Assembly: GCA_965221695.1 (NCBI GenBank)
Contig: OZ244905.1
Coordinates: forward strand, 1,632,001 to 1,696,000
Reading direction: 5' to 3'
DNA from: Gammaproteobacteria bacterium
GTDB taxonomy: Bacteria > Pseudomonadota > Gammaproteobacteria > Eutrophobiales > Eutrophobiaceae
DNA: 64,000 bases
Under the pieces are notes generated by a model. That model saw only the letters and a program-made list of their open reading frames with translations, was not told the origin of the DNA and ran no database searches. Each line of letters starts with the position of its first letter. The first letter of the stretch is position 1. This document shows positions 1 to 64,000 of the stretch, in pieces. A program made the position numbers and the translations under genes.

Positions 1-1
1 T

Positions 2-1249
2 ATCGACGGCGCGCGAAAACGGCTGGAACCGTATCCCGATTACCTGAAAGCGGAGCTTGGTCTGCGCAATCATTGGTACGCCGCCTTGTTTGGTCATGAG
101 CTGGAGGAGGGAAAGTGCAAGGGTGAGATGCTGCTGGGTGAACGTTTGCTGTTCAAACGTGTCGACGGCGAGGTGTACGCGATTGCCGACCGGTGCCCGC
201 ATCGCGGCGCGGCGTTTTCCGCCCGACCTGAATGCTACAGTAAAAACACGGTAACCTGCTGGTTTCACGGGTTTACCATAGACGTGCGCGACGGGAACCT
301 GGTGCAGATCATCACCGATCCGGACAGCAAGCTAATCGGCAGGCTCAAACACAAAACCTATCCGGTCAGGGAGATCAACGGGGTGATCTTCGTTTTCATG
401 GGCGACATGGATCCGCCGCCGCCCATAGAGCAGGACCTGCAGCCGAAATTCCTGCGGCCCAGACTGGCATTTCACCCGGTCGCCCGCAACAAGTTCCGGG
501 CTAACTGGCGTATCGCCGCAGAGAACGGTTTTGATGCCGCGCACCTGTACGCCCACCGCAAGGCCGGCATATTCGATTTCACCGATGCCAGCATGCCTCT
601 ATCCAGCTTCCCGAAGACGCCGGAATCGTTGGAGATTATCGATAACGACGAAGGACCCTGGGGCATCGTCAAGGTGGATGACTACACCGTCTGGTCGACA
701 GAAATCGAGGGCGTGACCGTGAACGCGGTGAACCTTGACCCGAATAACATTCCCTCGTCGGACATCCCTCAAGAGACTATCGTTGGTATTTATCTGCCCT
801 GCGGCCTGGAGGTGGATTGGTGGCCCGCCCCCGGAGTGCTGCACTTCGAGTGGTTCACGCCCATCGACGAGGACCATCACATGTACATGATCTGCCATGC
901 CACGGAGGTGAATTCGGAACAGGAAGCGGAAGCCTTCTACAGGACTTGCCGGGAAGAATACATACCCGTCACCTGGAAGCCGGCAACGGACCAGGTTGCG
1001 CCCATGGGCGACGGGACTGAATGGGGTTTCAACAATTTCGACGCGTTCGGACGGGAACAGATCCACCATGTGTATCAATATGAAGACTTCTGGCGCCAGG
1101 AAAAACTGATCCGCCCCGATATCACCGTATCGAAATGGCGCATGCTGGCCAACAAACGCCTGCGCGGCATTCAGCAGCGCCGGGGTTGGGCGAGAACACA
1201 GGGCTGGTCGCCGGACGGGCAAGGCTATGATCCCAGGAAGACCTGGTAG
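2..1249 (+). CDS. Rieske non-heme iron oxygenase, CarAa/2-oxoquinoline 8-monooxygenase-like (5' truncated by window edge)
   Basis: Frame open from nt 2 (IDGARKRLEPYPDYLKAELGLRNHWY); Rieske motif DRCPHRG...TCWFHGF; mononuclear Fe motif ENGFDAAHLYAH; N-terminus resembles CarAa LGFRNHWY. Confidence 0.85.
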   Translation: MDGARKRLEPYPDYLKAELGLRNHWYAALFGHELEEGKCKGEMLLGERLLFKRVDGEVYAIADRCPHRGAAFSARPECYSKNTVTCWFHGFTIDVRDGNLVQIITDPDSKLIGRLKHKTYPVREINGVIFVFMGDMDPPPPIEQDLQPKFLRPRLAFHPVARNKFRANWRIAAENGFDAAHLYAHRKAGIFDFTDASMPLSSFPKTPESLEIIDNDEGPWGIVKVDDYTVWSTEIEGVTVNAVNLDPNNIPSSDIPQETIVGIYLPCGLEVDWWPAPGVLHFEWFTPIDEDHHMYMICHATEVNSEQEAEAFYRTCREEYIPVTWKPATDQVAPMGDGTEWGFNNFDAFGREQIHHVYQYEDFWRQEKLIRPDITVSKWRMLANKRLRGIQQRRGWARTQGWSPDGQGYDPRKTW

Positions 1250-1286
1250 CTGACTCCGTTCTCTACCTCCTCAATGAGAAAAACAA

Positions 1287-1916
1287 ATGGCCGTCAAAAC
1301 TGAACTCCCGACAAAAGACCTGTTTGGTCTGGAATACTGGCCGGCCCTGCCCGCCTTCCTGATCTCGACCTGCGATGAAACCGGGGCGGCGCATGTGGCG
1401 CCATACAGCCTGGTGTTCTTCCCGTCCTACACCAATGTAGCCGAGGACAGCGATACACCCAAGATCATCTCATTGGTCATTGGCGACTACGACACTTTTG
1501 CCGGCGCCAGAGAATCCCGCACCTACCGGAATATCGCCGCCACCGGGGAATTCGTTGTCAACGTGCCCACGGCGAAAATTGTCGGACAATTGAATACTAC
1601 GGTGTTTCCTGCCGAGGACAAATTCGCAGCATCTGGGCTGACTCCAGAACCGTCGGCAAGAATCACCGCGCCGGCGGTGGCCGAATGCCCAATAAATTAC
1701 GAATGCGAACTGCTACGGGTGGAGGACAACCGCTGGCTGGGTGAGATATTTTATGGAAAAATCGTTGCTGTCCGGGTCGATAAGGCCCTGCGCGACACGC
1801 CTGCCAAAGACCGCATGTCACCCTTGGCGCCCGTATTCCATTACGCTTACGACCACTACAACGGAACTTACTACGGCTTGGGCAAGATCCTGCTGGAAGA
1901 GATTGACGAGGAATAG
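1287..1916 (+). CDS. Flavin reductase-like protein (DIM6/NTAB family)
   Basis: HVAPYS, RTYRNIAATGEFVVNVP, FAASGLTP, APAVAECPINYEC motifs. Confidence 0.85.
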   Translation: MAVKTELPTKDLFGLEYWPALPAFLISTCDETGAAHVAPYSLVFFPSYTNVAEDSDTPKIISLVIGDYDTFAGARESRTYRNIAATGEFVVNVPTAKIVGQLNTTVFPAEDKFAASGLTPEPSARITAPAVAECPINYECELLRVEDNRWLGEIFYGKIVAVRVDKALRDTPAKDRMSPLAPVFHYAYDHYNGTYYGLGKILLEEIDEE

Positions 1917-1999
1917 CTTCTTCCTGCCGGCGCCTTACATTTCATGCCGCTCCGGACACGCACGCCACAATTTTTCTCTGGTTCTGAACACCCCTGTGG

Positions 2000-3169
2000 T
2001 CAGACAAATTCCGAGTTCAAGGGTTTGCCCAGCCTCGAAGCTCCCCAGAGTTCCAGGTTATTCTCATGCACCAGCGCGGCATGCAACGCCATGGCCTTGA
2101 TATCGCGGTTGAGTTGCTGTAGCGGATGAGTCGCCTGCAAAGCCGTGCCGCCTGACTCAAGGTACAGCGCCTCGATTGCCGCCACGCATTGCCTGACTGC
2201 CGCCGAACTGTAAACCCGCGTCTGATTGCGCTCAACCAACGGCATTTGCTCGCCCGCCTCAGCCGTATCCCGGACCATGGCCAAACCGCGCTTAAGCATA
2301 AGTTCCGCCGAACCTGTCTGTAGCATTACTTCACCGAGGAGGCGGTGCGCCTGGGCTGAATCGGCCTGTTTGTTGAGGGAGAATGGCAGATTGCGGTTTT
2401 CGATATGCTTGATGAAGATTTCGATTGCCTCCTGGGCGGCGCCCAAGGGCGGCCCTGTCAGGTTAAGACAAAGCATAGGCAGGGTCGACGAGCGGAACAG
2501 GGGCGAACGGTCTTTGCCCAGCTCTCCCGATATAGCATCGGCAAACCTGATGGCTCTGTGTTCGGGAACAAACACACCGCCGATAGCCAGGCTCTTGCTG
2601 CCGCTGCCGCGCAGACCGGTCACATGCCAGTCATCAATGATCTCATACTCCGCTTGCGGCAATAAAAATACACTCATCTCCGGCGCTCCACCGTCCTGGA
2701 GAACAAGGCCGCCCAGCGTGGCCCAGCGCGCAAAATCACAACCGGAGGAATAAGGCCAGGTAGCAGCCGACAGCTCATAACCACCCGCCACCCGTTTTGC
2801 CATGGACTTGGGTTGCAACACGCCACAAACCAGCGCGTTGGGATCATCCTTGAATACTTCATCCTGGGCCTGTTGCGGATAAAGTCCCAGCAACCAGGTA
2901 TGAATTTGCAGGATTGACATGACCCAGGAGGTGGCGGGACAGGCCCGGGCCACCCGTGTGACCATGGGCAGCACGTCCGCCATAAAGAGTTCCGGACCGC
3001 CGTAAGCAACGGACTGATACACCCTGAGCAATCCTGACGCGCTCAGTTCGTCAACTGTCTGTTGAGACAGGCGGCGCTCTCTTTCCGCCTCTTCAGCCCG
3101 CTCTCGTAGCGCGGGCACAAGGCACGCAATCCTATCGTGGTATTCGGCAATGGAAATTCGATCAGCCAT
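2000..3169 (-). CDS. Flavin-dependent monooxygenase oxygenase component (acyl-CoA dehydrogenase fold, HsaA/HpaH-like)
   Basis: LRERAEEAERERRL, YSSGCDFARW, IIDDWHVTGLRGSGS, HPLQQLNRD motifs. Confidence 0.85.
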   Translation of the reverse strand: MADRISIAEYHDRIACLVPALRERAEEAERERRLSQQTVDELSASGLLRVYQSVAYGGPELFMADVLPMVTRVARACPATSWVMSILQIHTWLLGLYPQQAQDEVFKDDPNALVCGVLQPKSMAKRVAGGYELSAATWPYSSGCDFARWATLGGLVLQDGGAPEMSVFLLPQAEYEIIDDWHVTGLRGSGSKSLAIGGVFVPEHRAIRFADAISGELGKDRSPLFRSSTLPMLCLNLTGPPLGAAQEAIEIFIKHIENRNLPFSLNKQADSAQAHRLLGEVMLQTGSAELMLKRGLAMVRDTAEAGEQMPLVERNQTRVYSSAAVRQCVAAIEALYLESGGTALQATHPLQQLNRDIKAMALHAALVHENNLELWGASRLGKPLNSEFV

Positions 3170-3231
3170 GGTTGTTTACACTACTCTGGTCGACTGGTGA
3201 AACGCGACGATAACAGATAGCGCTTCGAAAA

Positions 3232-3308
3232 TGGCGCGCCCGGAGAGATTCGAACTCCCGACCGCCTGGTTCGTAGCCAGGTACTCTATCCAGCTGAGCT
3301 ACGGGCGC
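3232..3308 (-). tRNA. tRNA-Arg(ACG)
   Basis: Reverse complement GCGCCCGTAGCTCAGCTGGATAGAGTACCTGGCT-ACG-AACCAGGCGGTCGGGAGTTCGAATCTCTCCGGGCGCGCCA folds as a cloverleaf with encoded CCA. Confidence 0.97.
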
Positions 3309-3314
3309 GTAATG

Positions 3315-3349
3315 TTAAGGAACCTCTGATTAAGTCAGAGGTTCCTTAA
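3315..3349. repeat. MITE-like family A, minimal palindromic copy
   Basis: TTAAGGAACCTCTGA-TTAAG-TCAGAGGTTCCTTAA; identical arm at 8172. Confidence 0.85.
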
Positions 3350-3470
3350 TTATCCCCTATGACGAGATAAAAAGAAACTATCCGCTTATATGTTATGAAA
3401 ATGCGCGGTATGCTTCTCCCATCCTGGCGATATTTTTCGACAAACGAGCCGGTTAAGGGCGCCAAGGCGG

Positions 3471-5147
3471 TCAGAATAAGCCCGTAATGTTACCCTCGGA
3501 GTCCACGTCGATATTCTCGGCGGCAGGGACTTTCGGCAGCCCCGGCATGGTCATCATACTGCCGGCGATGGCCACGATAAACCCGGCCCCGTTTGACAGC
3601 CGGACTTCGCTGACTTCCACATTATGCCCTTGCGGGGCGCCGAGCGCCGTCGGGTCGGTGGAGAAAGACATCTGGGTCTTTGCCATGCATACCGGGAAGC
3701 GTCCGTAATCACGATTTAGCTTCTCGATCTCTGCACGCACCTTGCTGTTGGCGGTGACACTGCCGGCGCCATAGATATTCTTGGCAACGGCCTCTATTTT
3801 GTCCCACAGGGAAGCATCGTCCTCGTACAGGTAACTGTGGTTGCCGGGGGTGTTATCGACAACATCAGTGACGGCGCGCGCCAGTTCTTCCGCGCCTGCG
3901 CCGCCTTCGGCCCAGTGCCGGGCCACCACCGCCTGGCCGCCTTGTGCTTCCACCCGGTTTTTCAGCATGTCGACCTCCGCATCGGTATCGTGGGTGAAGT
4001 GGTTGATGGACACTATGCAGGGCAGACCGTAGCGCTGTTGGATGTTGTCCAGGTGCCGTTCCAGGTTGACCAGGCCCTTGTCCAGCGCCGCCAGGTTCTC
4101 CAGGTTCAGATCTTCCTTATTCACACCGCCGTGATATTTCATCGCGCGGATGGTGGCGACCAGGACCACGGCCGCGGGCTTTAGCCCCGCCATACGGCAC
4201 TTGATGTCAATGAACTTCTCTGCGCCGAGATCGGCGCCGAAACCAGCCTCGGTGATTACATAGTCGGCCAATTTCAGCGCGGTTTTGGTGGCGGTCACGC
4301 TGTTGCAGCCATGGGCGATGTTGGCGAACGGACCGCCGTGCACCAGCGCCAGGTTGTTCTCCAGGGTCTGCACCAGGTTCGGCTTGATCGCGTCTTTCAG
4401 CAATGCCGCCATCGCGCCATGGGCGTTCAGGTCGCGGGCGTGAACCGGTTTTCTGTCTCCTCTTGTATACCCTATGACGATGTTGCCTAGTCGTTCCTTC
4501 AGGTCGGAAAGAGAGGTTGCCAGGCAGAAAATGGCCATGACTTCGGAGGCGACGGTGATGTCGTAACCGTCTTCCCGCGGGAAGCCGTTGGCCGTGCCGC
4601 CCAAGGAGATGACGATTTTGCGCAAGGCCCGGTCGTTCATGTCCACGACCCGCTTCCAGGCAACCAGGCGCGGGTCGAGGTTCAGGTTGTTGCCGTGGTT
4701 AATGTGGTTGTCCAGCATTGCCGAGAGCAGGTTATGGGCGGCGCCGATGGCGTGAAAATCACCGGTGAAGTGCAGGTTGATGTCTTCCATGGGCACCACT
4801 TGGGCATAACCGCCGCCGGCAGCGCCGCCCTTGACGCCGAAGCAAGGGCCCAGGGACGGTTCGCGCAAGCAGATTAAGGTCTGTTTGCCAATCCGGTTCA
4901 TCGCGTCTCCCAGCCCGACCGTGGTCGTGGTCTTGCCCTCCCCCGCCGGAGTGGGACTGATGGCGGTGGTCAGGATCAGCTTGCCGTCGGCCTTGTCCTT
5001 GAGGCTGTCGATGTAATCCAGTGACAGCTTCGCCTTGTAATGGCCGTAAGGCTCCAGGTGCTCGCTGCCGATGCCGTACTGTTCCGCGGCAAGGTCGATG
5101 ATCTGTTTTTTGCTTGCCCGCTGGGCAATGTCGATATCTGATAACAT
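3471..5147 (-). CDS. fhs: Formate--tetrahydrofolate ligase
   Basis: [58 protein letters not shown] signatures. Confidence 0.97.
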
Positions 5148-5271
5148 ATGAAATATCCTGTATTGATGTATTATTGTCCCGTGAGCGGCATATTATAGCT
5201 GTTATTGGGAGGAACGATAATCAAGCTCTTTCGCCATGAAATCCGGCGCTTTTCTGACGGCGCTATTATTG

Positions 5272-5302
5272 AGGAGACTCTGACTTGGTCGGAGGTTCCT
5301 TG
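5272..5302. repeat. MITE-like family A, degenerate copy
   Basis: AGGAGACTCTGACTTGGTCGGAGGTTCCTT resembles the family A terminal hairpin. Confidence 0.55.
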
Positions 5303-5324
5303 ATTACGATCTGGGGGGTAAAAA

Positions 5325-6416
5325 ATGAACCAACGGGTTTTACCGGAATGGAGTAAAGACAAGCTGGAATACGTGGAACCGACGCAGGTTGTGCGCAGCT
5401 TCGGCTACGACGTATTTGCCAACGAAGTCAGTGAAGAGGCGCTCCGTTACAATGAACAAACCATAGCCCGGGTCTTGCAGGTGGACGGAGAGGTAGCCTC
5501 CGACAAGAGAGAATTTTCCAGTCCTGAAGAAGCGGCGGAAGACATCAGGAAAGTCGGACTAGAAGCCGGCGCGGAAATGGTCGGCATCACGGAAGTCAAC
5601 CCCGATCACGTTTACAAAGGACATAATGTGCCACACAAATACGCCGTGATCCTGGCCAGCAGGATGGATTACGATGAAATGAAGTATGGCGCCTCGGAGC
5701 GTCACGTCAGGGAAGTATTGCGCAGTTATGCGGAAATGGGCTCACTTTCCGCGACAGTTGCCGAATATATTCGAGCGGCAGGCTATCCCGCACGCGCCCA
5801 CTCTCTGAGATTTGAGCAGATAAACATGATCCCCCATGCCATAAAAGCCGGACTGGGCCAACTGGGCAAACACGGATCGCTGATTAATGATCAATTGGGT
5901 TGCTCATTCCGCTTGTCGGCTGTCACAACCGATTTGGCCATGAGGCTGGATTCAATCAAGGATTACGGCGTTGAGGATTTCTGCCGGAACTGCAGCATGT
6001 GTGTCAAACACTGTCCGGGCGATGCCATCGTCCATGAGAAACAGGTCGTCAGAGGGGCGCTGAAGTGGGTGGTTGATACGGAAGCCTGCGCCCCCTATTG
6101 GGGCAGTTATCATGCCTGCGGAATCTGTTTGGAGGTTTGCCCCGCCAATATCAAGGCGTTTGACGGCGTATATAAAAACTCATTTATCGAGCGGATAAAA
6201 CAGAATGACATCAAACAGAGAAGGAAGGACCTAGCGGCTGGTCTGCAACAACCCTGGGAAAATGCCGTTGAGCCAGATGATAAATCCGAAGGCTGGCGTA
6301 ACCGGGTGAAAGGACGGGGCCATGCCGCGTTTCTTATGCAAGGAATCCCGGCAGAGGGGCTACCGGAGGAAGTTTACAAAATACGCTCGGCTATGGGCAT
6401 TGAGCCGGGGAGCTGA
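5325..6416 (+). CDS. Reductive dehalogenase/QueG-like protein with two [4Fe-4S] motifs (putatively cobalamin-binding)
   Basis: AGLGQLGKHGSLI, FRLSAVTTDL, FCRNCSMCVKHCPGDAI and CAPYW..HACGICLEVCP; no Tat signal. Confidence 0.75.
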   Translation: MNQRVLPEWSKDKLEYVEPTQVVRSFGYDVFANEVSEEALRYNEQTIARVLQVDGEVASDKREFSSPEEAAEDIRKVGLEAGAEMVGITEVNPDHVYKGHNVPHKYAVILASRMDYDEMKYGASERHVREVLRSYAEMGSLSATVAEYIRAAGYPARAHSLRFEQINMIPHAIKAGLGQLGKHGSLINDQLGCSFRLSAVTTDLAMRLDSIKDYGVEDFCRNCSMCVKHCPGDAIVHEKQVVRGALKWVVDTEACAPYWGSYHACGICLEVCPANIKAFDGVYKNSFIERIKQNDIKQRRKDLAAGLQQPWENAVEPDDKSEGWRNRVKGRGHAAFLMQGIPAEGLPEEVYKIRSAMGIEPGS

Positions 6417-6453
6417 TTTCTACAATAACAACAAGCCAATGAGAAAAGTATAA

Positions 6454-6651
6454 ATGAAACTGACCGGAAAACGCATCATAGTAACAGGAGCGGCATCTGG
6501 CATTGGGCAACAAAGCGCGAAGATCATGCAGGAGCGAGGCGCTACCATTATTGGTTTTGACCGCAACCAGCCCAAGTCGCATGTGGATGAGCACATCCCT
6601 GTCGATGGCGGGATGAACGCCCATGTGATGCAACAGCTTCATAGTTTCTGA
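6454..6651 (+). pseudogene. Short-chain dehydrogenase remnant with internal deletion
   Basis: N-terminal IIVTGAASGIG Rossmann motif joined directly to C-terminal IPVDGG motif; catalytic YxxxK region absent; 65 aa. Confidence 0.75.
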
Positions 6652-6735
6652 GGGGTCGACAGTTTGCTCCCCCGTGGCCGGCTACGCTGATGTTGCGGGA
6701 AATCAAAATCTTTCATTCTGAACTGGTCTGACCTC

Positions 6736-8118
6736 TTGAGTCCTTATAGCTGCGTTACTGCAACGATCGTCGTGCTCGGGCTACTTGCCGGATTCGGTTG
6801 CGCTCCAGAGAATACGACAAAGGTCGCCGAGGCTCCCGCTAGCAAGTATCGAACGCTATCGGAGGGGGAGTACGAAGACAAGGTCGCAGGTGGCTGGTTG
6901 GGGCAGGCTATCGGCGTGCTCTACGGATTCCCGACGGAATTTCTTTGGCCGGGAGAAATGGCGCCATTCGGCTTCGATGACTGGTATCGGATGAAGCCGG
7001 AGATCTGGCTTGAGGAAGGTCTGACGGTCCTGGAGAAGGACGGCTATGTCGCAATGCTCGAAGCCAAGAAGAAGTACAAAAACGATATCAACAACTGGGA
7101 GACGTACACGCCCAGACAGATGCCCCCACAGGATGATCTGTATATCGAGTTCCTGTTCCTGCACTCCCTTCGGGCGTATGGTCTTGCCGTCTCGGCCGAA
7201 CAAATGGCCGCAGACTGGGTGAGCTATCTGGACCCCAATATGATTTGGGGCGCCAACCGGGTCGCTTATCAGAACTTCAAGAAAGGGATTCTGCCACCCC
7301 AGTCCGGTCATCCCGACAACAACCCGTTGAGCAACGCCATCGATTTCCAGATCGAATCTGACCTGTTCGGGCTTATCTCACCCGGTTTGCCCCGAGCCAG
7401 CAACGCACTGGGCGACAAGGCGGGCCACCTCATGAACTACGGGGATGGGGTCTATGCCGGTATGGCCATCGGGGCCATGTACGGCGAAGCATTCTTTGAG
7501 CGCGATCCACGCAAGCTGGTCGAGTACAGCTTGACGGTCATTCCGCGCGCAAGCGGCTATGCCGAGATGGTGCGAGATGTGATCGCTGCGCACGATGCAA
7601 ATCCCGACGATTGGCAGGCGGCATGGGAGGTCATCTTCGCGAAATGGGGGCAATACCTCGGATTGGATGTGCGGACAAACGGCGCCTGTGTCTACCTGGG
7701 ATTGCTCTACGGTGGCGGTGACTTCCTCAAGACGATGAACATCTCCATGCGCTGCGGTCTCGACAGCGACTGCAACCCGTCCAGCGCCGCCGGCATCATC
7801 GGCGCCACCCTGGGGATGTCCGGCATTCCGGATAAATGGGCCATGCTGAGGGAACTGCCCATCAGCAATGCGTCCCATCCCGGTATCTACCTGGGGGATA
7901 CACCCATCCGCAACGCATCGGCCTCCGGCACGGACGGACAGACACTGCGCGAGATTTATCCTGATCCGATCAACTGGGATGACATCATCGCCGCGACAGT
8001 GGAAGTCGGCCACAAGAACATCGTCGCCAACGGTGGACGGATCGAAGACGGCCTCATCCACATTCCGATCCAAACACCGAGTATCCCACCGTTTGAACAA
8101 GCGCCTGTTCCCGAATAG
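6736..8118 (+). CDS. ADP-ribosylglycohydrolase family protein, probably a lipoprotein
   Basis: KVAGGWLGQAIG, QDDLY, IDFQIESDLFGLISPG, GLDSDCNPSSAAG; hydrophobic N-terminus ending LAGFGC; start codon uncertain. Confidence 0.8.
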   Translation: MSPYSCVTATIVVLGLLAGFGCAPENTTKVAEAPASKYRTLSEGEYEDKVAGGWLGQAIGVLYGFPTEFLWPGEMAPFGFDDWYRMKPEIWLEEGLTVLEKDGYVAMLEAKKKYKNDINNWETYTPRQMPPQDDLYIEFLFLHSLRAYGLAVSAEQMAADWVSYLDPNMIWGANRVAYQNFKKGILPPQSGHPDNNPLSNAIDFQIESDLFGLISPGLPRASNALGDKAGHLMNYGDGVYAGMAIGAMYGEAFFERDPRKLVEYSLTVIPRASGYAEMVRDVIAAHDANPDDWQAAWEVIFAKWGQYLGLDVRTNGACVYLGLLYGGGDFLKTMNISMRCGLDSDCNPSSAAGIIGATLGMSGIPDKWAMLRELPISNASHPGIYLGDTPIRNASASGTDGQTLREIYPDPINWDDIIAATVEVGHKNIVANGGRIEDGLIHIPIQTPSIPPFEQAPVPE

Positions 8119-8171
8119 GAAAGATAATTTCGGACCATCCTAATTCTATCCGAAAATTTGTTTCTATTGAG

Positions 8172-8330
8172 TTAAGGAACCTCTGATTAAGTCAGAGGTT
8201 CCTACGATACAAGGATGTATCGTCAATATCAATGACTGTAAGGCATTGATATTGTGAGGAAAACAAAAATCACATTTTTGTTTTCCGTACTCTGACAAGT
8301 CCAGGATGGACTTGTTCAGAGTTTCCTTAA
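8172..8330 (+). mobile_element. MITE-like family A, full-length five-hairpin copy
   Basis: Terminal inverted repeats TTAAGGAACCTCTGA / TCAGAGTTTCCTTAA enclosing five consecutive hairpins, two with GGA loops. Confidence 0.8.
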
Positions 8331-8359
8331 TTTACCATCGCAAAAGTGCAATCTGTAAT

Positions 8360-8396
8360 TTAAGGAAACTCTGAGACTTAATCAGAGGTTCCTTAA
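8360..8396. repeat. MITE-like family A, short palindromic copy
   Basis: TTAAGGAAACTCTGA-GACTTAA-TCAGAGGTTCCTTAA. Confidence 0.8.
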
Positions 8397-8495
8397 GGCA
8401 GTTGGCAAAAACTGGTAAACTCATACAGTAGCATAACAGGATAATCCCTCGCCATTGAGGGGCAACGATAAGGTTATACAAAAAAGGAGAATAAA

Positions 8496-8699
8496 ATGAG
8501 TTACGTCGAAAAGCCGGATTGGCAAAAGTCTCTGGAACACCATGAAGAACTGTGCACAGAACGATATAAGTCCATACACAGGGACTTACAGTTCATAAGG
8601 GAAGACATGCGCGAAATGCGCACTGGTCAACGCTGGTTAATTGGCATAGTTTTGGCGTGGCCACCCTTGATCATCGCCGCCCTGCAGATGATCGCCTGA
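8496..8699 (+). CDS. Small coiled-coil plus single-TM protein (XhlA-like architecture)
   Basis: Strong SD AAGGAG; HEELCTERY..I..DL followed by the hydrophobic segment RWLIGIVLAWPPLIIAAL. Confidence 0.6.
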   Translation: MSYVEKPDWQKSLEHHEELCTERYKSIHRDLQFIREDMREMRTGQRWLIGIVLAWPPLIIAALQMIA

Positions 8700-8706
8700 T
8701 TACCAG

Positions 8707-9174
8707 TCATTGCTGCCGAACGGCGATACATTCAATCTCCACTTGTGCGCCGATTGCAAGTCCGTTGGCGCCGAACGCGCTCCTGGCAGGGTAGTGTTCA
8801 TCAAAATAGGTTTTGTAGACCTCATTGAAAGTCGCCCATTGGGAGATATCCGCGAGCATCACCAGGCACTTGACGAGATCGCTCATCGAATAGCCATGCG
8901 CCTCCAGGCTTGTTTTGATATTTTCCATTGTCTGCCGGGTCTCTGCTTCCAGGCCGCCGGGCGCAAGATTCATCGTGCCCGGGACGATGCCAACCTGTCC
9001 GGACAGGTACAGTGTGTCACCTACCCGGACCGCCTCGGACAACGGGATGTCGGTGGGGAAGACCTTACCTGAATTCAGATACTCCGCAGAACCTGCTTGA
9101 TCAGCCGACAACGGCGCGGCGATACTGCAGAAAATAACCGTAAATGTAATCAACATAGTGGTTGCTGTACGCAT
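8707..9174 (-). CDS. RidA/YjgF family protein with N-terminal signal peptide
   Basis: LSEAVRVGDTLYLSGQVG, FNEVY, PARSAFG, VEIECIA; hydrophobic leader ending PLSA. Confidence 0.9.
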   Translation of the reverse strand: MRTATTMLITFTVIFCSIAAPLSADQAGSAEYLNSGKVFPTDIPLSEAVRVGDTLYLSGQVGIVPGTMNLAPGGLEAETRQTMENIKTSLEAHGYSMSDLVKCLVMLADISQWATFNEVYKTYFDEHYPARSAFGANGLAIGAQVEIECIAVRQQ

Positions 9175-9266
9175 AATTCATCTCTTATGTGTTGAAAGAA
9201 AATCTCTCCTGCAAACCAAAAGGCCACCAATATACACGCTTGAGGGCCTTTCCCCTGTGCCGGGTA

Positions 9267-11486
<2,220 letters not shown>

Positions 11487-11612
11487 TCAGTATAAGAAAC
11501 TACAGGTTCCCGCCGATCGGATTGGCATCGCGCTGCAATTAATAGAGAATCGGGGAGTTTCGATTGTTGGTCAATATACTGCGCTAACTGTTGCGCTATC
11601 GAGGTCAGCGGG

Positions 11613-12953
11613 CTAATCAATCGTATCAAGCGCCTTGCGAACGGTATCGAAGGTCTGTTCAAGCAGGTCCGGCGTGAAGGTCAAAAACGGTGAGAATGCC
11701 AGAGTATCCATGCTGTGGCGCACCATCAGACCCTGTTCAAAGCAACTGACATGGGCCTCCATGCCGCGCACGCCCGGCGCGCCGGGACGCGGGGCCATCT
11801 CAATGGCGCCCATCAGCCCGAAATTGCGGATGTCGATCACGTGCGGGGCATCGCGCAACGCATGCAGCGCATCTTCAAACAACGGTTCCAGTTCAGCGAC
11901 CTTGGAACCGATATCTTCCTCGCTATAACACTCCAGCGCCGCCAGGCCGGCAGCCGCGGCCACCGGATGTCCGGAATAGGTATAACCGTGGAAAAACTCG
12001 ATCGCGTGTTCAGGGCCGTTCATAAAACTCTGGTAGATGGCATCGCTGACCAGCACAGCGCCCATCGGAATTACCCCGTTGGTGATGCCCTTGGCGGTGG
12101 TGATGATGTCTGGCATCACGCCAAACCGCTGGCAGCCGAACGGTGTGCCGATGCGGTGAAACGCGGTAATCACCTCATCGAAGATCAACAGGATACCGTG
12201 GCGGGTGCAGATTTCCCGCAAACGCTGCAGGTAGCCCCGGGGCGGCGCCAGTACCCCGGCGGAACCGGCAACCGGTTCGACGATCACCGCGGCAATATTT
12301 TCCGCGTTGTGTAACGCAACAATTCGCTCCAGCTCATCAGCCAGGTGCAGACCCCACTCGGGTTCGCCCCTGCTGAACGCGTTATGTTCCAGGTCCAGCG
12401 TATGAGGGAGATGATCTACGTTCGGCAGCATCGCATTGCCGAACATCTTCCGGTTTCCCGGGATACCGCCGACCGACATCCCGCCAAAATTTACGCCGTG
12501 ATAGCCTCTTTCGCGGCCGATCAGCTTGATCCTGGTCCCTTCCCCGCGCACCCGGTGCCAGCCCAGCGCTATCTTCAACGCGGTATCGACGGCCTCCGAG
12601 CCGGAATTGGTGAAGAACACGTGGTCAAATCCATTGGGCGCGAAATGGATTAACTTTTCCGCCAGGTCGAACGCCCCGGTATGGCTCACCTGGAACGCCG
12701 CGGCATAATCCAGCCTGGCCACCTGTTCCTGCACTGCACTGACGATCCTGGGGTGGCAGTGTCCCAGACCGGTGCTCCACAATCCTGAGAAGGAATCCAG
12801 GACAACTTTCCCTTCTGCGGTCTTGTAATAAAAACCCTGGGCGGACTCGATGATGCGCGGGCGACTCTTGAAGGCGCGGTTGGCGGTATAAGGCAGCCAG
12901 AAGGGTTCAAGGTTCAATGTGTTACCGGCAACTGGCTTTACAATTTCGTCCAT
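11613..12953 (-). CDS. Class III omega-aminotransferase (beta-alanine--pyruvate transaminase-like)
   Basis: FWLPYTANRAFK, FFTNSGSEAVDTALK, LIFDEVIT, TAKGITNG, FFHGYTYSGHP. Confidence 0.92.
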   Translation of the reverse strand: MDEIVKPVAGNTLNLEPFWLPYTANRAFKSRPRIIESAQGFYYKTAEGKVVLDSFSGLWSTGLGHCHPRIVSAVQEQVARLDYAAAFQVSHTGAFDLAEKLIHFAPNGFDHVFFTNSGSEAVDTALKIALGWHRVRGEGTRIKLIGRERGYHGVNFGGMSVGGIPGNRKMFGNAMLPNVDHLPHTLDLEHNAFSRGEPEWGLHLADELERIVALHNAENIAAVIVEPVAGSAGVLAPPRGYLQRLREICTRHGILLIFDEVITAFHRIGTPFGCQRFGVMPDIITTAKGITNGVIPMGAVLVSDAIYQSFMNGPEHAIEFFHGYTYSGHPVAAAAGLAALECYSEEDIGSKVAELEPLFEDALHALRDAPHVIDIRNFGLMGAIEMAPRPGAPGVRGMEAHVSCFEQGLMVRHSMDTLAFSPFLTFTPDLLEQTFDTVRKALDTID

Positions 12954-13183
12954 AGACGTATTTACCGGAAATAATCAGGCGATTACAGGTATTATACCCC
13001 TGACCGGGATATTGCGCCAGTTTGCCTGGCATATGACGATATTGATTATATGCGAACGGAGTTTATGAAAAGTTGAAAAATATGGTATGTGCGGAAATTG
13101 CACATACCACTCAACACGGCGCAATTCCGGGAAAAACTCAGATTCAAGCCGGTCAAATTGATACAACACGCCGTCGTGAAAGC

Positions 13184-13648
13184 ATGGGTAACAATATGAG
13201 CAATAGTAATCTCGCGCAGCCAAGTAACATCCTTCAGCAGGCAGAACAATTCTGTGTGCGTCACAAGGAACGCCTCACAAAGCCAAGACTTGAGGTGCTG
13301 AAAATTATTGCTGCAAGCGCCAAACCTTTGGGCGCTTACGAAATATTGGAACAACTGGGAAATGTAATTCAATTCCCCAAGCCACCAACTGCTTATCGGG
13401 CCATAGAATTTTGGCAGCAAAAAGGATTTATTCATCGTATTGAAAGTCTTAATGCCTATGTTCTTTGCCACGCTGAACATCAGCACAGGGGTGGGCAATT
13501 CATGATCTGTGATGATTGCGGCGTAGTCATCGAAGCCCATATCTGCGACCTGCCGGAACCGCTAAAGCATAGCGCTGCCAATAATACCTTTACGCCATCA
13601 AGTTGGAATGTTGAGATTCATGGCCTGTGCGCCCAGTGCCAACCCTGA
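13184..13648 (+). CDS. zur: Fur-family regulator, Zur-like
   Basis: RLTKPRLEVL, GAYEIL, KPPTAYRAIEF, HRIESLNAYVLC, CDDCG, HGLCAQC; start at 13184 or 13196. Confidence 0.8.
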   Translation: MGNNMSNSNLAQPSNILQQAEQFCVRHKERLTKPRLEVLKIIAASAKPLGAYEILEQLGNVIQFPKPPTAYRAIEFWQQKGFIHRIESLNAYVLCHAEHQHRGGQFMICDDCGVVIEAHICDLPEPLKHSAANNTFTPSSWNVEIHGLCAQCQP

Positions 13649-13652
13649 CAGA

Positions 13653-15113
13653 TCAGGTTCCGCAAAAGGTCTGGTGAACACGCTCACCAGGCTCAGGCGG
13701 GGTTTGATAAGGTTTCAGTAACGCTCGGTCTTTATACGGCTCTTCAAGCGCGGCCAACAAATCCGTAAAAGGCGTAAAGTCACCTCCATTTGCCGCTTCC
13801 AGGGCCTGCTCCACTTTATGATTGCGTGGGATGACGGCAGGATTGGCATTTCTCATCAGGCACAGAGATGATTCAAGTGGCTCGGGGTTTTTTCCAAGCC
13901 TGTGCTGCCATCTGAGATACCACTCGTTGAATGGCTCTTGCGCGTAGAGCTGGCCTGCTGGCTTGTCTGTTTGGCTTAGGTCACGAAACGTATTGGTGTA
14001 ATCGGCATGATTTTTCTGCATCCAGTCAAGCAGATCGGAAATAAGTTGTTCATCGCCTTTGTCTGAACCAAACAACCCAAGTTTGGAACGCATCATCGCC
14101 AACCATTTCCGCTGATATATCTGCGGGAATTGATTGATCGTCTCTTCAGCCATATTCACTGCTTTTTGCGTTTCATCATCCATGAATAACAAGAGTGTCT
14201 CGGCGAGCCTGGCAAGGTTCCATTGTGCGATCCCGGGCTGATTGGCATACGCATAACGACCCGCATGATCGATTGAACTGAAAACAGTCTGCGGGTCATA
14301 CACATCCATAAACGCGCAAGGCCCGTAATCAATAGTTTCACCGAACAGGGTCATGTTATCCGTATTCATAACCCCATGAATAAACCCAACCCGCATCCAA
14401 TGCACAATCAGGTCAACCTGCTTTTCCATCACGGCCTGAAGGAATGCCAAGGCCTTATTTTGACCCGCCGGCAGGTCGGGGTAATGACGCTGAATGGTAT
14501 AATCCATGATCGCTTCAACGGCTTTTTTGTCCTGCTGAGCGGCTGCGAACTCAAATGTTCCCACACGTATGTGAGAGCCGGCAACACGGGTTAAAATCGC
14601 ACCGGGCAAAATCGCTTCACGCATCACGGACTCACCTGTCGTCACCACGGCAAGGCTGCGCGTTGTCGGGATACCCAAATGGTGCATTGCCTCGGAAATA
14701 ACATACTCCCGCAGCATTGGCCCCAGCGCTGCTTTGCCATCGCCGCGCCGTGAATAAGGCGTTCGGCCTGCTCCCTTGAATTGAATGTCAAACCTGTCAC
14801 CATCCGGGGTGACATGTTCTCCCCAGACATGCGCGCGGCCATCGCCCAACATAGTAAAATGACCAAACTGATGCCCGGCATAGGCTTGTGCAAAAGATGT
14901 AGAAGCCCAAGGCAATCGATTCCCGGAAAACAGCTCCGCTTGCTCTTTGTCAGTCAAGTCAGAAAAATTCAGCCCCATTGACTCTGCAAGCGCACCATTC
15001 ACAATCACGATGTCCGGCGCAGCGACCGTATCTGGCCTTATCTCTGTAAAAAACTGCACCGGCAGCGTTGTATAGGTTGTATCAAAATGAAATCCGCAGT
15101 CTTTCATGAGCAT
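13653..15113 (-). CDS. selO: Protein adenylyltransferase SelO (YdiU family)
   Basis: AQAYAGHQFG, LGDGRA, QFKGAGRTPYSRRGDG, GFIHGVMNTDN, TIDYGP, IPRNH, C-terminal TFCGT; start trimmed to ATG at 15113. Confidence 0.93.
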   Translation of the reverse strand: MLMKDCGFHFDTTYTTLPVQFFTEIRPDTVAAPDIVIVNGALAESMGLNFSDLTDKEQAELFSGNRLPWASTSFAQAYAGHQFGHFTMLGDGRAHVWGEHVTPDGDRFDIQFKGAGRTPYSRRGDGKAALGPMLREYVISEAMHHLGIPTTRSLAVVTTGESVMREAILPGAILTRVAGSHIRVGTFEFAAAQQDKKAVEAIMDYTIQRHYPDLPAGQNKALAFLQAVMEKQVDLIVHWMRVGFIHGVMNTDNMTLFGETIDYGPCAFMDVYDPQTVFSSIDHAGRYAYANQPGIAQWNLARLAETLLLFMDDETQKAVNMAEETINQFPQIYQRKWLAMMRSKLGLFGSDKGDEQLISDLLDWMQKNHADYTNTFRDLSQTDKPAGQLYAQEPFNEWYLRWQHRLGKNPEPLESSLCLMRNANPAVIPRNHKVEQALEAANGGDFTPFTDLLAALEEPYKDRALLKPYQTPPEPGERVHQTFCGT

Positions 15114-15171
15114 ATGGAAGGTTGTAGTCAATGGCGGTGGAAAAGCGCCGCAAACCGAATAATATTGAATG

Positions 15172-17604
15172 TCAGATGAAAATGAAATAATCGTCCAGGA
15201 GAGGGGCCGTATAGTCTGCCAGAATGACATCGGACCAACCGTCCCCATCCAGGTCCACATAGGTGTCCGTTGATCCCTCCGGTACCCAGGAGCTGCCTTG
15301 GAAACCGGCTTCCCCGTAGCCTGACAGGACAATCCGGTCTCCTTGCCCCGGGTTGAAGTCGGCGATGGCATCATTGAACTCGCCCGTATCGCCGGGCTTG
15401 AACCAGAACTCATCAGCCTCTTGGCCGCCGACCAAATAGTCGGCGCCGGGCCCACCAACAAGGATGTCGTCCCCTATTCCGCCGTAAAGGGCATCGTCGC
15501 CGAGACCGCCATACAAGCGGTCATTACCGGCATCGCCGTTGAGATGATCATCGCCGCCGTCCGGCCCGCCGTAGAGCGTATCATCGCCGTCACGGCCGAA
15601 CAGTATGTTGTCACGTACATCACCCGCCAGGATGTCGTTGTGGTCAGAGCCGAAGAGATGTTCGATGTCGGGCAGGTTTGCTGTTTTCACACTGCCGTCG
15701 GCAGCGGTCCAACTTATCTCGACCCGACCGGCAAAGACATCGCCGGTGGCATCCCCGCCTTGCGCCACGTCACGGTGCAGACGCACGGTAACACCTGATG
15801 AGGAATCCAAATAGGCCGCATAGTCATCACCTAATCCGCCCGTTAGTCTATCCGCGCCCGGGCCACCAATCAGGATGTCGTCTTCATCGCCGCCGTCGAG
15901 GAGATCGTTCCCTTCATCGCCGCTTAGAATGTCATCACCCCATCCACCGTAGAGCTTATCGTTGCCGTTATGTCCGTAAATGAAGTTACCAACGAATAAT
16001 GAGTCGGTCCCCGTGAGCACGTCATCGTGCGCTGATCCCCAGATGTTTTCAATGCCGCCGCCCAGCGTGTCTCCGCTGGCATCACCGCCTCTGGCGATAC
16101 CGGTACCCAGGTTTATGGTGACGCCGGCCGGAGAGAACAGATAGGACACGGTATCGTCGCCGGAACCACCTAACAAGGTGTCCGCGCCCGGACCGCCGTC
16201 CAGGATGTCATCGCCATCTCCACCATCCAAGTGGTCATTACCATACCAGCCAAGAATGTGGTCGTCACCGGTCAGGCCGGCCAGATGGTCGTTGCCATCC
16301 GTACCTGTGAGCGAGTCATCGCCCGCGGTACCCGTAGTCGTTATCGTGCCAGGGTTAGCGCTGGGGTTACCGCCAGCAAAGATGAAGTGAGCCTCGTCCA
16401 GGCGGCCCGTATAGCCGTCAAGAACGATGTCATAATAGCCGTCTCCATCCAGATCCAACACCCGTGATCTCGAAAAGCCGGGGACTTGTGCGATCCAATT
16501 ATCAGGAACACCGGTAATGTTTCTGTAGGCGCTCACGTCAATCCGGTCTCCTTGCACCGGGTTGAAATCCAGGATCTTATCGGTGTAGTAAGAGGGCTCA
16601 TCACTGGGCTGGAACACAAACTTGTCAGCGCCAGCGCCGCCGGTCAGGATGTCATCGCCAGACTCGCCGACCAATAAGTTGTCGGCAGGGCCGCCTATCA
16701 GGATATCATCGCCTCCGCCGCCGTATATATTTTCAATTTCACCGAAGAAGATCAGATTCCAGGCGGCCGTCCCGTTAATAAAATCTATCGGCGCGTCATT
16801 GACGCTTCCCAGCCCTATGGCTATGCCTTCCTGTTCTTCAAAACCGAGAACATCTGGTGAATTACCAAGATACAGCGTGTCCACCCCGTCAGTGTCAACC
16901 AAGGTTACGGCGCTGGTCGGGAACCATCCCAACTGTTGATATAGATCAGTGTCCGGCACGTTGTGCGAGGTATATACAGTGTCCCCGGGGTTGATGCCGC
17001 CGGCTGGTTCCCCATAGAGTTCCCAGATGGCCGCTATATCATATAACATGGGTGATGCTGGGATGACGTCCAAGGCAAATTCGGCCGTGATGGGGTTGTC
17101 CGTTTCTTCACTGGCGTAAGACATGACGCTGAACAACCTGGCGTCCAAATCGTATTGTTTGCCCACGTTGTGGAGTCCCAAATCTCCGTTGTAGTCACCC
17201 GGGTGCCCCAGACCCAGGGCATGGCCAATCTCGTGGATGTAAGTGGTGAAAGAGTAGCTGTTTATGTCAGTTCCATACTCGACCAGCCAATCGGTTGATA
17301 CGTTGATGACAGACTGGATAATGATGCCGTTGTTGGTCGTTGAGTAGGCCCACGCGTCCGTTTCATGGTCTTGAAATAGGATATCGGCATCCTGACTGGC
17401 GATTTCCCGGAATGTGATGCCGGAGATTGTTGCCCAAGTGTCCAATGCCTCGCGGGCCAGGTATCTCCCTTCCCCGGTAAGGCCGGATAAGTTGACTGTG
17501 AGCATTTTATCCGGATCGAGGTCGAATATACGGCGTCCTGCTGCTCCCCAATATCCGTCCGTAAGTTGCCAGATAATGTCGTTATCGTCTTGCTGTGTAG
17601 ACAT
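15172..17604 (-). CDS. Serralysin-like M10 metalloprotease with RTX (GGxGxD) Ca-binding repeats
   Basis: HEIGHALGLGHP zinc motif, FSVMSY Met-turn, PMLYDIAAI, many GGxGDD repeats; ATG at 17604 chosen. Confidence 0.9.
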   Translation of the reverse strand: MSTQQDDNDIIWQLTDGYWGAAGRRIFDLDPDKMLTVNLSGLTGEGRYLAREALDTWATISGITFREIASQDADILFQDHETDAWAYSTTNNGIIIQSVINVSTDWLVEYGTDINSYSFTTYIHEIGHALGLGHPGDYNGDLGLHNVGKQYDLDARLFSVMSYASEETDNPITAEFALDVIPASPMLYDIAAIWELYGEPAGGINPGDTVYTSHNVPDTDLYQQLGWFPTSAVTLVDTDGVDTLYLGNSPDVLGFEEQEGIAIGLGSVNDAPIDFINGTAAWNLIFFGEIENIYGGGGDDILIGGPADNLLVGESGDDILTGGAGADKFVFQPSDEPSYYTDKILDFNPVQGDRIDVSAYRNITGVPDNWIAQVPGFSRSRVLDLDGDGYYDIVLDGYTGRLDEAHFIFAGGNPSANPGTITTTGTAGDDSLTGTDGNDHLAGLTGDDHILGWYGNDHLDGGDGDDILDGGPGADTLLGGSGDDTVSYLFSPAGVTINLGTGIARGGDASGDTLGGGIENIWGSAHDDVLTGTDSLFVGNFIYGHNGNDKLYGGWGDDILSGDEGNDLLDGGDEDDILIGGPGADRLTGGLGDDYAAYLDSSSGVTVRLHRDVAQGGDATGDVFAGRVEISWTAADGSVKTANLPDIEHLFGSDHNDILAGDVRDNILFGRDGDDTLYGGPDGGDDHLNGDAGNDRLYGGLGDDALYGGIGDDILVGGPGADYLVGGQEADEFWFKPGDTGEFNDAIADFNPGQGDRIVLSGYGEAGFQGSSWVPEGSTDTYVDLDGDGWSDVILADYTAPLLDDYFIFI

Positions 17605-17605
17605 A

Positions 17606-17690
17606 TTGAATTTGAGAGCAAAACAAAAATCGCATTTTTGTTTTACGTGCTCTGAACAAGTCAAGGATGGATTTGTTCAGAGCTTCCATA
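17606..17690 (+). repeat. MITE-like family A, right half
   Basis: AAAACAAAAATCGCATTTTTGTTTT and CTCTGAACAAGTCAAGGATGGATTTGTTCAGAGCTTCC match 8258-8330. Confidence 0.8.
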
Positions 17691-17754
17691 GTATTTCTTT
17701 GAAATTGGACTGTATTCTGACAGCATGGTTTTGTCCAATATATCCAAACAACTT

Positions 17755-17845
17755 TGGCGGAGAGAGAGGGATTCGAACCCTCGATGGGCTTTTAACCCAT
17801 ACTCCCTTAGCAGGGGAGCGCCTTCAGCCACTCGGCCACCTCTCC
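17755..17845 (-). tRNA. tRNA-Ser(GCT)
   Basis: Reverse complement GGAGAGGTGGCCGAGTGGCTGAAGGCGCTCCCCT-GCT-AAGGGAG...GAGGGTTCGAATCCCTCTCTCTCCGCCA with long variable arm; usual position after csrA. Confidence 0.97.
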
Positions 17846-17913
17846 GTTGGCGGGCCGGTCGGTAATACCGGCCCTGATGTGTGAGGGTCCCGGAACCCTA
17901 TGCGCGGTGTAGA

Positions 17914-18189
17914 TTACTTATCTTCATCGTGGTATTCCGGATCGCCGTCGTTGACTTCCAGACTGGCGTCTTCCTCCGATTCATCCATGTACTCCTGGGC
18001 AAGCTGGGCTTTCGCCTTCTTGACCTTTTCAAGTTGGATGCGCTCGTAGATTTCCTCCCGATGCACCGCAATTTCTTTGGGAGCGTTGACTCCGATGCGG
18101 ACCTGGTTGCCGCGTATTCCGAGTATGGTTACATTGACATCATCTCCAATCATCAGAGACTCGCCAATCCTACGTGTTAGTATCAACAT
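17914..18189 (-). CDS. csrA: Carbon storage regulator CsrA with acidic C-terminal extension
   Basis: [18 protein letters not shown]...[25 protein letters not shown]. Confidence 0.97.
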
Positions 18190-18272
18190 CTTATTTTCTC
18201 CTATTATTCCCTAGGTATTAACTATATTAGCCTTTTTCGATGATAATTGCCTTATAAAATATTACGCGCCGA

Positions 18273-19517
18273 TCATCCTGCGGCATCATCAAACACATTG
18301 TCCTCGCCCTCAAGACCGAAAGCGGAGTGTAATGTCCTTACACCCAGCTCCAGGTACTTCTCATCAACAACCACCGATATCTTTATTTCAGAGGTGGATA
18401 TCATCTGGATGTTGATGCCCTCGGCGGCGAGCGCCGAGAACATTTTACTTGCGATGCCTGCATGAGATCGCATCCCTACTCCCACCACTGAAATCTTGAC
18501 AATCTGATTATCTCCCAAGACTTCTCTCCCGTCCAGGTCCCGGGCAGTCTTTTCCAGCAACGCCTTGGCCTTGCCGAAATCATTCCGGTGTACGGTGAAG
18601 GTAAAGTCAGTGGACTGGTCCACGCCGGTATTCTGGACGATCATATCGACCTCGACGCCGGCCTCGGCAATGGGGTTGAGTATTGCGCCGGCGATGCCGG
18701 GCCTGTCAGGCACGCCGCGCAAGGTCAGTTTAGCTTCGTCTCGGTTATGGGCAATGCCCGCTATCAGCGCCCGTTCCATTTCTTCATCCTCGTTTGTGAT
18801 CAAGGTGCCCGGGCCTTCCTCGAAAGAAGACAGGACACGTAATGGTACTTTATACTTGTTGGCGAACTCGACTGAGCGTATCTGTAGCACTTTCGCCCCT
18901 AAGCTGGCCAACTCCAGCATCTCCTCGTAGGATACCTTGTCCATGCGCCTGGCTGCAGGCACGATCCGGGGGTCGGCGGTGTATACGCCGTCCACGTCAG
19001 TGTAAATCCTGCATTCAGCGGCGTTCAGCGCTACTGCCATGGCAACGGCGGTGGTATCGGTACCCCCGCGCCCAAGCGTGGTGATGTTGCCGTTCTCGTC
19101 AATGCCCTGAAATCCTGCAATCACGACTATCTTGTTATCCGACAGGTCTTTTTTTACCCGCACCGCCTCGATATCGATGATACGGGCCTTGTTGTGAACG
19201 TTGTCCGTAAGAATATGCACCTGCCCGCCGGTGTAGGAGACCGCCGGATACCCGTGCTCCTGCAATACCATGCTCAATAGGGCGATGGTGACCTGTTCAC
19301 CCGTCGACAACAACACGTCGAGTTCGCGTGAATCAGGTTTTTTGGCCACCTGTCCCGCGAGTTCGATAAGCCGGTCGGTCTCACCCGCCATGGCCGAGAG
19401 CACCACCACCACCTGGTGTCCCTGCTTGCGCGTGGCGATGACGATATCGGCGACCACCTTGATCCGGTCCACCGTTGCGACCGAGGTGCCGCCGAATTTT
19501 TCTACTATCAGAGCCAT
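18273..19517 (-). CDS. lysC: Aspartate kinase
   Basis: KFGGTSV, TTLGRGGTDTTAV, IYTDVDGVYTADPR, two ACT domains, ISTSEIKIS. Confidence 0.95.
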   Translation of the reverse strand: MALIVEKFGGTSVATVDRIKVVADIVIATRKQGHQVVVVLSAMAGETDRLIELAGQVAKKPDSRELDVLLSTGEQVTIALLSMVLQEHGYPAVSYTGGQVHILTDNVHNKARIIDIEAVRVKKDLSDNKIVVIAGFQGIDENGNITTLGRGGTDTTAVAMAVALNAAECRIYTDVDGVYTADPRIVPAARRMDKVSYEEMLELASLGAKVLQIRSVEFANKYKVPLRVLSSFEEGPGTLITNEDEEMERALIAGIAHNRDEAKLTLRGVPDRPGIAGAILNPIAEAGVEVDMIVQNTGVDQSTDFTFTVHRNDFGKAKALLEKTARDLDGREVLGDNQIVKISVVGVGMRSHAGIASKMFSALAAEGINIQMISTSEIKISVVVDEKYLELGVRTLHSAFGLEGEDNVFDDAAG

Positions 19518-19528
19518 AACAACCGATC

Positions 19529-22144
19529 TTAACCCGCTGTCCTGTCAACAACCCAGGCTGGAACACTTGCCAGCGCGCCCTGTAGCGCGGACGGATCATT
19601 GCCGCCGGCCTGTGCCAGGTCCGCACGGCCTCCACCCCGTCCACCCACCTGTTGGGCGACATGATTGACCAGCTCGCCGGCCTGCAGCTTGTCCGTGTTG
19701 TCTTTCGTAACGCCCGCCACCAGGCTGACTTTACCAGTTTTAACCGTACCGAGCACGATAACCGCGCTGCCCAGTTTACTCTTCAACTGATCGACCATGT
19801 CACGCAATGTTTTCGGATCTGCCCCGTCCATGTTGTGGGCAAGAACATGAATGCCGTTGACCAGTTCAGCCTGTTCGCTCAGATCAGCGCCGGCCTGACT
19901 GGCCATTTTATCTTTTACCTGTCTCAACTCCTTCTCCAAACGCCTAGAATTCTCCAGTAGCTGTTCCAGTTTTGCCGTAAGCTTGCTACGGTCGGACTTG
20001 AGCAAACGCGCCAGTTCGGCCAACTGCGCTTCTTCGCCCTCGACCAGGGCCAGCGCGCCCAGCCCGGTTACCGCTTCCACCCGGCGAATGCCTGCGGCAA
20101 TCCCGGTCTCAGTAGTGAATTTGAACAGCCCTATGTCGCCGGCGCGCGCCACGTGAGTGCCGCCGCACAGTTCCACCGAAAAATCGCCGCCGATGTTCAA
20201 TACCCGTACCTTTTCGTCGTATTTCTCGCCGAACAGTGACATTGCGCCCGACTTCAGCGCGTCGTCGAGAGGCATCAAGCGGATTTCGGTATCGATGTTT
20301 TCCAGTATCTTGCGATTGACAAGCCGTTCTATCTGCAACAGTTGCTGTGCCGAAACCGGTTCGGGATGGGAAAAGTCAAAGCGTAACCGGTCCGGCGCCA
20401 CCAGGGATCCCTGCTGGGTCACATGCTCACCGAGCGCCTCTCGCAATGCCGCATGCAGCAAGTGGGTGGCCGAGTGGTTGCGCACCGTATTGATGCGCGT
20501 AACGGGATCGACCCGGGCTTCTGCCTGCTGACCGACCCGGATTGTCCCCTCACTTACTCTGCCGCTATGAATATGGGCATTCCCCTGTTTTTGCGTGTCA
20601 TCGACAACAAACACGCCTGTATCCGAAACCAGTTCGCCCCGGTCGCCGACCTGGCCGCCGGATTCCGCATAGAACGGGGTGCGATCCAGTACGACTCCGC
20701 CGGATTGGCCTGCTTCGATAGCTTCGACTATCTGGTTGTCCTGAAGCAAGGCAGTGACCTGCCCGGAGGTATGCAGGGAATCGTAACCTTCGAAACCGGA
20801 AGCATGGTTCTTCAGGTCGGGCAGAACGGAGATATCCACGTTGAACTTGTTCGCTTCCCGCGCACGCCGGCGTTGTTCCTGCATGCATTGCTCGAACCCT
20901 TCCTGGTCCAGTTCCAGGTTGCGCTCGCGGGCTATATCGGCGGTCAGGTCGACAGGAAAGCCGTAAGTATCGTACAGCTTGAACACGACTTCACCCGGAA
21001 TGGTGCCGGAGACCAGGGTCCCGACTGCAGATTCCAGGTGTTTAAGCCCTTGCTCCAAGGTTTCCGTAAAACGTTCTTCTTCTTGCTTCAGGGTATTTAT
21101 CACGAATTCTTTGCTCCTGCCCAATTCAGGACAGGCTGCTCCCATGATCGCATCCAGCGGCTCCACCAGCTTGTGGAAGAACGGCTCATTCAGGCCCAGC
21201 CTGGAGCCGTGACGCAGCGCCCGGCGGATGATCCGGCGCAGCGCATAACCCCGGCCCTCGTTGGCCGGGATGACGCCGTCCGCGACCAGGAAAGCGCAGG
21301 AGCGGATATGGTCGGCAATTACCCGGGTTGAAATAAGATCCGCGCCGCTATCCCCTGCGAGGGATTGCACTGCCTTGATTAGAGGGAGAAACAGGTCTGT
21401 TTCATAGTTGTTGCGTACCCCCTGCAGTAGCGCCGCGGTCCGCTCCAGGCCCATGCCCGTATCGACTGATGGCTTCGGCAGGGGATGTAGCTTGCCTTGC
21501 GCATCGCGGTTGAATTCCATAAACACCAGGTTCCATATCTCCACGTAGCGGTCGCCATCCTGCTCCGCGCTGCCGGGCGGGCCGCCGGACACATCCGGCC
21601 CGTAATCATAAAATATCTCGCTGCAAGGCCCGCAGGGTCCCGTGTCCCCCATCGACCAGAAATTGTCTTTCTCTCCGCAACGGCTGAACCGCTCCTTGCT
21701 GACTCCGATCTTTTGCAACCAGATGTCTTCCGCCTCGGCGTCATCCTGGTAGACGGTTACCCATAGTTTCTCTGCGGGTATGGCCAGCTCCTCGGTCAGG
21801 AACTCCCAGGCATATTCAATGGCCTGTTCCTTGAAGTAGTCGCCGAAACTGAAGTTGCCCAGCATCTCGAAAAAAGTATGGTGGCGAGCAGTGTATCCGA
21901 CATTGTCCAGGTCGTTATGTTTACCGCCGGCGCGTACGCAACGCTGGGCAGTCACCGCCCGCGCGCAGGCGCGTTGCTCCAGCCCGAGGAATACATCCTT
22001 GAACTGCACCATGCCGGCATTGGTGAACAATAGCGTCGGATCATTGGCCGGCACCAGTGGTGAACTTGGCACCACTTCATGTCCGTGCCGGCTGAAATAA
22101 TCCTGGAACCGCCGGCGAATGTCATTTGCTGCGATGTACTTCAT
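19529..22144 (-). CDS. alaS: Alanine--tRNA ligase
   Basis: [56 protein letters not shown]. Confidence 0.98.
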
Positions 22145-22152
22145 CCTGCCCG

Positions 22153-22605
22153 TTATTCGCTGTTATTGAATTGTCTTCGAATCTGCTCTGAGGTAAAACC
22201 GCGATATTGCAGAAAACGTGATTGTCTTGCCTGTTGCTTAAAATCCATGGGCGCCTGCGGTCCGAATTTCTTCTCCCGCGCCGCGCTGATATGGGCTTCC
22301 CAATCCAGGCCCATAGTCGAAACCACCTGTTGCACCAGTTCTTCGGCGAGCCCGCGTTCACTCAACTCCCGGGTGATGCGCAGCGGTCCATAGCCTTTTG
22401 CAACACGGCTGCGAACATACGCTTCGGCATAGCGCGCATCATCCTGCAATCCCGCAGACCTGAGGTCTGCAAGGACCTTCTCCACCGGTTCAGGGGGAAA
22501 GCCACGCGCTGTGAGTTTTACCCGCAGTTCCTGTTTGGAATGCTCGCGCCGGGCGAGCAGGTCCAAGGCCCGTTGCCTGATTATCTGTGTCTGATCGATA
22601 TTCAG
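22153..22605 (-). CDS. recX: Regulatory protein RecX
   Basis: [35 protein letters not shown]; follows recA; start CTG 22605 or TTG 22566. Confidence 0.92.
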
Positions 22606-23630
22606 GGATGCGTCTCCTCCACCGGTTCAGCCGTGTCAGCCTGCGGCAGGGCCTTGTCTTTTACCGCTTGTTCGATTGCCTGCGCCACTTCGGGGTTGCC
22701 CCGGAGATATTCGCGCACGTTGTCCTTGCCCTGGCCGATGCGTTCACCGTTGTAACCATACCAGGCGCCGGTTTTTTCTATAATCCCATGCTGTACGCCC
22801 AGTTGAATGATTTCGCCCTCACGGGATATGCCGCGCCCGTAGAAGATATCGAAAACCACCTCCTTGAATGGCGGCGCCACCTTGTTTTTGACCACCTTGA
22901 CGCGGGTTTCGTTGCCCACAACCTCATCACTTTTCTTTATCGCGCCGATGCGGCGTATTTCCATGCGCACGGACGAATAAAACTTCAGTGCGTTACCGCC
23001 GGTAGTGGTCTCCGGATTACCGAACATCACACCGATCTTCATGCGGATCTGGTTGATGAATATCACCAGTGTATTGGAACGCTTGATATTGGCTGTGAGT
23101 TTTCTCAGCGCCTGCGACATCAGGCGCGCCTGCAGACCCATGTGGCTGTCACCCATCTCACCCTCTATTTCCGCCTTGGGCGTGAGCGCCGCCACGGAGT
23201 CGATGATTATCAGGTCCGTGGCGCCGGACCGTACCAGCATATCCGTGATTTCCAGCGCCTGTTCGCCCGTATCCGGCTGCGAGACCAGCAGGTCCGCTAT
23301 TTCCACGCCCAGTTTTTCCGCGTATTTCGGGTCCAGCGCATGTTCCGCATCGACGACTGCCGCGGTGCCGCCGGCTTTTTGTATTTCCGCGGCGACATGC
23401 AAGGCCAGGGTGGTCTTGCCTGAAGATTCCGGCCCGTAGATTTCCACGACTCTTCCCCGGGGTAACCCGCCAATTCCCAGCGCCAGGTCCAGGCCCAGCG
23501 AACCTGTGGATACTGCGGTCACGTCATGGTCAACGGTGTCGTCGCCCATGCGCATGATTGAACCCCTACCGAATTGCTTTTCGATTTGCCCCAGAGCGAT
23601 GTCCAGAGCCTGTTTCTTTTTCTCGTCCAC
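22602..23630 (-). CDS. recA: Recombinase RecA
   Basis: [55 protein letters not shown]; likely GTG start at 23630. Confidence 0.98.
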
Positions 23631-23702
23631 GGATTCTCTCGTTCTCAAAATAATGATTAGTGTAGATTATGCCAAATTTTATATTCAGTCTCACATTTCT
23701 TA

Positions 23703-23996
23703 TCACTTCAGGTTGTTAACTACCAGTGTGAGGTTGAATATAACCAGCAGTACCATGATCGCCCGGAATACGATACCGAGGGCGCCGCTCCTGGGCGCAT
23801 AGGCCCACATTACGCCACCTACGACTATGGAACCGACCAGGAAGGCCAGCGCCGCCGGCCCCGTCAGGAAATCCACTGCTGTCTGAAACGCAGTGGTGAT
23901 AAAATCCAGCGGCCCTCCGGTCGTGCCGATGTCGAATTCAGCACGCAAAGCGCCGGGGAAACATACAAGTACAAACAGACAGATACGGTCGCGCAT
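23703..23996 (-). CDS. TrbC/VirB2-like pilin
   Basis: Signal peptide ending ALRA, AVDFLTGPAA followed by two hydrophobic helices with GGVMWAY. Confidence 0.65.
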   Translation of the reverse strand: MRDRICLFVLVCFPGALRAEFDIGTTGGPLDFITTAFQTAVDFLTGPAALAFLVGSIVVGGVMWAYAPRSGALGIVFRAIMVLLVIFNLTLVVNNLK

Positions 23997-24018
23997 CCCT
24001 TCCTCTCCCTTGTTGACG

Positions 24019-24327
24019 TTATTCGGTAATTATGAACGGCCTGTCGGCGACGATATCCGCGCGCAGACAGGTAATCCGTTTCAACAGTCTTTTTCTGATC
24101 ACGTACAACCAGACCGCGATCCCGTTCGGGTCGTTCCTGCATACCAGGTTCAGTACGGCCAGGCCAAAACATACTATCAGCGCAAACAGCAGTACGGAGC
24201 GTAATTGCACGCCGAGCAGCAGCGCTGAGACAAACAGGAATAGCACCGCGTTGGCGGGATAACCAAAATATCGCTTGTTTGCGGTCAGTGATGACCTGTT
24301 ACTGTAGGCGTCTTCCCTGGTATCCAT
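24019..24327 (-). CDS. VirB3/TrbD-like membrane protein
   Basis: RSSLTANKRYFGYP, two TM segments, then VCRNDP motif typical of VirB3. Confidence 0.6.
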   Translation of the reverse strand: MDTREDAYSNRSSLTANKRYFGYPANAVLFLFVSALLLGVQLRSVLLFALIVCFGLAVLNLVCRNDPNGIAVWLYVIRKRLLKRITCLRADIVADRPFIITE

Positions 24328-24482
24328 GATACTTCCCTCAATGTGTGGCTGGTCGAATAATTCTGGTCCGGATAGACTTCATCAAAATCTTATTGCCTAT
24401 ACTGACACAACTTGTTGATTGAAGTCAACAGCTCTATTAAATCCTGTTATAAAAAATTCAGGTGGAATGATGTGTCACCCAT

Positions 24483-24921
24483 CCACCGTACCACTCCCGC
24501 GAAAACGGGAGTCCAGTCGAATACTGTGTCACCCGAAGGGCGACGCTTTGTTTCACTGGATTCCCGCTTGCGCGGGAATGGGATGGGAAGCACTCCCGCG
24601 TACCCTGCCACCGTACCACTCCCGCGGAAGCGGGAGTTCAGTCAAATACTGTGTCACCCGAAGGGCGACGCTTTGTTTCACTGGATTCCCGTTTTCACGG
24701 GAATGGGATGGGGAGCACTCCCGCGTACCCTGCCACCGTACCACTCCCGCGGAAGCGGGAGTCCAGTCAAATACTGTGTCGCCCGAAGGGCGACGCTTTG
24801 TTTCACTGGATTCCCGTTTTCACTGGAATGGGATGGGGAGCACTCCCGCGTGCCCTGCCACCGTACCACTCCCGCGGAAGCGGGAGTCCAGTCAAATACT
24901 GTGTCGCCCAGAGGGCGACTC
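24483..24921 (+). repeat. Tandem array of 125-bp REP-like units (about 3.5 copies, family B)
   Basis: Unit starts CCACCGTACCACTCCCGC at 24483, 24608, 24733, 24858; hairpins ACTCCCGC..GCGGGAGT, GTCGCCC-GAA-GGGCGAC, ATTCCCG..CGGGAAT. Confidence 0.92.
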
Positions 24922-24927
24922 GTTATT

Positions 24928-26220
24928 TCACAGGTTTTGCATCTCCTTTGCCGCTGCCAGTGAAGCGAGCCGGGCAATAACGCCATAGCTGTAAAACCGG
25001 TTCGGCTGGGCATCCGGCGATTTTTCCTTGTCCGGGGAGTTGCAGGATTCCTCGAATGCCAGACGCTCGAAATACATGCCCGGAGCGTTCAGGTTTTCAT
25101 TGCTGGCACGTTGCGGGTGCACCCGGTAGAAACCGCCTACCACGTTCTGGTCAATGAGGTATACCACCGGTTCGGCGACCGTACCGGGACTACCCCAGGT
25201 TTCGTGGGTATGCACACCCTCCTGCAGAATAGCCTTGGTCACCTTCTGCCCTTCTTTGACAGTCGCCATTTTTGTTCTTTGTTTACGATTCAGGTCGTGA
25301 ACTTCCTCAGGGGTTTGTACAGACATCACCCCCATGCCGTAAGTGCCGGAATCCGCTTTGATCATCACGAATGGATCACTGGTTATGCCATACTCTTCGT
25401 ATTTCTTACGGATCGCGTTCAGCAGTGATTCCACGTTTCTTGACAAGCAGGATTCGCCTGCGCGCTTCATAAAGTCCACTTCCCCACAGTTGCGGAACAG
25501 GGGCTCAATCAGCCAGGGATCGATATCCAGCAGCGCGGCGAAATCGCGGGCGATGTCCCGGTAAAAATTGAAATGAACGGTTTTCGACCTGTCCGACCAA
25601 CCCAGTCTGACCGGGGGCATAATACGCTGCTCCACTCCTGTCAGAAAATCGGGCACACCAGAGGACAAATCATTGTTCAGTATCAACAGATCCGGCCGGA
25701 AATCCCGCACGCACACGTCCGCCCCCTCTCTTAGCAGTGGCTCCAGGCGTATCGACGCCCCGCTGTCCAGCTCGATCGTCAGCTCTTCTTCCAACCCCGG
25801 CAACAGGGAACCCATCCGGGTCTCGAAACCCGCTTTTTCAAATATCCCCTGTAACACGGCAAGGTTCTCCAGGTAATGCCTGTTTCGGGTATGATTTTCG
25901 GGAACGATCAACACCCGGTCGACCGGCTGTTCCAACCGCTCCAGCGCCGACTGCGCCGCCTGTATGCACAGGGACTCGAAGGCCGGGTTGAGGTTATTAA
26001 ACCCGCCGGGAAACAGGTTGGTGTCGACCGGCGCTATCTTGTAGCCCGCATTTCTCAGGTCGACGGACGCATACAACGGTGCCGGTGTATTACGCCACTG
26101 GGAGCGAAACCAGGATTCGATCCTGGTCTGATGATCCAGGATGATGCTCTCAATGATATTCAACGGCCCAGTCAGAGCCGTCTTCAGATGCGGCACCGTG
26201 TCTATTGCGGTAGCAACCAT
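24928..26220 (-). CDS. gshA: Glutamate--cysteine ligase (beta/gammaproteobacterial GshA type)
   Basis: VPHLKTALTGPL, SVDLRNAGYKIAPVDTNLFPGGFNNL, PENHTRN, KADSGTYGMG, NLNAPGM, YGVIARL. Confidence 0.9.
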   Translation of the reverse strand: MVATAIDTVPHLKTALTGPLNIIESIILDHQTRIESWFRSQWRNTPAPLYASVDLRNAGYKIAPVDTNLFPGGFNNLNPAFESLCIQAAQSALERLEQPVDRVLIVPENHTRNRHYLENLAVLQGIFEKAGFETRMGSLLPGLEEELTIELDSGASIRLEPLLREGADVCVRDFRPDLLILNNDLSSGVPDFLTGVEQRIMPPVRLGWSDRSKTVHFNFYRDIARDFAALLDIDPWLIEPLFRNCGEVDFMKRAGESCLSRNVESLLNAIRKKYEEYGITSDPFVMIKADSGTYGMGVMSVQTPEEVHDLNRKQRTKMATVKEGQKVTKAILQEGVHTHETWGSPGTVAEPVVYLIDQNVVGGFYRVHPQRASNENLNAPGMYFERLAFEESCNSPDKEKSPDAQPNRFYSYGVIARLASLAAAKEMQNL

Positions 26221-26266
26221 AGCGGGTTTTCCAGATTAATGAAGCGGGTATTATATGAAATATGCC

Positions 26267-26305
26267 CTGGACAAGTCCATCCTGGACTTGTTCAGAGCTT
26301 CCTAA
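26267..26305 (-). repeat. MITE-like family A fragment between rsmE and gshA
   Basis: ACAAGTCCATCCTGGACTTGTTCAGAGCTTCCTAA; GGA loop on minus strand. Confidence 0.75.
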
Positions 26306-26317
26306 AACAGGTTCCGG

Positions 26318-27049
26318 TCAATGCAGGTCGCCCCAGAGCACCTGCAATGCTGTGAGTGCCGCGACGGCTGCGGTTTCGGTGCGCAGGGTGCGCGGGCCGA
26401 GATTTATCGGGATATATCCCTGTTGTTCCGACATTGCCACTTCGGCATCGGTGAGACCGCCTTCCGGTCCTATCAGGATGGCGGCTGTACGGTCGTTCAA
26501 GCTTATTCCCGCAAGGGTCTGGCGCGCGCGGGGCTCGAGCACCAACCGTGTCGAGTTTCGCTCATCCGCTACCCACTCCTGCAAGTCCCTGGGACTGCTC
26601 AGAACAGGCAGGGTATCTCTGCCGCATTGCTCGCAGGCATGGATAATGATTTTTTCCCAGCGCTCCATGCGCGAACTGATGCGGTTTTGATCCAGCCTGA
26701 CATTGCCGCGCTCGGTAAACAGGGGAATAATGGCATGTACACCCAGTTCAACGGATTTCTGCACGGCATAATCCATGTGCAGGTTGCGCGATATGCCCAG
26801 CCCCAGTTTGATTAACAGCCTGGATTCTGCTGTTCCCGGTTCAAAGTCCAGGATTTCAACCTCAGCCAGGCCTGTCGAAGTCGCAATTATTCTGCCGCGA
26901 TAACTCCCGCCGAGACCGTTAAACAAGGTAACCTGATCATTCTGCCGGCAACGAAGAACCCGCAACAAATGGCGCGATGCCTCTTTAGACAGAAAAACTG
27001 TAGTGGAAACCGCCAATGGGGATTCCGTATATACCCGGATATTGCGCAT
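26318..27049 (-). CDS. rsmE: 16S rRNA m3U1498 methyltransferase
   Basis: HLLRVLR, QKSVELGV, ACEQCGR, IGPEGG, LGPRTLRTETA. Confidence 0.95.
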   Translation of the reverse strand: MRNIRVYTESPLAVSTTVFLSKEASRHLLRVLRCRQNDQVTLFNGLGGSYRGRIIATSTGLAEVEILDFEPGTAESRLLIKLGLGISRNLHMDYAVQKSVELGVHAIIPLFTERGNVRLDQNRISSRMERWEKIIIHACEQCGRDTLPVLSSPRDLQEWVADERNSTRLVLEPRARQTLAGISLNDRTAAILIGPEGGLTDAEVAMSEQQGYIPINLGPRTLRTETAAVAALTALQVLWGDLH

Positions 27050-27081
27050 ATGGCTTCAGAGTTTAGCAACCTATGAGATTT

Positions 27082-27148
27082 GTTCCAACGGTATGGGGAT
27101 ACGCCGTCTCTGTAGTACTCCGGATGGACTTGTTCAGAGCTTCCTTTA
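27082..27148 (+). repeat. MITE-like family A, internally deleted copy
   Basis: GTTCCAACGGTATGGGGATACGCCGT...CCGGATGGACTTGTTCAGAGCTTCCTTT. Confidence 0.65.
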
Positions 27149-27158
27149 AAATAGGCGA

Positions 27159-27617
27159 ATGCTTAAATCCATCAAGGAATTCTTTGAGCGCGGCCTGCAG
27201 GAGAATGCCGGGCGCGACAGCTCCGATCACGGCAACCGGGTGGAACTGGCCGCGGCCGTCTTGATGGTTGAGATCAGCCTGGCTGATTCTGCCATCGGCG
27301 CTGAAGAGCTTGCCGTTATCAAAACAGCCCTGGTCAATCACTTTTCTATTGACGCAGAACAGGTGGATGAATTGATCGACCTGGCGCGCCGGGAAGTTGA
27401 TCTCGCGGTTTCTCTGCACGAGTTCACCCGCATGCTTAATCAGAATCTGGCCCCGGTGGAAAAGATCCGCATCATCGAATTGCTTTGGAAAGTCGCATTT
27501 GCCGATGCCGTGCTGGACAAATACGAGGAGTACTACATCAGAAAAATCGCTGATTTGCTGTATATCTCCCATAAGGATTATATCCGGACCAAACACAGGG
27601 TCGCTGAGGGTAGTTGA
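27159..27617 (+). CDS. TerB family protein
   Basis: ELAAAVLMVEI..AD, SLHEFT, LWKVAFADAVLDKYEEYYIRKIADLL. Confidence 0.85.
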   Translation: MLKSIKEFFERGLQENAGRDSSDHGNRVELAAAVLMVEISLADSAIGAEELAVIKTALVNHFSIDAEQVDELIDLARREVDLAVSLHEFTRMLNQNLAPVEKIRIIELLWKVAFADAVLDKYEEYYIRKIADLLYISHKDYIRTKHRVAEGS

Positions 27618-27653
27618 GATGTGGGTGGTGTACCACACAATCCCAGCAGACCA

Positions 27654-28109
27654 GTGTTAGATAAAATCATATCCGGTGGCCAGACGGGCGTGGATCGGGC
27701 CGCGCTGGACAGCGCTATTTTCCTTGATATCCCCCACGGCGGCTGGTGCCCAGCCGGCAGGAGAGCGGAGGACGGAACGATTCCCGCGCGTTACCACCTG
27801 ATTGAAACGGATGCGCCGGAATATGTTGACAGGACACGAAAAAACGTTGAAGACAGCGACGGAACACTGATCCTGAACAGCAAACAGTTGGAGGGAGGCA
27901 CGGCAGCAACCCTGGCTTTTGCCAGGAGTTTGAGCAAGCCGGTTATGGTCATCAATCTCGACGACCCTCCAGAAACAGACGCTATCCGCAACTGGCTGGC
28001 AGCCAACCGGATAAAACATTGTAACGTGGCAGGCCCGCGGGAAAGCAAACGGCCGGGGATTTACCGGCAAACCTGCAGTTATCTCAGAATAGTATTAGGG
28101 AAACTCTGA
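27654..28109 (+). CDS. Putative molybdenum carrier / circularly permuted YpsA SLOG protein
   Basis: KIISGGQTGVDRAALD, GGWCPAGRRAEDG, RTRKNVEDSDGTL, NVAGPRES; start approximate. Confidence 0.85.
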   Translation: MLDKIISGGQTGVDRAALDSAIFLDIPHGGWCPAGRRAEDGTIPARYHLIETDAPEYVDRTRKNVEDSDGTLILNSKQLEGGTAATLAFARSLSKPVMVINLDDPPETDAIRNWLAANRIKHCNVAGPRESKRPGIYRQTCSYLRIVLGKL

Positions 28110-28114
28110 CTTAA
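28095..28114. repeat. MITE-like family A half-arm overlapping a stop codon
   Basis: TTAGGGAAACTCTGACTTAA. Confidence 0.55.
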
Positions 28115-28130
28115 CCCCCGGCTATCGGAA

Positions 28131-28853
28131 CTATCGATCTCCTTCCGCACAACGCAAAAAAGCCTGTTCAAGGTCAACTGCATTGAAATGCCGGCAACAC
28201 TCGGCAGGCGTTCCGATATATCGGATGTTGCCCCGGTGTAATATCGCTATGCTGTCGCACAGCTTTTCCGCGTCGGACAGCAGGTGACTTGTCAGCAAAC
28301 AGGAATGACCTAGCTTTTTCAGTTTAAGCAAATGCTCTCTCAGAGATGCGCGCGCCTTTGGGTCCAGGCCATTCATAGGTTCATCCAGGATCAGCAGCTT
28401 TTTTCCGCTCAACAGGCAGGCGGCCAGACCGAGTTTCTGCGCGGCGCCGTTTGACAGCATTATCGCGCGCTGTTCTAACTCGTCGGGTTCCATATCCAGT
28501 ATTTCCAGAATCTCTCCCGTCCTCCTCGGATCAGGCGCATTGCCGTGCAGCCGGCATAAGTAGTCGATAAACTCCTTGCCTTTGAGATGCCCCGGGGGGC
28601 GGAAACTTTCCGGCAGGTAGGCCAAGGCTTCCCTGACCGACGCCCGGTCGTGCTGCTTGCCGAAGATGGCGATCTTTCCCGAGTCCGGCGTGTCGAGGTC
28701 GAGCAGGCACTTTATCAATGTGGTCTTGCCGGCGCCGTTGGCGCCGACCAAACCCAGTATTTCGCCGTCGCTCAGCTCGAGCGTCACGCCTGAAAACACA
28801 ATCTTGCTTCCCCGCTGTTTGGTCAGCCCTTGTATCTGGATTGCCGGCCCCAC
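28131..28853 (-). CDS. ABC transporter ATP-binding protein
   Basis: GANGAGKTT, LSNGAAQK signature, LILDEP, SHLL; GTG start about 28853. Confidence 0.9.
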   Translation of the reverse strand: MGPAIQIQGLTKQRGSKIVFSGVTLELSDGEILGLVGANGAGKTTLIKCLLDLDTPDSGKIAIFGKQHDRASVREALAYLPESFRPPGHLKGKEFIDYLCRLHGNAPDPRRTGEILEILDMEPDELEQRAIMLSNGAAQKLGLAACLLSGKKLLILDEPMNGLDPKARASLREHLLKLKKLGHSCLLTSHLLSDAEKLCDSIAILHRGNIRYIGTPAECCRHFNAVDLEQAFLRCAEGDR

Positions 28854-28923
28854 ATGCGGGCGTCCCGCCCGCAGGCAGGCGGGGCGCCTATGGTCCCAGG
28901 TAAAGCAGGTCATCTTGTCCGGG

Positions 28924-29724
28924 TCAATACAGGAACACCGCATTGCAGCGGGTATTGTCACTGTCAACGTTCCAGGATGAGCCTGTTGCGTCCGCATTAT
29001 TGATGCAAGGCGCGCCGGTGGTGGACGACCAGAGAATGACTTCACTCCCTGGTGTGCCGGCGCCGAAATCATCACCACCTACCGTGCCTTCTCCGTTCTT
29101 TGCCGTATTCACCGTGGCGCGCACGACCCCGCTGCCCGGGTCGCCGTCATCCAGTTTTACATCCAGTTCCCGCAACAATGCCGGGGTAACGCCGGCTCCG
29201 AACGCGTAAGCCAGGCGCACGGTTGACCCGGATGCGGCGCCTCCGTCATCATAATCATCGGTAAATCCCAGCAGGACCGGTTGCTGGAAGGCATTGCCGG
29301 GCACCTGGCCGGTCAACACACCGGCTTCATATTGTGCCGCGGTAGCGGTACCCCCACCGTAACTGCCGTTCAACAAGCGTGAATGGGCCAGGTGCGCCCA
29401 TACTGCGCCGGCCTCCTCCCAGCGGTCTATGCGCCCGTTCTGGTTGCCGCCGATGGTGGGTGTTCCGCCACAATTGGGGTCGACTTCCGCGCTGATGGCG
29501 CGGCACGCCAGCGCCGCGGGCATGTCGCCGGGGACCTGCCGATAACGGTCGATAAAACCATAATACGCGGCCTGTATGCCGGCATTCTGATCGGCCATAT
29601 TGCGCACCCTGGCGCTGCTGATCAATTGCTGGCCCTTCAGAATGCCGCCCAGCATGAGCCCGATCAGGACCAGGACGACAGCGATTTCCACCAGGGTAAA
29701 ACCTGGTTGTGGACGTGATTTCAT
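28924..29724 (-). CDS. Type IV pilin-like protein (prepilin cleavage/N-methylation motif)
   Basis: QPG-FTLVEIAVVLVLIGLMLGGILKGQ; LDVKLDDG motif; GGAGG SD. Confidence 0.9.
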   Translation of the reverse strand: MKSRPQPGFTLVEIAVVLVLIGLMLGGILKGQQLISSARVRNMADQNAGIQAAYYGFIDRYRQVPGDMPAALACRAISAEVDPNCGGTPTIGGNQNGRIDRWEEAGAVWAHLAHSRLLNGSYGGGTATAAQYEAGVLTGQVPGNAFQQPVLLGFTDDYDDGGAASGSTVRLAYAFGAGVTPALLRELDVKLDDGDPGSGVVRATVNTAKNGEGTVGGDDFGAGTPGSEVILWSSTTGAPCINNADATGSSWNVDSDNTRCNAVFLY

Positions 29725-29753
29725 AAGAGTATCCTCCATGAATTTAGGTAATT

Positions 29754-29880
29754 TTAAGAAGCTCCGGACAAGTCCATCCAGGACTTGTCAGAGCGCGCAG
29801 TGGCCATCCTCGGATGTCCACATCCACTCCGGGTGGATTTGTGACGATACGTCCGTGTATCGCCGGAAACTCTGACTTAA
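29754..29880 (-). mobile_element. MITE-like family A, near full-length copy, reverse orientation
   Basis: ACAAGTCCATCCAGGACTTGTCAGAG ... ACGATACGTCCGTGTATCG ... GGAAACTCTGACTTAA; GGA-bearing hairpins on minus strand. Confidence 0.75.
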
Positions 29881-30173
29881 CGATGCTTCAGGTATGAGCC
29901 AACCTGAAACTTCATGCCAAGCGCGCGTAAAATCGGCGCAAGTGTGGACCAGCGCGGATTGCCTTTTTCAGAGAGCGCCCGATACAGGCTTTCCCTGGGG
30001 ATACCCACTCTTTGTACCAGTTGTGACATGCCCTGAGTCTCAGCCATATTGCGCAGAGCCAGCAGAAAGACAGCCGGTTCTTCGTCTTCAGCCGCAGCAG
30101 TCAGGTATTCGGCGGCAAATGTCGGATCTTCCAATTGCTTGTGCAGCCAATCATTGTGTTTTACGGTTTTCAT
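29877..30173 (-). CDS. Addiction module antidote protein (HTH, HI1420/HigA-like)
   Basis: AAEYL..A.ED, LALRNMAETQGMS, RESLYRALSEKGNP. Confidence 0.88.
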   Translation of the reverse strand: MKTVKHNDWLHKQLEDPTFAAEYLTAAAEDEEPAVFLLALRNMAETQGMSQLVQRVGIPRESLYRALSEKGNPRWSTLAPILRALGMKFQVGSYLKHR

Positions 30174-30183
30174 CTTAATGTGT

Positions 30184-30507
30184 TCAATCAGGTTGTTGGC
30201 CCAACCAGTTTTTCAGTCGCTGTTCGGCTACTTCGATGTCTTTTTTCTGAGCGCTTTTGCTGGCGCCACAGAGCAGCAAGATGCTCGAAATACCGATCTT
30301 CGCAAAATAGATTCGATAGCCGGGTCCATGGTCTATTCGCAATTCGCTTACCCCGCCTCTGAGATACTTGCAATCTCCGAACAGGCCAAGGTTCAAGCGA
30401 CTGATCCTGGTTGCTATACGAGCCGCAGCCGTTTTACTCCGGATTGTACGGAACCACTTGTCGATCAAGTCCTGTCCGTCCGGGTCCGTGTAATGAAAAA
30501 CTTCCAT
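30184..30507 (-). CDS. Addiction module killer protein (RelE/ParE superfamily, HI1419/HigB-like)
   Basis: ARIATRISRLNLGLFGDCK, GVSELRIDHGPGYRIYF, LLLCGASKSAQKKDI; toxin-first order. Confidence 0.88.
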   Translation of the reverse strand: MEVFHYTDPDGQDLIDKWFRTIRSKTAAARIATRISRLNLGLFGDCKYLRGGVSELRIDHGPGYRIYFAKIGISSILLLCGASKSAQKKDIEVAEQRLKNWLGQQPD

Positions 30508-30519
30508 GCGTAATAATTG

Positions 30520-30537
30520 TGTAACGTATAAGATACA
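30520..30537. promoter_or_regulatory. Candidate TA autoregulation operator
   Basis: Imperfect palindrome TGTAAC-GTATAA-GATACA just upstream of the toxin start. Confidence 0.4.
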
Positions 30538-30561
30538 AATATCAAATTGATTAATCCGCGG

Positions 30562-31281
30562 TCACAAGCTCATTTCCTGTTCGAGCAACGCCAGTCTGTT
30601 TTTCAAAAAACGCAATTCATTGTCGCTGCCGGCCAGTTTGCCGTTTGCGAGCAGTCCTCCGATGATGATTTGAGCGCTTTCAAGTTCACCCAGGTCTTCC
30701 AGTACGAACAGCTCCATTTGTGTTACCCAGGGGGGCGCGGCGGCGCTGTTCACGTTCAGGCGCAGGGCGTTCGCGTATTTCAAAGCCAGTTGCAAATCTC
30801 CGATACGATGTCTTGCGACATAAACCCCATGGACCATCCAGGGCCAGCGGTGGTCAGGGTCATCGAGAAAGCGCCGATAGACGAAGTCCAGCATTTGCCG
30901 CTTCCCGGTGTCATCCGGCGTTTGCGTGTACACGCGGCTGGCGGATAACAGCGGGTATTGAAAACGGCTGTCCAGTGCAAGCAGCGCGTCCAACCAGTTT
31001 ATGACCCTGGCATAGTCCAATCTTTCGAACGGAATACTGACACCGGGTTGATTGTCGAACGCCTGCAGCCACAACATCAGGACTTTCGCCAGGACATCCG
31101 GTTCTCCCAGGCCGGATAAACGTAACAGGTTGACGTTCGGCGCGTCCGGCAAGGTTTCAGCGCTTGCCATCGCCTGGGGTCGCGCACTACTCCAGCCTAC
31201 CTGGATTAACAGGCTGACAATGATTACCGCCAGCACCGGAAGCGGAACTGTTGACAGTGGTCTTGCTGCGCGATCATTCAT
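30562..31281 (-). CDS. Conserved membrane-anchored hypothetical protein of the pilus/ABC cluster
   Basis: 239-aa ORF with N-terminal TM, LWLQAFDNQPG, helical C-terminus; collinear with the cluster. Confidence 0.7.
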   Translation of the reverse strand: MNDRAARPLSTVPLPVLAVIIVSLLIQVGWSSARPQAMASAETLPDAPNVNLLRLSGLGEPDVLAKVLMLWLQAFDNQPGVSIPFERLDYARVINWLDALLALDSRFQYPLLSASRVYTQTPDDTGKRQMLDFVYRRFLDDPDHRWPWMVHGVYVARHRIGDLQLALKYANALRLNVNSAAAPPWVTQMELFVLEDLGELESAQIIIGGLLANGKLAGSDNELRFLKNRLALLEQEMSL

Positions 31282-31327
31282 TAAGTCACTCCTGTCTGTC
31301 TTGAGGGATTCACATAAGCGCCCTCAT

Positions 31328-31492
31328 ACCATTCCCGTCCAAACGGGAATCCAGTGAACAAAGAGTCGCCCTTCGGGCAACACAGTATTTGACTGGACTC
31401 CCGCTTTCGCGGGAGTGGTACGGGGGAAGGCAAGCGCCTGTGCCGACAGCTACATGCAATCTGGGTGTGTAGAGACCTGATCATGAGGGTTT
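31328..31492 (-). repeat. REP-like family B single unit with AGAGACCTGATCATGA tail
   Basis: Reverse complement of the 125-bp unit; tail shared with 44174-44332. Confidence 0.8.
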
Positions 31493-31499
31493 GGGACAA

Positions 31500-32255
31500 T
31501 TACAGATTCTGCCGGTACAGGTCAAACAGGCCGGCGGACAGCAGGACGGGCAGGTAAACCACGGTCTGGATCAATACTGCTCCCACTGCGCCGGCGCTGA
31601 TCCCGTAGACCAGCCATTCGCTGCGGGTGAATGCGTGCAGGTCGGGCAGCAGCAGCGCCAGCCCGTTCACCATGAAATTCATCAAGACCTGTGAGTTGGC
31701 GTCCGATGCCAGCGCCGGGGCGGCGCTTAACAGGCGCAGCGTCTCCATGCTGCGCGCCAACAGGTAAAATGCGATGACTGACGTGAATGCCAGGCTCACA
31801 TTGGCAAAGGTGAGCAGGCACAGCAAGCTGAAGCAGGCCAGCAGTGCCAGCTCGCAGAACAGGGAGAACATCCAACAGCCGACCGCAACGGCGGGGGCGT
31901 ACAGGAACAACGGCAGCGCAGCAAGAACAGCCACGCTTAATGAAAAACCTGCAAATCCGGCTGTCTTACCTAACAGGTACGCGTGCCTGGGCAGTGGCAC
32001 GGACAGGATCAGCTCCAGGCCCTTATCGTCTCGTTCTCGCAAGACACTGCTTATGACAAACAAGCAGGTGATGCAAATCGAGAAAACCCGCAATAAAGAG
32101 GCTATGACAGAAGCCTGAATCTGTCGGGTTTCCGTGATGCTCAATTCGCCCAGGAACTCCGCCAGGCCGAACAGTCCGAGCGCCACCATGACCATTAACA
32201 TAAGCAGGCGGCAACGCAAGGCTTCAAGCAGGGTAAAATATGCAACTGTGAACAT
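31500..32255 (-). CDS. ABC-2 type transporter permease
   Basis: FTLLEALR, RE.DDK.LELILSVPLPRHAYLLGK, six hydrophobic segments. Confidence 0.85.
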   Translation of the reverse strand: MFTVAYFTLLEALRCRLLMLMVMVALGLFGLAEFLGELSITETRQIQASVIASLLRVFSICITCLFVISSVLRERDDKGLELILSVPLPRHAYLLGKTAGFAGFSLSVAVLAALPLFLYAPAVAVGCWMFSLFCELALLACFSLLCLLTFANVSLAFTSVIAFYLLARSMETLRLLSAAPALASDANSQVLMNFMVNGLALLLPDLHAFTRSEWLVYGISAGAVGAVLIQTVVYLPVLLSAGLFDLYRQNL

Positions 32256-32354
32256 AACTATATTAAAGGGGCCAGAGTAAAAATCCTGACGGCTTTCTTA
32301 CTCTGACCCGGATTGTCCCGTAGCTAACCATCGTCAATTTGTCTGCGCCCGCTC

Positions 32355-33116
32355 TTATGGCAACCGGCCCGCGCTGACCATCCTGTTGAACAGGAGCGGC
32401 CGTGACAACCACACCAGCATGTCGTCAAATGTGGCGACACTGCCCGTTCCGGACACATCGCCCGCCTGGTACAACGGCTCGCCGTCCGGGCAGGAGGTCC
32501 CCGCTCCCGCATCGTAACCGTCGGGGTTTCCGCAAACCCCTGCTTCAAAGCGATCATTTTCCCCGTCCGTTCTCAGGTTTGCGCCGGTGGAATAGACAAT
32601 CGCCACCGGCGTCTCAGTCGGCGCAGTCAGCAACATGCCTTGCCCGTTCACCACGGTCAGGTTGTCGGCCTGGGCCGTGTTCAAGCTGATCAGCGCGGCC
32701 GCATTGCTGAAATTGCGATCCACCCGGTACCGCCAGTAACCATTGAACTGATCGTCTGTCTCACTTCTAGACAAACCCCACGGATCCACCTCAGGCGTTC
32801 CCAAGGTACGCCAGGGCAAGTACCCCTCTGCAGCCGGGTCGGTGTCGCAGGCGGCATCTTCAAGACCATAGCGGTCGCTGTTCGGATCAGTGGTTGTGGT
32901 AGGACAAGGAAGATAACCGTTGATAATTGCGAATCCTGTCAGCGCTTGCTTGATCCGTTCCAGTTGCAACACCACCCTGGCCCGTTGTTTTGCTTCCAGT
33001 ACCGCACCAAGAGGGTTGAGCATCCCACCCAGGACCAGCGCAATGATCAGCAGCGCGATAGTAAGCTCAACCAACGAAAATCCTCTTTGTGTCCCTGGCA
33101 TATCTTTAGCTCGCAT
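32355..33116 (-). CDS. Type IV pilin/pseudopilin-like protein
   Basis: QRG-FSLVELTIALLIIALVLGG; GYLPCP, GYLPWRTLG, DPWG motifs. Confidence 0.88.
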   Translation of the reverse strand: MRAKDMPGTQRGFSLVELTIALLIIALVLGGMLNPLGAVLEAKQRARVVLQLERIKQALTGFAIINGYLPCPTTTTDPNSDRYGLEDAACDTDPAAEGYLPWRTLGTPEVDPWGLSRSETDDQFNGYWRYRVDRNFSNAAALISLNTAQADNLTVVNGQGMLLTAPTETPVAIVYSTGANLRTDGENDRFEAGVCGNPDGYDAGAGTSCPDGEPLYQAGDVSGTGSVATFDDMLVWLSRPLLFNRMVSAGRLP

Positions 33117-33198
33117 TTCTTACCTCGCATCACTTGGTGAGAAATATCGTCCTGCCCTTTTTCTGGTGAATATTGGCATGTTCAGAGCGATACCTGCT

Positions 33199-36021
33199 TC
33201 AGGGCGCGACCACCACAAGCTGGTCATTAAAAGTTGCCGTTATATCTGCGACGGTGAATACATCGTCATTCGCTGAGTTGGCATTTTCCTCTTCAAAATA
33301 ATCAGCGATGGAACCGCTGGAGCGATCCTGATGCGCGAGCGCCATCCCGGCGGAGACCACCAGCGCGGGCACAGGTTCGGCGCGGCCCTGTATGACCAGG
33401 CAGTCCGTTTCGTCCGCGCAATGCCCACTGCCGCCGCCGGAGAAAGCGTCGCCGTAGGCGACATACACCAGCCGCGGCCACTTGTTTTTAACAAACCAGG
33501 CCGGCAGTTCGCCCGGGCCTTCGGACAGGTAGTAATCGATGCCGGTCGTGCGAATGAAACCCGGCGCACCTCCCGGTGGAATGGTCAGGCTGGCGCGGGC
33601 GACCACGCGTGCGCCATCGAGGTCTTCAATGAGCGCCAGCGACACAGCGTCAGGGTCTGCGCCATAGTGGGCGTCGGGCGCGCGTGGCGGCAGACGCGCG
33701 CCGCTTGGGATGCCATTACAACCAGCCCCGTAGCCCAGGCATACATCGCGCACGCGGACGCCGCCACTGGAACGGGCTACCGGAATTCCCTGGTAAGCCA
33801 GGTTAAACCGGTAACGGCGCGTGTTGACGTAGCCAAAGTACAGGTTGTATTCGTCGCCGGCGCTGAATGCGTTATCGTCTCCGCCGCGTAAGCTTGTGCT
33901 GACGGTAGAGCCGTTAATTCCGGTAATCAGGCCGAAGGAACCGTCTGTGACGTTCTGCACCACATCGCCTGTGCCGGCGCCCGCCAGTTCGAAATCCTTG
34001 CCCGGATCGTTCAACTGCCCCCCGGCGGATGCGCCGGCTACACCGCTCAACAAGCGTGTGGCGATACGCAGGTGATAGCCCTCGCCCGGAACCGGTGAAC
34101 GGGATGTTGCCGCCACCTGGCCCAGGATCAATCTGGTGGAGTCCGCAACATCGCGGACAACCGCCAGGTAGGGTTCGTCAACCAGGTCCCCCGGTTTTAT
34201 CCCGGCGGCAATGAAATCCACGGCCGCGTCTTTCAAAACGGTTGCTGAAGAGCCAGTAGCGGCGCTCCCTGCGAGCAAGGGCGCTGTTTCACTGACGCCG
34301 ATACAATCGACCACCCGGACATTAAGCCATACACAATAACCGTTATCAGCGCTGACTATTACCGCGCCAGAAATGTCTGAGGACATCAGCGCGTGGGCCA
34401 CCGCCGCGGCATAAGCGGGATGGGCATCCGGCGCAAGCCCGGAAATTGCGCTGGGGTCGGCAATGTTTACCTGCCACTCCACGTTAAAACCGGTTGCAAA
34501 CACCTTGCCGGGTTCATGCAGCGCCAGTAATCCTTTCCTGACGTTATGGCCGGCGTTGTAACGGGGCAACCGGTAGACATCAGATTCACTGAAACTATTG
34601 TTGCGGCCGAAGCGCAGGCCGGCCACGGTCAGCCTGCTTGGACCGTCCATGTTGACGATACGGCCGATTGAACCATCAGTTAAGTTCTCCACCAGGTCCC
34701 CGCTGACTACCCCCCTGGCAACAAAATCGTTGCTGGGGTCGGCCAGGGTCAGGTTGGCGCTGCCCAGGCCCGCGGCGCCTGTATTACTGCGCAGGCGGTA
34801 AACTTCGCCAAAGTCCATATTATTCTCAATACCACCACTGAGCTTGTTCAGCGTTAATGACGTCCTGCCGACAGCCACGACCGCGCCGCTTGAACCGTCG
34901 CTCAGGTTTTCCACCACATCGCCGGGCGACACACCCAACTCCCTGAAATCCTGCCCAGTATCTTTCAGAACAAGTGCGGAACTGCCTGCGCCGACCGTAC
35001 CCGTGAGGCGCCCGGCAAGCCCGCGCAACTCGACATAATAAATGTCCCCCCGGTCAAAATCGTTTTCCTCCCCGTTTGCAAGATCACGAACCTCCAGTGT
35101 CTTGCGCCGCGCCGCCGATACCACGGCGATGGAACCGTCGGTCACGTTCCTGACCCGGTCCTGGACGCCGACTCTCCAATCGGTGAAATCCCTGCGCTGG
35201 TCCGTAAGCATCCCCGCATTATTGTTGCCGGTGTGGGCGCCTCGCAATGCCCGGTTGCCGGCATGGGGGTCGGCAAATTGAGCCAGCAGGGGGTAGCCGG
35301 CATGGTCAGCCTGGTAACGCGCCAGCGCGGCGCGCACTTCATTGAGCACGCGCCGTTCCACCACCCTCATTAATGCCGCACGCGTGATGGCGGCCACTTG
35401 ATCATTCCCGACCACGGCAGAAAACCTGCCGTTGGCAACACTGGCATTGTCCCCTTCCAGGTAATCGGCGGCATTATTACTCGGACGTCGGAACTGGCCG
35501 GCTTGCGGCGATCCCGGCGCGATAACAACTGCCACCACATCGTCCATATTATCGACATTCAATCGCCCTGGGGTTTCACTGTTGAGCAGCGCGTGGTTGG
35601 ATTGGGTATTCCTGAAATTCGGCGACACGGCATACCACAAACGTTCGCCACTGCTGTCGCGCGGATCATCCAGTCCCAGTATCGCGAACGGCAAACGACC
35701 CAGGGTTGTGCCGGTACTGTGCGCGCAATTGGTTTCCGGCCGGCCGTCGTTGTTCCGGTCCGGACAGGGCAAAAACCCCGGGCCTTTTTCCGGGTTGGCG
35801 CGCAGTTCAGGATAATTCATTGCATAGGACAATAGCGCCTGTTGTGCCCGGTTCAGCGCCAGACCGCTGTTTGTGCGCCGCTCATGGAGCTGCGTATGCC
35901 TGTTCAGTTCCGACAGCAACAGCCAGGAAGACCCCGCAATCAGCGCCAGCATCAAGGCCAACAGGGCTGCCCCCTGCGTCGAGTGCGGGCCGGGACCTGT
36001 GCAACGGAAAACAGAACTCAT
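33199..36021 (-). CDS. Large PilX-like minor pilin with five internal repeats
   Basis: TQG-AALLALML (no Glu5), GFLPCPD, GRLPFAILGL, DSSGERLWYAVS; repeats DFxxxGVxxGDxVxNxTDGS. Confidence 0.7.
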   Translation of the reverse strand: MSSVFRCTGPGPHSTQGAALLALMLALIAGSSWLLLSELNRHTQLHERRTNSGLALNRAQQALLSYAMNYPELRANPEKGPGFLPCPDRNNDGRPETNCAHSTGTTLGRLPFAILGLDDPRDSSGERLWYAVSPNFRNTQSNHALLNSETPGRLNVDNMDDVVAVVIAPGSPQAGQFRRPSNNAADYLEGDNASVANGRFSAVVGNDQVAAITRAALMRVVERRVLNEVRAALARYQADHAGYPLLAQFADPHAGNRALRGAHTGNNNAGMLTDQRRDFTDWRVGVQDRVRNVTDGSIAVVSAARRKTLEVRDLANGEENDFDRGDIYYVELRGLAGRLTGTVGAGSSALVLKDTGQDFRELGVSPGDVVENLSDGSSGAVVAVGRTSLTLNKLSGGIENNMDFGEVYRLRSNTGAAGLGSANLTLADPSNDFVARGVVSGDLVENLTDGSIGRIVNMDGPSRLTVAGLRFGRNNSFSESDVYRLPRYNAGHNVRKGLLALHEPGKVFATGFNVEWQVNIADPSAISGLAPDAHPAYAAAVAHALMSSDISGAVIVSADNGYCVWLNVRVVDCIGVSETAPLLAGSAATGSSATVLKDAAVDFIAAGIKPGDLVDEPYLAVVRDVADSTRLILGQVAATSRSPVPGEGYHLRIATRLLSGVAGASAGGQLNDPGKDFELAGAGTGDVVQNVTDGSFGLITGINGSTVSTSLRGGDDNAFSAGDEYNLYFGYVNTRRYRFNLAYQGIPVARSSGGVRVRDVCLGYGAGCNGIPSGARLPPRAPDAHYGADPDAVSLALIEDLDGARVVARASLTIPPGGAPGFIRTTGIDYYLSEGPGELPAWFVKNKWPRLVYVAYGDAFSGGGSGHCADETDCLVIQGRAEPVPALVVSAGMALAHQDRSSGSIADYFEEENANSANDDVFTVADITATFNDQLVVVAP

Positions 36022-36518
36022 GGAACGCGGTCCTCCAACTCAGTCACGAGACCGGACTCCGGATAATAGGACTGGCCCGGTTTGAGTTTCACCGACTTTC
36101 CGCGCACCGGCACGCGTACGGCTGTCTCGTGTTCCGCTTGCCCGCCGGCTTCCGGTTGCCGGTACTCCAGGCGCGTGCTCCCATCTTGCGCTTTGATCCA
36201 CGCCATACGCGCGCCGTCGTTCCTGTAAATCAGACCCTGAAGCGTGATCGCGTCTGACTTGCGCAGCGTTTGGGAGGCTCCCGTTCCGGGCTGTTGTACG
36301 GGCGGTCCACCAGGCGTTGCTCGGTTCTCCGTTGCCATTCCCTCGCGACCGTCCAGCGCCCGCTTGTGCGCCGCTTTCAACGCTTGCAACCGTTGCCGCT
36401 GCTCCGGCGTGGTGAACAATCTCCCGAATTGTTGTTCATCGGCTCCCATACATCCCTGAGACAGGATGAGCAAGGCCGCAATCATCCATTTTTCGCATTG
36501 CCAACAGCGCGAGTTCAT
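36018..36518 (-). CDS. Hypothetical exported protein (PilP/GspC-like position)
   Basis: Signal-like segment, FGRLFTTPEQRQRL, LQGLIYR, VKLKPGQ; ATGA-type overlaps with neighbours. Confidence 0.65.
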   Translation of the reverse strand: MNSRCWQCEKWMIAALLILSQGCMGADEQQFGRLFTTPEQRQRLQALKAAHKRALDGREGMATENRATPGGPPVQQPGTGASQTLRKSDAITLQGLIYRNDGARMAWIKAQDGSTRLEYRQPEAGGQAEHETAVRVPVRGKSVKLKPGQSYYPESGLVTELEDRVP

Positions 36519-37135
36519 GTGGTTGTCTCCTGCCCATCCCCCGGCCTGACGGTAAACCATTCCAGCAGACATTCGGCAGTTACGTTTCCGGCAGCCGGGT
36601 TATCCGTAAGTTCCACAAAATTGCGCGCCAACTCACAGCTTGAAATGGTATAGATGCCTTGCGCGTGTTCATCCAGCAGGTCAAACAAGGCAAACAGGTC
36701 CTGCTCATGCAGGATTTGCATACTCAGGGCCATTTCACTGACAAAAACCTGGCGCCCGCCCGGTGGCATCAACGCGCCGGGCCGATAGGGTTTCTGCGCT
36801 TTTATCTCATAGGCCAGGGACGCCAACCCCAATGCATGCCCCGCATGCTGCAGTGTTTCCACCCAGTTCAACCTGTGCTCCTCGCCTGACAGCCCGATTT
36901 TATCCAGCTCCATGAAGCGCGGAAGATAATCCCGGATGATCTTCTCTTCCTGATCCACTGCCAGGTAGCGGTTGCGGATATCGTTCAACCGGGCTGTGTG
37001 ATGGTCGACTTGCTGTTCCATATGCTTCCCAAAGGCAACGCTGCCCGCCAACAGTGAGACGCCCAATATTGCCGCCCCGGCAAACAGGACCACGGCGCCG
37101 CGTATATACGACCAGTCAATGTACTTTATCCACAT
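36515..37135 (-). CDS. PilO/GspM-like inner membrane assembly protein
   Basis: Single N-terminal TM, coiled coil, RLNWVE, ILHEQDLF, C-terminal ferredoxin-like region. Confidence 0.6.
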   Translation of the reverse strand: MWIKYIDWSYIRGAVVLFAGAAILGVSLLAGSVAFGKHMEQQVDHHTARLNDIRNRYLAVDQEEKIIRDYLPRFMELDKIGLSGEEHRLNWVETLQHAGHALGLASLAYEIKAQKPYRPGALMPPGGRQVFVSEMALSMQILHEQDLFALFDLLDEHAQGIYTISSCELARNFVELTDNPAAGNVTAECLLEWFTVRPGDGQETTT

Positions 37136-37219
37136 TTCTCAAAGCGATGTGTGTGGTGAATCATGTTGAAATACTGACATTTAACGCATTGACAGCATTC
37201 ATGTTTGTGAAATTTCATG

Positions 37220-38788
37220 TCAGTTTTGTAAAACAACCTTCAGGGTAAAGTCCGCCCGCCGCTGCAAAGACTGTGTATTGCCTTGCAGGTGCGCGCCGGA
37301 ACTGAGTTCCAGCGGCAAGCTGCCAACAGCGACAGCATGCATCGCCTGCTGGCCGCGCAGGTCGTCAGCAAAGCGATTGATCGCATCCATAGCTTCCCGG
37401 TAATTTCCGTCAAATGGCTCTACGCGTCCTTTTAGCAAAGCTACCTGGTAACGCGAACGGTCGGCGCCGGGCACATTCAGCGCGTCCGGCAAGCCGGTAT
37501 CATCCTTGTCTGCGCCGTCAATCGCGTCCGGATCGTCTGTAGTTTTCCAGGCTATGCTGTTCAACTGAATGGATGGGAACCCGCGCAGGCTGCGACTGAT
37601 TGCGGCTACCATCCCGAGAGGTGATGTTTTTTGTTGCGCCAGACTATCCGCAATCATCACTACTGTCTTTAATTCAGACGCATCAACCGGCGTTTTCGGG
37701 AGGCGTTTCCTGGCCTGTTCGTAGTCTGCGGTGTATTTATGTGTTTGCTCCTCAGCCGCGCTGACCGCCGGATACAGCGCCAGACCGCGATAAATATTCA
37801 GCGCGCTCCATCCAGCGCTGCCCAGCAATATCGCGAATCCGGATGCAGCAACCCCTGCGCGCAGTCGGCCGAGGATAAACCAGCGTCTTTCCGCCATCCC
37901 AGCATAAACGTTGCCGGGCCTTAGCTTGAAGAATTGCCGGATAAAATACGCGTCGCTGAACGGCTCAAAAACGGGTTCGCGAGAGGCATTTTCATCCGCC
38001 GGCTGATGCGGGTCGCAGAAATGGTAGCAGACCGATTCCTGTTGTTTGAGGGCAGCTTTGAGTTGGTCTGACAGCGCGCCGGCAACCAGAAAATGGACAT
38101 GCAAGGTTTCCGCAGGCTGGTCGGGTCGCCGGCTTTCCAGATAACGCAGAACTTTTTCCACTTCAGCGCCGACCTGCTCTGCGTGTGAAATCCACACCAG
38201 TCGGCTGAACTGAAACTCACCATTGTCAAAACAGGTCTGGCGCAAGCCGCTGACGCTTTGCAGACTGACCAGCAACCGGCATCCGTCATTCCTGCCCGCT
38301 ATGTTTTTCAACAACTGCGCGGAAAAAAGAGGCAGTGAACAGATACTGGCCAGGGGCGACCGGGCCTCATCCAGTATGGCAACCCACTGCCTGACTGCGC
38401 CGGGATTGGCCAGCGCGCTGAGCAACACGCGCTCATCTCTTCGGCCTGTTTTTTCTCGGCCTGTAACCTTGAAATAATAATAGCCGGTGTCCTTGAAAAT
38501 ACGCGCGGCCTTGCGTCTCAGCAACGCCTGCCGGTCCCGCCGTGACAGGCGCGGCACAGTATCCAAGCGGTATTCTTCATCAACCAGGTCCACCAGCAGG
38601 TAGCATGGCATCTCAGGCTCTTCGGCAAGATAACGCCGAAATCCCTGCCGCCCATCTTCTCCCGCATCGAACACAGCGCGCTGCATCACAAGATCATCCT
38701 GCCACTGATAGACGACTGCCTGCCTGGCCCCTACCAACAGCGCCCTGCGCGCGCGGCGCTTATACGCCAAGTCCGGTAATGAGATCAT
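37220..38788 (-). CDS. GspL/PilMN-like (MshI-like) assembly protein
   Basis: Cytoplasmic N-domain, central TM (VAASGFAILLGSAGW), periplasmic C-domain; follows the GspF-like gene. Confidence 0.6.
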   Translation of the reverse strand: MISLPDLAYKRRARRALLVGARQAVVYQWQDDLVMQRAVFDAGEDGRQGFRRYLAEEPEMPCYLLVDLVDEEYRLDTVPRLSRRDRQALLRRKAARIFKDTGYYYFKVTGREKTGRRDERVLLSALANPGAVRQWVAILDEARSPLASICSLPLFSAQLLKNIAGRNDGCRLLVSLQSVSGLRQTCFDNGEFQFSRLVWISHAEQVGAEVEKVLRYLESRRPDQPAETLHVHFLVAGALSDQLKAALKQQESVCYHFCDPHQPADENASREPVFEPFSDAYFIRQFFKLRPGNVYAGMAERRWFILGRLRAGVAASGFAILLGSAGWSALNIYRGLALYPAVSAAEEQTHKYTADYEQARKRLPKTPVDASELKTVVMIADSLAQQKTSPLGMVAAISRSLRGFPSIQLNSIAWKTTDDPDAIDGADKDDTGLPDALNVPGADRSRYQVALLKGRVEPFDGNYREAMDAINRFADDLRGQQAMHAVAVGSLPLELSSGAHLQGNTQSLQRRADFTLKVVLQN

Positions 38789-39965
38789 AGATCGGTCCGA
38801 ATACGGATAACATGACCCAGCCAATGACGAGTCCCAACAATATGGTCATGGCCGGCTCCAACATGGATTGCAGCCTTGCTATGGTTTCACGCGCGTCGCG
38901 GGTGTAGAAATAAGCGACATGTTCCAAAGATAGCGCCAGCGCGCCGGTGTTTTCCCCGACCCTGATCATGCGCAGGATTAAAGGCGGAAACAGGCCGCTT
39001 GCGGCGAAGCTATCGCCGAGGCTCCTGCCGTCCGCCACGGCCCTGCCGGCGCTGTTCATTGCCCGGGCGATAGCAAGATTGCCGGCGCTGCGTTCACCGG
39101 CGCTGATGCAGTCAATCACCGTAATGCCCGACGCGTACATCATTGCAAACAAGCCTGAGACTCGGGCCAGGATCAGTTTTTCCAGCGCCGGGCCGACTAC
39201 CGGCATGGATAACTTCAAGCTGTCCAGGGCAAGCCTGAAGCCGGGACTGATTCGGCTGCCGGCAGCGACGAGAAGCGCGATCAGCGGGGGCGCACACAGG
39301 ATCGCGTAGAAGTAATCGGCAAATCCAGCCGACAGCGCGATCAGCAGCCTGGTATGGGCAGGTAGCTCCGATCCCGTCATCCGGACGAAGGCCAGCAATT
39401 CCGGCACCAGGTAAACCATCAGAAACACCACTACCGCGCCGATCAGTGCGCCGCTGATCGCGGGAAGCATGATCAGCTTCCCGACCATGGACGCCTGCTC
39501 ATCCTGCCACTTCAGGTCAGCGCCCAGCTTGTTGAGTATGATGTTGAGGTTGCCGGTCTGTTCCCCGGCTCGAACCAGGTTTACGAATACTTCACTGAAT
39601 ACACCTGGAAACCCGCGCATGGCCTCCGACAGCGCGCTGCCCCCCTCTATCGCTTCCAGCATGGCGGCGCACACCTCGCGTAACCGGGGGTTGTCTGCGC
39701 TGGTGCGCAAATCCCGCAGACTGTCGACCACAGGTACGCCCGCGCGCAAGGTCTGTTCCAGGTGGAAGCAAAACACGATCAGATCGCGCCGCTTAATCCG
39801 GCGAGCCGCGCTCGGCAAGCCATGTAGCAGGGCGGTCTTATAACTGATCAATTCCAGCCCCATCCCGCGCAACCGTCTTTCCAGGTCGGCGCCGTTGGCC
39901 GCGCTGGTTTTCCCTCTTCGTATACGACCCCGGGCATCGATCCCTTTGTAGCGGTAAACAGTCAT
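38760..39965 (-). CDS. Type II secretion/type IV pilus platform protein (GspF/PilC/MshG family)
   Basis: LRAGVPVVDSL, AGEQTGNL, MIRVGENTGAL, LEPAMTI...PIYD. Confidence 0.92.
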   Translation of the reverse strand: MTVYRYKGIDARGRIRRGKTSAANGADLERRLRGMGLELISYKTALLHGLPSAARRIKRRDLIVFCFHLEQTLRAGVPVVDSLRDLRTSADNPRLREVCAAMLEAIEGGSALSEAMRGFPGVFSEVFVNLVRAGEQTGNLNIILNKLGADLKWQDEQASMVGKLIMLPAISGALIGAVVVFLMVYLVPELLAFVRMTGSELPAHTRLLIALSAGFADYFYAILCAPPLIALLVAAGSRISPGFRLALDSLKLSMPVVGPALEKLILARVSGLFAMMYASGITVIDCISAGERSAGNLAIARAMNSAGRAVADGRSLGDSFAASGLFPPLILRMIRVGENTGALALSLEHVAYFYTRDARETIARLQSMLEPAMTILLGLVIGWVMLSVFGPIYDLITGLGV

Positions 39966-41698
39966 GGATAGCCCCGTAACAAACCGCTGCCTAGGTCTAC
40001 CACGCGAGTCACCTCGGCAAGGCTGGTCTTGCCTTCGATGACACTGCGTTTGCCGGCTTCGGCCAACGGCCTGAAGCCCTTGGCAATAGCCATATCATGG
40101 AGTTCCCGGGATGTCCCGCGGCGGGCGATCAATTCGTCCAGGTCCGGGTCAAACGGCAAGATCTCCATCAACGCCATACGGCCTCGGTAGCCCTGGCCGC
40201 CGCAGGCATCGCACCCGACCGGACGGTAGATAATGAGTTGTTCATCCGTGTCGCGGATGCGGTTGACGGACCCTGGACTGTTCATCTCGACCGGTTCCTT
40301 GCACTCGCCGCACAGCTTGCGCACCAGTCGTTGCGCGATAGCACCAATGACATTGCCAGCCAGTATCTCGGGCTTCACACCTGTATCCAGCAGGCGCGGA
40401 ATGGCCCCGATCGCAGAATTGGAATGCAAGGTGGAGAATACTCGATGGCCGGTCATCGCTGCGCGCACGGCCATCGCGGCAGTGTCTTCGTCCCGGATCT
40501 CCCCCACCAGGATAATATCCGGGTCCTGGCGCAATATTGAGCGGATGCCATCGGCAAAGCCAAACCTGGACCCGCTACTGGCCGATGTCTGCCTGATCAT
40601 GGAAGAAGGATATTCGACCGGGTCTTCCAGGGTCATGATATTGACCGATTCGCTGTTCAGGTACTGGAGTATCGAATACAACGTAGTGGTCTTGCCGCTG
40701 CCGGTGGGACCGGTCACCAGGATCAGCCCTTCCGGGCGCGCCACCATGCGTTTCAACGCGGCCAGGTCGGTCTGTTGCAGGCCCAGTTGATCCAGGGCAA
40801 CGATTCCTTTTTGCCGATCCAGAACCCGTAGGACTATGTTCTCACCGTGCAGCGTGGGCAAAGTGGATACGCGAAAATCAACCTGCCGCCCCGACATCGT
40901 AAGCGAGATGCGGCCATCCTGCGGCAAGCGGGATTCTGCTATATCCAACCCCGCCATCACCTTCACACGCACGGCAAGCGCCGACCAATAGTTTTTATGT
41001 AGGCTGCGCACCTGCCGCAACACGCCGTCGATGCGATAACGAAAGCGCAGGAAACCCTGCTCCGGTTCAAAATGGATATCCGAGGCGCCGCGTTTCACCG
41101 CGTCAGACAGCAACGCATTAACCAGCCGGACCACCGGTTGGCTGTATTCATCACTTTGTGCCGCCAGGCTCTGGTAGTCGATTTCACCCGTTTCTATTTC
41201 ATTCAGGATGCCATCCACGGACAGCTCATAACCGTAGAAGCGGTCAATCGATTTTTCGATATCCGTTTCCGCGGCAAGCGCCGGCACGACCTCCGCGGCG
41301 CCGCCCAGGTGCGCGCTGATCCGATCCAGGGCAACAATATCAAAGATATCCGTCAGCGCCACTTTCAGCGCCTTGCGCAACGGGTCATAGCTCACCGGCA
41401 CGACACGCAGGCGCCTGGCCATTTCCTCCGGGATCATCGCGATGGCTTCGCTATCGGCCACGATAGAATGCAGGTCGACCCGCTGCTGTCCGAATACGCC
41501 ACCGATGACATCGTGGACAATTGCTTCGGTTACGAAGCCCAGCCGCACCAGGATCCTGCCGGGCTGTTCGCGGCTGTTCTTCTGTTCGACCAGCGCGATT
41601 TCAAGCTGGTCGGGGGTAATAACCCCCTTGTCAACGAGTAGTTCACAAAGGGCCTGCCCGGAGTTGGCGTTGAGTTGCGGGCGCGCGGGGTCAGCCAT
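39962..41698 (-). CDS. GspE/PilB/MshE family assembly ATPase
   Basis: ASDIHFEP, LDIAESRLPQDG, VTGPTGSGKTTTLY, LEDPVEY, LRQDPDIILVGEIRD, tetracysteine motif; MshEN-like N-terminus. Confidence 0.95.
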   Translation of the reverse strand: MADPARPQLNANSGQALCELLVDKGVITPDQLEIALVEQKNSREQPGRILVRLGFVTEAIVHDVIGGVFGQQRVDLHSIVADSEAIAMIPEEMARRLRVVPVSYDPLRKALKVALTDIFDIVALDRISAHLGGAAEVVPALAAETDIEKSIDRFYGYELSVDGILNEIETGEIDYQSLAAQSDEYSQPVVRLVNALLSDAVKRGASDIHFEPEQGFLRFRYRIDGVLRQVRSLHKNYWSALAVRVKVMAGLDIAESRLPQDGRISLTMSGRQVDFRVSTLPTLHGENIVLRVLDRQKGIVALDQLGLQQTDLAALKRMVARPEGLILVTGPTGSGKTTTLYSILQYLNSESVNIMTLEDPVEYPSSMIRQTSASSGSRFGFADGIRSILRQDPDIILVGEIRDEDTAAMAVRAAMTGHRVFSTLHSNSAIGAIPRLLDTGVKPEILAGNVIGAIAQRLVRKLCGECKEPVEMNSPGSVNRIRDTDEQLIIYRPVGCDACGGQGYRGRMALMEILPFDPDLDELIARRGTSRELHDMAIAKGFRPLAEAGKRSVIEGKTSLAEVTRVVDLGSGLLRGYP

Positions 41699-41700
41699 GG

Positions 41701-42432
41701 TTATTGCTTCCTCAGCGCCAGCAAGCGCCGTATGACCGGCCTGATATCCAGGTTAGTGTCGTCTTGTCGCGCCAGTTTCAGTGCGCTGCGATAGTATTCG
41801 ATTGCCTCTTCGTGGCGTCCCATCCGGTCCAGGCTGATGGCGATATTCAGCGCGTGCACCGGGTTGGCCGGCTCCAGCCTGTGGGCAGCGGAGAATGCCT
41901 GGCGCGCCGCCGACCAGCGCGCTTGCACAGTCAAAAGTTGGCCCAGGACTGCGTGCAAGTACGGTTCATCGGGTTGTTTTGAGAGCAACTCCCTGAGCGC
42001 CGCCTCTCCCTGCTGATCCGCCTGCAAGCCGATCAGTGCGGCGCTCGCCAGTACATTTTTCGGAAATGCGCGCAGAATGCGCCGATACAGACTGTTCGCT
42101 GTTTTCACGTCGCCTGTCGCGAACGCGCAGGCCGCCAGTCCCATCAGCGCGTCCCGGTTGTCCGGATAGGCGCGCAACACCTCCTCATACCCGGACCTGG
42201 CCGCGCCGATATCGCCGGCCTGGTAGGCCCGGTAAGCCCCGTTTAACCTTTTTTCCTGGTTGCCGTCGGTCTCCACGCGAATGACACTGATCGGCGCAGA
42301 ATCCGGTTCGGCCATGACAGGTCGGAACGCACCGCAGTGGACACAGGCCACAATCACAATGAATGCGGATAAATACCCGGTAGTGCGCGATGCGTGGACG
42401 CAACGGCTTGATGTCAGGCGCAACTCAGTCAT
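41701..42432 (-). CDS. TPR protein (MshN-like)
   Basis: Several TPR-like helices (AYRAYQAGD..AR..YE, NIAISLD..G..EEAIEYY). Confidence 0.8.
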   Translation of the reverse strand: MTELRLTSSRCVHASRTTGYLSAFIVIVACVHCGAFRPVMAEPDSAPISVIRVETDGNQEKRLNGAYRAYQAGDIGAARSGYEEVLRAYPDNRDALMGLAACAFATGDVKTANSLYRRILRAFPKNVLASAALIGLQADQQGEAALRELLSKQPDEPYLHAVLGQLLTVQARWSAARQAFSAAHRLEPANPVHALNIAISLDRMGRHEEAIEYYRSALKLARQDDTNLDIRPVIRRLLALRKQ

Positions 42433-43990
42433 TGTCTGCTCCGGGGTAAAATTGCCTGTAGTCGCTGAAATCACCGTCCAGACTGGGGTTACGGATGATT
42501 AACGGGCGCAGAAATATGACCAACTCGGTCTTCTCGTATTCACGCAAGGCCATTTTGAAGGCATTCCCCAGCAACGGCACCCGCGACAGGCCTGGAATGG
42601 CATTGTCGTTGCTGCGATTGTCATCCTGCATCAACCCGCCCATGACCGCGATCTCACCGTTCTGCAGTTGCAACATGGATTCCATCTCGCGCACCCGGAT
42701 TTCGGGCACCGGGCTGCTGACCGACAGGGCCGGGTTCGGGTCGTTGACGAACCGGTTGATGCGGGAAATGCTCGGCCTGATATTCAATATAATGGAATCA
42801 TTGGCCTTGATGTGCGGTGTTATCGTCATCACGATGCCCACCGGCACGGTTTTTACTACGGTCTCGAAGGTATTGGCCGCCACGCCCTGTGTGATGTTGC
42901 TTTCCTGTTCCACTTCAAAATAGACCACATTGTCCACCACCTTGAGGATGGCTGACTGGTTGTTCAAGGCCATGATCTGCGGGCTCGACAATACCCGCAC
43001 TTCCCCGAATTCCTCCAACAGTTCGACCGCTACGCTCAGCGCTCTGTCACGCTCCGGATCGGTATCGTCATAGCTCAGGGAAAACAAGGAAGCGGCATTA
43101 ACGGGGTTGGCCGTGAGCGTCTCCGTGGTCAGGTTGAAACCGGCCAGGCCGGCCTGGTTCAGCGCCTGCCAGTCGATGCCTGCCTGGAACTGGTCCGTCA
43201 GGCTTACCTCGACGATGGTCGCCTGTATCAACACCTGGCGATTGGCGTTGGTAAGCGTCTCTTCAATCAGTTTGCGCAGTAATTGATGTTGCGTCTCGGT
43301 CGCTTTGACGGTTAACACGCCTGACTCCGGGTGTGGAATAACCGTATTGCCGTTGGTCATTCCACCATCGGCCTCCAGGATCGCAGTGACGCTCGCCACC
43401 AGGTTGGCCCAGAAGTGGTTGGACATCGTGGCGCCGATAGTCGTGGTGGAATTATTGTTCCCGCCACCGCCTTGTTCGCTGTTGCCGGCGCCTGCAATCT
43501 GTGTCCCGACTTCGACAATGTGCGAGGTGTCCCGGGCCATATCCAGGTAATCGATACGGTAGGTGCGGAAATACGGCTCGTCGGGCAAAATCAACACGTT
43601 GCCGTCTTCCATCAGATAACGCAGTCCAGACTGTCGGACGATACGCTGCAACAACTGCGGCAGGGTCTGCTCCACCGCGTTCATGGTCACCAGGCCGCTT
43701 ATGCCCGGCGCGATATCGATGTTCACCCGCGCATCCCTGGCCAGGGCAAACAGCAATTCCCTGACCGGCACCTCGTTGACGACTACCGTATACCTGTCTT
43801 CATGCTGCAGCGGCGCGGGCTTCGGAACAGGCGGCGGCTGCCGGACAATTTCGGGTATAGCCGCAGACGCGCCGGTATCGGCAACGATGTTAAGATGACC
43901 AACAGAAAGCGGCGGCTCAGGCGCAACAAACCTGCACGCGGCAAGAACGGTGAAGAAAAGACCCAACCAGATCCAATGTAACAACCCCAT
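42425..43990 (-). CDS. mshL: Secretin, MshL-like lipoprotein
   Basis: Lipobox VLAAC, VRELLFALARDA, QVLIQATIVEV, LSSPQIMALNNQ, IPGLSRVPLLG, KTELVIFLRP. Confidence 0.85.
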   Translation of the reverse strand: MGLLHWIWLGLFFTVLAACRFVAPEPPLSVGHLNIVADTGASAAIPEIVRQPPPVPKPAPLQHEDRYTVVVNEVPVRELLFALARDARVNIDIAPGISGLVTMNAVEQTLPQLLQRIVRQSGLRYLMEDGNVLILPDEPYFRTYRIDYLDMARDTSHIVEVGTQIAGAGNSEQGGGGNNNSTTTIGATMSNHFWANLVASVTAILEADGGMTNGNTVIPHPESGVLTVKATETQHQLLRKLIEETLTNANRQVLIQATIVEVSLTDQFQAGIDWQALNQAGLAGFNLTTETLTANPVNAASLFSLSYDDTDPERDRALSVAVELLEEFGEVRVLSSPQIMALNNQSAILKVVDNVVYFEVEQESNITQGVAANTFETVVKTVPVGIVMTITPHIKANDSIILNIRPSISRINRFVNDPNPALSVSSPVPEIRVREMESMLQLQNGEIAVMGGLMQDDNRSNDNAIPGLSRVPLLGNAFKMALREYEKTELVIFLRPLIIRNPSLDGDFSDYRQFYPGADND

Positions 43991-44173
43991 GATGCTCCTT
44001 AATCTTCCTGCATCTCCTCAGTAACAGCCCACAGGCCAAAGCACTGTGAACTAACCCATGGCTTTGAGAATATACCCTTTATTCAGCGATTGCAAATATT
44101 TTTAAATCCGTTTTAATTCCGCTGCTCGAGTAAATTTTAGTGTCGTTATTTTGCTGTATAACCTAGGAACAAC

Positions 44174-44332
44174 ACCATTCCCGTGTAAACGGGAATCCAG
44201 TGAATTAAAGGGTCGCCTTTCAGGCGACACAGTATTTGACTGGACTCCCGCTGTTGCGGGAGTGGTACGGAGGAATGCCCAGGTCTGCGCCAACAGTTAC
44301 ATGTCTGTGCAGAGACCTGATCATGAAGGTTT
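44174..44332 (-). repeat. REP-like family B single unit with AGAGACCTGATCATGA tail
   Basis: Same orientation and tail as 31328-31492. Confidence 0.8.
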
Positions 44333-44500
44333 AGGAAGCTCTAGTTAAGTCAGAAGTTCCAACGGCACATGGATGCGCCGTCAAAAAATGAGTTTATATC
44401 ATTGATTTTGTGAGAACAAATCGGCAGGACAGCCAATTTGCACAACCGCTTTTTTACGCTCTCTGACAGGTCCTGGATGGATTTGTTCAGGGCTTCCTTT
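44331..44500 (+). mobile_element. MITE-like family A, diverged full-length copy
   Basis: TTAGGAAGCTCT..TTAAGTCAGAAGTTCC, ACGGCACATGGATGCGCCGT, CTCTGACAGGTCCTGGATGGATTTGTTCAGGGCTTCCTT. Confidence 0.75.
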
Positions 44501-44527
44501 ATATAGTAAAAAGTGGCAATACATGCT

Positions 44528-45715
44528 TCAGTCTGACCATACCTCTTTCACTAGTCTCAGAAAGTTCAGGCCCAGTATTTTTTCAATGGTACCAGTAGAA
44601 TGACCCCGCTGATGCAGCAGGTCTGCAAGTTTCTGAAATTGTGTTGGCCCCATTAAATCGGGCACAAGCGGCACAACCTGCTCAGACTCACCGGCGGCGC
44701 TGATACCCGCCGTTTTACGCTGTTGCAGTTCGCCGGCGATAGCGGCTCTATATTTCATCATATCGTCGATTGCCGTCGCATCACCATCGGTTCCTATGCC
44801 AACGTGATTCTGTCCGCATATTTTAATCGCGTGCTCAATATGCCTTATTACGTCATCGGCGCGGGCTTGACCGTCCTGTTTCAGAAATGGCATAAAGTAG
44901 ATGCCGACAACACCTCCACTCTCAGCGACCAACCGTAATTCTTTGTCAGTCTTGTTTCGTGGCAGGTTCGTAATAGCCCGGCATCCGGTATGCGAAATCG
45001 TCACAGGCGTGTTTGACCTGTGTATCGCATCCAGGCAGGTTTGTTCGCCGCTATGGCTCAGGTCAACCAGCACATTATGTTGGTTCAGGGCCTCGACCAC
45101 TGCATGTCCGAACGGCGTTAACCCATGGTTGTCCTGCACTGAACAGCCATCTCCGATTTGATTGCGGCCGTTATAGGTTAGTTGAATGATACGCACACCA
45201 AGATTGGCAAAGGTTCTAACTCGATCAACTTTATTACCGACACTTGCCGCGTTCTGGAAACCAAAAATTATGCCGATCTTATTTTCCTGTTTCGCCCTGA
45301 GGATATCGGCGGCGTCCAACACCTTGATGAGGTCGCTGTCGTGTTCACGTATGATTGAATTCCATTGAGCGATATCCTGAATCGTATACTCATAGGGAGA
45401 TTCCGGACCCGATACATAGCCCAGGGTGACATTAATTGCCGTCGTCCCTGAAGCATGGGTATCCTTGATAGCGCGCTCATCTATGCTACGCATGCGTTTG
45501 ATTAAATTGTCCCCGCCACTAGCCTTGTGTTGCCTGCTTGTGGTTTCAACCCACAGGTTCTGGTTGGATAATCCACCCAGGGCATTAATAATGACCATTT
45601 CTCTGATAGCCACAGGGCTGGCTTGTAACATTTTGAATTTCAGGCTGAACGGCAACGCGGCCAGGCCGGCCGTAGTTAGCTGCGAGAATTTACGTCTTGA
45701 GAGTTTGTCTTTCAT
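44528..45715 (-). CDS. Membrane dipeptidase (peptidase M19) with Tat signal
   Basis: SRRKF Tat motif; IIQLTYN, VDLSH, TISHTG, PRNKTD, HVGIGTD, KILGLNFLR. Confidence 0.9.
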   Translation of the reverse strand: MKDKLSRRKFSQLTTAGLAALPFSLKFKMLQASPVAIREMVIINALGGLSNQNLWVETTSRQHKASGGDNLIKRMRSIDERAIKDTHASGTTAINVTLGYVSGPESPYEYTIQDIAQWNSIIREHDSDLIKVLDAADILRAKQENKIGIIFGFQNAASVGNKVDRVRTFANLGVRIIQLTYNGRNQIGDGCSVQDNHGLTPFGHAVVEALNQHNVLVDLSHSGEQTCLDAIHRSNTPVTISHTGCRAITNLPRNKTDKELRLVAESGGVVGIYFMPFLKQDGQARADDVIRHIEHAIKICGQNHVGIGTDGDATAIDDMMKYRAAIAGELQQRKTAGISAAGESEQVVPLVPDLMGPTQFQKLADLLHQRGHSTGTIEKILGLNFLRLVKEVWSD

Positions 45716-45841
45716 TCAAACCTGAAAACAATCCTGTTCCTCATCACAAAACCCTCCTCGAATACTGCTTAGCGCCATCAAGAAGGTTGTCCGGTATCAT
45801 GCGCTTTACCAGCACACTCTTGTTTGGGATGTGGATTTTAC

Positions 45842-45870
45842 GGAAGCTTTGACTTAATCAGAGGTTCCTT
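45842..45870. repeat. MITE-like family A terminal hairpin overlapping the sulfatase stop
   Basis: GGAAGCTTTGACTTAATCAGAGGTTCCTT. Confidence 0.7.
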
Positions 45871-47458
45871 GGTTAATATCGGTAAAAACTGTTTTTGCTT
45901 TTTCGAGCGACGGTTCTTTCCAGTCAGAAAATCGGCTGCTGAAAATATCGTTACGGCCATAGTATTTTTGTAATAATATGCCTTTAGCCGTGCCCCCTTT
46001 CCATAGGTCATACGCGTCATTGCCGTATTCATCGAAGAAATCCTCAAGGCGCCTGTCGAGTTCTTTGACGATATTCATATACGCAGGATCATCGATCAAA
46101 TTCACTCGCTCTTCCGGGTCGTTGCTGAGATCGTAAAGCGTGTTAGGTTCGTCATCATCCAGCCGCTTCATGAATTTCCACCTCGGCGTCCTGATTACCC
46201 TGACTGTGACAAATTCAAAAAACGCGGCATCTTCCCACTCGTCAATGTTCTGACCAAGCAGCAGCGGAGTAAAATCTTCACCCGGCGTGTTGACGATTCT
46301 TTTATCATCCAAGCCTATGTATCCCAGTAAAGTTGGAAACAGGTCAAACTGGTTGATGAACCTGTCCGATTCAATACCAATTGGAATCCTGCCGGGATGA
46401 CGAACTATGAGTGGTATTTGCATGTTGATGTTATGCGCAGTAAAAGGAAACGACCATGAAGTATTTCCCCATAAACCGTGCTGTCCATAGGAAGCGCCCT
46501 GGTCCGAGGTATAGATCATGACCGTATTATCGTCTATGCCCAGCTCTTCCAGTTTCTGTATTAGCTCTCCGATACCATCATCCACCATGGCGGTCTCGGA
46601 AGCGACGTTTATCATCGCCGTCCTGTTATTCAACGCCTCGATAGCCGTCCACGCGGTTGTGCCTTCCTTTACCATTAAGCTCGTCGGACCACGTCCTGCC
46701 TGAGCCCAGTTTCTAAGATACGGATGTATTTTTTCTTGCGGCATGGACGGAGTATTTCTTGTGTAATACGCAGCATGCCGATTCTTGGGCTCCATGGTAA
46801 CCGTAGGGGGCAGGTTATACGGACCGTTGTATGCAAGATACAGGAAAAAAGGCTTATCGCTTGTTTGTCGGGACAGAAAATCCAACGCTTTCTTCGTCCA
46901 GAAGTCGGTCAGGTGTCCGGTAACGATATAGGACTCCCCATTATCGATCACCGCTTGATTATAAAACCCGGTTGTGTGTCCGGAGGGAAACGTCACCCAA
47001 TATTTGAACCCCAACTGTGGGTTATGCGGCATGCCCAAATGGTACTTGCCCACCAATCCGGTATTGTAACCCGCTTCAGATAGAGTCTGGGGAAGAGAAC
47101 GGAATTCCTCAATCCCGGACCAGTCAGGGACATCGATATCTGACGGCAAAGCAACATGAATGCCGGTTTGTGAGGGTATCAGACCAGTCAACAGGGTCGC
47201 CCTGGTTGGTGAGCAAACTCCGTTCACTGCAAACGCGTTATTGAACCTGATGCCTTCTTTTGCAAGTCTGTCAATATTCGGGGTTTTGATTTCTTTATTG
47301 CCGTATGTTCCCAGTAACGAATGACTCTGGTTGTCGGACAGGATCAAAATTATATTCGGGCGCGCCGACGCCGATAAAAGCGGTGGCGCATTCATCACAA
47401 GAGGGATAAATAAGATAACCAGTAATTTAATCCTGGTCGGCATTGAATTACCCATCAT
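45854..47458 (-). CDS. Exported Cys-type (formylglycine) sulfatase
   Basis: RPNIILILSDN, CSPTRATLLTG, GKYHLG, YTSDQG, LYDLSNDPEE; signal peptide. Confidence 0.93.
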   Translation of the reverse strand: MMGNSMPTRIKLLVILFIPLVMNAPPLLSASARPNIILILSDNQSHSLLGTYGNKEIKTPNIDRLAKEGIRFNNAFAVNGVCSPTRATLLTGLIPSQTGIHVALPSDIDVPDWSGIEEFRSLPQTLSEAGYNTGLVGKYHLGMPHNPQLGFKYWVTFPSGHTTGFYNQAVIDNGESYIVTGHLTDFWTKKALDFLSRQTSDKPFFLYLAYNGPYNLPPTVTMEPKNRHAAYYTRNTPSMPQEKIHPYLRNWAQAGRGPTSLMVKEGTTAWTAIEALNNRTAMINVASETAMVDDGIGELIQKLEELGIDDNTVMIYTSDQGASYGQHGLWGNTSWSFPFTAHNINMQIPLIVRHPGRIPIGIESDRFINQFDLFPTLLGYIGLDDKRIVNTPGEDFTPLLLGQNIDEWEDAAFFEFVTVRVIRTPRWKFMKRLDDDEPNTLYDLSNDPEERVNLIDDPAYMNIVKELDRRLEDFFDEYGNDAYDLWKGGTAKGILLQKYYGRNDIFSSRFSDWKEPSLEKAKTVFTDINQGTSD

Positions 47459-47523
47459 TGCCTATCTTATCGGCGGTCATATCCTGCACATCCTGCGTAG
47501 ACGCCCGATATGCGTCGGTTAAT

Positions 47524-47606
47524 TTAAGGAAGCTCTGACAAGCCCATCCAGGACTTGTCAGAGCACGCAAAACAAAAATGCGATTTTATTTTACTCACAA
47601 AATGAA
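47524..47606 (-). repeat. MITE-like family A half copy, reverse orientation
   Basis: TTAAGGAAGCTCTGACAAGCCCATCCAGGACTTGTCAGAG...AAAACAAAAATGCGATTTT. Confidence 0.8.
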
Positions 47607-47616
47607 TGTGGAGGAG

Positions 47617-49893
47617 TCAAAAGTCTCTACTGAGTGTCACGCCTAAAGTTCGTGGTTTCTCCAGGAAATTCTGACCCGGGTCAAGCCTGAAAGTGCCGTC
47701 TTCAAATATATGGGTAATCGCCCGTTCATCGAATACGTTATCCACAAACAGTGACGCTTGCCAATTATCCGCTTCGACGCCAACGCGTAAATCCACGATC
47801 GCATAGTCACCCTGTCGGTTAAAGTACACATTTGGCCTGGTAGTGGGTTCAAGGGTGTTAATGTCCAGTAAAAACTCGTTGAAATCCGCAAAGTGTTCGC
47901 CAATATAGTTAACATTCAAATAGAAGTAGCCTCGCAGGTCCATCCACGGCAAGGGACGGCCATATTCCATGGATGCGTTCAAAGTCCAATCCGGCACATT
48001 AGGAATGAGATCGCCCTTCAGTCCGGAACGACTGTGATTAGCGCCAGCCCTGTTGACGGGAGCGTCGGCGTCAAGTTTTGCATCCACATAGCTTAAGGCC
48101 GCGGTCAAGCGTAAATCTTCAGCCAGATTGAGGGCGCTTTCCAGTTCAAACCCCGTTGCTTCAGCGCTGTCGGCGTTGTTGAGGAAACCGAACAAGCCGG
48201 TAGCTGATCTACCACTGAGCACGATGTCGGACCAATCAATGTGATAGATTGCGCCGTTCAGGGTAAACCGATTATCAAACCATTGCGAGCGGATGCCAAT
48301 TTCATAACTATCCAATTTGTCGGATCGAAACTCTTCCGGCACACCCACATTTCCCGGGTCGGTCAGAGCAATGGAAGAGGTGTTCTGGTTGGCGCCCCCT
48401 GGCCGGAAGCCCTGTGAAAAAGACGCATAGGCCAATACTTCATCGGTTACATCGAATGCCGCGTGCGCCTTGAATATCGTGCCATCATCCGAACCACGCG
48501 TCACGTTGACACGCAAGGGCAAGCGTCTGCCAGGTGTGCCTGACGGTAGGCCGAGGCCTGGAACGTTGATTCGATTAATGACGTCACTCCCGCTATCAAC
48601 ATCGAAATATCTGATACCTGCAGTCAGCGCAAACCTTTCATTGACATGCCAGGTTGCTTCTCCGTATACCGCCCTCTGGATAAGATCCGAATTCACGGTG
48701 CGCCTGAATAAAAATACTGTGTCGTCGGCGATTCTACCGTCGGCGCCGGGATACTGCACGCGGCTGTCTACAAAAGCATTCCGTTCAGAATAAAACGCGC
48801 CTACGGTCCAATCGATGACATTCTGACCTGATGAGGACAAACGAAATTCATGACTCAGCGCCTGCAAAGGCTCTGGTTGGGTGGACAGCACCGGCGGGAA
48901 AGGAAAGCCGGTGAAGCCATTATGAAATCGGAACACCGCGTTACGGTCAAACCAGGAATATGAATACAAGGCATCCGCCCAGTCAAAACCGTATTCTAGC
49001 GTAAGGTTATACAATACCTGCTCATCATTATAAGGTTCGCGGGACTCGGCGGCCGTCTTCGGATTGTTATCATCTATACTTGGGTTGAAGTAGAACCCGC
49101 CACCGACATTCTGGTCCTGGTAATAGATGGCGCCGGTAGCGGTAAACCTGTCGTTTGGCGTCCATCGTATCGATACACGACCGCCTTCCGTATCCACATC
49201 GTTGATGTCATCCTTGCCATAAGCGATATTGTCTACAAAGCCGGGATCGTCTCGCTTGAATCCGACGATGCGAACGGCTAACTGATCCTCGATAATGGGA
49301 ATATTGATCATCCCGTTAACCTGAAAACCCGTATCGCCGTATCTTACAGTTGAGCCTTCGATACTGATCTTGCCTTCAAATTTTTCGGCATTGGGCTTAT
49401 TGGTGATAAAACGCAGAGTCCCTCCCATTGAACCACCGCCATAAAGTGTCCCCTGCGGCCCCTTCAACACTTCCACACGCTGAAGATCAAACGGCTTTAA
49501 TTCAGGCGACCTGAGACCGGCATCATTGGTCGTACCGGGGGCGCCTACAACCAAAGCTTCGTCAAAATACACACCGACCTGTGGTTCGCCGGGGCTGGCA
49601 ATACCGCGGATAATCGGCCGGGTCGAACCGGGCCCATTATCCCTGAGGGTCAAACCCGGAACGGAACCGACAATATCAACGAAATCGTCAGCGCCCAATC
49701 GTTCCAGTCCTTCATTTGTTAATGCGGAAATTGCGATAGGCGTGTCTTGTAAAGCGCTGGAACGCTTGAGGGCGGTGACCACTATTTCTTCTATAGAGTC
49801 TGCTGCTGGCACGGGCAAGCTTAACTGCAAAGAAAATAAAATGACTGGCGCCAACACAAGAGAATTTGATTTTGGCACGACGTTTTCCCCCAT
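47617..49893 (-). CDS. TonB-dependent receptor
   Basis: TonB box IEEIVVTA, plug RVEVLKGPQGTLYG, C-terminal PRTLGVTLSRDF. Confidence 0.95.
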   Translation of the reverse strand: MGENVVPKSNSLVLAPVILFSLQLSLPVPAADSIEEIVVTALKRSSALQDTPIAISALTNEGLERLGADDFVDIVGSVPGLTLRDNGPGSTRPIIRGIASPGEPQVGVYFDEALVVGAPGTTNDAGLRSPELKPFDLQRVEVLKGPQGTLYGGGSMGGTLRFITNKPNAEKFEGKISIEGSTVRYGDTGFQVNGMINIPIIEDQLAVRIVGFKRDDPGFVDNIAYGKDDINDVDTEGGRVSIRWTPNDRFTATGAIYYQDQNVGGGFYFNPSIDDNNPKTAAESREPYNDEQVLYNLTLEYGFDWADALYSYSWFDRNAVFRFHNGFTGFPFPPVLSTQPEPLQALSHEFRLSSSGQNVIDWTVGAFYSERNAFVDSRVQYPGADGRIADDTVFLFRRTVNSDLIQRAVYGEATWHVNERFALTAGIRYFDVDSGSDVINRINVPGLGLPSGTPGRRLPLRVNVTRGSDDGTIFKAHAAFDVTDEVLAYASFSQGFRPGGANQNTSSIALTDPGNVGVPEEFRSDKLDSYEIGIRSQWFDNRFTLNGAIYHIDWSDIVLSGRSATGLFGFLNNADSAEATGFELESALNLAEDLRLTAALSYVDAKLDADAPVNRAGANHSRSGLKGDLIPNVPDWTLNASMEYGRPLPWMDLRGYFYLNVNYIGEHFADFNEFLLDINTLEPTTRPNVYFNRQGDYAIVDLRVGVEADNWQASLFVDNVFDERAITHIFEDGTFRLDPGQNFLEKPRTLGVTLSRDF

Positions 49894-50021
49894 TGATAAG
49901 AAATTAGGCTATGCTTCTATCCAGATAAGAACAATATATAGAATTTATTATTCCGGATAATCTCGAATATAGGCAACCCCGCTCCAAATTGCAAATACTA
50001 TATTTTCCAATCAGAGCATCC

Positions 50022-50078
50022 GGCTGACATAGATCAGGACACTGGAATCCAGGAAAATCACGGCTCGCTGGTTCTCTG
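50022..50078 (-). pseudogene. Remnant of a vapB/vapC junction paralogous to 55283-55950
   Basis: Reverse complement reads ...QRTSEP* overlapping GTG-IFLDSSVLIY, versus QSTREP*/MIFLDTNVLIY in the intact pair. Confidence 0.7.
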
Positions 50079-50080
50079 TC

Positions 50081-50404
50081 CGCTATACCGAGCGCTTGGC
50101 GGCGGCCGGGATTGAGGCCTCTGTGGGCAGTGTGGGGGATTCCTATGACAATGCGTTGGCGGAGACGATCATCGGCTTGTATAAGACGGAAGTAATCCGG
50201 GCACGAGGGCCATGGAAGACACTCGATGATGTGGAATATGCCACCTTGGAATGGGTGGATTGGTTCAATCATCGTCGTTTGCTGGCGCCGCTCGGCAATG
50301 TGCCGCCGGCTGAATATGAACAGATGTACTATGATGAGATTAACCGGTCATGCATAGCCGCATGACTCAAACTAACGAGTCTCCGGGATTCCCGGGGCGG
50401 TTCA
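50081..50404 (+). mobile_element. IS3-family remnant (3' end of transposase plus right IR)
   Basis: RYTERLAAAGIEASVGSVGDSYDNALAET..YKTEVI..WVDWFNHRRL; ends CCGGGGCGGTTCA. Confidence 0.9.
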
Positions 50405-50520
50405 ATGTACTAATTTTATTTGTATTTCTATCATGTGTGGCCAGGCTTTCCATACGAAATTAATAACATTTTGTTCTTGTCTTGTCATACGAATCATGAG
50501 CGGTGTAGAGGCAGGTTAGT

Positions 50521-52284
50521 TTAGTGCCCTTTCTTAATTAGAAATTCGTCCATATTTTTATATTTGGATTTATGCTTTATCATTGGACATCTTTCTACTA
50601 TCCTATCCAATATTTTTCTTAACGTATCATCAGCCCACTCGTATTCATCATCAAACACCATTGTTAGCAGCATAAAACTATCCTCTGGAAACTCATCAGG
50701 TAAATTCGTAGCTTTAAAGCTATTAAGGAAATACCCGAGATCAGAAAACGGACATAAGAACGATTTGAATTCCTCAACTGCATTTGGAAAAGCTTGATCA
50801 GTCTGTATACAAACCATCGCAAATTGTCTTGATATTTTTGCATCGATTGCATTTGCCTCTTTCGGCCATGTATCTCTAATGAATGGTTTTATTCGGTTTG
50901 TCCAATAGGCGTCCCGCTCGTGGGCTTTATTTGGAAAACTACGTGAAAGATAATTTGCGATTTCAACCTGGCCCTCTGTGCCTATGTCACGTAGTATTTG
51001 TTGTTGTTGATTGGTGGCAAATACATTCACGTATTCCATACAAATCACAGCTACCAGATGATACAAGCTAGTTACATTATTACCTAATAATTCGACATGA
51101 TTAAATGTTTCTATAAAACTATCTTTGATATCATCAATCAACTCAAGGGTTATTGTCGGCATCCATAAATAACCTACCCACAAACATCTGGCTTCTTCTG
51201 GTTCCTGCCAGTTAAATTTCGGAATTAATTTTTCCTTTGTCCATTCTGGATCAACGATATAAAAATAATATAGGCGAGAAGCTAGTATTACTCGGGCTAA
51301 AGAAAATGATGTGTCCTGTTTTGTAACCAGTGTATTTAGTATGTTTTCTATAGGTCCGTCGGGTATGCCTGCACCCTTCTTCAACTCCCTACTTCCAATT
51401 CTTGTTAGTAACGATTGCGTAAGCATCCCTAATGGGTGATTAATTGCGTCATTAACTGGCTCATCAATATCTTGTGTTTCTTCACGATCAACCGATTCAA
51501 TAAACTTATTGAAGATCGTCCAGTAATTTTCTTCGCTATCCGAATTTGGGATTATTTTAGGAGAAGATTTACTGACCCACCGAGCCACTGCCCATCCCGC
51601 TTCTGTATAAATACGTATTGGCATATCAACAAGTAGGGGTGCAATCTTGCCCCACGTTGACACTTCCGCATCCGCCAAGCCTACTAGGGCGGCATACCAT
51701 ATTTCGCCGTTCCAAATTGAGTTCTCATGCAAGTAACTAAGTGTCTCAACTGCCATTTCATTACCTTTCTCACCTTCGTTACAGACTACCCGGAATAAAT
51801 CGATTCTTCCTTCATGAAATTTTTGGTTCTCTTCTAGAAGCATGTTTACTCTGTCCATCACCGGCGGTACCATCAAATCATTCTTACTGATGTCGCATTC
51901 GTTTCCTCCCCAAGATTCAGACCAAGATATAAATTCGTCTTTATCATCTTTACTAAGCTTCCATCTTGGATGGATCGCTTCTAGCTCATTTAGCCGTTCA
52001 ATACCTGCATTTGGTAAAGCTTTACCAAAAGTCTGTAATTTAGCTAGATGAAGCCAGATTTGTTTCTCGAAGAAATATTCCCAAGCTGCTGACTCCATAT
52101 CGCTTTTATACATTTCCCGAGGGGGGCCGTTTAGTATCACTTTCATTAAACGATCAGTGTCTATGTCATTGAGTTGTGGCCATATCTTATTTAATAATCG
52201 AAACTTCTCTGTATATGTCTCAAAAGACCACAGCCACCATCCGTTTTCATCAAGAAGGTATTCCAGTGCGTCACTCTTGTTCAA
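50521..52284 (-). CDS. Dsr1-like sirtuin, C-terminal part (DUF4020-like region)
   Basis: LLDENGWWLW, GPPREMY, DEFISW, AINHPLG, DPEWTKEKLIP, W.GYLW.P, YWTNRIKPFI..WPK resemble the Dsr1 C-terminal half; overlaps upstream ORF by 14 nt. Confidence 0.7.
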   Translation of the reverse strand: MNKSDALEYLLDENGWWLWSFETYTEKFRLLNKIWPQLNDIDTDRLMKVILNGPPREMYKSDMESAAWEYFFEKQIWLHLAKLQTFGKALPNAGIERLNELEAIHPRWKLSKDDKDEFISWSESWGGNECDISKNDLMVPPVMDRVNMLLEENQKFHEGRIDLFRVVCNEGEKGNEMAVETLSYLHENSIWNGEIWYAALVGLADAEVSTWGKIAPLLVDMPIRIYTEAGWAVARWVSKSSPKIIPNSDSEENYWTIFNKFIESVDREETQDIDEPVNDAINHPLGMLTQSLLTRIGSRELKKGAGIPDGPIENILNTLVTKQDTSFSLARVILASRLYYFYIVDPEWTKEKLIPKFNWQEPEEARCLWVGYLWMPTITLELIDDIKDSFIETFNHVELLGNNVTSLYHLVAVICMEYVNVFATNQQQQILRDIGTEGQVEIANYLSRSFPNKAHERDAYWTNRIKPFIRDTWPKEANAIDAKISRQFAMVCIQTDQAFPNAVEEFKSFLCPFSDLGYFLNSFKATNLPDEFPEDSFMLLTMVFDDEYEWADDTLRKILDRIVERCPMIKHKSKYKNMDEFLIKKGH

Positions 52285-54259
52285 GATTAGTATCTCTTAA
52301 ATTTTCCGCTCTAGTGGTATAAGCATGTAACACTAAGCGCCGGAATACGGGATAGTCTATTGACTTCCACAGATTCAAAATTATTTCTGCTTGCACCGGA
52401 TCATCTTCAAAGCAGGCATCCCATACATCGCGGCATAACTCAATCAATATTACCCAGTTATTGAAGATATTATTTTGTGAATGTGGAGCGATAGATGCCA
52501 TATCCCAACTACTTCTATCATGTAGCCGGTCTGCATGTCCTAGGTGGTTCCATATTCGCATTGTCGCATTCAGTGCTTGCGTAATATCAGATAGAATTGG
52601 GACTAAGAATTTAGGGTATTTTTCACATTCTTTTAGCTGACTAAAATTCCATTCAGATAACAAAATCACCACATCTGTATCATACAGTCTTGTAGATTCC
52701 TGGTAATCACCTTCGTGATCACTGCCCATAAATTCATCCGGCAATTCGTAATATCTCTTCAATTTAAGTCTTGGCTGCAGCAGCAGAACAAATTCTCGAT
52801 AGATCAACTGATCAGTTTTTTTTCTCAGTGAGCTAATAATATCCTGATGAGTAACATCCTCCGGATTATCACGGAGCAGAAAGTCTGATGTGATCATTCT
52901 CCAAAAAGAGAAATAAGGCTCCGATGGCGGCGGTTCGCGTCTAAATTTATGACGAATAAAATCTAATAGTCTAGGATGCAGAACACCACCCTTGTCTAGG
53001 ACCCATTGAACCAGCAATTTTTGTTCCAAATGCTTACTTAACCATTTCCATAAATTCAACGTAACGTTATTTGGCAGGGTCACATTGAGATTAGTATTAT
53101 AGTCCACAACAGAAGAACATTGAGATGGTTTAGTCGGCAAGCCAAGAAGGCCATATTGATCAAAAACCGGCAACCATTCGATAGGTGGCACAGGTTCCGA
53201 TTCTGAAAATACTTTTGCAGGATATCCTGATGGTTCGGTTCCATCCATATTCTCCTGCTGTTTAATTATTTCGATTATTCCCTTAGTTACATCATCTTCA
53301 TACGGCGGTAATGGTGGGTATTGTGCTTTTGTCCTGATCATGCGTTCAATACCGCGAAGACCAAGACGACGATGTTCAGCCCATTTTATTAACGTATCGT
53401 GTAGATACTCATGATCATTATCATTTTCAGACTGATATAGAATTGGAATGACACCTTTAGCTTCCCAAGCTGCACGTGTAGACTGCGAAGTGACATCATC
53501 CGTATCAGCTAACACGTATGACAAATTGGCTTGTTTGTATCCGCTACGTTGATCTGCCGCAATAGCATCCGTTATATATCGAATGACAAGGTCTTCTATG
53601 CTATAGCCAACAAATATAACAGTAAAATGGCGGAAGATTTCACTTACGAAACGGCTTGCCCAACGTTCAGTAAGATAGGCAGCTCCATAATCCCCACTCG
53701 TTATAACTAAGTTTTTGCCATTGGGATCATTTTCCTCATCAATAATGCCGTGAATATGAACCAGACTATTCCATTTATGTGGCTTCGGCACTGGTAGCTT
53801 TGGTGCTGCGTCTAACTCTAACGATAGGTTTAACTTATCTTTTGCTAAAATAAAACCTTTATCAAAATTCGTCGTGACCAGTCTGATCCCACCATCTTTG
53901 GTCTTTGCCAACTCCAAGAGCGCTTTGTGGGTGTTAACATTCGATGAGCCATCCAATTGTAGGCATTCAATAATTTTTTTTCGTACCAGATAGTTATCCG
54001 TTCTATCTGGCTTTTGGTATCTGCGTTCTAATAGATCAAGAGCTCTATCGTATAATTTTTTATCAATTGCTTCCTTTTCTAAAGAATTTTGATCATCTCC
54101 TAACCTTTGATATGTATCTTCGACTAGTTTCTCAAATCCAGGCAATCCTGCCGGATAAGATACGCCAGCGCCACAAAAAAAGATTAACCTGTCATTTTCT
54201 TGGGCATTTAGCACTTCCAATGGGATATCAGGGGCACCGTTTGCGGAAATAAATCTCAT
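52271..54259 (-). CDS. SIR2-domain anti-phage sirtuin Dsr1-like, N-terminal part
   Basis: PDIP...FFCGAGVSYPAGLPGF, LVTTNFD, VHIHG, TSGDYGAAYLTERWASRFV, FVGYS, WEAKGVIPILY. Confidence 0.85.
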   Translation of the reverse strand: MRFISANGAPDIPLEVLNAQENDRLIFFCGAGVSYPAGLPGFEKLVEDTYQRLGDDQNSLEKEAIDKKLYDRALDLLERRYQKPDRTDNYLVRKKIIECLQLDGSSNVNTHKALLELAKTKDGGIRLVTTNFDKGFILAKDKLNLSLELDAAPKLPVPKPHKWNSLVHIHGIIDEENDPNGKNLVITSGDYGAAYLTERWASRFVSEIFRHFTVIFVGYSIEDLVIRYITDAIAADQRSGYKQANLSYVLADTDDVTSQSTRAAWEAKGVIPILYQSENDNDHEYLHDTLIKWAEHRRLGLRGIERMIRTKAQYPPLPPYEDDVTKGIIEIIKQQENMDGTEPSGYPAKVFSESEPVPPIEWLPVFDQYGLLGLPTKPSQCSSVVDYNTNLNVTLPNNVTLNLWKWLSKHLEQKLLVQWVLDKGGVLHPRLLDFIRHKFRREPPPSEPYFSFWRMITSDFLLRDNPEDVTHQDIISSLRKKTDQLIYREFVLLLQPRLKLKRYYELPDEFMGSDHEGDYQESTRLYDTDVVILLSEWNFSQLKECEKYPKFLVPILSDITQALNATMRIWNHLGHADRLHDRSSWDMASIAPHSQNNIFNNWVILIELCRDVWDACFEDDPVQAEIILNLWKSIDYPVFRRLVLHAYTTRAENLRDTNLEQE

Positions 54260-54370
54260 CTAATTTTTCCAGCCGAAATATCCCAACAAAGAAATGAACA
54301 AGGTCTCTATTACACGGGTAATGTGAGCGGTTAACTGCTAACTACACGTTGACACCATTGAGCGACTTAG

Positions 54371-54718
54371 TCAATTACCCTTCGCGCATTTTTGCCAAGC
54401 AGCTAACATATACTTTTCCAACCAATCAGTTAGCATCTCGGTCTCAACAATGGCGCGATAGGGCGTATCACGGGGGGTATGTCCAATTTCTTTTCCTAGC
54501 GTCATGGATGCGCGTGAAAAGTCGCCGTGCATCTTTATTTTGCTTACAACCAGCATCATCAAATTCCTTATCTTGTTGCTGCCGGATGCTGTAAGCTCAT
54601 ATCTTATTATTGCCCACGCCGATTCATCACGGATAAAATCAATGAAATCATACCCAGCCTCGGTGGAACGATAGCATTGTTCGTTTACGGAATATAAGCT
54701 CCTCTTATTCCACGGCAT
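54371..54718 (-). pseudogene. Hypothetical, DUF2513-like C-terminal motif, probably 5' degraded
   Basis: YRSTEAGYDFIDFIRDESAW resembles LTxxGxDFLDxIRxxxxW; no convincing upstream frame. Confidence 0.35.
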
Positions 54719-54902
54719 CTGTGCGCAACTGTCGTTTCATTGAAAGTGCTCTTTTTTCTGGAAATATGACCTGTTTAGAAATCCACTCAATTATACCCAG
54801 TAGTACCCAGTTGTTCTTCGTTCATTTCAAGTTGTCCTTAAGTATTCTGTTCACTCCATATACCTGATAGATTTTGCCTTGACAGTGCCGTCTACTTCCC
54901 TT

Positions 54903-55240
54903 GTTATCGAATATTATTTACTCTGAGTGTTATTTCATGTGAGTATGAATATCATCACTCCAATAAAATGCAAACAACGAATATATTCCCTCTATTATCA
55001 TGAACAAAATGATAAAAAAATGGCTTAGAGGAACAACATGACCGTTGATTAGTGGCCTGATATGTCTTCGGGGATGAAAATCGTCGATAATAAGTACAGA
55101 GAGGCAAGGAGTGGACAAATTTGTGCGTTGATTATCGACTCAATGGCGATTATTTTCTGAGCAGTTACATCCGTATTTGGTGCGCCATGGGTTGGCGCAC
55201 TAATTGGGGAAGCTGTATGATTGGGCTTGAACAGTCGTGG
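54903..55240 (+). pseudogene. Module copy 1: degraded 64-aa gene plus DUF2335-like membrane protein remnant
   Basis: Homologous to 63479-63650; MNKMIKKWLRGTT* then SGQICALII..MAIIF*AVTSVFGAPWVGALIG. Confidence 0.65.
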
Positions 55241-55282
55241 GGAGATGTTCTATGAGGGTTTCTCCGAGATTCTGGCAATAAT

Positions 55283-55699
55283 TCAAGGCGTGACCAACTG
55301 TACAGATGGAAAATATGTCTTGATTCTGGATGAGTCCGCGCTGGCGAGTGTCCAGCCCATCACCTGGGCATGCGCGCCGATAAAGAAGTCCGGCAAGGGG
55401 ATGCGCGGAGAGTCTTTTCCTGATTCTTTCCATCTCCGTTGTCGATATTGCATGTATGCTACCGCACAGACTTCTGCTGCCGCAGCCGGTACGTCAAGGA
55501 CTTCAACACCCCAACTGCGAATGCGGTCCGCTACCGTTGCCGGAAATTCGTCACCAACGCAGATCTCAGCCAGGCAAATGGCATTGATAGCTGCGCCGTC
55601 CTCGGATACTGCATCGGCTATAATGCCTTGCGCCCAGTCCTGGAATCGCGAGCCATCTTCCGACGAGTAGATCAAAACATTGGTATCCAGGAAAATCAC
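55283..55699 (-). CDS. vapC: PIN-domain toxin (VapC family)
   Basis: IFLDTNVLI, LAEI, PDFFIGAHA, LASAD acidic PIN residues. Confidence 0.85.
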   Translation of the reverse strand: MIFLDTNVLIYSSEDGSRFQDWAQGIIADAVSEDGAAINAICLAEICVGDEFPATVADRIRSWGVEVLDVPAAAAEVCAVAYMQYRQRRWKESGKDSPRIPLPDFFIGAHAQVMGWTLASADSSRIKTYFPSVQLVTP

Positions 55700-55950
55700 G
55701 GCTCACGGGTGCTCTGCCGCAGTTGTTCCCAGGACAGCGCCAAACGCAGAGGAGACTGGCGCATCGCTTTGATACAGGCTGAATGGCTCTTACTGGACAC
55801 CGCTTTCGGATACTGCAAACGAACCAGCAAGTATTCTTCATCCGTCTGCCGCCGAACATCAAAGACATCCCCCGGCTCGGCGCCGGGAAGAATAACTCGT
55901 TTCTTGGCATCTGCTCGTGTAATGCTCATAGGTGGGATTATCCCACTCAT
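55696..55950 (-). CDS. Putative antitoxin (VapB, AbrB-like)
   Basis: Small ORF overlapping vapC (GTGA); RADAKKRVILP..PGD.F is AbrB-like. Confidence 0.65.
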   Translation of the reverse strand: MSGIIPPMSITRADAKKRVILPGAEPGDVFDVRRQTDEEYLLVRLQYPKAVSSKSHSACIKAMRQSPLRLALSWEQLRQSTREP

Positions 55951-55982
55951 TAATCATCTCTTCAAGCAAAATGTCTGAAGCT

Positions 55983-56180
55983 GTTATCGAATATCGTTTA
56001 ATCTTTGCGTCATTTCATGAGAATATGAATATCATTACTCCAAGAATATGCAAACAACCTAAATGTTCCCGTCATCAAGTGGAATAAAGATAAAACTCTG
56101 GCTTAGAGGAGCAGCCACAACAGTTGATTTGTGACCTGATACATCGTATGGGATGAAAGGAATTTCTAAATCGTTCAGAT
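55983..56180 (+). pseudogene. Module copy 2: degraded copy of the 64-aa gene and its upstream region
   Basis: WLRGAATTVDL*PDTS versus WLRGATTTVDLWPDTS at 63573. Confidence 0.7.
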
Positions 56181-56497
56181 GACTTGATGCGATGAAAGCA
56201 CTCGCCTACGAGGGTTCGGGGTGGGTGCGGCAAGCAAACCCCCCAAGCTCAATCACCGTAACCAGCATCGTCGGGTCGAATTATTGGGAAAACGTAGCGG
56301 CGAACATTGGATCGGAAAGCCTTTCATTCATGCTGCAGCTTGATGAAGGGGCAGTACGCCTACAAACATATGCCGGAGCGGGACAGACGACAGCCAGACG
56401 TGTGGCATGAGGCTTCTTTTTATGCTGCGATACGCCAGTGCATCGAGCCGCATATAAAGGGCTGAGATCACCTGTGCCAGGCACTATCGAAGAACAG

Positions 56498-56567
56498 CTA
56501 TAACTACTTGATATATATGCAATAAATATGCTGCCAGATTATCCATTTGCCCCCATGTTGCCCCCAA
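56498..56567. other. Candidate integrative-element end (IHF site plus arm-type direct repeats)
   Basis: Minus strand TATCAAGTAGTTA fits IHF consensus WATCAANNNNTTR; TGCCCCCA-TGT-TGCCCCCA direct repeat. Confidence 0.4.
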
Positions 56568-56671
56568 CTGCAAATTCGCCTTGTTAGGAGTGTAGCCTCT
56601 AACCAAGTACAGTTCATCCGAAGCAGAATTCTGGACTCAGTGATGTTTTATTGCTCAAACGCTATGACTGC

Positions 56672-57030
56672 TGCGTATTCCGGTAAAATTGGGCAGTCGT
56701 TCTTGGGCAAGCTGGACAGTTGATCCGGTGTAAAGCGGGCGGTCGTCGGAGCACAGTGACGCGGAGGTGTCATTATGATCCCAAGTGTCCAGTTTAATTG
56801 GTCAAGCCTGTGTGACGTTTTAGCATGGATTCCCTGGCCAGATGCATCTTATAGGCGTTAGGGACGACGCGATCCAAGATGGCATCGGCCAGGGTCGGAT
56901 TATCAATGAGTTCATACCGGTGATTGACTGGGAACCAGTGTGGTGTGCACCGTAGCGATCGTCCAACAGTTCGAGTAAGTCACGCCGGTGTTTGTCCTCG
57001 AACCGGGTGTCGTCAAAGTCGTCAAGTACC
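56672..57030 (-). mobile_element. IS21-family remnant (frameshifted istB 3' end plus terminal repeats)
   Basis: VLDDF...RRDLLELLDDRYG and, in another frame, DNPTLADAILDRVVPNAY..L..ESM; end TGCGTATTCCGG with internal repeats. Confidence 0.85.
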
Positions 57031-57990
57031 AACCCCAAATGTCAGGATCGTTTCCTTTTCTGCTTCTGGCACAGGAGAGATAGTCGATAAATCAACGTCA
57101 AATCGGACATTCTTAATCGGGTCATCGGTGCAAATTTTTGGAGCCGGGATATCCGAAGCCCGAAAGATGTCAAGTCCATCTTCTTCCGGATAAGTCTGAA
57201 GCGTCAGATCACTGTCATATAGATCTCGCCCACCTTTTTCTAGGCATTGTGTCAAGAAGGTGCTTCGAAGATTCCGATCATCGATCCGTGCGGCCAAGGA
57301 GTCCATGAGGACACCGACTGTTTGTCCGCTTTGTACTTCTACAGCGCATAGAGACACGATGAAGACGTTATAGGTACGCGAAGGTCTGAGTTGTTCTAAT
57401 GAGAAGCGATGCAGTGGCCACGATTTTGTAGTGGTCTTCACATCCAGGACGAATGTGTCGGAGACGAAATCGTACTTTGCGGTGTTTCGCGAACTCCAGC
57501 ACCGCACAGCAGCATTGATATCGGATACGCAGCTAATCACATGGAGTTCACCCCACAAACCAATCAAATCACGTGTGTTGTCTGCGATTCGGCTGAATAG
57601 CGCGGCTACTTGTTGAATACTTACTGCGATCTCTGAATTGTTCGCGGGCGGATTTAGTGTGCAAAACCGTTCTTCGAGGATTTTGAGAAACAATCGGACA
57701 ATGGCCGGGTCGTTCTCTTTCAGTCGGACAATCGAATAACACCCTTGATGTGATTCGCGCTCTTTAGTGTCGATAATACATGCGCGGGAGAAAAGTACTT
57801 CAACTGCGCGCAGTGAGATGTCGGGCCGCAGATCGTCTGTGCGTGCGGGCAGTAAAAGTGCAGGATGGGCTTGCGAGTTGATAGCGAGCCAATAGGGGTA
57901 GTCTATTGTAAGGGGTAATCCGAAGTGGGCCGAGCCAGAGTCGTCTTTCGGAATCTCCTGACAGAGTTTTGGGTACAGGATGGTCAACAT
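57022..57990 (-). CDS. PD-(D/E)XK motif protein (DUF4420-like)
   Basis: GLWGEL, W...KYDF....LDVKTT, HRFSLEQL, FDVDL. Confidence 0.8.
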   Translation of the reverse strand: MLTILYPKLCQEIPKDDSGSAHFGLPLTIDYPYWLAINSQAHPALLLPARTDDLRPDISLRAVEVLFSRACIIDTKERESHQGCYSIVRLKENDPAIVRLFLKILEERFCTLNPPANNSEIAVSIQQVAALFSRIADNTRDLIGLWGELHVISCVSDINAAVRCWSSRNTAKYDFVSDTFVLDVKTTTKSWPLHRFSLEQLRPSRTYNVFIVSLCAVEVQSGQTVGVLMDSLAARIDDRNLRSTFLTQCLEKGGRDLYDSDLTLQTYPEEDGLDIFRASDIPAPKICTDDPIKNVRFDVDLSTISPVPEAEKETILTFGVGT

Positions 57991-57996
57991 GAACTG

Positions 57997-60198
57997 TCAC
58001 TGCTCGACCCAGACACGTTCAATTAATGAGTCAGGGATATGAACGGCCAAGATGGGCACATCGCGGAGCATACGTCTCTTATCAGCAGTCTGGATGTCAT
58101 AGCGATGTAGTTGGAATGTCACGGTCTCGGCGGAGATAAGATCTCGCGCACCGGGATAGTTGGTGCGTTGATTAGATCCTTGCCAAAGTTGCTTAATCTT
58201 TGGCGGTTTCTTTTTTGTCAACGTTCGTTTGTATTCTACGCCCGACCACGGACCGGCTAGCGCGTAGAAACTGCATGTCATGTTTGGTTCTTTGGAAACC
58301 ATAGTTTCCAGACAGAGCATTAGTGCGTTGTGCCGAAGATTGTCGTCAAGCAAGCGATAGCGGAACTGGCCGATCCAGGGTATGATCTCGGAGAGCAAGA
58401 GCGTGTTGCTGAAGGCAGGCACGACCTGCTTGTCGTTCCATCCGTCTTCACGGTAAGCCGCAAAATTAAATACCCCCAGAATGTCTTTAACAATCTCGCG
58501 GTTTTCTGATACGGTTTCACTGTCTTCAAAGGGGTGATCCGGGACAATCCACCCGCCTCGCCCCTTGGATTGGTACATATTTAGCAATATGACTGAAGAA
58601 CGGGTTGGCTTTAGCGTTTGATCTAGAAAATATGTACGACGCCATTCCTTGAGGGTCTGGCCATTCTCCAGATGTCTTCGGATTGAACTTCGAACTGATT
58701 CCTCATGCCTTACATAGTCAGTGAAAGCATTGATATTCGTGTTAGTGAGATAAATGCGGCATAGCCCGAGATATTGCTTCTTGTAGCCAAAAAAGCGCGC
58801 GCGCTGCTGGATGTTGTCAGCATTTCCGACCCCTGTTGAGCGCGGCATATAGCTGACCGTCAGTCCCTCAACTGTGAAACCACGATCTAGTCCAATCCCG
58901 CCGATCAGTATCCAGCTATATTCACCAGCCCAATCGACGGAGGTGATCCGACTCTTTTCACGCGTATTGAGTTCTGCAACTGCAGTTTCTTCCATTGCTT
59001 CAAACAAGATGGGTGCAATCTGATCGATAGTGATGGGCGTGTCATAGGTTGCGAATATCCCTTCTGCTGAATTGTAAAATTCGTTAAGGACTGCCTCATG
59101 CCTCGGGTGTGTGCCATCCTTCAAGATGGCTGACCAATCATCTTTGATCTGCTGAGTCCATCGCTTGAACATTAAATGTTCATCCTTCGCGACGGCAGGA
59201 TGGATCATCATGGAACGGTTCCGGCCTTTTTGAAATTCCTCTTCGAGCAAGCCGATCGCCACTCCGATAAAAAAATCTTGTAGGGCAGCGCGCAGACTTT
59301 CTGGCGGTTCCTGTCGCGGTTCGTTCTTGTCGGGCACCTCGCTCAAGGGGATCAACTTAACGTGTCTGTCTAATCCGTCGACAAAGAACTCCTCTCCGCC
59401 GACATAGTGAGCGCCGGGTGTTAGCACCCGTCCAAAATCCGGTGAGAGAGAATCAATACGACTTATGAGAAGCGGTGCCTGCGGAGTCGCTGTGTAGAGT
59501 ATGTAACTGTGAGTTGGGAACAGGTCGCGGAGCTCTCTGATCCGTGCATAAGTTGTGCTTTCTTCCTTCTGTTTGGCTTTAGTGTTCATCCCTGCTTGAT
59601 CACCTTCGTCGTCGATGATAAGCGTTGGCACATCAGAGAAATCGGAATTTGCAAGGAGTCTAGCGAGATTTCTAAGATGCTGATGTTGCTTCATCGATAC
59701 GATCATAATCGTCCGAGCACGTGTGCTCTTGCGCCGCCAGCGTTCGAGTTCCATGTCCACACGTTTAACTTCGTCCTGCTGGAACGCTTTCTGTTGTGTG
59801 GTGAAAAGGTTCCATTCGCGAGTTGTCACTATATCAAGGTCGCCCTTCAGACGGACAAAACTCTGTTCTACTAGATTGTTTGTGGTACCGGCAAGGAGGA
59901 TGACAAGCCGAAAGCGATTATCACGCGCCAGCGCAGCAAGGCTAGTAAATGATAGGGTTTTGCCGCTCTGCACATAACCGATCACCAACCCCGTGTTCTC
60001 GGCGATTGTAGATTCGGGTTGGATGCATTCGCTCATGATCGACACGGTTTCTCGGACGAGGCGTTCTTTTTCATCTTGCGATAATGAAGTACTGGCATTC
60101 AATAGGTCTGTAAATACTTTGCCTTGGACCGGCGACCAAGTGCCATTAGCTTTCTGGTTGCTTGATTCGACCGTAATCGTCGTGGGTTCGTTAGCCAT
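57997..60198 (-). CDS. Z1 domain-containing SF2 helicase-like protein
   Basis: GLVIGYVQSGKT, LIIDDEGDQ, YTATPQA, SMMIH, LDRGFTVEGLTVSYMPR, DNIQQRARFFGY. Confidence 0.9.
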   Translation of the reverse strand: MANEPTTITVESSNQKANGTWSPVQGKVFTDLLNASTSLSQDEKERLVRETVSIMSECIQPESTIAENTGLVIGYVQSGKTLSFTSLAALARDNRFRLVILLAGTTNNLVEQSFVRLKGDLDIVTTREWNLFTTQQKAFQQDEVKRVDMELERWRRKSTRARTIMIVSMKQHQHLRNLARLLANSDFSDVPTLIIDDEGDQAGMNTKAKQKEESTTYARIRELRDLFPTHSYILYTATPQAPLLISRIDSLSPDFGRVLTPGAHYVGGEEFFVDGLDRHVKLIPLSEVPDKNEPRQEPPESLRAALQDFFIGVAIGLLEEEFQKGRNRSMMIHPAVAKDEHLMFKRWTQQIKDDWSAILKDGTHPRHEAVLNEFYNSAEGIFATYDTPITIDQIAPILFEAMEETAVAELNTREKSRITSVDWAGEYSWILIGGIGLDRGFTVEGLTVSYMPRSTGVGNADNIQQRARFFGYKKQYLGLCRIYLTNTNINAFTDYVRHEESVRSSIRRHLENGQTLKEWRRTYFLDQTLKPTRSSVILLNMYQSKGRGGWIVPDHPFEDSETVSENREIVKDILGVFNFAAYREDGWNDKQVVPAFSNTLLLSEIIPWIGQFRYRLLDDNLRHNALMLCLETMVSKEPNMTCSFYALAGPWSGVEYKRTLTKKKPPKIKQLWQGSNQRTNYPGARDLISAETVTFQLHRYDIQTADKRRMLRDVPILAVHIPDSLIERVWVEQ

Positions 60199-61759
60199 CG
60201 GAAAGCCTTTTTGACAATTGATTTCTTAGTATTTCATTGGTGAAACGACGAATCGCGGACGGATGATGGTCGCCGAGTTCACTAGACACGATCTCGGCAA
60301 GTGCCATAGCAGCGGCAATGTTTAGAACAGCGGTAAAGCTCTCGGAATCGAGCGTCGGAAACTGGGCCATGAACGGGTGCAACATCGCGATGCGGATGGT
60401 TATCTGACGAGGTTCCGGATCAGAGATTGACGGACGATTCTGGATGTCCAGCCAATCTGCACCATTGTCCGCATAGGAAAGTTCTATTCCGACAATCCAA
60501 TCCTCACTACGAAAACGCATACGAATGCGCACATGCTCATTGTCACTTTCAGGAATGTCGGGCAATGGCGTGTTTTTATCTTGCACTGCGTTAAATTGGT
60601 AAGAGGCGCCTTGGCCGACCGATTGTGTTGCCGATGTCAGGCTTTGATTATTCAGTTGCTCAGCCATGGACATCAGTGCGGATGTAGCATCCTTGCGAGT
60701 GGCCTTCACATCCTTCTTGCTCCGGTGCTCGCGCACCTGCTGAAGCAATGGTAGTCCGTCTCCCGAAAGCATCATGCGGAGTTCTTTTAGGAAAGTTTCT
60801 TCAGCGTCCTCCCACTTGATGCCGTCCTTCGTATGACTGACGTGAAATCCCTTGAGGTGAATTTCACCAAAAATTCGCTGAAACGCGAAGGTGTTAGAGC
60901 GTCCGAATATGTGCTCGGGGCGGTAGGTCTCGTCGAAGCTTCCCATGATCAGCCGCTTACGCCGAAAGAGTGCCAAACCCGCAAAGCGTGTGCTGCCGGT
61001 TTCACGGATTGCAACGAAACCCGTTGCGGTTCTGTCGTCACCTAGATCAATTTCGATGTCCTTCTTCCAGGTGATGGAGGGGCCATCAGGGTCGCGGTAA
61101 CTCGGCGCGACTAGTATGTCAGGATCTTTGTAAAGCAGCGGATCGCCATCCACTGTCAACTGCATAAAACCATCTCGGATGAATGCGCGATATATACTGG
61201 AAAGATGATCCTTGATCTTCTGAACCGTCCGCCCTTGCGGGAAGCGGCGAATATTGTCAAGTCGGATTTCCGTATAGTGTTTGCCGGCAGATACATTTGT
61301 TGAGATGACGTGCAGTTCTTCCGTGCTGTCCTCCACAATTTTTTCGATGTCGAAGATGACAGAGCGCTCAATATTCTCTCCGAGCGCTGAGGTCCGCACA
61401 GTCCAGTTTGGTGAAAACCAACAAGCTGCGCTTTTCATTCCCATACCAAACTCCGATAGGCCGGACGCATCGGGTGGTATCTCTGCCGGGCGAAAAGCCC
61501 GCCGATAGTCTGACATCGCTATTCCTGCTGCATTGTCACGGATCGTAATGCAGTTCTCTTGCGGTACGAAGCGGATATCGACATGAAGCCTATAGTTTGC
61601 GCCGTCAGTAGCCCTGAGACTTCTCTGATTATCTAGGCTGCTTTGTATTGCGTTATCGACGAATTCCGCCAATGCGTACCACGCCTTATAGTTCAAATGC
61701 GGCAGAACTGAAAGAACATTTACACCAGGGCGAATGTTAACGGAATTCAGTAGTGACAT
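60191..61759 (-). CDS. GHKL/MORC-type HATPase
   Basis: ALAEFVDNAIQS, IRDNAAGI, LSEFGMGMKSAA, HYTEI. Confidence 0.88.
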   Translation of the reverse strand: MSLLNSVNIRPGVNVLSVLPHLNYKAWYALAEFVDNAIQSSLDNQRSLRATDGANYRLHVDIRFVPQENCITIRDNAAGIAMSDYRRAFRPAEIPPDASGLSEFGMGMKSAACWFSPNWTVRTSALGENIERSVIFDIEKIVEDSTEELHVISTNVSAGKHYTEIRLDNIRRFPQGRTVQKIKDHLSSIYRAFIRDGFMQLTVDGDPLLYKDPDILVAPSYRDPDGPSITWKKDIEIDLGDDRTATGFVAIRETGSTRFAGLALFRRKRLIMGSFDETYRPEHIFGRSNTFAFQRIFGEIHLKGFHVSHTKDGIKWEDAEETFLKELRMMLSGDGLPLLQQVREHRSKKDVKATRKDATSALMSMAEQLNNQSLTSATQSVGQGASYQFNAVQDKNTPLPDIPESDNEHVRIRMRFRSEDWIVGIELSYADNGADWLDIQNRPSISDPEPRQITIRIAMLHPFMAQFPTLDSESFTAVLNIAAAMALAEIVSSELGDHHPSAIRRFTNEILRNQLSKRLSDG

Positions 61760-61775
61760 TACTCAACTGCCACAT

Positions 61776-63062
61776 CTATATGGACTGCGCTCTTAATGTG
61801 GGCTTGCCTATTAAGGCATCACAAATATTACGCACGACATCGACATTGACGGCATTTCCAAATGCTTTATAGGCGTCGTTCTTTGTGTCGGGTAGATGGG
61901 TAAGTGAACCCATACTTTGCAGTCGGCTGCATTCGCGTGGAGTCATATAGCGCTTTTGCCATGCAATTATAGGGACCTGGCTGGTCGTCATTGCAATAAG
62001 CGATGGGGCGGCTTCATCCTTTTTTACGCGAATGCCGCTCGCCCGAAACTGGATGAGGTGTTTCCATATACTGCGCTCGGCCCCTTTACAGTTCCACTCA
62101 AGTTTCTGAAAGCTCGGGGGAAACTTTTTGATCTTGTCGATCCAAGGGTCAATTATTGAGTGGTGGACTGCATAAAATGCGCGGTTCTTCATAATAAAGT
62201 CGATCTTCCAACCCGGAAACGTTTTGAGCGATGTGCGCGCATAGGAGGGTAAAGCTGCTTCGACCTGTTCTAGAGATAGGCCAGCCAGAGGAACTCCGAA
62301 CGCCCCCTTGAAGCCGTCAAGCCCGGCGTAACCGCGCGCATGCGGCGTCAGGCCATCTAGTGGATAGTCAGCCCCGAACTCCATAGCCCAAATCGGGAAT
62401 GTAGGCAGGGATTGATCTGTCGGAAATGCTGCGATGAAGTCCTGCCATGTTTCCAGATAAAGGAGATGATCGTTATTTAGTCCCTGCGCTTCGAGCGGCT
62501 CATCATCAAGAATTGAACGGATGGACGTTCGCGGAACAGTTTCCGGGATTGGCCAAGTGAAGTCATCCAAACTCTCTCGATCACCGACAATGAAGGCGCG
62601 CTCACGCTTTTGAGGAATGCCAAACATATGCGGCGATAGGCGCTCAAAGCTAATGTCATAACCAGCATCTTTGAGTCGATTGCAGATTATTGACCAAGTC
62701 TGCCCCCCGTTGTGGCGGATCAAGTTAGGAACATTTTCGATTATGAAAAAGCGAGGCTTCTTCAGCTTCAAGATCGCTACAACGTAGTCAAAGAGATTCC
62801 CCCATTGTGGACATTCAAGGCCCTTTTGGTCCCCGGCCTTTGAGAACGGCTGGCATGGGAAGCCTGCACAAAGAATGTCGTGCTCTGGGATGATGGCGAG
62901 GTTGATTTTTCGAATATCACCAGCGGGTTCTATGCCAAAGTTCTTCCTGTAGAGATCGGCAAGCACATCATTGAGTTCGGATGCGAAAACACATTCTGCT
63001 CCTCGGCTTTTTAGCGCTTGATGGAAGCCGCCTAGCCCGGCAAAGAGATCAATGAACTTCAT
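61776..63062 (-). CDS. DNA (cytosine-5)-methyltransferase
   Basis: FIDLFAGLGG, AGFPCQPFS, IENV, PQKRERAFI, RYMTPRECSRLQ, AFGNAV; ATG at 63062. Confidence 0.95.
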   Translation of the reverse strand: MKFIDLFAGLGGFHQALKSRGAECVFASELNDVLADLYRKNFGIEPAGDIRKINLAIIPEHDILCAGFPCQPFSKAGDQKGLECPQWGNLFDYVVAILKLKKPRFFIIENVPNLIRHNGGQTWSIICNRLKDAGYDISFERLSPHMFGIPQKRERAFIVGDRESLDDFTWPIPETVPRTSIRSILDDEPLEAQGLNNDHLLYLETWQDFIAAFPTDQSLPTFPIWAMEFGADYPLDGLTPHARGYAGLDGFKGAFGVPLAGLSLEQVEAALPSYARTSLKTFPGWKIDFIMKNRAFYAVHHSIIDPWIDKIKKFPPSFQKLEWNCKGAERSIWKHLIQFRASGIRVKKDEAAPSLIAMTTSQVPIIAWQKRYMTPRECSRLQSMGSLTHLPDTKNDAYKAFGNAVNVDVVRNICDALIGKPTLRAQSI

Positions 63063-63214
63063 GGAATCGTTGTGTTCTCCGCAGAGCGCTCTCCGAACGC
63101 GTATGGGTAAGTTTGTGACGCGGTGGTCTTCGGGCGACATGCGGCTTTCCCACTTGATTGTTTGGTGAGAATCTCGGTTTGTTGTGCCGCCACACTCACG
63201 ATGTTAGCTACATC

Positions 63215-63391
63215 AATAAATGCCATTGGTCGGCAACTTACTTTAACAGCATCCCGAACGACCCAAGAAATGGAGACCTTTTTCTGAGCCGCGATTAGTT
63301 GCTCCACAATGTGATCTAGCTCAGATGGAAAGCTAACTGAGGCTCGGTGTGAAGGTGGTCGGCGCACATCTTTCGCTGCTGCCTTTCCCAT
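63215..63391 (-). pseudogene. Ribbon-helix-helix (CopG-like) controller, frameshifted near C-terminus
   Basis: RASVSFP...IAAQKKVSISWVVRDAV then frame change to K*VADQWHLL. Confidence 0.6.
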
Positions 63392-63572
63392 GTCTGCCAG
63401 TCTTCGAAAAGGAAGTGCATCATTCTACACCAAGGTGGTGTAACTCACAATTCCCCATCCCCCATCCCCCATTTCCTAGATATCGAATATTGTTTGCTCC
63501 TGGCGTTATTTCATGTGAGTATGAGTATCATAATTCCAAGTAAACGCAAACAACGAAACTATTCCCGATATC

Positions 63573-63767
63573 ATGGGCAAAAAGATATTAAACTGGCTTC
63601 GAGGAGCAACCACTACAGTTGATTTATGGCCTGACACCTCTTCAAGGATGAGACAGAAGTTTTTGAATCGTTCAGATAAAGACGCCTTGACTCAGGATTG
63701 GAATCGCATTGGGAACGACATGAAAGACGCCATAGGGAAATATGAGCAAGACCAAACCAAGACGTAG
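63573..63767 (+). CDS. 64-aa hypothetical protein (module copy 3, intact)
   Basis: SDKDALTQDWNRIGNDMKDAI; two degraded paralogues in this window support it as a real gene. Confidence 0.65.
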   Translation: MGKKILNWLRGATTTVDLWPDTSSRMRQKFLNRSDKDALTQDWNRIGNDMKDAIGKYEQDQTKT

Positions 63768-63837
63768 CGCTCAACGACCTGGCGGGGGCTGGGCGCCAAG
63801 GCAGAGGCGCTATCCGTAATCAGGACTAGTCGGGCAG

Positions 63838-64000
63838 TTACCGGCAGGCAGCATATAACCCGGGGCAGGCGCGCTCGATCATGTCGAGCACATCCTCGAA
63901 GCCCTGGGGGCCGCCGTAGTAGGGGTCAGGCACATCAGGCGCCAGTTCGGGGCGGTCTTGCCAGGACGGGAGAAATGATCCCAGTAGCCGAATATGGGGT
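63838..64000 (-). CDS. Low molecular weight protein-tyrosine phosphatase, C-terminal part
   Basis: IRLLGSF...DVPDPYYGGPQGFEDVLDMIERAC; runs off window edge. Confidence 0.75.
   Translation of the reverse strand, partial: PHIRLLGSFLPSWQDRPELAPDVPDPYYGGPQGFEDVLDMIERACPGLYAACR

Follow-up and report, generated by a model that had tools for sequence, protein, structure and literature searches.

A dispersed IS5-family-derived MITE with five covarying hairpins and two CsrA-site-like GGA loops in a gammaproteobacterial genome

The focal element and its kin in the window

The focal locus of the window (the whole 64-kb stretch of DNA that was analysed) is occupied by a non-coding, five-hairpin MITE of 151 bp, which lies at 8176-8326 on the + strand, the strand on which its GGA loops are drawn, and runs from GGAACCTCTGA to TCAGAGTTTCC. 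It is bounded by two TTAA tetramers (8172-8175 and 8327-8330) that represent a target-site duplication, given that the flanks match within the copy and that the closest relative shows an empty site with a single TTAA. A preliminary description of the locus had delineated 8172-8330 as an element with terminal inverted repeats and five hairpins: its coordinates, hairpin count and loop sequences are correct and the inverted ends are real, but the outer TTAA belongs to the target duplication and lies outside the repeat. The predicted RNA fold of the + strand of 8172-8330 displays the five hairpins at -79.8 kcal/mol (z = -12.3; equalled by none of 200 shuffles), and the predicted fold of the - strand is nearly equal (-76.2 kcal/mol, z = -11.7).

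The first hairpin, H1 (8176-8202, +), is formed by the left terminal repeat paired with its own inverted copy, and this 27-nt unit also occurs solo as a mini element. It is followed by H2 (8204-8223, +), with an 8-bp stem, an AGGA loop (8212-8215) and the stretch AUACAAGGAUGU at 8207-8218; H3 (8224-8254, +), with a covarying stem and a variable, often GNRA-like loop; H4 (8258-8286, +), with an A/U-rich 13-bp stem and a loop around CAC; and H5 (8289-8322, +), whose loop GGA (8304-8306) is embedded in CCAGGAUGG and which overlaps the right terminal repeat (8316-8326). Each element accordingly carries two GGA loops, one in H2 and one in H5. The tail of H5 is U-rich in the focal subfamily only, most subfamilies having CUUCC, not UUUCC, after this hairpin. 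Promoter- and terminator-like matches within the element itself do not rise above those in shuffled sequences.

The terminal motif is found 23 times in the window against 3.67 expected, a count reached by none of 100 shuffles, and it is present at all 12 loci that had been listed as full or partial copies, the one at 28095 being merely a solo end fragment. A profile search with nhmmer recovers nine of the 12, with the mini copy at 8360 seen only within a long - strand alignment; two loci, 5272 and 45842, emerged from the repeat search as mini copies, and a separate nhmmer match at 29840 is part of the copy at 29754. Mini elements are situated at 3319-3345 (27 nt; repeat search, nhmmer and end motif), 5273-5299 (diverged; repeat search and end motif), 8364-8392 (29 nt, two terminal repeats only, TTAA on both sides, shared with the closest relative) and 45842-45868 (repeat search and end motif). 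A mini element followed by TTTCCTTAA was flagged as terminator-like.

Among the larger copies, an old, diverged full one with about 69% identity (44329-44502, +) is antisense to its flanking genes, as is a partial copy comprising H4-H5 and the right end (17604-17691, +), which is located immediately downstream of a tRNA gene and of csrA. A further partial copy with H4-H5 and the right end (47522-47611, -) and a rearranged copy with parts of H2 and H5 (29751-29881, -) present GGA in the sense of the flanking genes, those of the latter being on the - strand. The remaining loci are end fragments, viz., a right-end fragment at 26257-26308, in which the H5 loop is inverted relative to its own terminal repeat (ATCCT on the right-end-bearing strand), a short piece of the right end that lies 9 nt ahead of a + strand gene (27120-27150, +), and the solo left-end fragment recognized by its end motif (28099-28114, +). 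The csrA gene, which the preliminary description had also placed in the window, is encoded at 17914-18189 on the - strand with a Pfam CsrA match at 18034-18189, and is the sole csrA found in the genome.

Genome-wide dispersal, mobility and IS5-family ancestry

Within the genome (G000), a single contig of 3,539,060 bp with 55% G+C contains the window. A blastn search (E <= 1e-3) retrieves 380 pieces, 87 of which cover at least 145 of the 159 nt, divided between the + (44) and - (43) strands and with at least 95% identity in 50 of these 87; an nhmmer profile search of the genome yields 242 matches, of which 90 are close to full length. In each orientation there are about 470 instances of the 11-nt end motif, the top spacings being 27 nt (141), 29 nt (65) and 151 nt (30), and there are 140 solo two-end mini elements of 26-31 nt in the genome, 50 of them with identical 4-nt flanks. 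The proposal of a dispersed MITE-like family is thereby upheld on the genome scale, with 87-90 full copies and 140 solo mini copies. The 4-nt flanks vary among copies and match within a copy, TTAA being the commonest, followed by CTAA, TTAG, CTAG, TTTA, CTTA, TATA and CTCA; such matched, copy-specific flanks indicate a 4-bp target duplication at T/C-T-A-A/G-like sites.

In the closest relative (G008), whose flank is 96% identical, the focal locus is the empty site gagTTAAtttacc with a single TTAA, which supplies the element-less counterpart that the preliminary description had advised seeking in relatives; the neighbouring 29-nt mini element is shared with this genome. Further, one contig from a DNA run joins 8171 directly to 8327, again as an element-less joint. 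The empty site and the element-less contig together establish the focal copy as a recent insertion. Single copies are recent and polymorphic, and are not evolved host control sites.

Of the 22 other species of the genus, 19 carry the element, as do 4 of 18 genomes sampled from other genera in the class. Among the matches listed for the 27-nt H1 unit are records labelled Pseudohongiella, Gammaproteobacteria, Chromatiales, Acidiferrobacterales and others, and a minor portion of the stretch is contained in many runs from sponge metagenomes. A plasmid search returned no plasmid-borne copy of the element, with just three weak matches to its right end.

The right end and H5 match the terminus of an annotated IS5-family element on the Achromobacter xylosoxidans plasmid pA81 (NC_006830.1), in which an H5-like hairpin occupies the transposase-proximal end. 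Full-length homologues of the pA81 transposase (47-48% identity) are encoded by 13 of 41 related genomes, with in-frame stops in several of the congener versions. The congeners G014, G022 and G001 contain insertion sequences of 1149-1151 bp with ends of the form GGAACCTCTGAT(C/T)AAG... and YTAR-like tetramer flanks, and the 1149-1198-bp elements L119-L122 have ends, GGAACCTCTGA(T/A)CAAG, that match those of the MITE and an ORF 47-48% identical to a RefSeq-annotated IS5-family transposase. These shared ends, along with the matched 4-bp flanks, bear out the earlier suggestion of IS5-subgroup termini with YTAR targets, and the element is securely an IS5-family-derived MITE. The search for an IS5 transposase with the same inverted repeats, which had likewise been advised, succeeded in congeners but not in the element's own genome: G000 has neither a PF01609 match nor a homologue of the pA81 transposase, and its long-range end pairs enclose ordinary genes with no transposase-like ORF. 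The approximately 1150-bp congener insertion sequences are devoid of H2-H4 and of GGATG near their ends, and the five-hairpin interior was not inherited from them.

Two other affiliations were rejected. The only multi-copy insertion sequence of the genome itself (1309 bp, three copies) has ends unrelated to those of the MITE and was discarded as its partner. An identity as a REP/RAYT or IS200/IS605-type repeat was discarded given the 4-bp duplication and the inverted repeats, and the genome shows no match to the Y1/HUH domain (PF01797).

Constraint on the hairpins and their likeness to CsrA sites

Structural constraint was examined in 76 sequences less than 95% alike, drawn from at least 10 genomes. 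Under the five-hairpin model 92.3% of the cells are paired, compared with 85.8% in shuffles, and 33 pairs are changed on both sides versus 18.3 +/- 2.0 in shuffles, none of 500 reaching 33, a control that overstates the significance since the sequences are related. A control with slid pairing partners is free of that weakness, and against it the covariation score is 0.21 versus 0.03-0.05.

For loop conservation, 153 full copies were clustered into 20 subfamilies, across which no interior position is better conserved than the two GGA triplets: their top-base fraction is 0.95-0.98, whereas interior columns stand at 0.79 (permutation p = 0.00015), the H3 loop at 0.69 and the H4 loop at 0.72, and the GGA value exceeds even that of the element's own ends (terminal repeats, 0.83-0.85). 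The early impression of diverging stems around a retained GGA loop is thus vindicated, for the GGA loops specifically, and both stem covariation and loop conservation, which it had been advised to examine together, are borne out. At the level of single copies the picture is one of uniform decay: in the young subfamily of 59 copies, stems have accumulated 0.022, loops 0.029 and linkers 0.026 substitutions per site per copy, and rare G-T and A-C mismatch events are balanced (36 vs 33). These similar rates and symmetric mismatches imply that individual copies decay neutrally and that the constraint acts on the transposing lineage. Element-level selection on the five hairpins, above all on both GGA loops, is well supported. 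An evolved regulatory role of the copies finds no support, given this neutral decay and the absence of the focal copy from the closest relative.

On the question of the strand under selection, predicted stability leans mildly towards the + strand, whose RNA is the stabler for 130 of the 153 copies and for 14 of the 20 subfamily representatives. A comparison of G-U with A-C mismatches was abandoned as a guide to that strand: its raw + strand excess vanishes when distinct or rare events are counted.

The near-equal folding of both strands and the symmetry of the rare mismatches are what would be expected under an alternative in which the hairpins function in DNA, either as single-stranded or cruciform structures or through a GGATG protein site aiding transposition, or else merely reflect self-correction of palindromes by template switching, with the likeness to CsrA sites being coincidental. 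In the same direction point the copy whose H5 loop is inverted, as commonly results from DNA hairpin dynamics, and a second, unrelated repeat family in the genome that has ACAGGAT/CATGGATG in its terminal repeats, where a DNA role is more natural. However, the autonomous same-end insertion sequences have neither H2-H4 nor an end-near GGATG, so that the transposase needs neither; no hairpin-reading Y1/HUH transposase was found in the genome; and template switching would account for paired stems but not for loops more conserved than the stems.

The GGA loops resemble a defined ligand. As the preliminary description had stated, SELEX gave the CsrA consensus RUACARGGAUGU, whose GGA is placed within a hairpin loop; its ACA and GGA are invariant (Dubey et al., 2005, as given in the part of PMC4347634 consulted). 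H2 matches this consensus at 12 of 12 positions (8207-8218, AUACAAGGAUGU) with GGA in the loop; the H2 of other subfamilies, AUACAGGGAUGU or GUACAGGGAUGU, are perfect matches too; and H5 displays CAGGAUG. Within the genome, 99 of the 103 perfect matches to RUACARGGAUGU fall within the element family. The claim of CsrA-type GGA hairpin loops is hence sustained, and the resemblance of the H2 and H5 loops to CsrA sites is real at the level of sequence. The presence of csrA in 38 of 41 related genomes renders its co-occurrence with the element uninformative.

A kinship with known RNA families, which had also been raised, did not materialize. An Rfam search over the element (E <= 10) gives no family match, inclusive of TwoAYGGAY, CsrB, RsmY and RsmZ, and a genome search for TwoAYGGAY (E <= 1) is empty, as are the control genomes, which leaves that search with weak power. 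Across the genome none of the sponge models reaches its threshold: CsrB gives no match, the best RsmY match scores 20 bits against a cut-off of 57, and the best RsmZ match 14.3 against 44. A GacA-box motif scan of the genome revealed no convincing sponge gene. The element thus lacks the hallmarks of a CsrB/RsmY/RsmZ-type RNA, having no model match, only two GGA loops and no promoter or terminator above shuffles. The best sub-threshold RsmY match falls across the 3' end of a cold-shock-like gene.

Orientation relative to genes, interpretation and comparison with known systems

The orientation of full copies was scored between two same-direction genes, according to whether the GGA strand is sense or antisense to them, using a home-made codon-usage gene caller, for which 35 of the 38 flanking ORFs in 19 randomly checked cases have a Pfam match at E <= 1e-5. 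In G000 there are 12 sense and 30 antisense copies (p = 0.008), and a set of 65 copies from nine other genomes has 9 sense and 32 antisense (p = 0.0004). The combined count for the 10 genomes is 21 sense versus 62 antisense (p = 7.5e-6), these being species of one genus and therefore not fully independent; antisense exceeds sense in nine of the 10, with a tie in one. The skew is seen in tight (13:36) as well as loose (8:26) spacers, and is absent, with orientation scored against the nearest gene, where the neighbours are convergent (12:12) or divergent (23:25). Replication strand was dismissed as a source of the skew, 46 of 90 copies showing no bias in that respect.

The preliminary description had counted GGA as sense in five of seven GGA-bearing copies of the window and had proposed a sense-strand bias. 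The count itself is right, but it is a small-sample exception that is reversed genome-wide (12:30), and the proposed bias is overturned by the 10-genome counts, with the GGA loops on the sense strand in just 21 of 83 copies between co-directional genes. Copies in such tandem contexts typically begin about 18 nt past the upstream stop and end 40-60 nt ahead of the next start, distances so short that the element must often be co-transcribed. The orientation skew between co-directional genes shows a non-equivalence of the two strands for an element that lies within a transcript upstream of a gene. As for transcripts themselves, contigs from one sponge metatranscriptome include pieces of the element at 90-95% likeness, which are strandless and may reflect DNA carry-over; the neighbouring small ORF at 8496-8699 is covered in both RNA runs, the second of which covers that ORF only.

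We propose, with a probability of roughly one half, that the element is a selfish MITE: the family as a whole retains its GGA hairpins, and these do harm wherever a copy is co-transcribed in the sense orientation. An IS5-family transposase acting in trans would cut and paste the non-autonomous MITE into T/C-T-A-A/G sites with a 4-bp duplication, the probable transposase source being the approximately 1150-bp same-end insertion sequences found in congeners and not in G000. Selection on the element lineage maintains the hairpin interior. Where the GGA strand is co-transcribed in sense, the H2 and H5 loops would be displayed as near-ideal CsrA ligands, and CsrA, or another reader of exposed GGA/Shine-Dalgarno-like loops, may bind them and lower the expression of the downstream gene; purging of such harmful insertions would leave about a quarter of tandem copies in the GGA-sense orientation. 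CsrA binding would be the leading candidate for the cause of the harm in sense orientation. A mechanism via the GGA loops is the simplest, because these loops are the main conserved strand-asymmetric feature and because the U-rich H5 tail is subfamily-specific while the skew is general.

Certain observations weigh against this reading of the loops as harmful. If they are harmful in sense, their conservation at the family level needs another benefit. Partial copies have a weaker bias or none (7:4, 7:12, 10:19), and sense copies show no escape mutations, both GGA loops being kept in 17 of 21 sense and 54 of 62 antisense copies; both facts count against harmful loops. Moreover, a GGA conserved on one strand is a UCC on the other, and the mostly co-transcribed strand displays UCC.

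The last point could be turned around by supposing that the working strand is the opposite one, with its loops CAUCCUG and CAUCCUUG acting as anti-Shine-Dalgarno-like pyrimidines that are kept as harmless or useful. This is the orientation of 62 of the 83 tandem copies, and equals the transposase-sense orientation of the related pA81 insertion-sequence end. We nevertheless hold it to be very unlikely: it is the + strand RNA that is predicted to be stabler in most copies and subfamily representatives, the + reading fits a published consensus at 12 of 12 positions whereas the UCC reading fits nothing specific that could be checked, and no mechanism is in hand for it.

The skew also bears on the possibility that the hairpins work in DNA, under which it would derive from some other strand-specific feature, such as H5 followed by UUUCCUUAA as a weak terminator. 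The terminator-like call for the mini element with TTTCCTTAA would be in keeping with this; against it, H5 is followed by CUUCC, not UUUCC, in the majority of subfamilies, which are skewed nonetheless. We regard a DNA-level role as rather unlikely, at about one chance in four.

The preliminary description had inferred that the element spreads CsrA sites into transcripts or forms a distributed CsrA sponge. In the adaptive form of these readings the sites are useful, or the many transcribed copies jointly act as the sponge, and the copies are maintained to the benefit of the host. These readings draw on the perfect SELEX-consensus match of H2 and the second GGA loop, on the conservation of both loops across subfamilies, on the lack of a conventional sponge (CsrB, RsmY or RsmZ at Rfam thresholds) in the genome, and on the five of seven sense copies in the window. 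Known CsrA sponge RNAs carry many GGA sites; this element has only two, mostly antisense where co-transcribed. The rarity of copies with GGA in sense between co-directional genes (21:62 in 10 genomes), the equal decay of stems, loops and linkers, the lack of the focal copy in the closest relative, and promoter and terminator signals no better than chance all run counter to a host benefit. The adaptive readings fit the data worst, and we consider them highly improbable.

Returning to the selfish element with loops harmful in sense, a more far-reaching version would have the MITE carry genuine high-affinity CsrA hairpins as a selected feature: its insertions would put neighbouring genes under CsrA control and, such control being usually harmful, be purged from operons in sense, the surviving transcribed copies would serve as CsrA decoys in genomes where no CsrB/Rsm-type RNA is detectable, and mobile DNA would rank among the main drivers of CsrA-regulon turnover. 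We view this combination as unlikely. The usual view of MITEs is that they are inert or serve as crude promoters, terminators or RNase sites. In this genome, a single MITE family supplies nearly all perfect genomic matches to the best-known consensus of a global regulator (99 of 103), and a three-to-one orientation skew falls exactly where co-transcription is expected. If CsrA binds these loops, mobile elements would offer a fast route to gain, lose and perturb post-transcriptional control, and the orientation skew would be a cheap genomic read-out of its cost; if it does not, the family nonetheless provides a clean example of selection at the element level on RNA or DNA hairpins in a cut-and-paste transposon, which needs its own explanation.

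A title and abstract search of the literature found no paper linking CsrA with MITEs or REP-type repeats, and none in the MITE/IS5 literature that describes the present element; likewise, the terms CsrA, Hfq and RNA-binding are absent from the searched text of a 2024 review of prokaryotic MITEs (PMC10969869). Among known systems, the IS5-family insertion sequences of pA81 and of G014, G022 and G001 have the GGAACCTCTGA ends and the 4-bp T/C-T-A-A/G duplication in common with the MITE, the transposase-proximal end of the pA81 element further resembling H5 and the right end; the MITE differs in having no transposase and in its interior H2-H4, which is missing from them. With the high-affinity ligands of CsrA/RsmA, as far as the consulted text describes them, it shares ACA and GGA as the most conserved parts, both of the SELEX consensus and of the element family. 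Unlike CsrB, RsmY and RsmZ, it is no RNA gene, has two GGA sites per unit and matches none of their models, its apparent capacity for CsrA binding being read from sequence. TwoAYGGAY (Rfam RF01731; Weinberg et al., 2010, PMC2864571, consulted in part) is comparable in having two GGA-loop hairpins, in its occurrence in Gammaproteobacteria and in its function not being known, but the loops of the present element are NGGAUG, not AYGGAY, and the architecture is different. Further parallels are the Correia/NEMIS repeats of Neisseria and the ERIC/IRU repeats of enterobacteria, described in the consulted portion of PMC10969869 as numerous, intergenic, co-transcribed and RNA-folding MITEs of about 100-160 bp, whose transcripts are processed by RNase III (Correia) or RNase E (ERIC) and for which orientation-dependent effects on mRNA are known. 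The present element is akin to them in size, number, intergenic siting and RNA folding, but differs, on the basis of that same portion, in transposase family and target, in possessing five separate covarying hairpins instead of one long fold-back, and in having loops that match the consensus of a defined regulator.

Neighborhoods and irregular forms of the MITE copies

A short distance downstream of the focal copy of the five-hairpin MITE lies an ORF of 67 aa (window 8496-8699, + strand), which has a good Shine-Dalgarno sequence and whose product ends in a hydrophobic C-terminus. The ORF is conserved in G008, the closest relative of the source genome, and is covered by contigs from two metatranscriptome runs at a likeness of about 91%. 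A partial MITE copy, in a region that also includes a tRNA gene (window 17604-17845), adjoins the upstream gene at its stop codon. This copy sits a little way downstream of the csrA-tRNA pair, whose tRNA occupies 17758-17845 on the - strand.

Two further copies depart from the regular architecture of the element. The right-end fragment at window 26263-26302 carries an H5 (fifth hairpin) loop reading ATCCT, i.e., inverted with respect to the terminal-repeat orientation, and represents a hairpin-loop flip. The copy L066, from the congener G003, has an extra ~48 nt that are themselves hairpin-forming; this insertion sits within the loop of H4, the A/U-rich hairpin preceding H5, and points to a nested mini element.

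A second dispersed family and an unrelated insertion sequence

We also observed a second dispersed repeat family in the source genome (G000, single contig C1), outside the window, with loci including, among others, C1 1395230-1395510, 1192342-1192410, and 780652-780720. Its terminal units of ~30 nt, with the sequence TTAACATGGATGTACAGGATATACAGGAT(G), likewise bear CAGGAT/CATGGATG motifs and are arranged either in head-to-head pairs (n=11 in G000), which constitute palindromic elements of about 70 nt, or in arrays found in divergent intergenic regions. A 17-mer of this family, when ≤2 mismatches are allowed, has 51 matches in G000, of which 37 are intergenic. The pairs and arrays often lie next to five-hairpin MITE copies. 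The same genome contains three nearly identical copies of a 1309-bp insertion sequence with the ends TGAACCGCCCCGG (C1 187834-189142, 440967-442275, and 2302880-2304188), which is unrelated to the five-hairpin MITE.

Other repeats of the window and genome

The window additionally contains a tandem repeat with a period of 125 bp (24477-24937), comprising three overlapping copies of 211 nt at 90-94% identity. Finally, a G+C-rich family of ~97-nt repeats with 84% identity is represented at window 31360-31456 and 44207-44303, and at genome positions 1656681, 1226001, and 1525571; it has hairpins of the CCCGC...GCGGG type and probably corresponds to REP-like hairpin mosaics.
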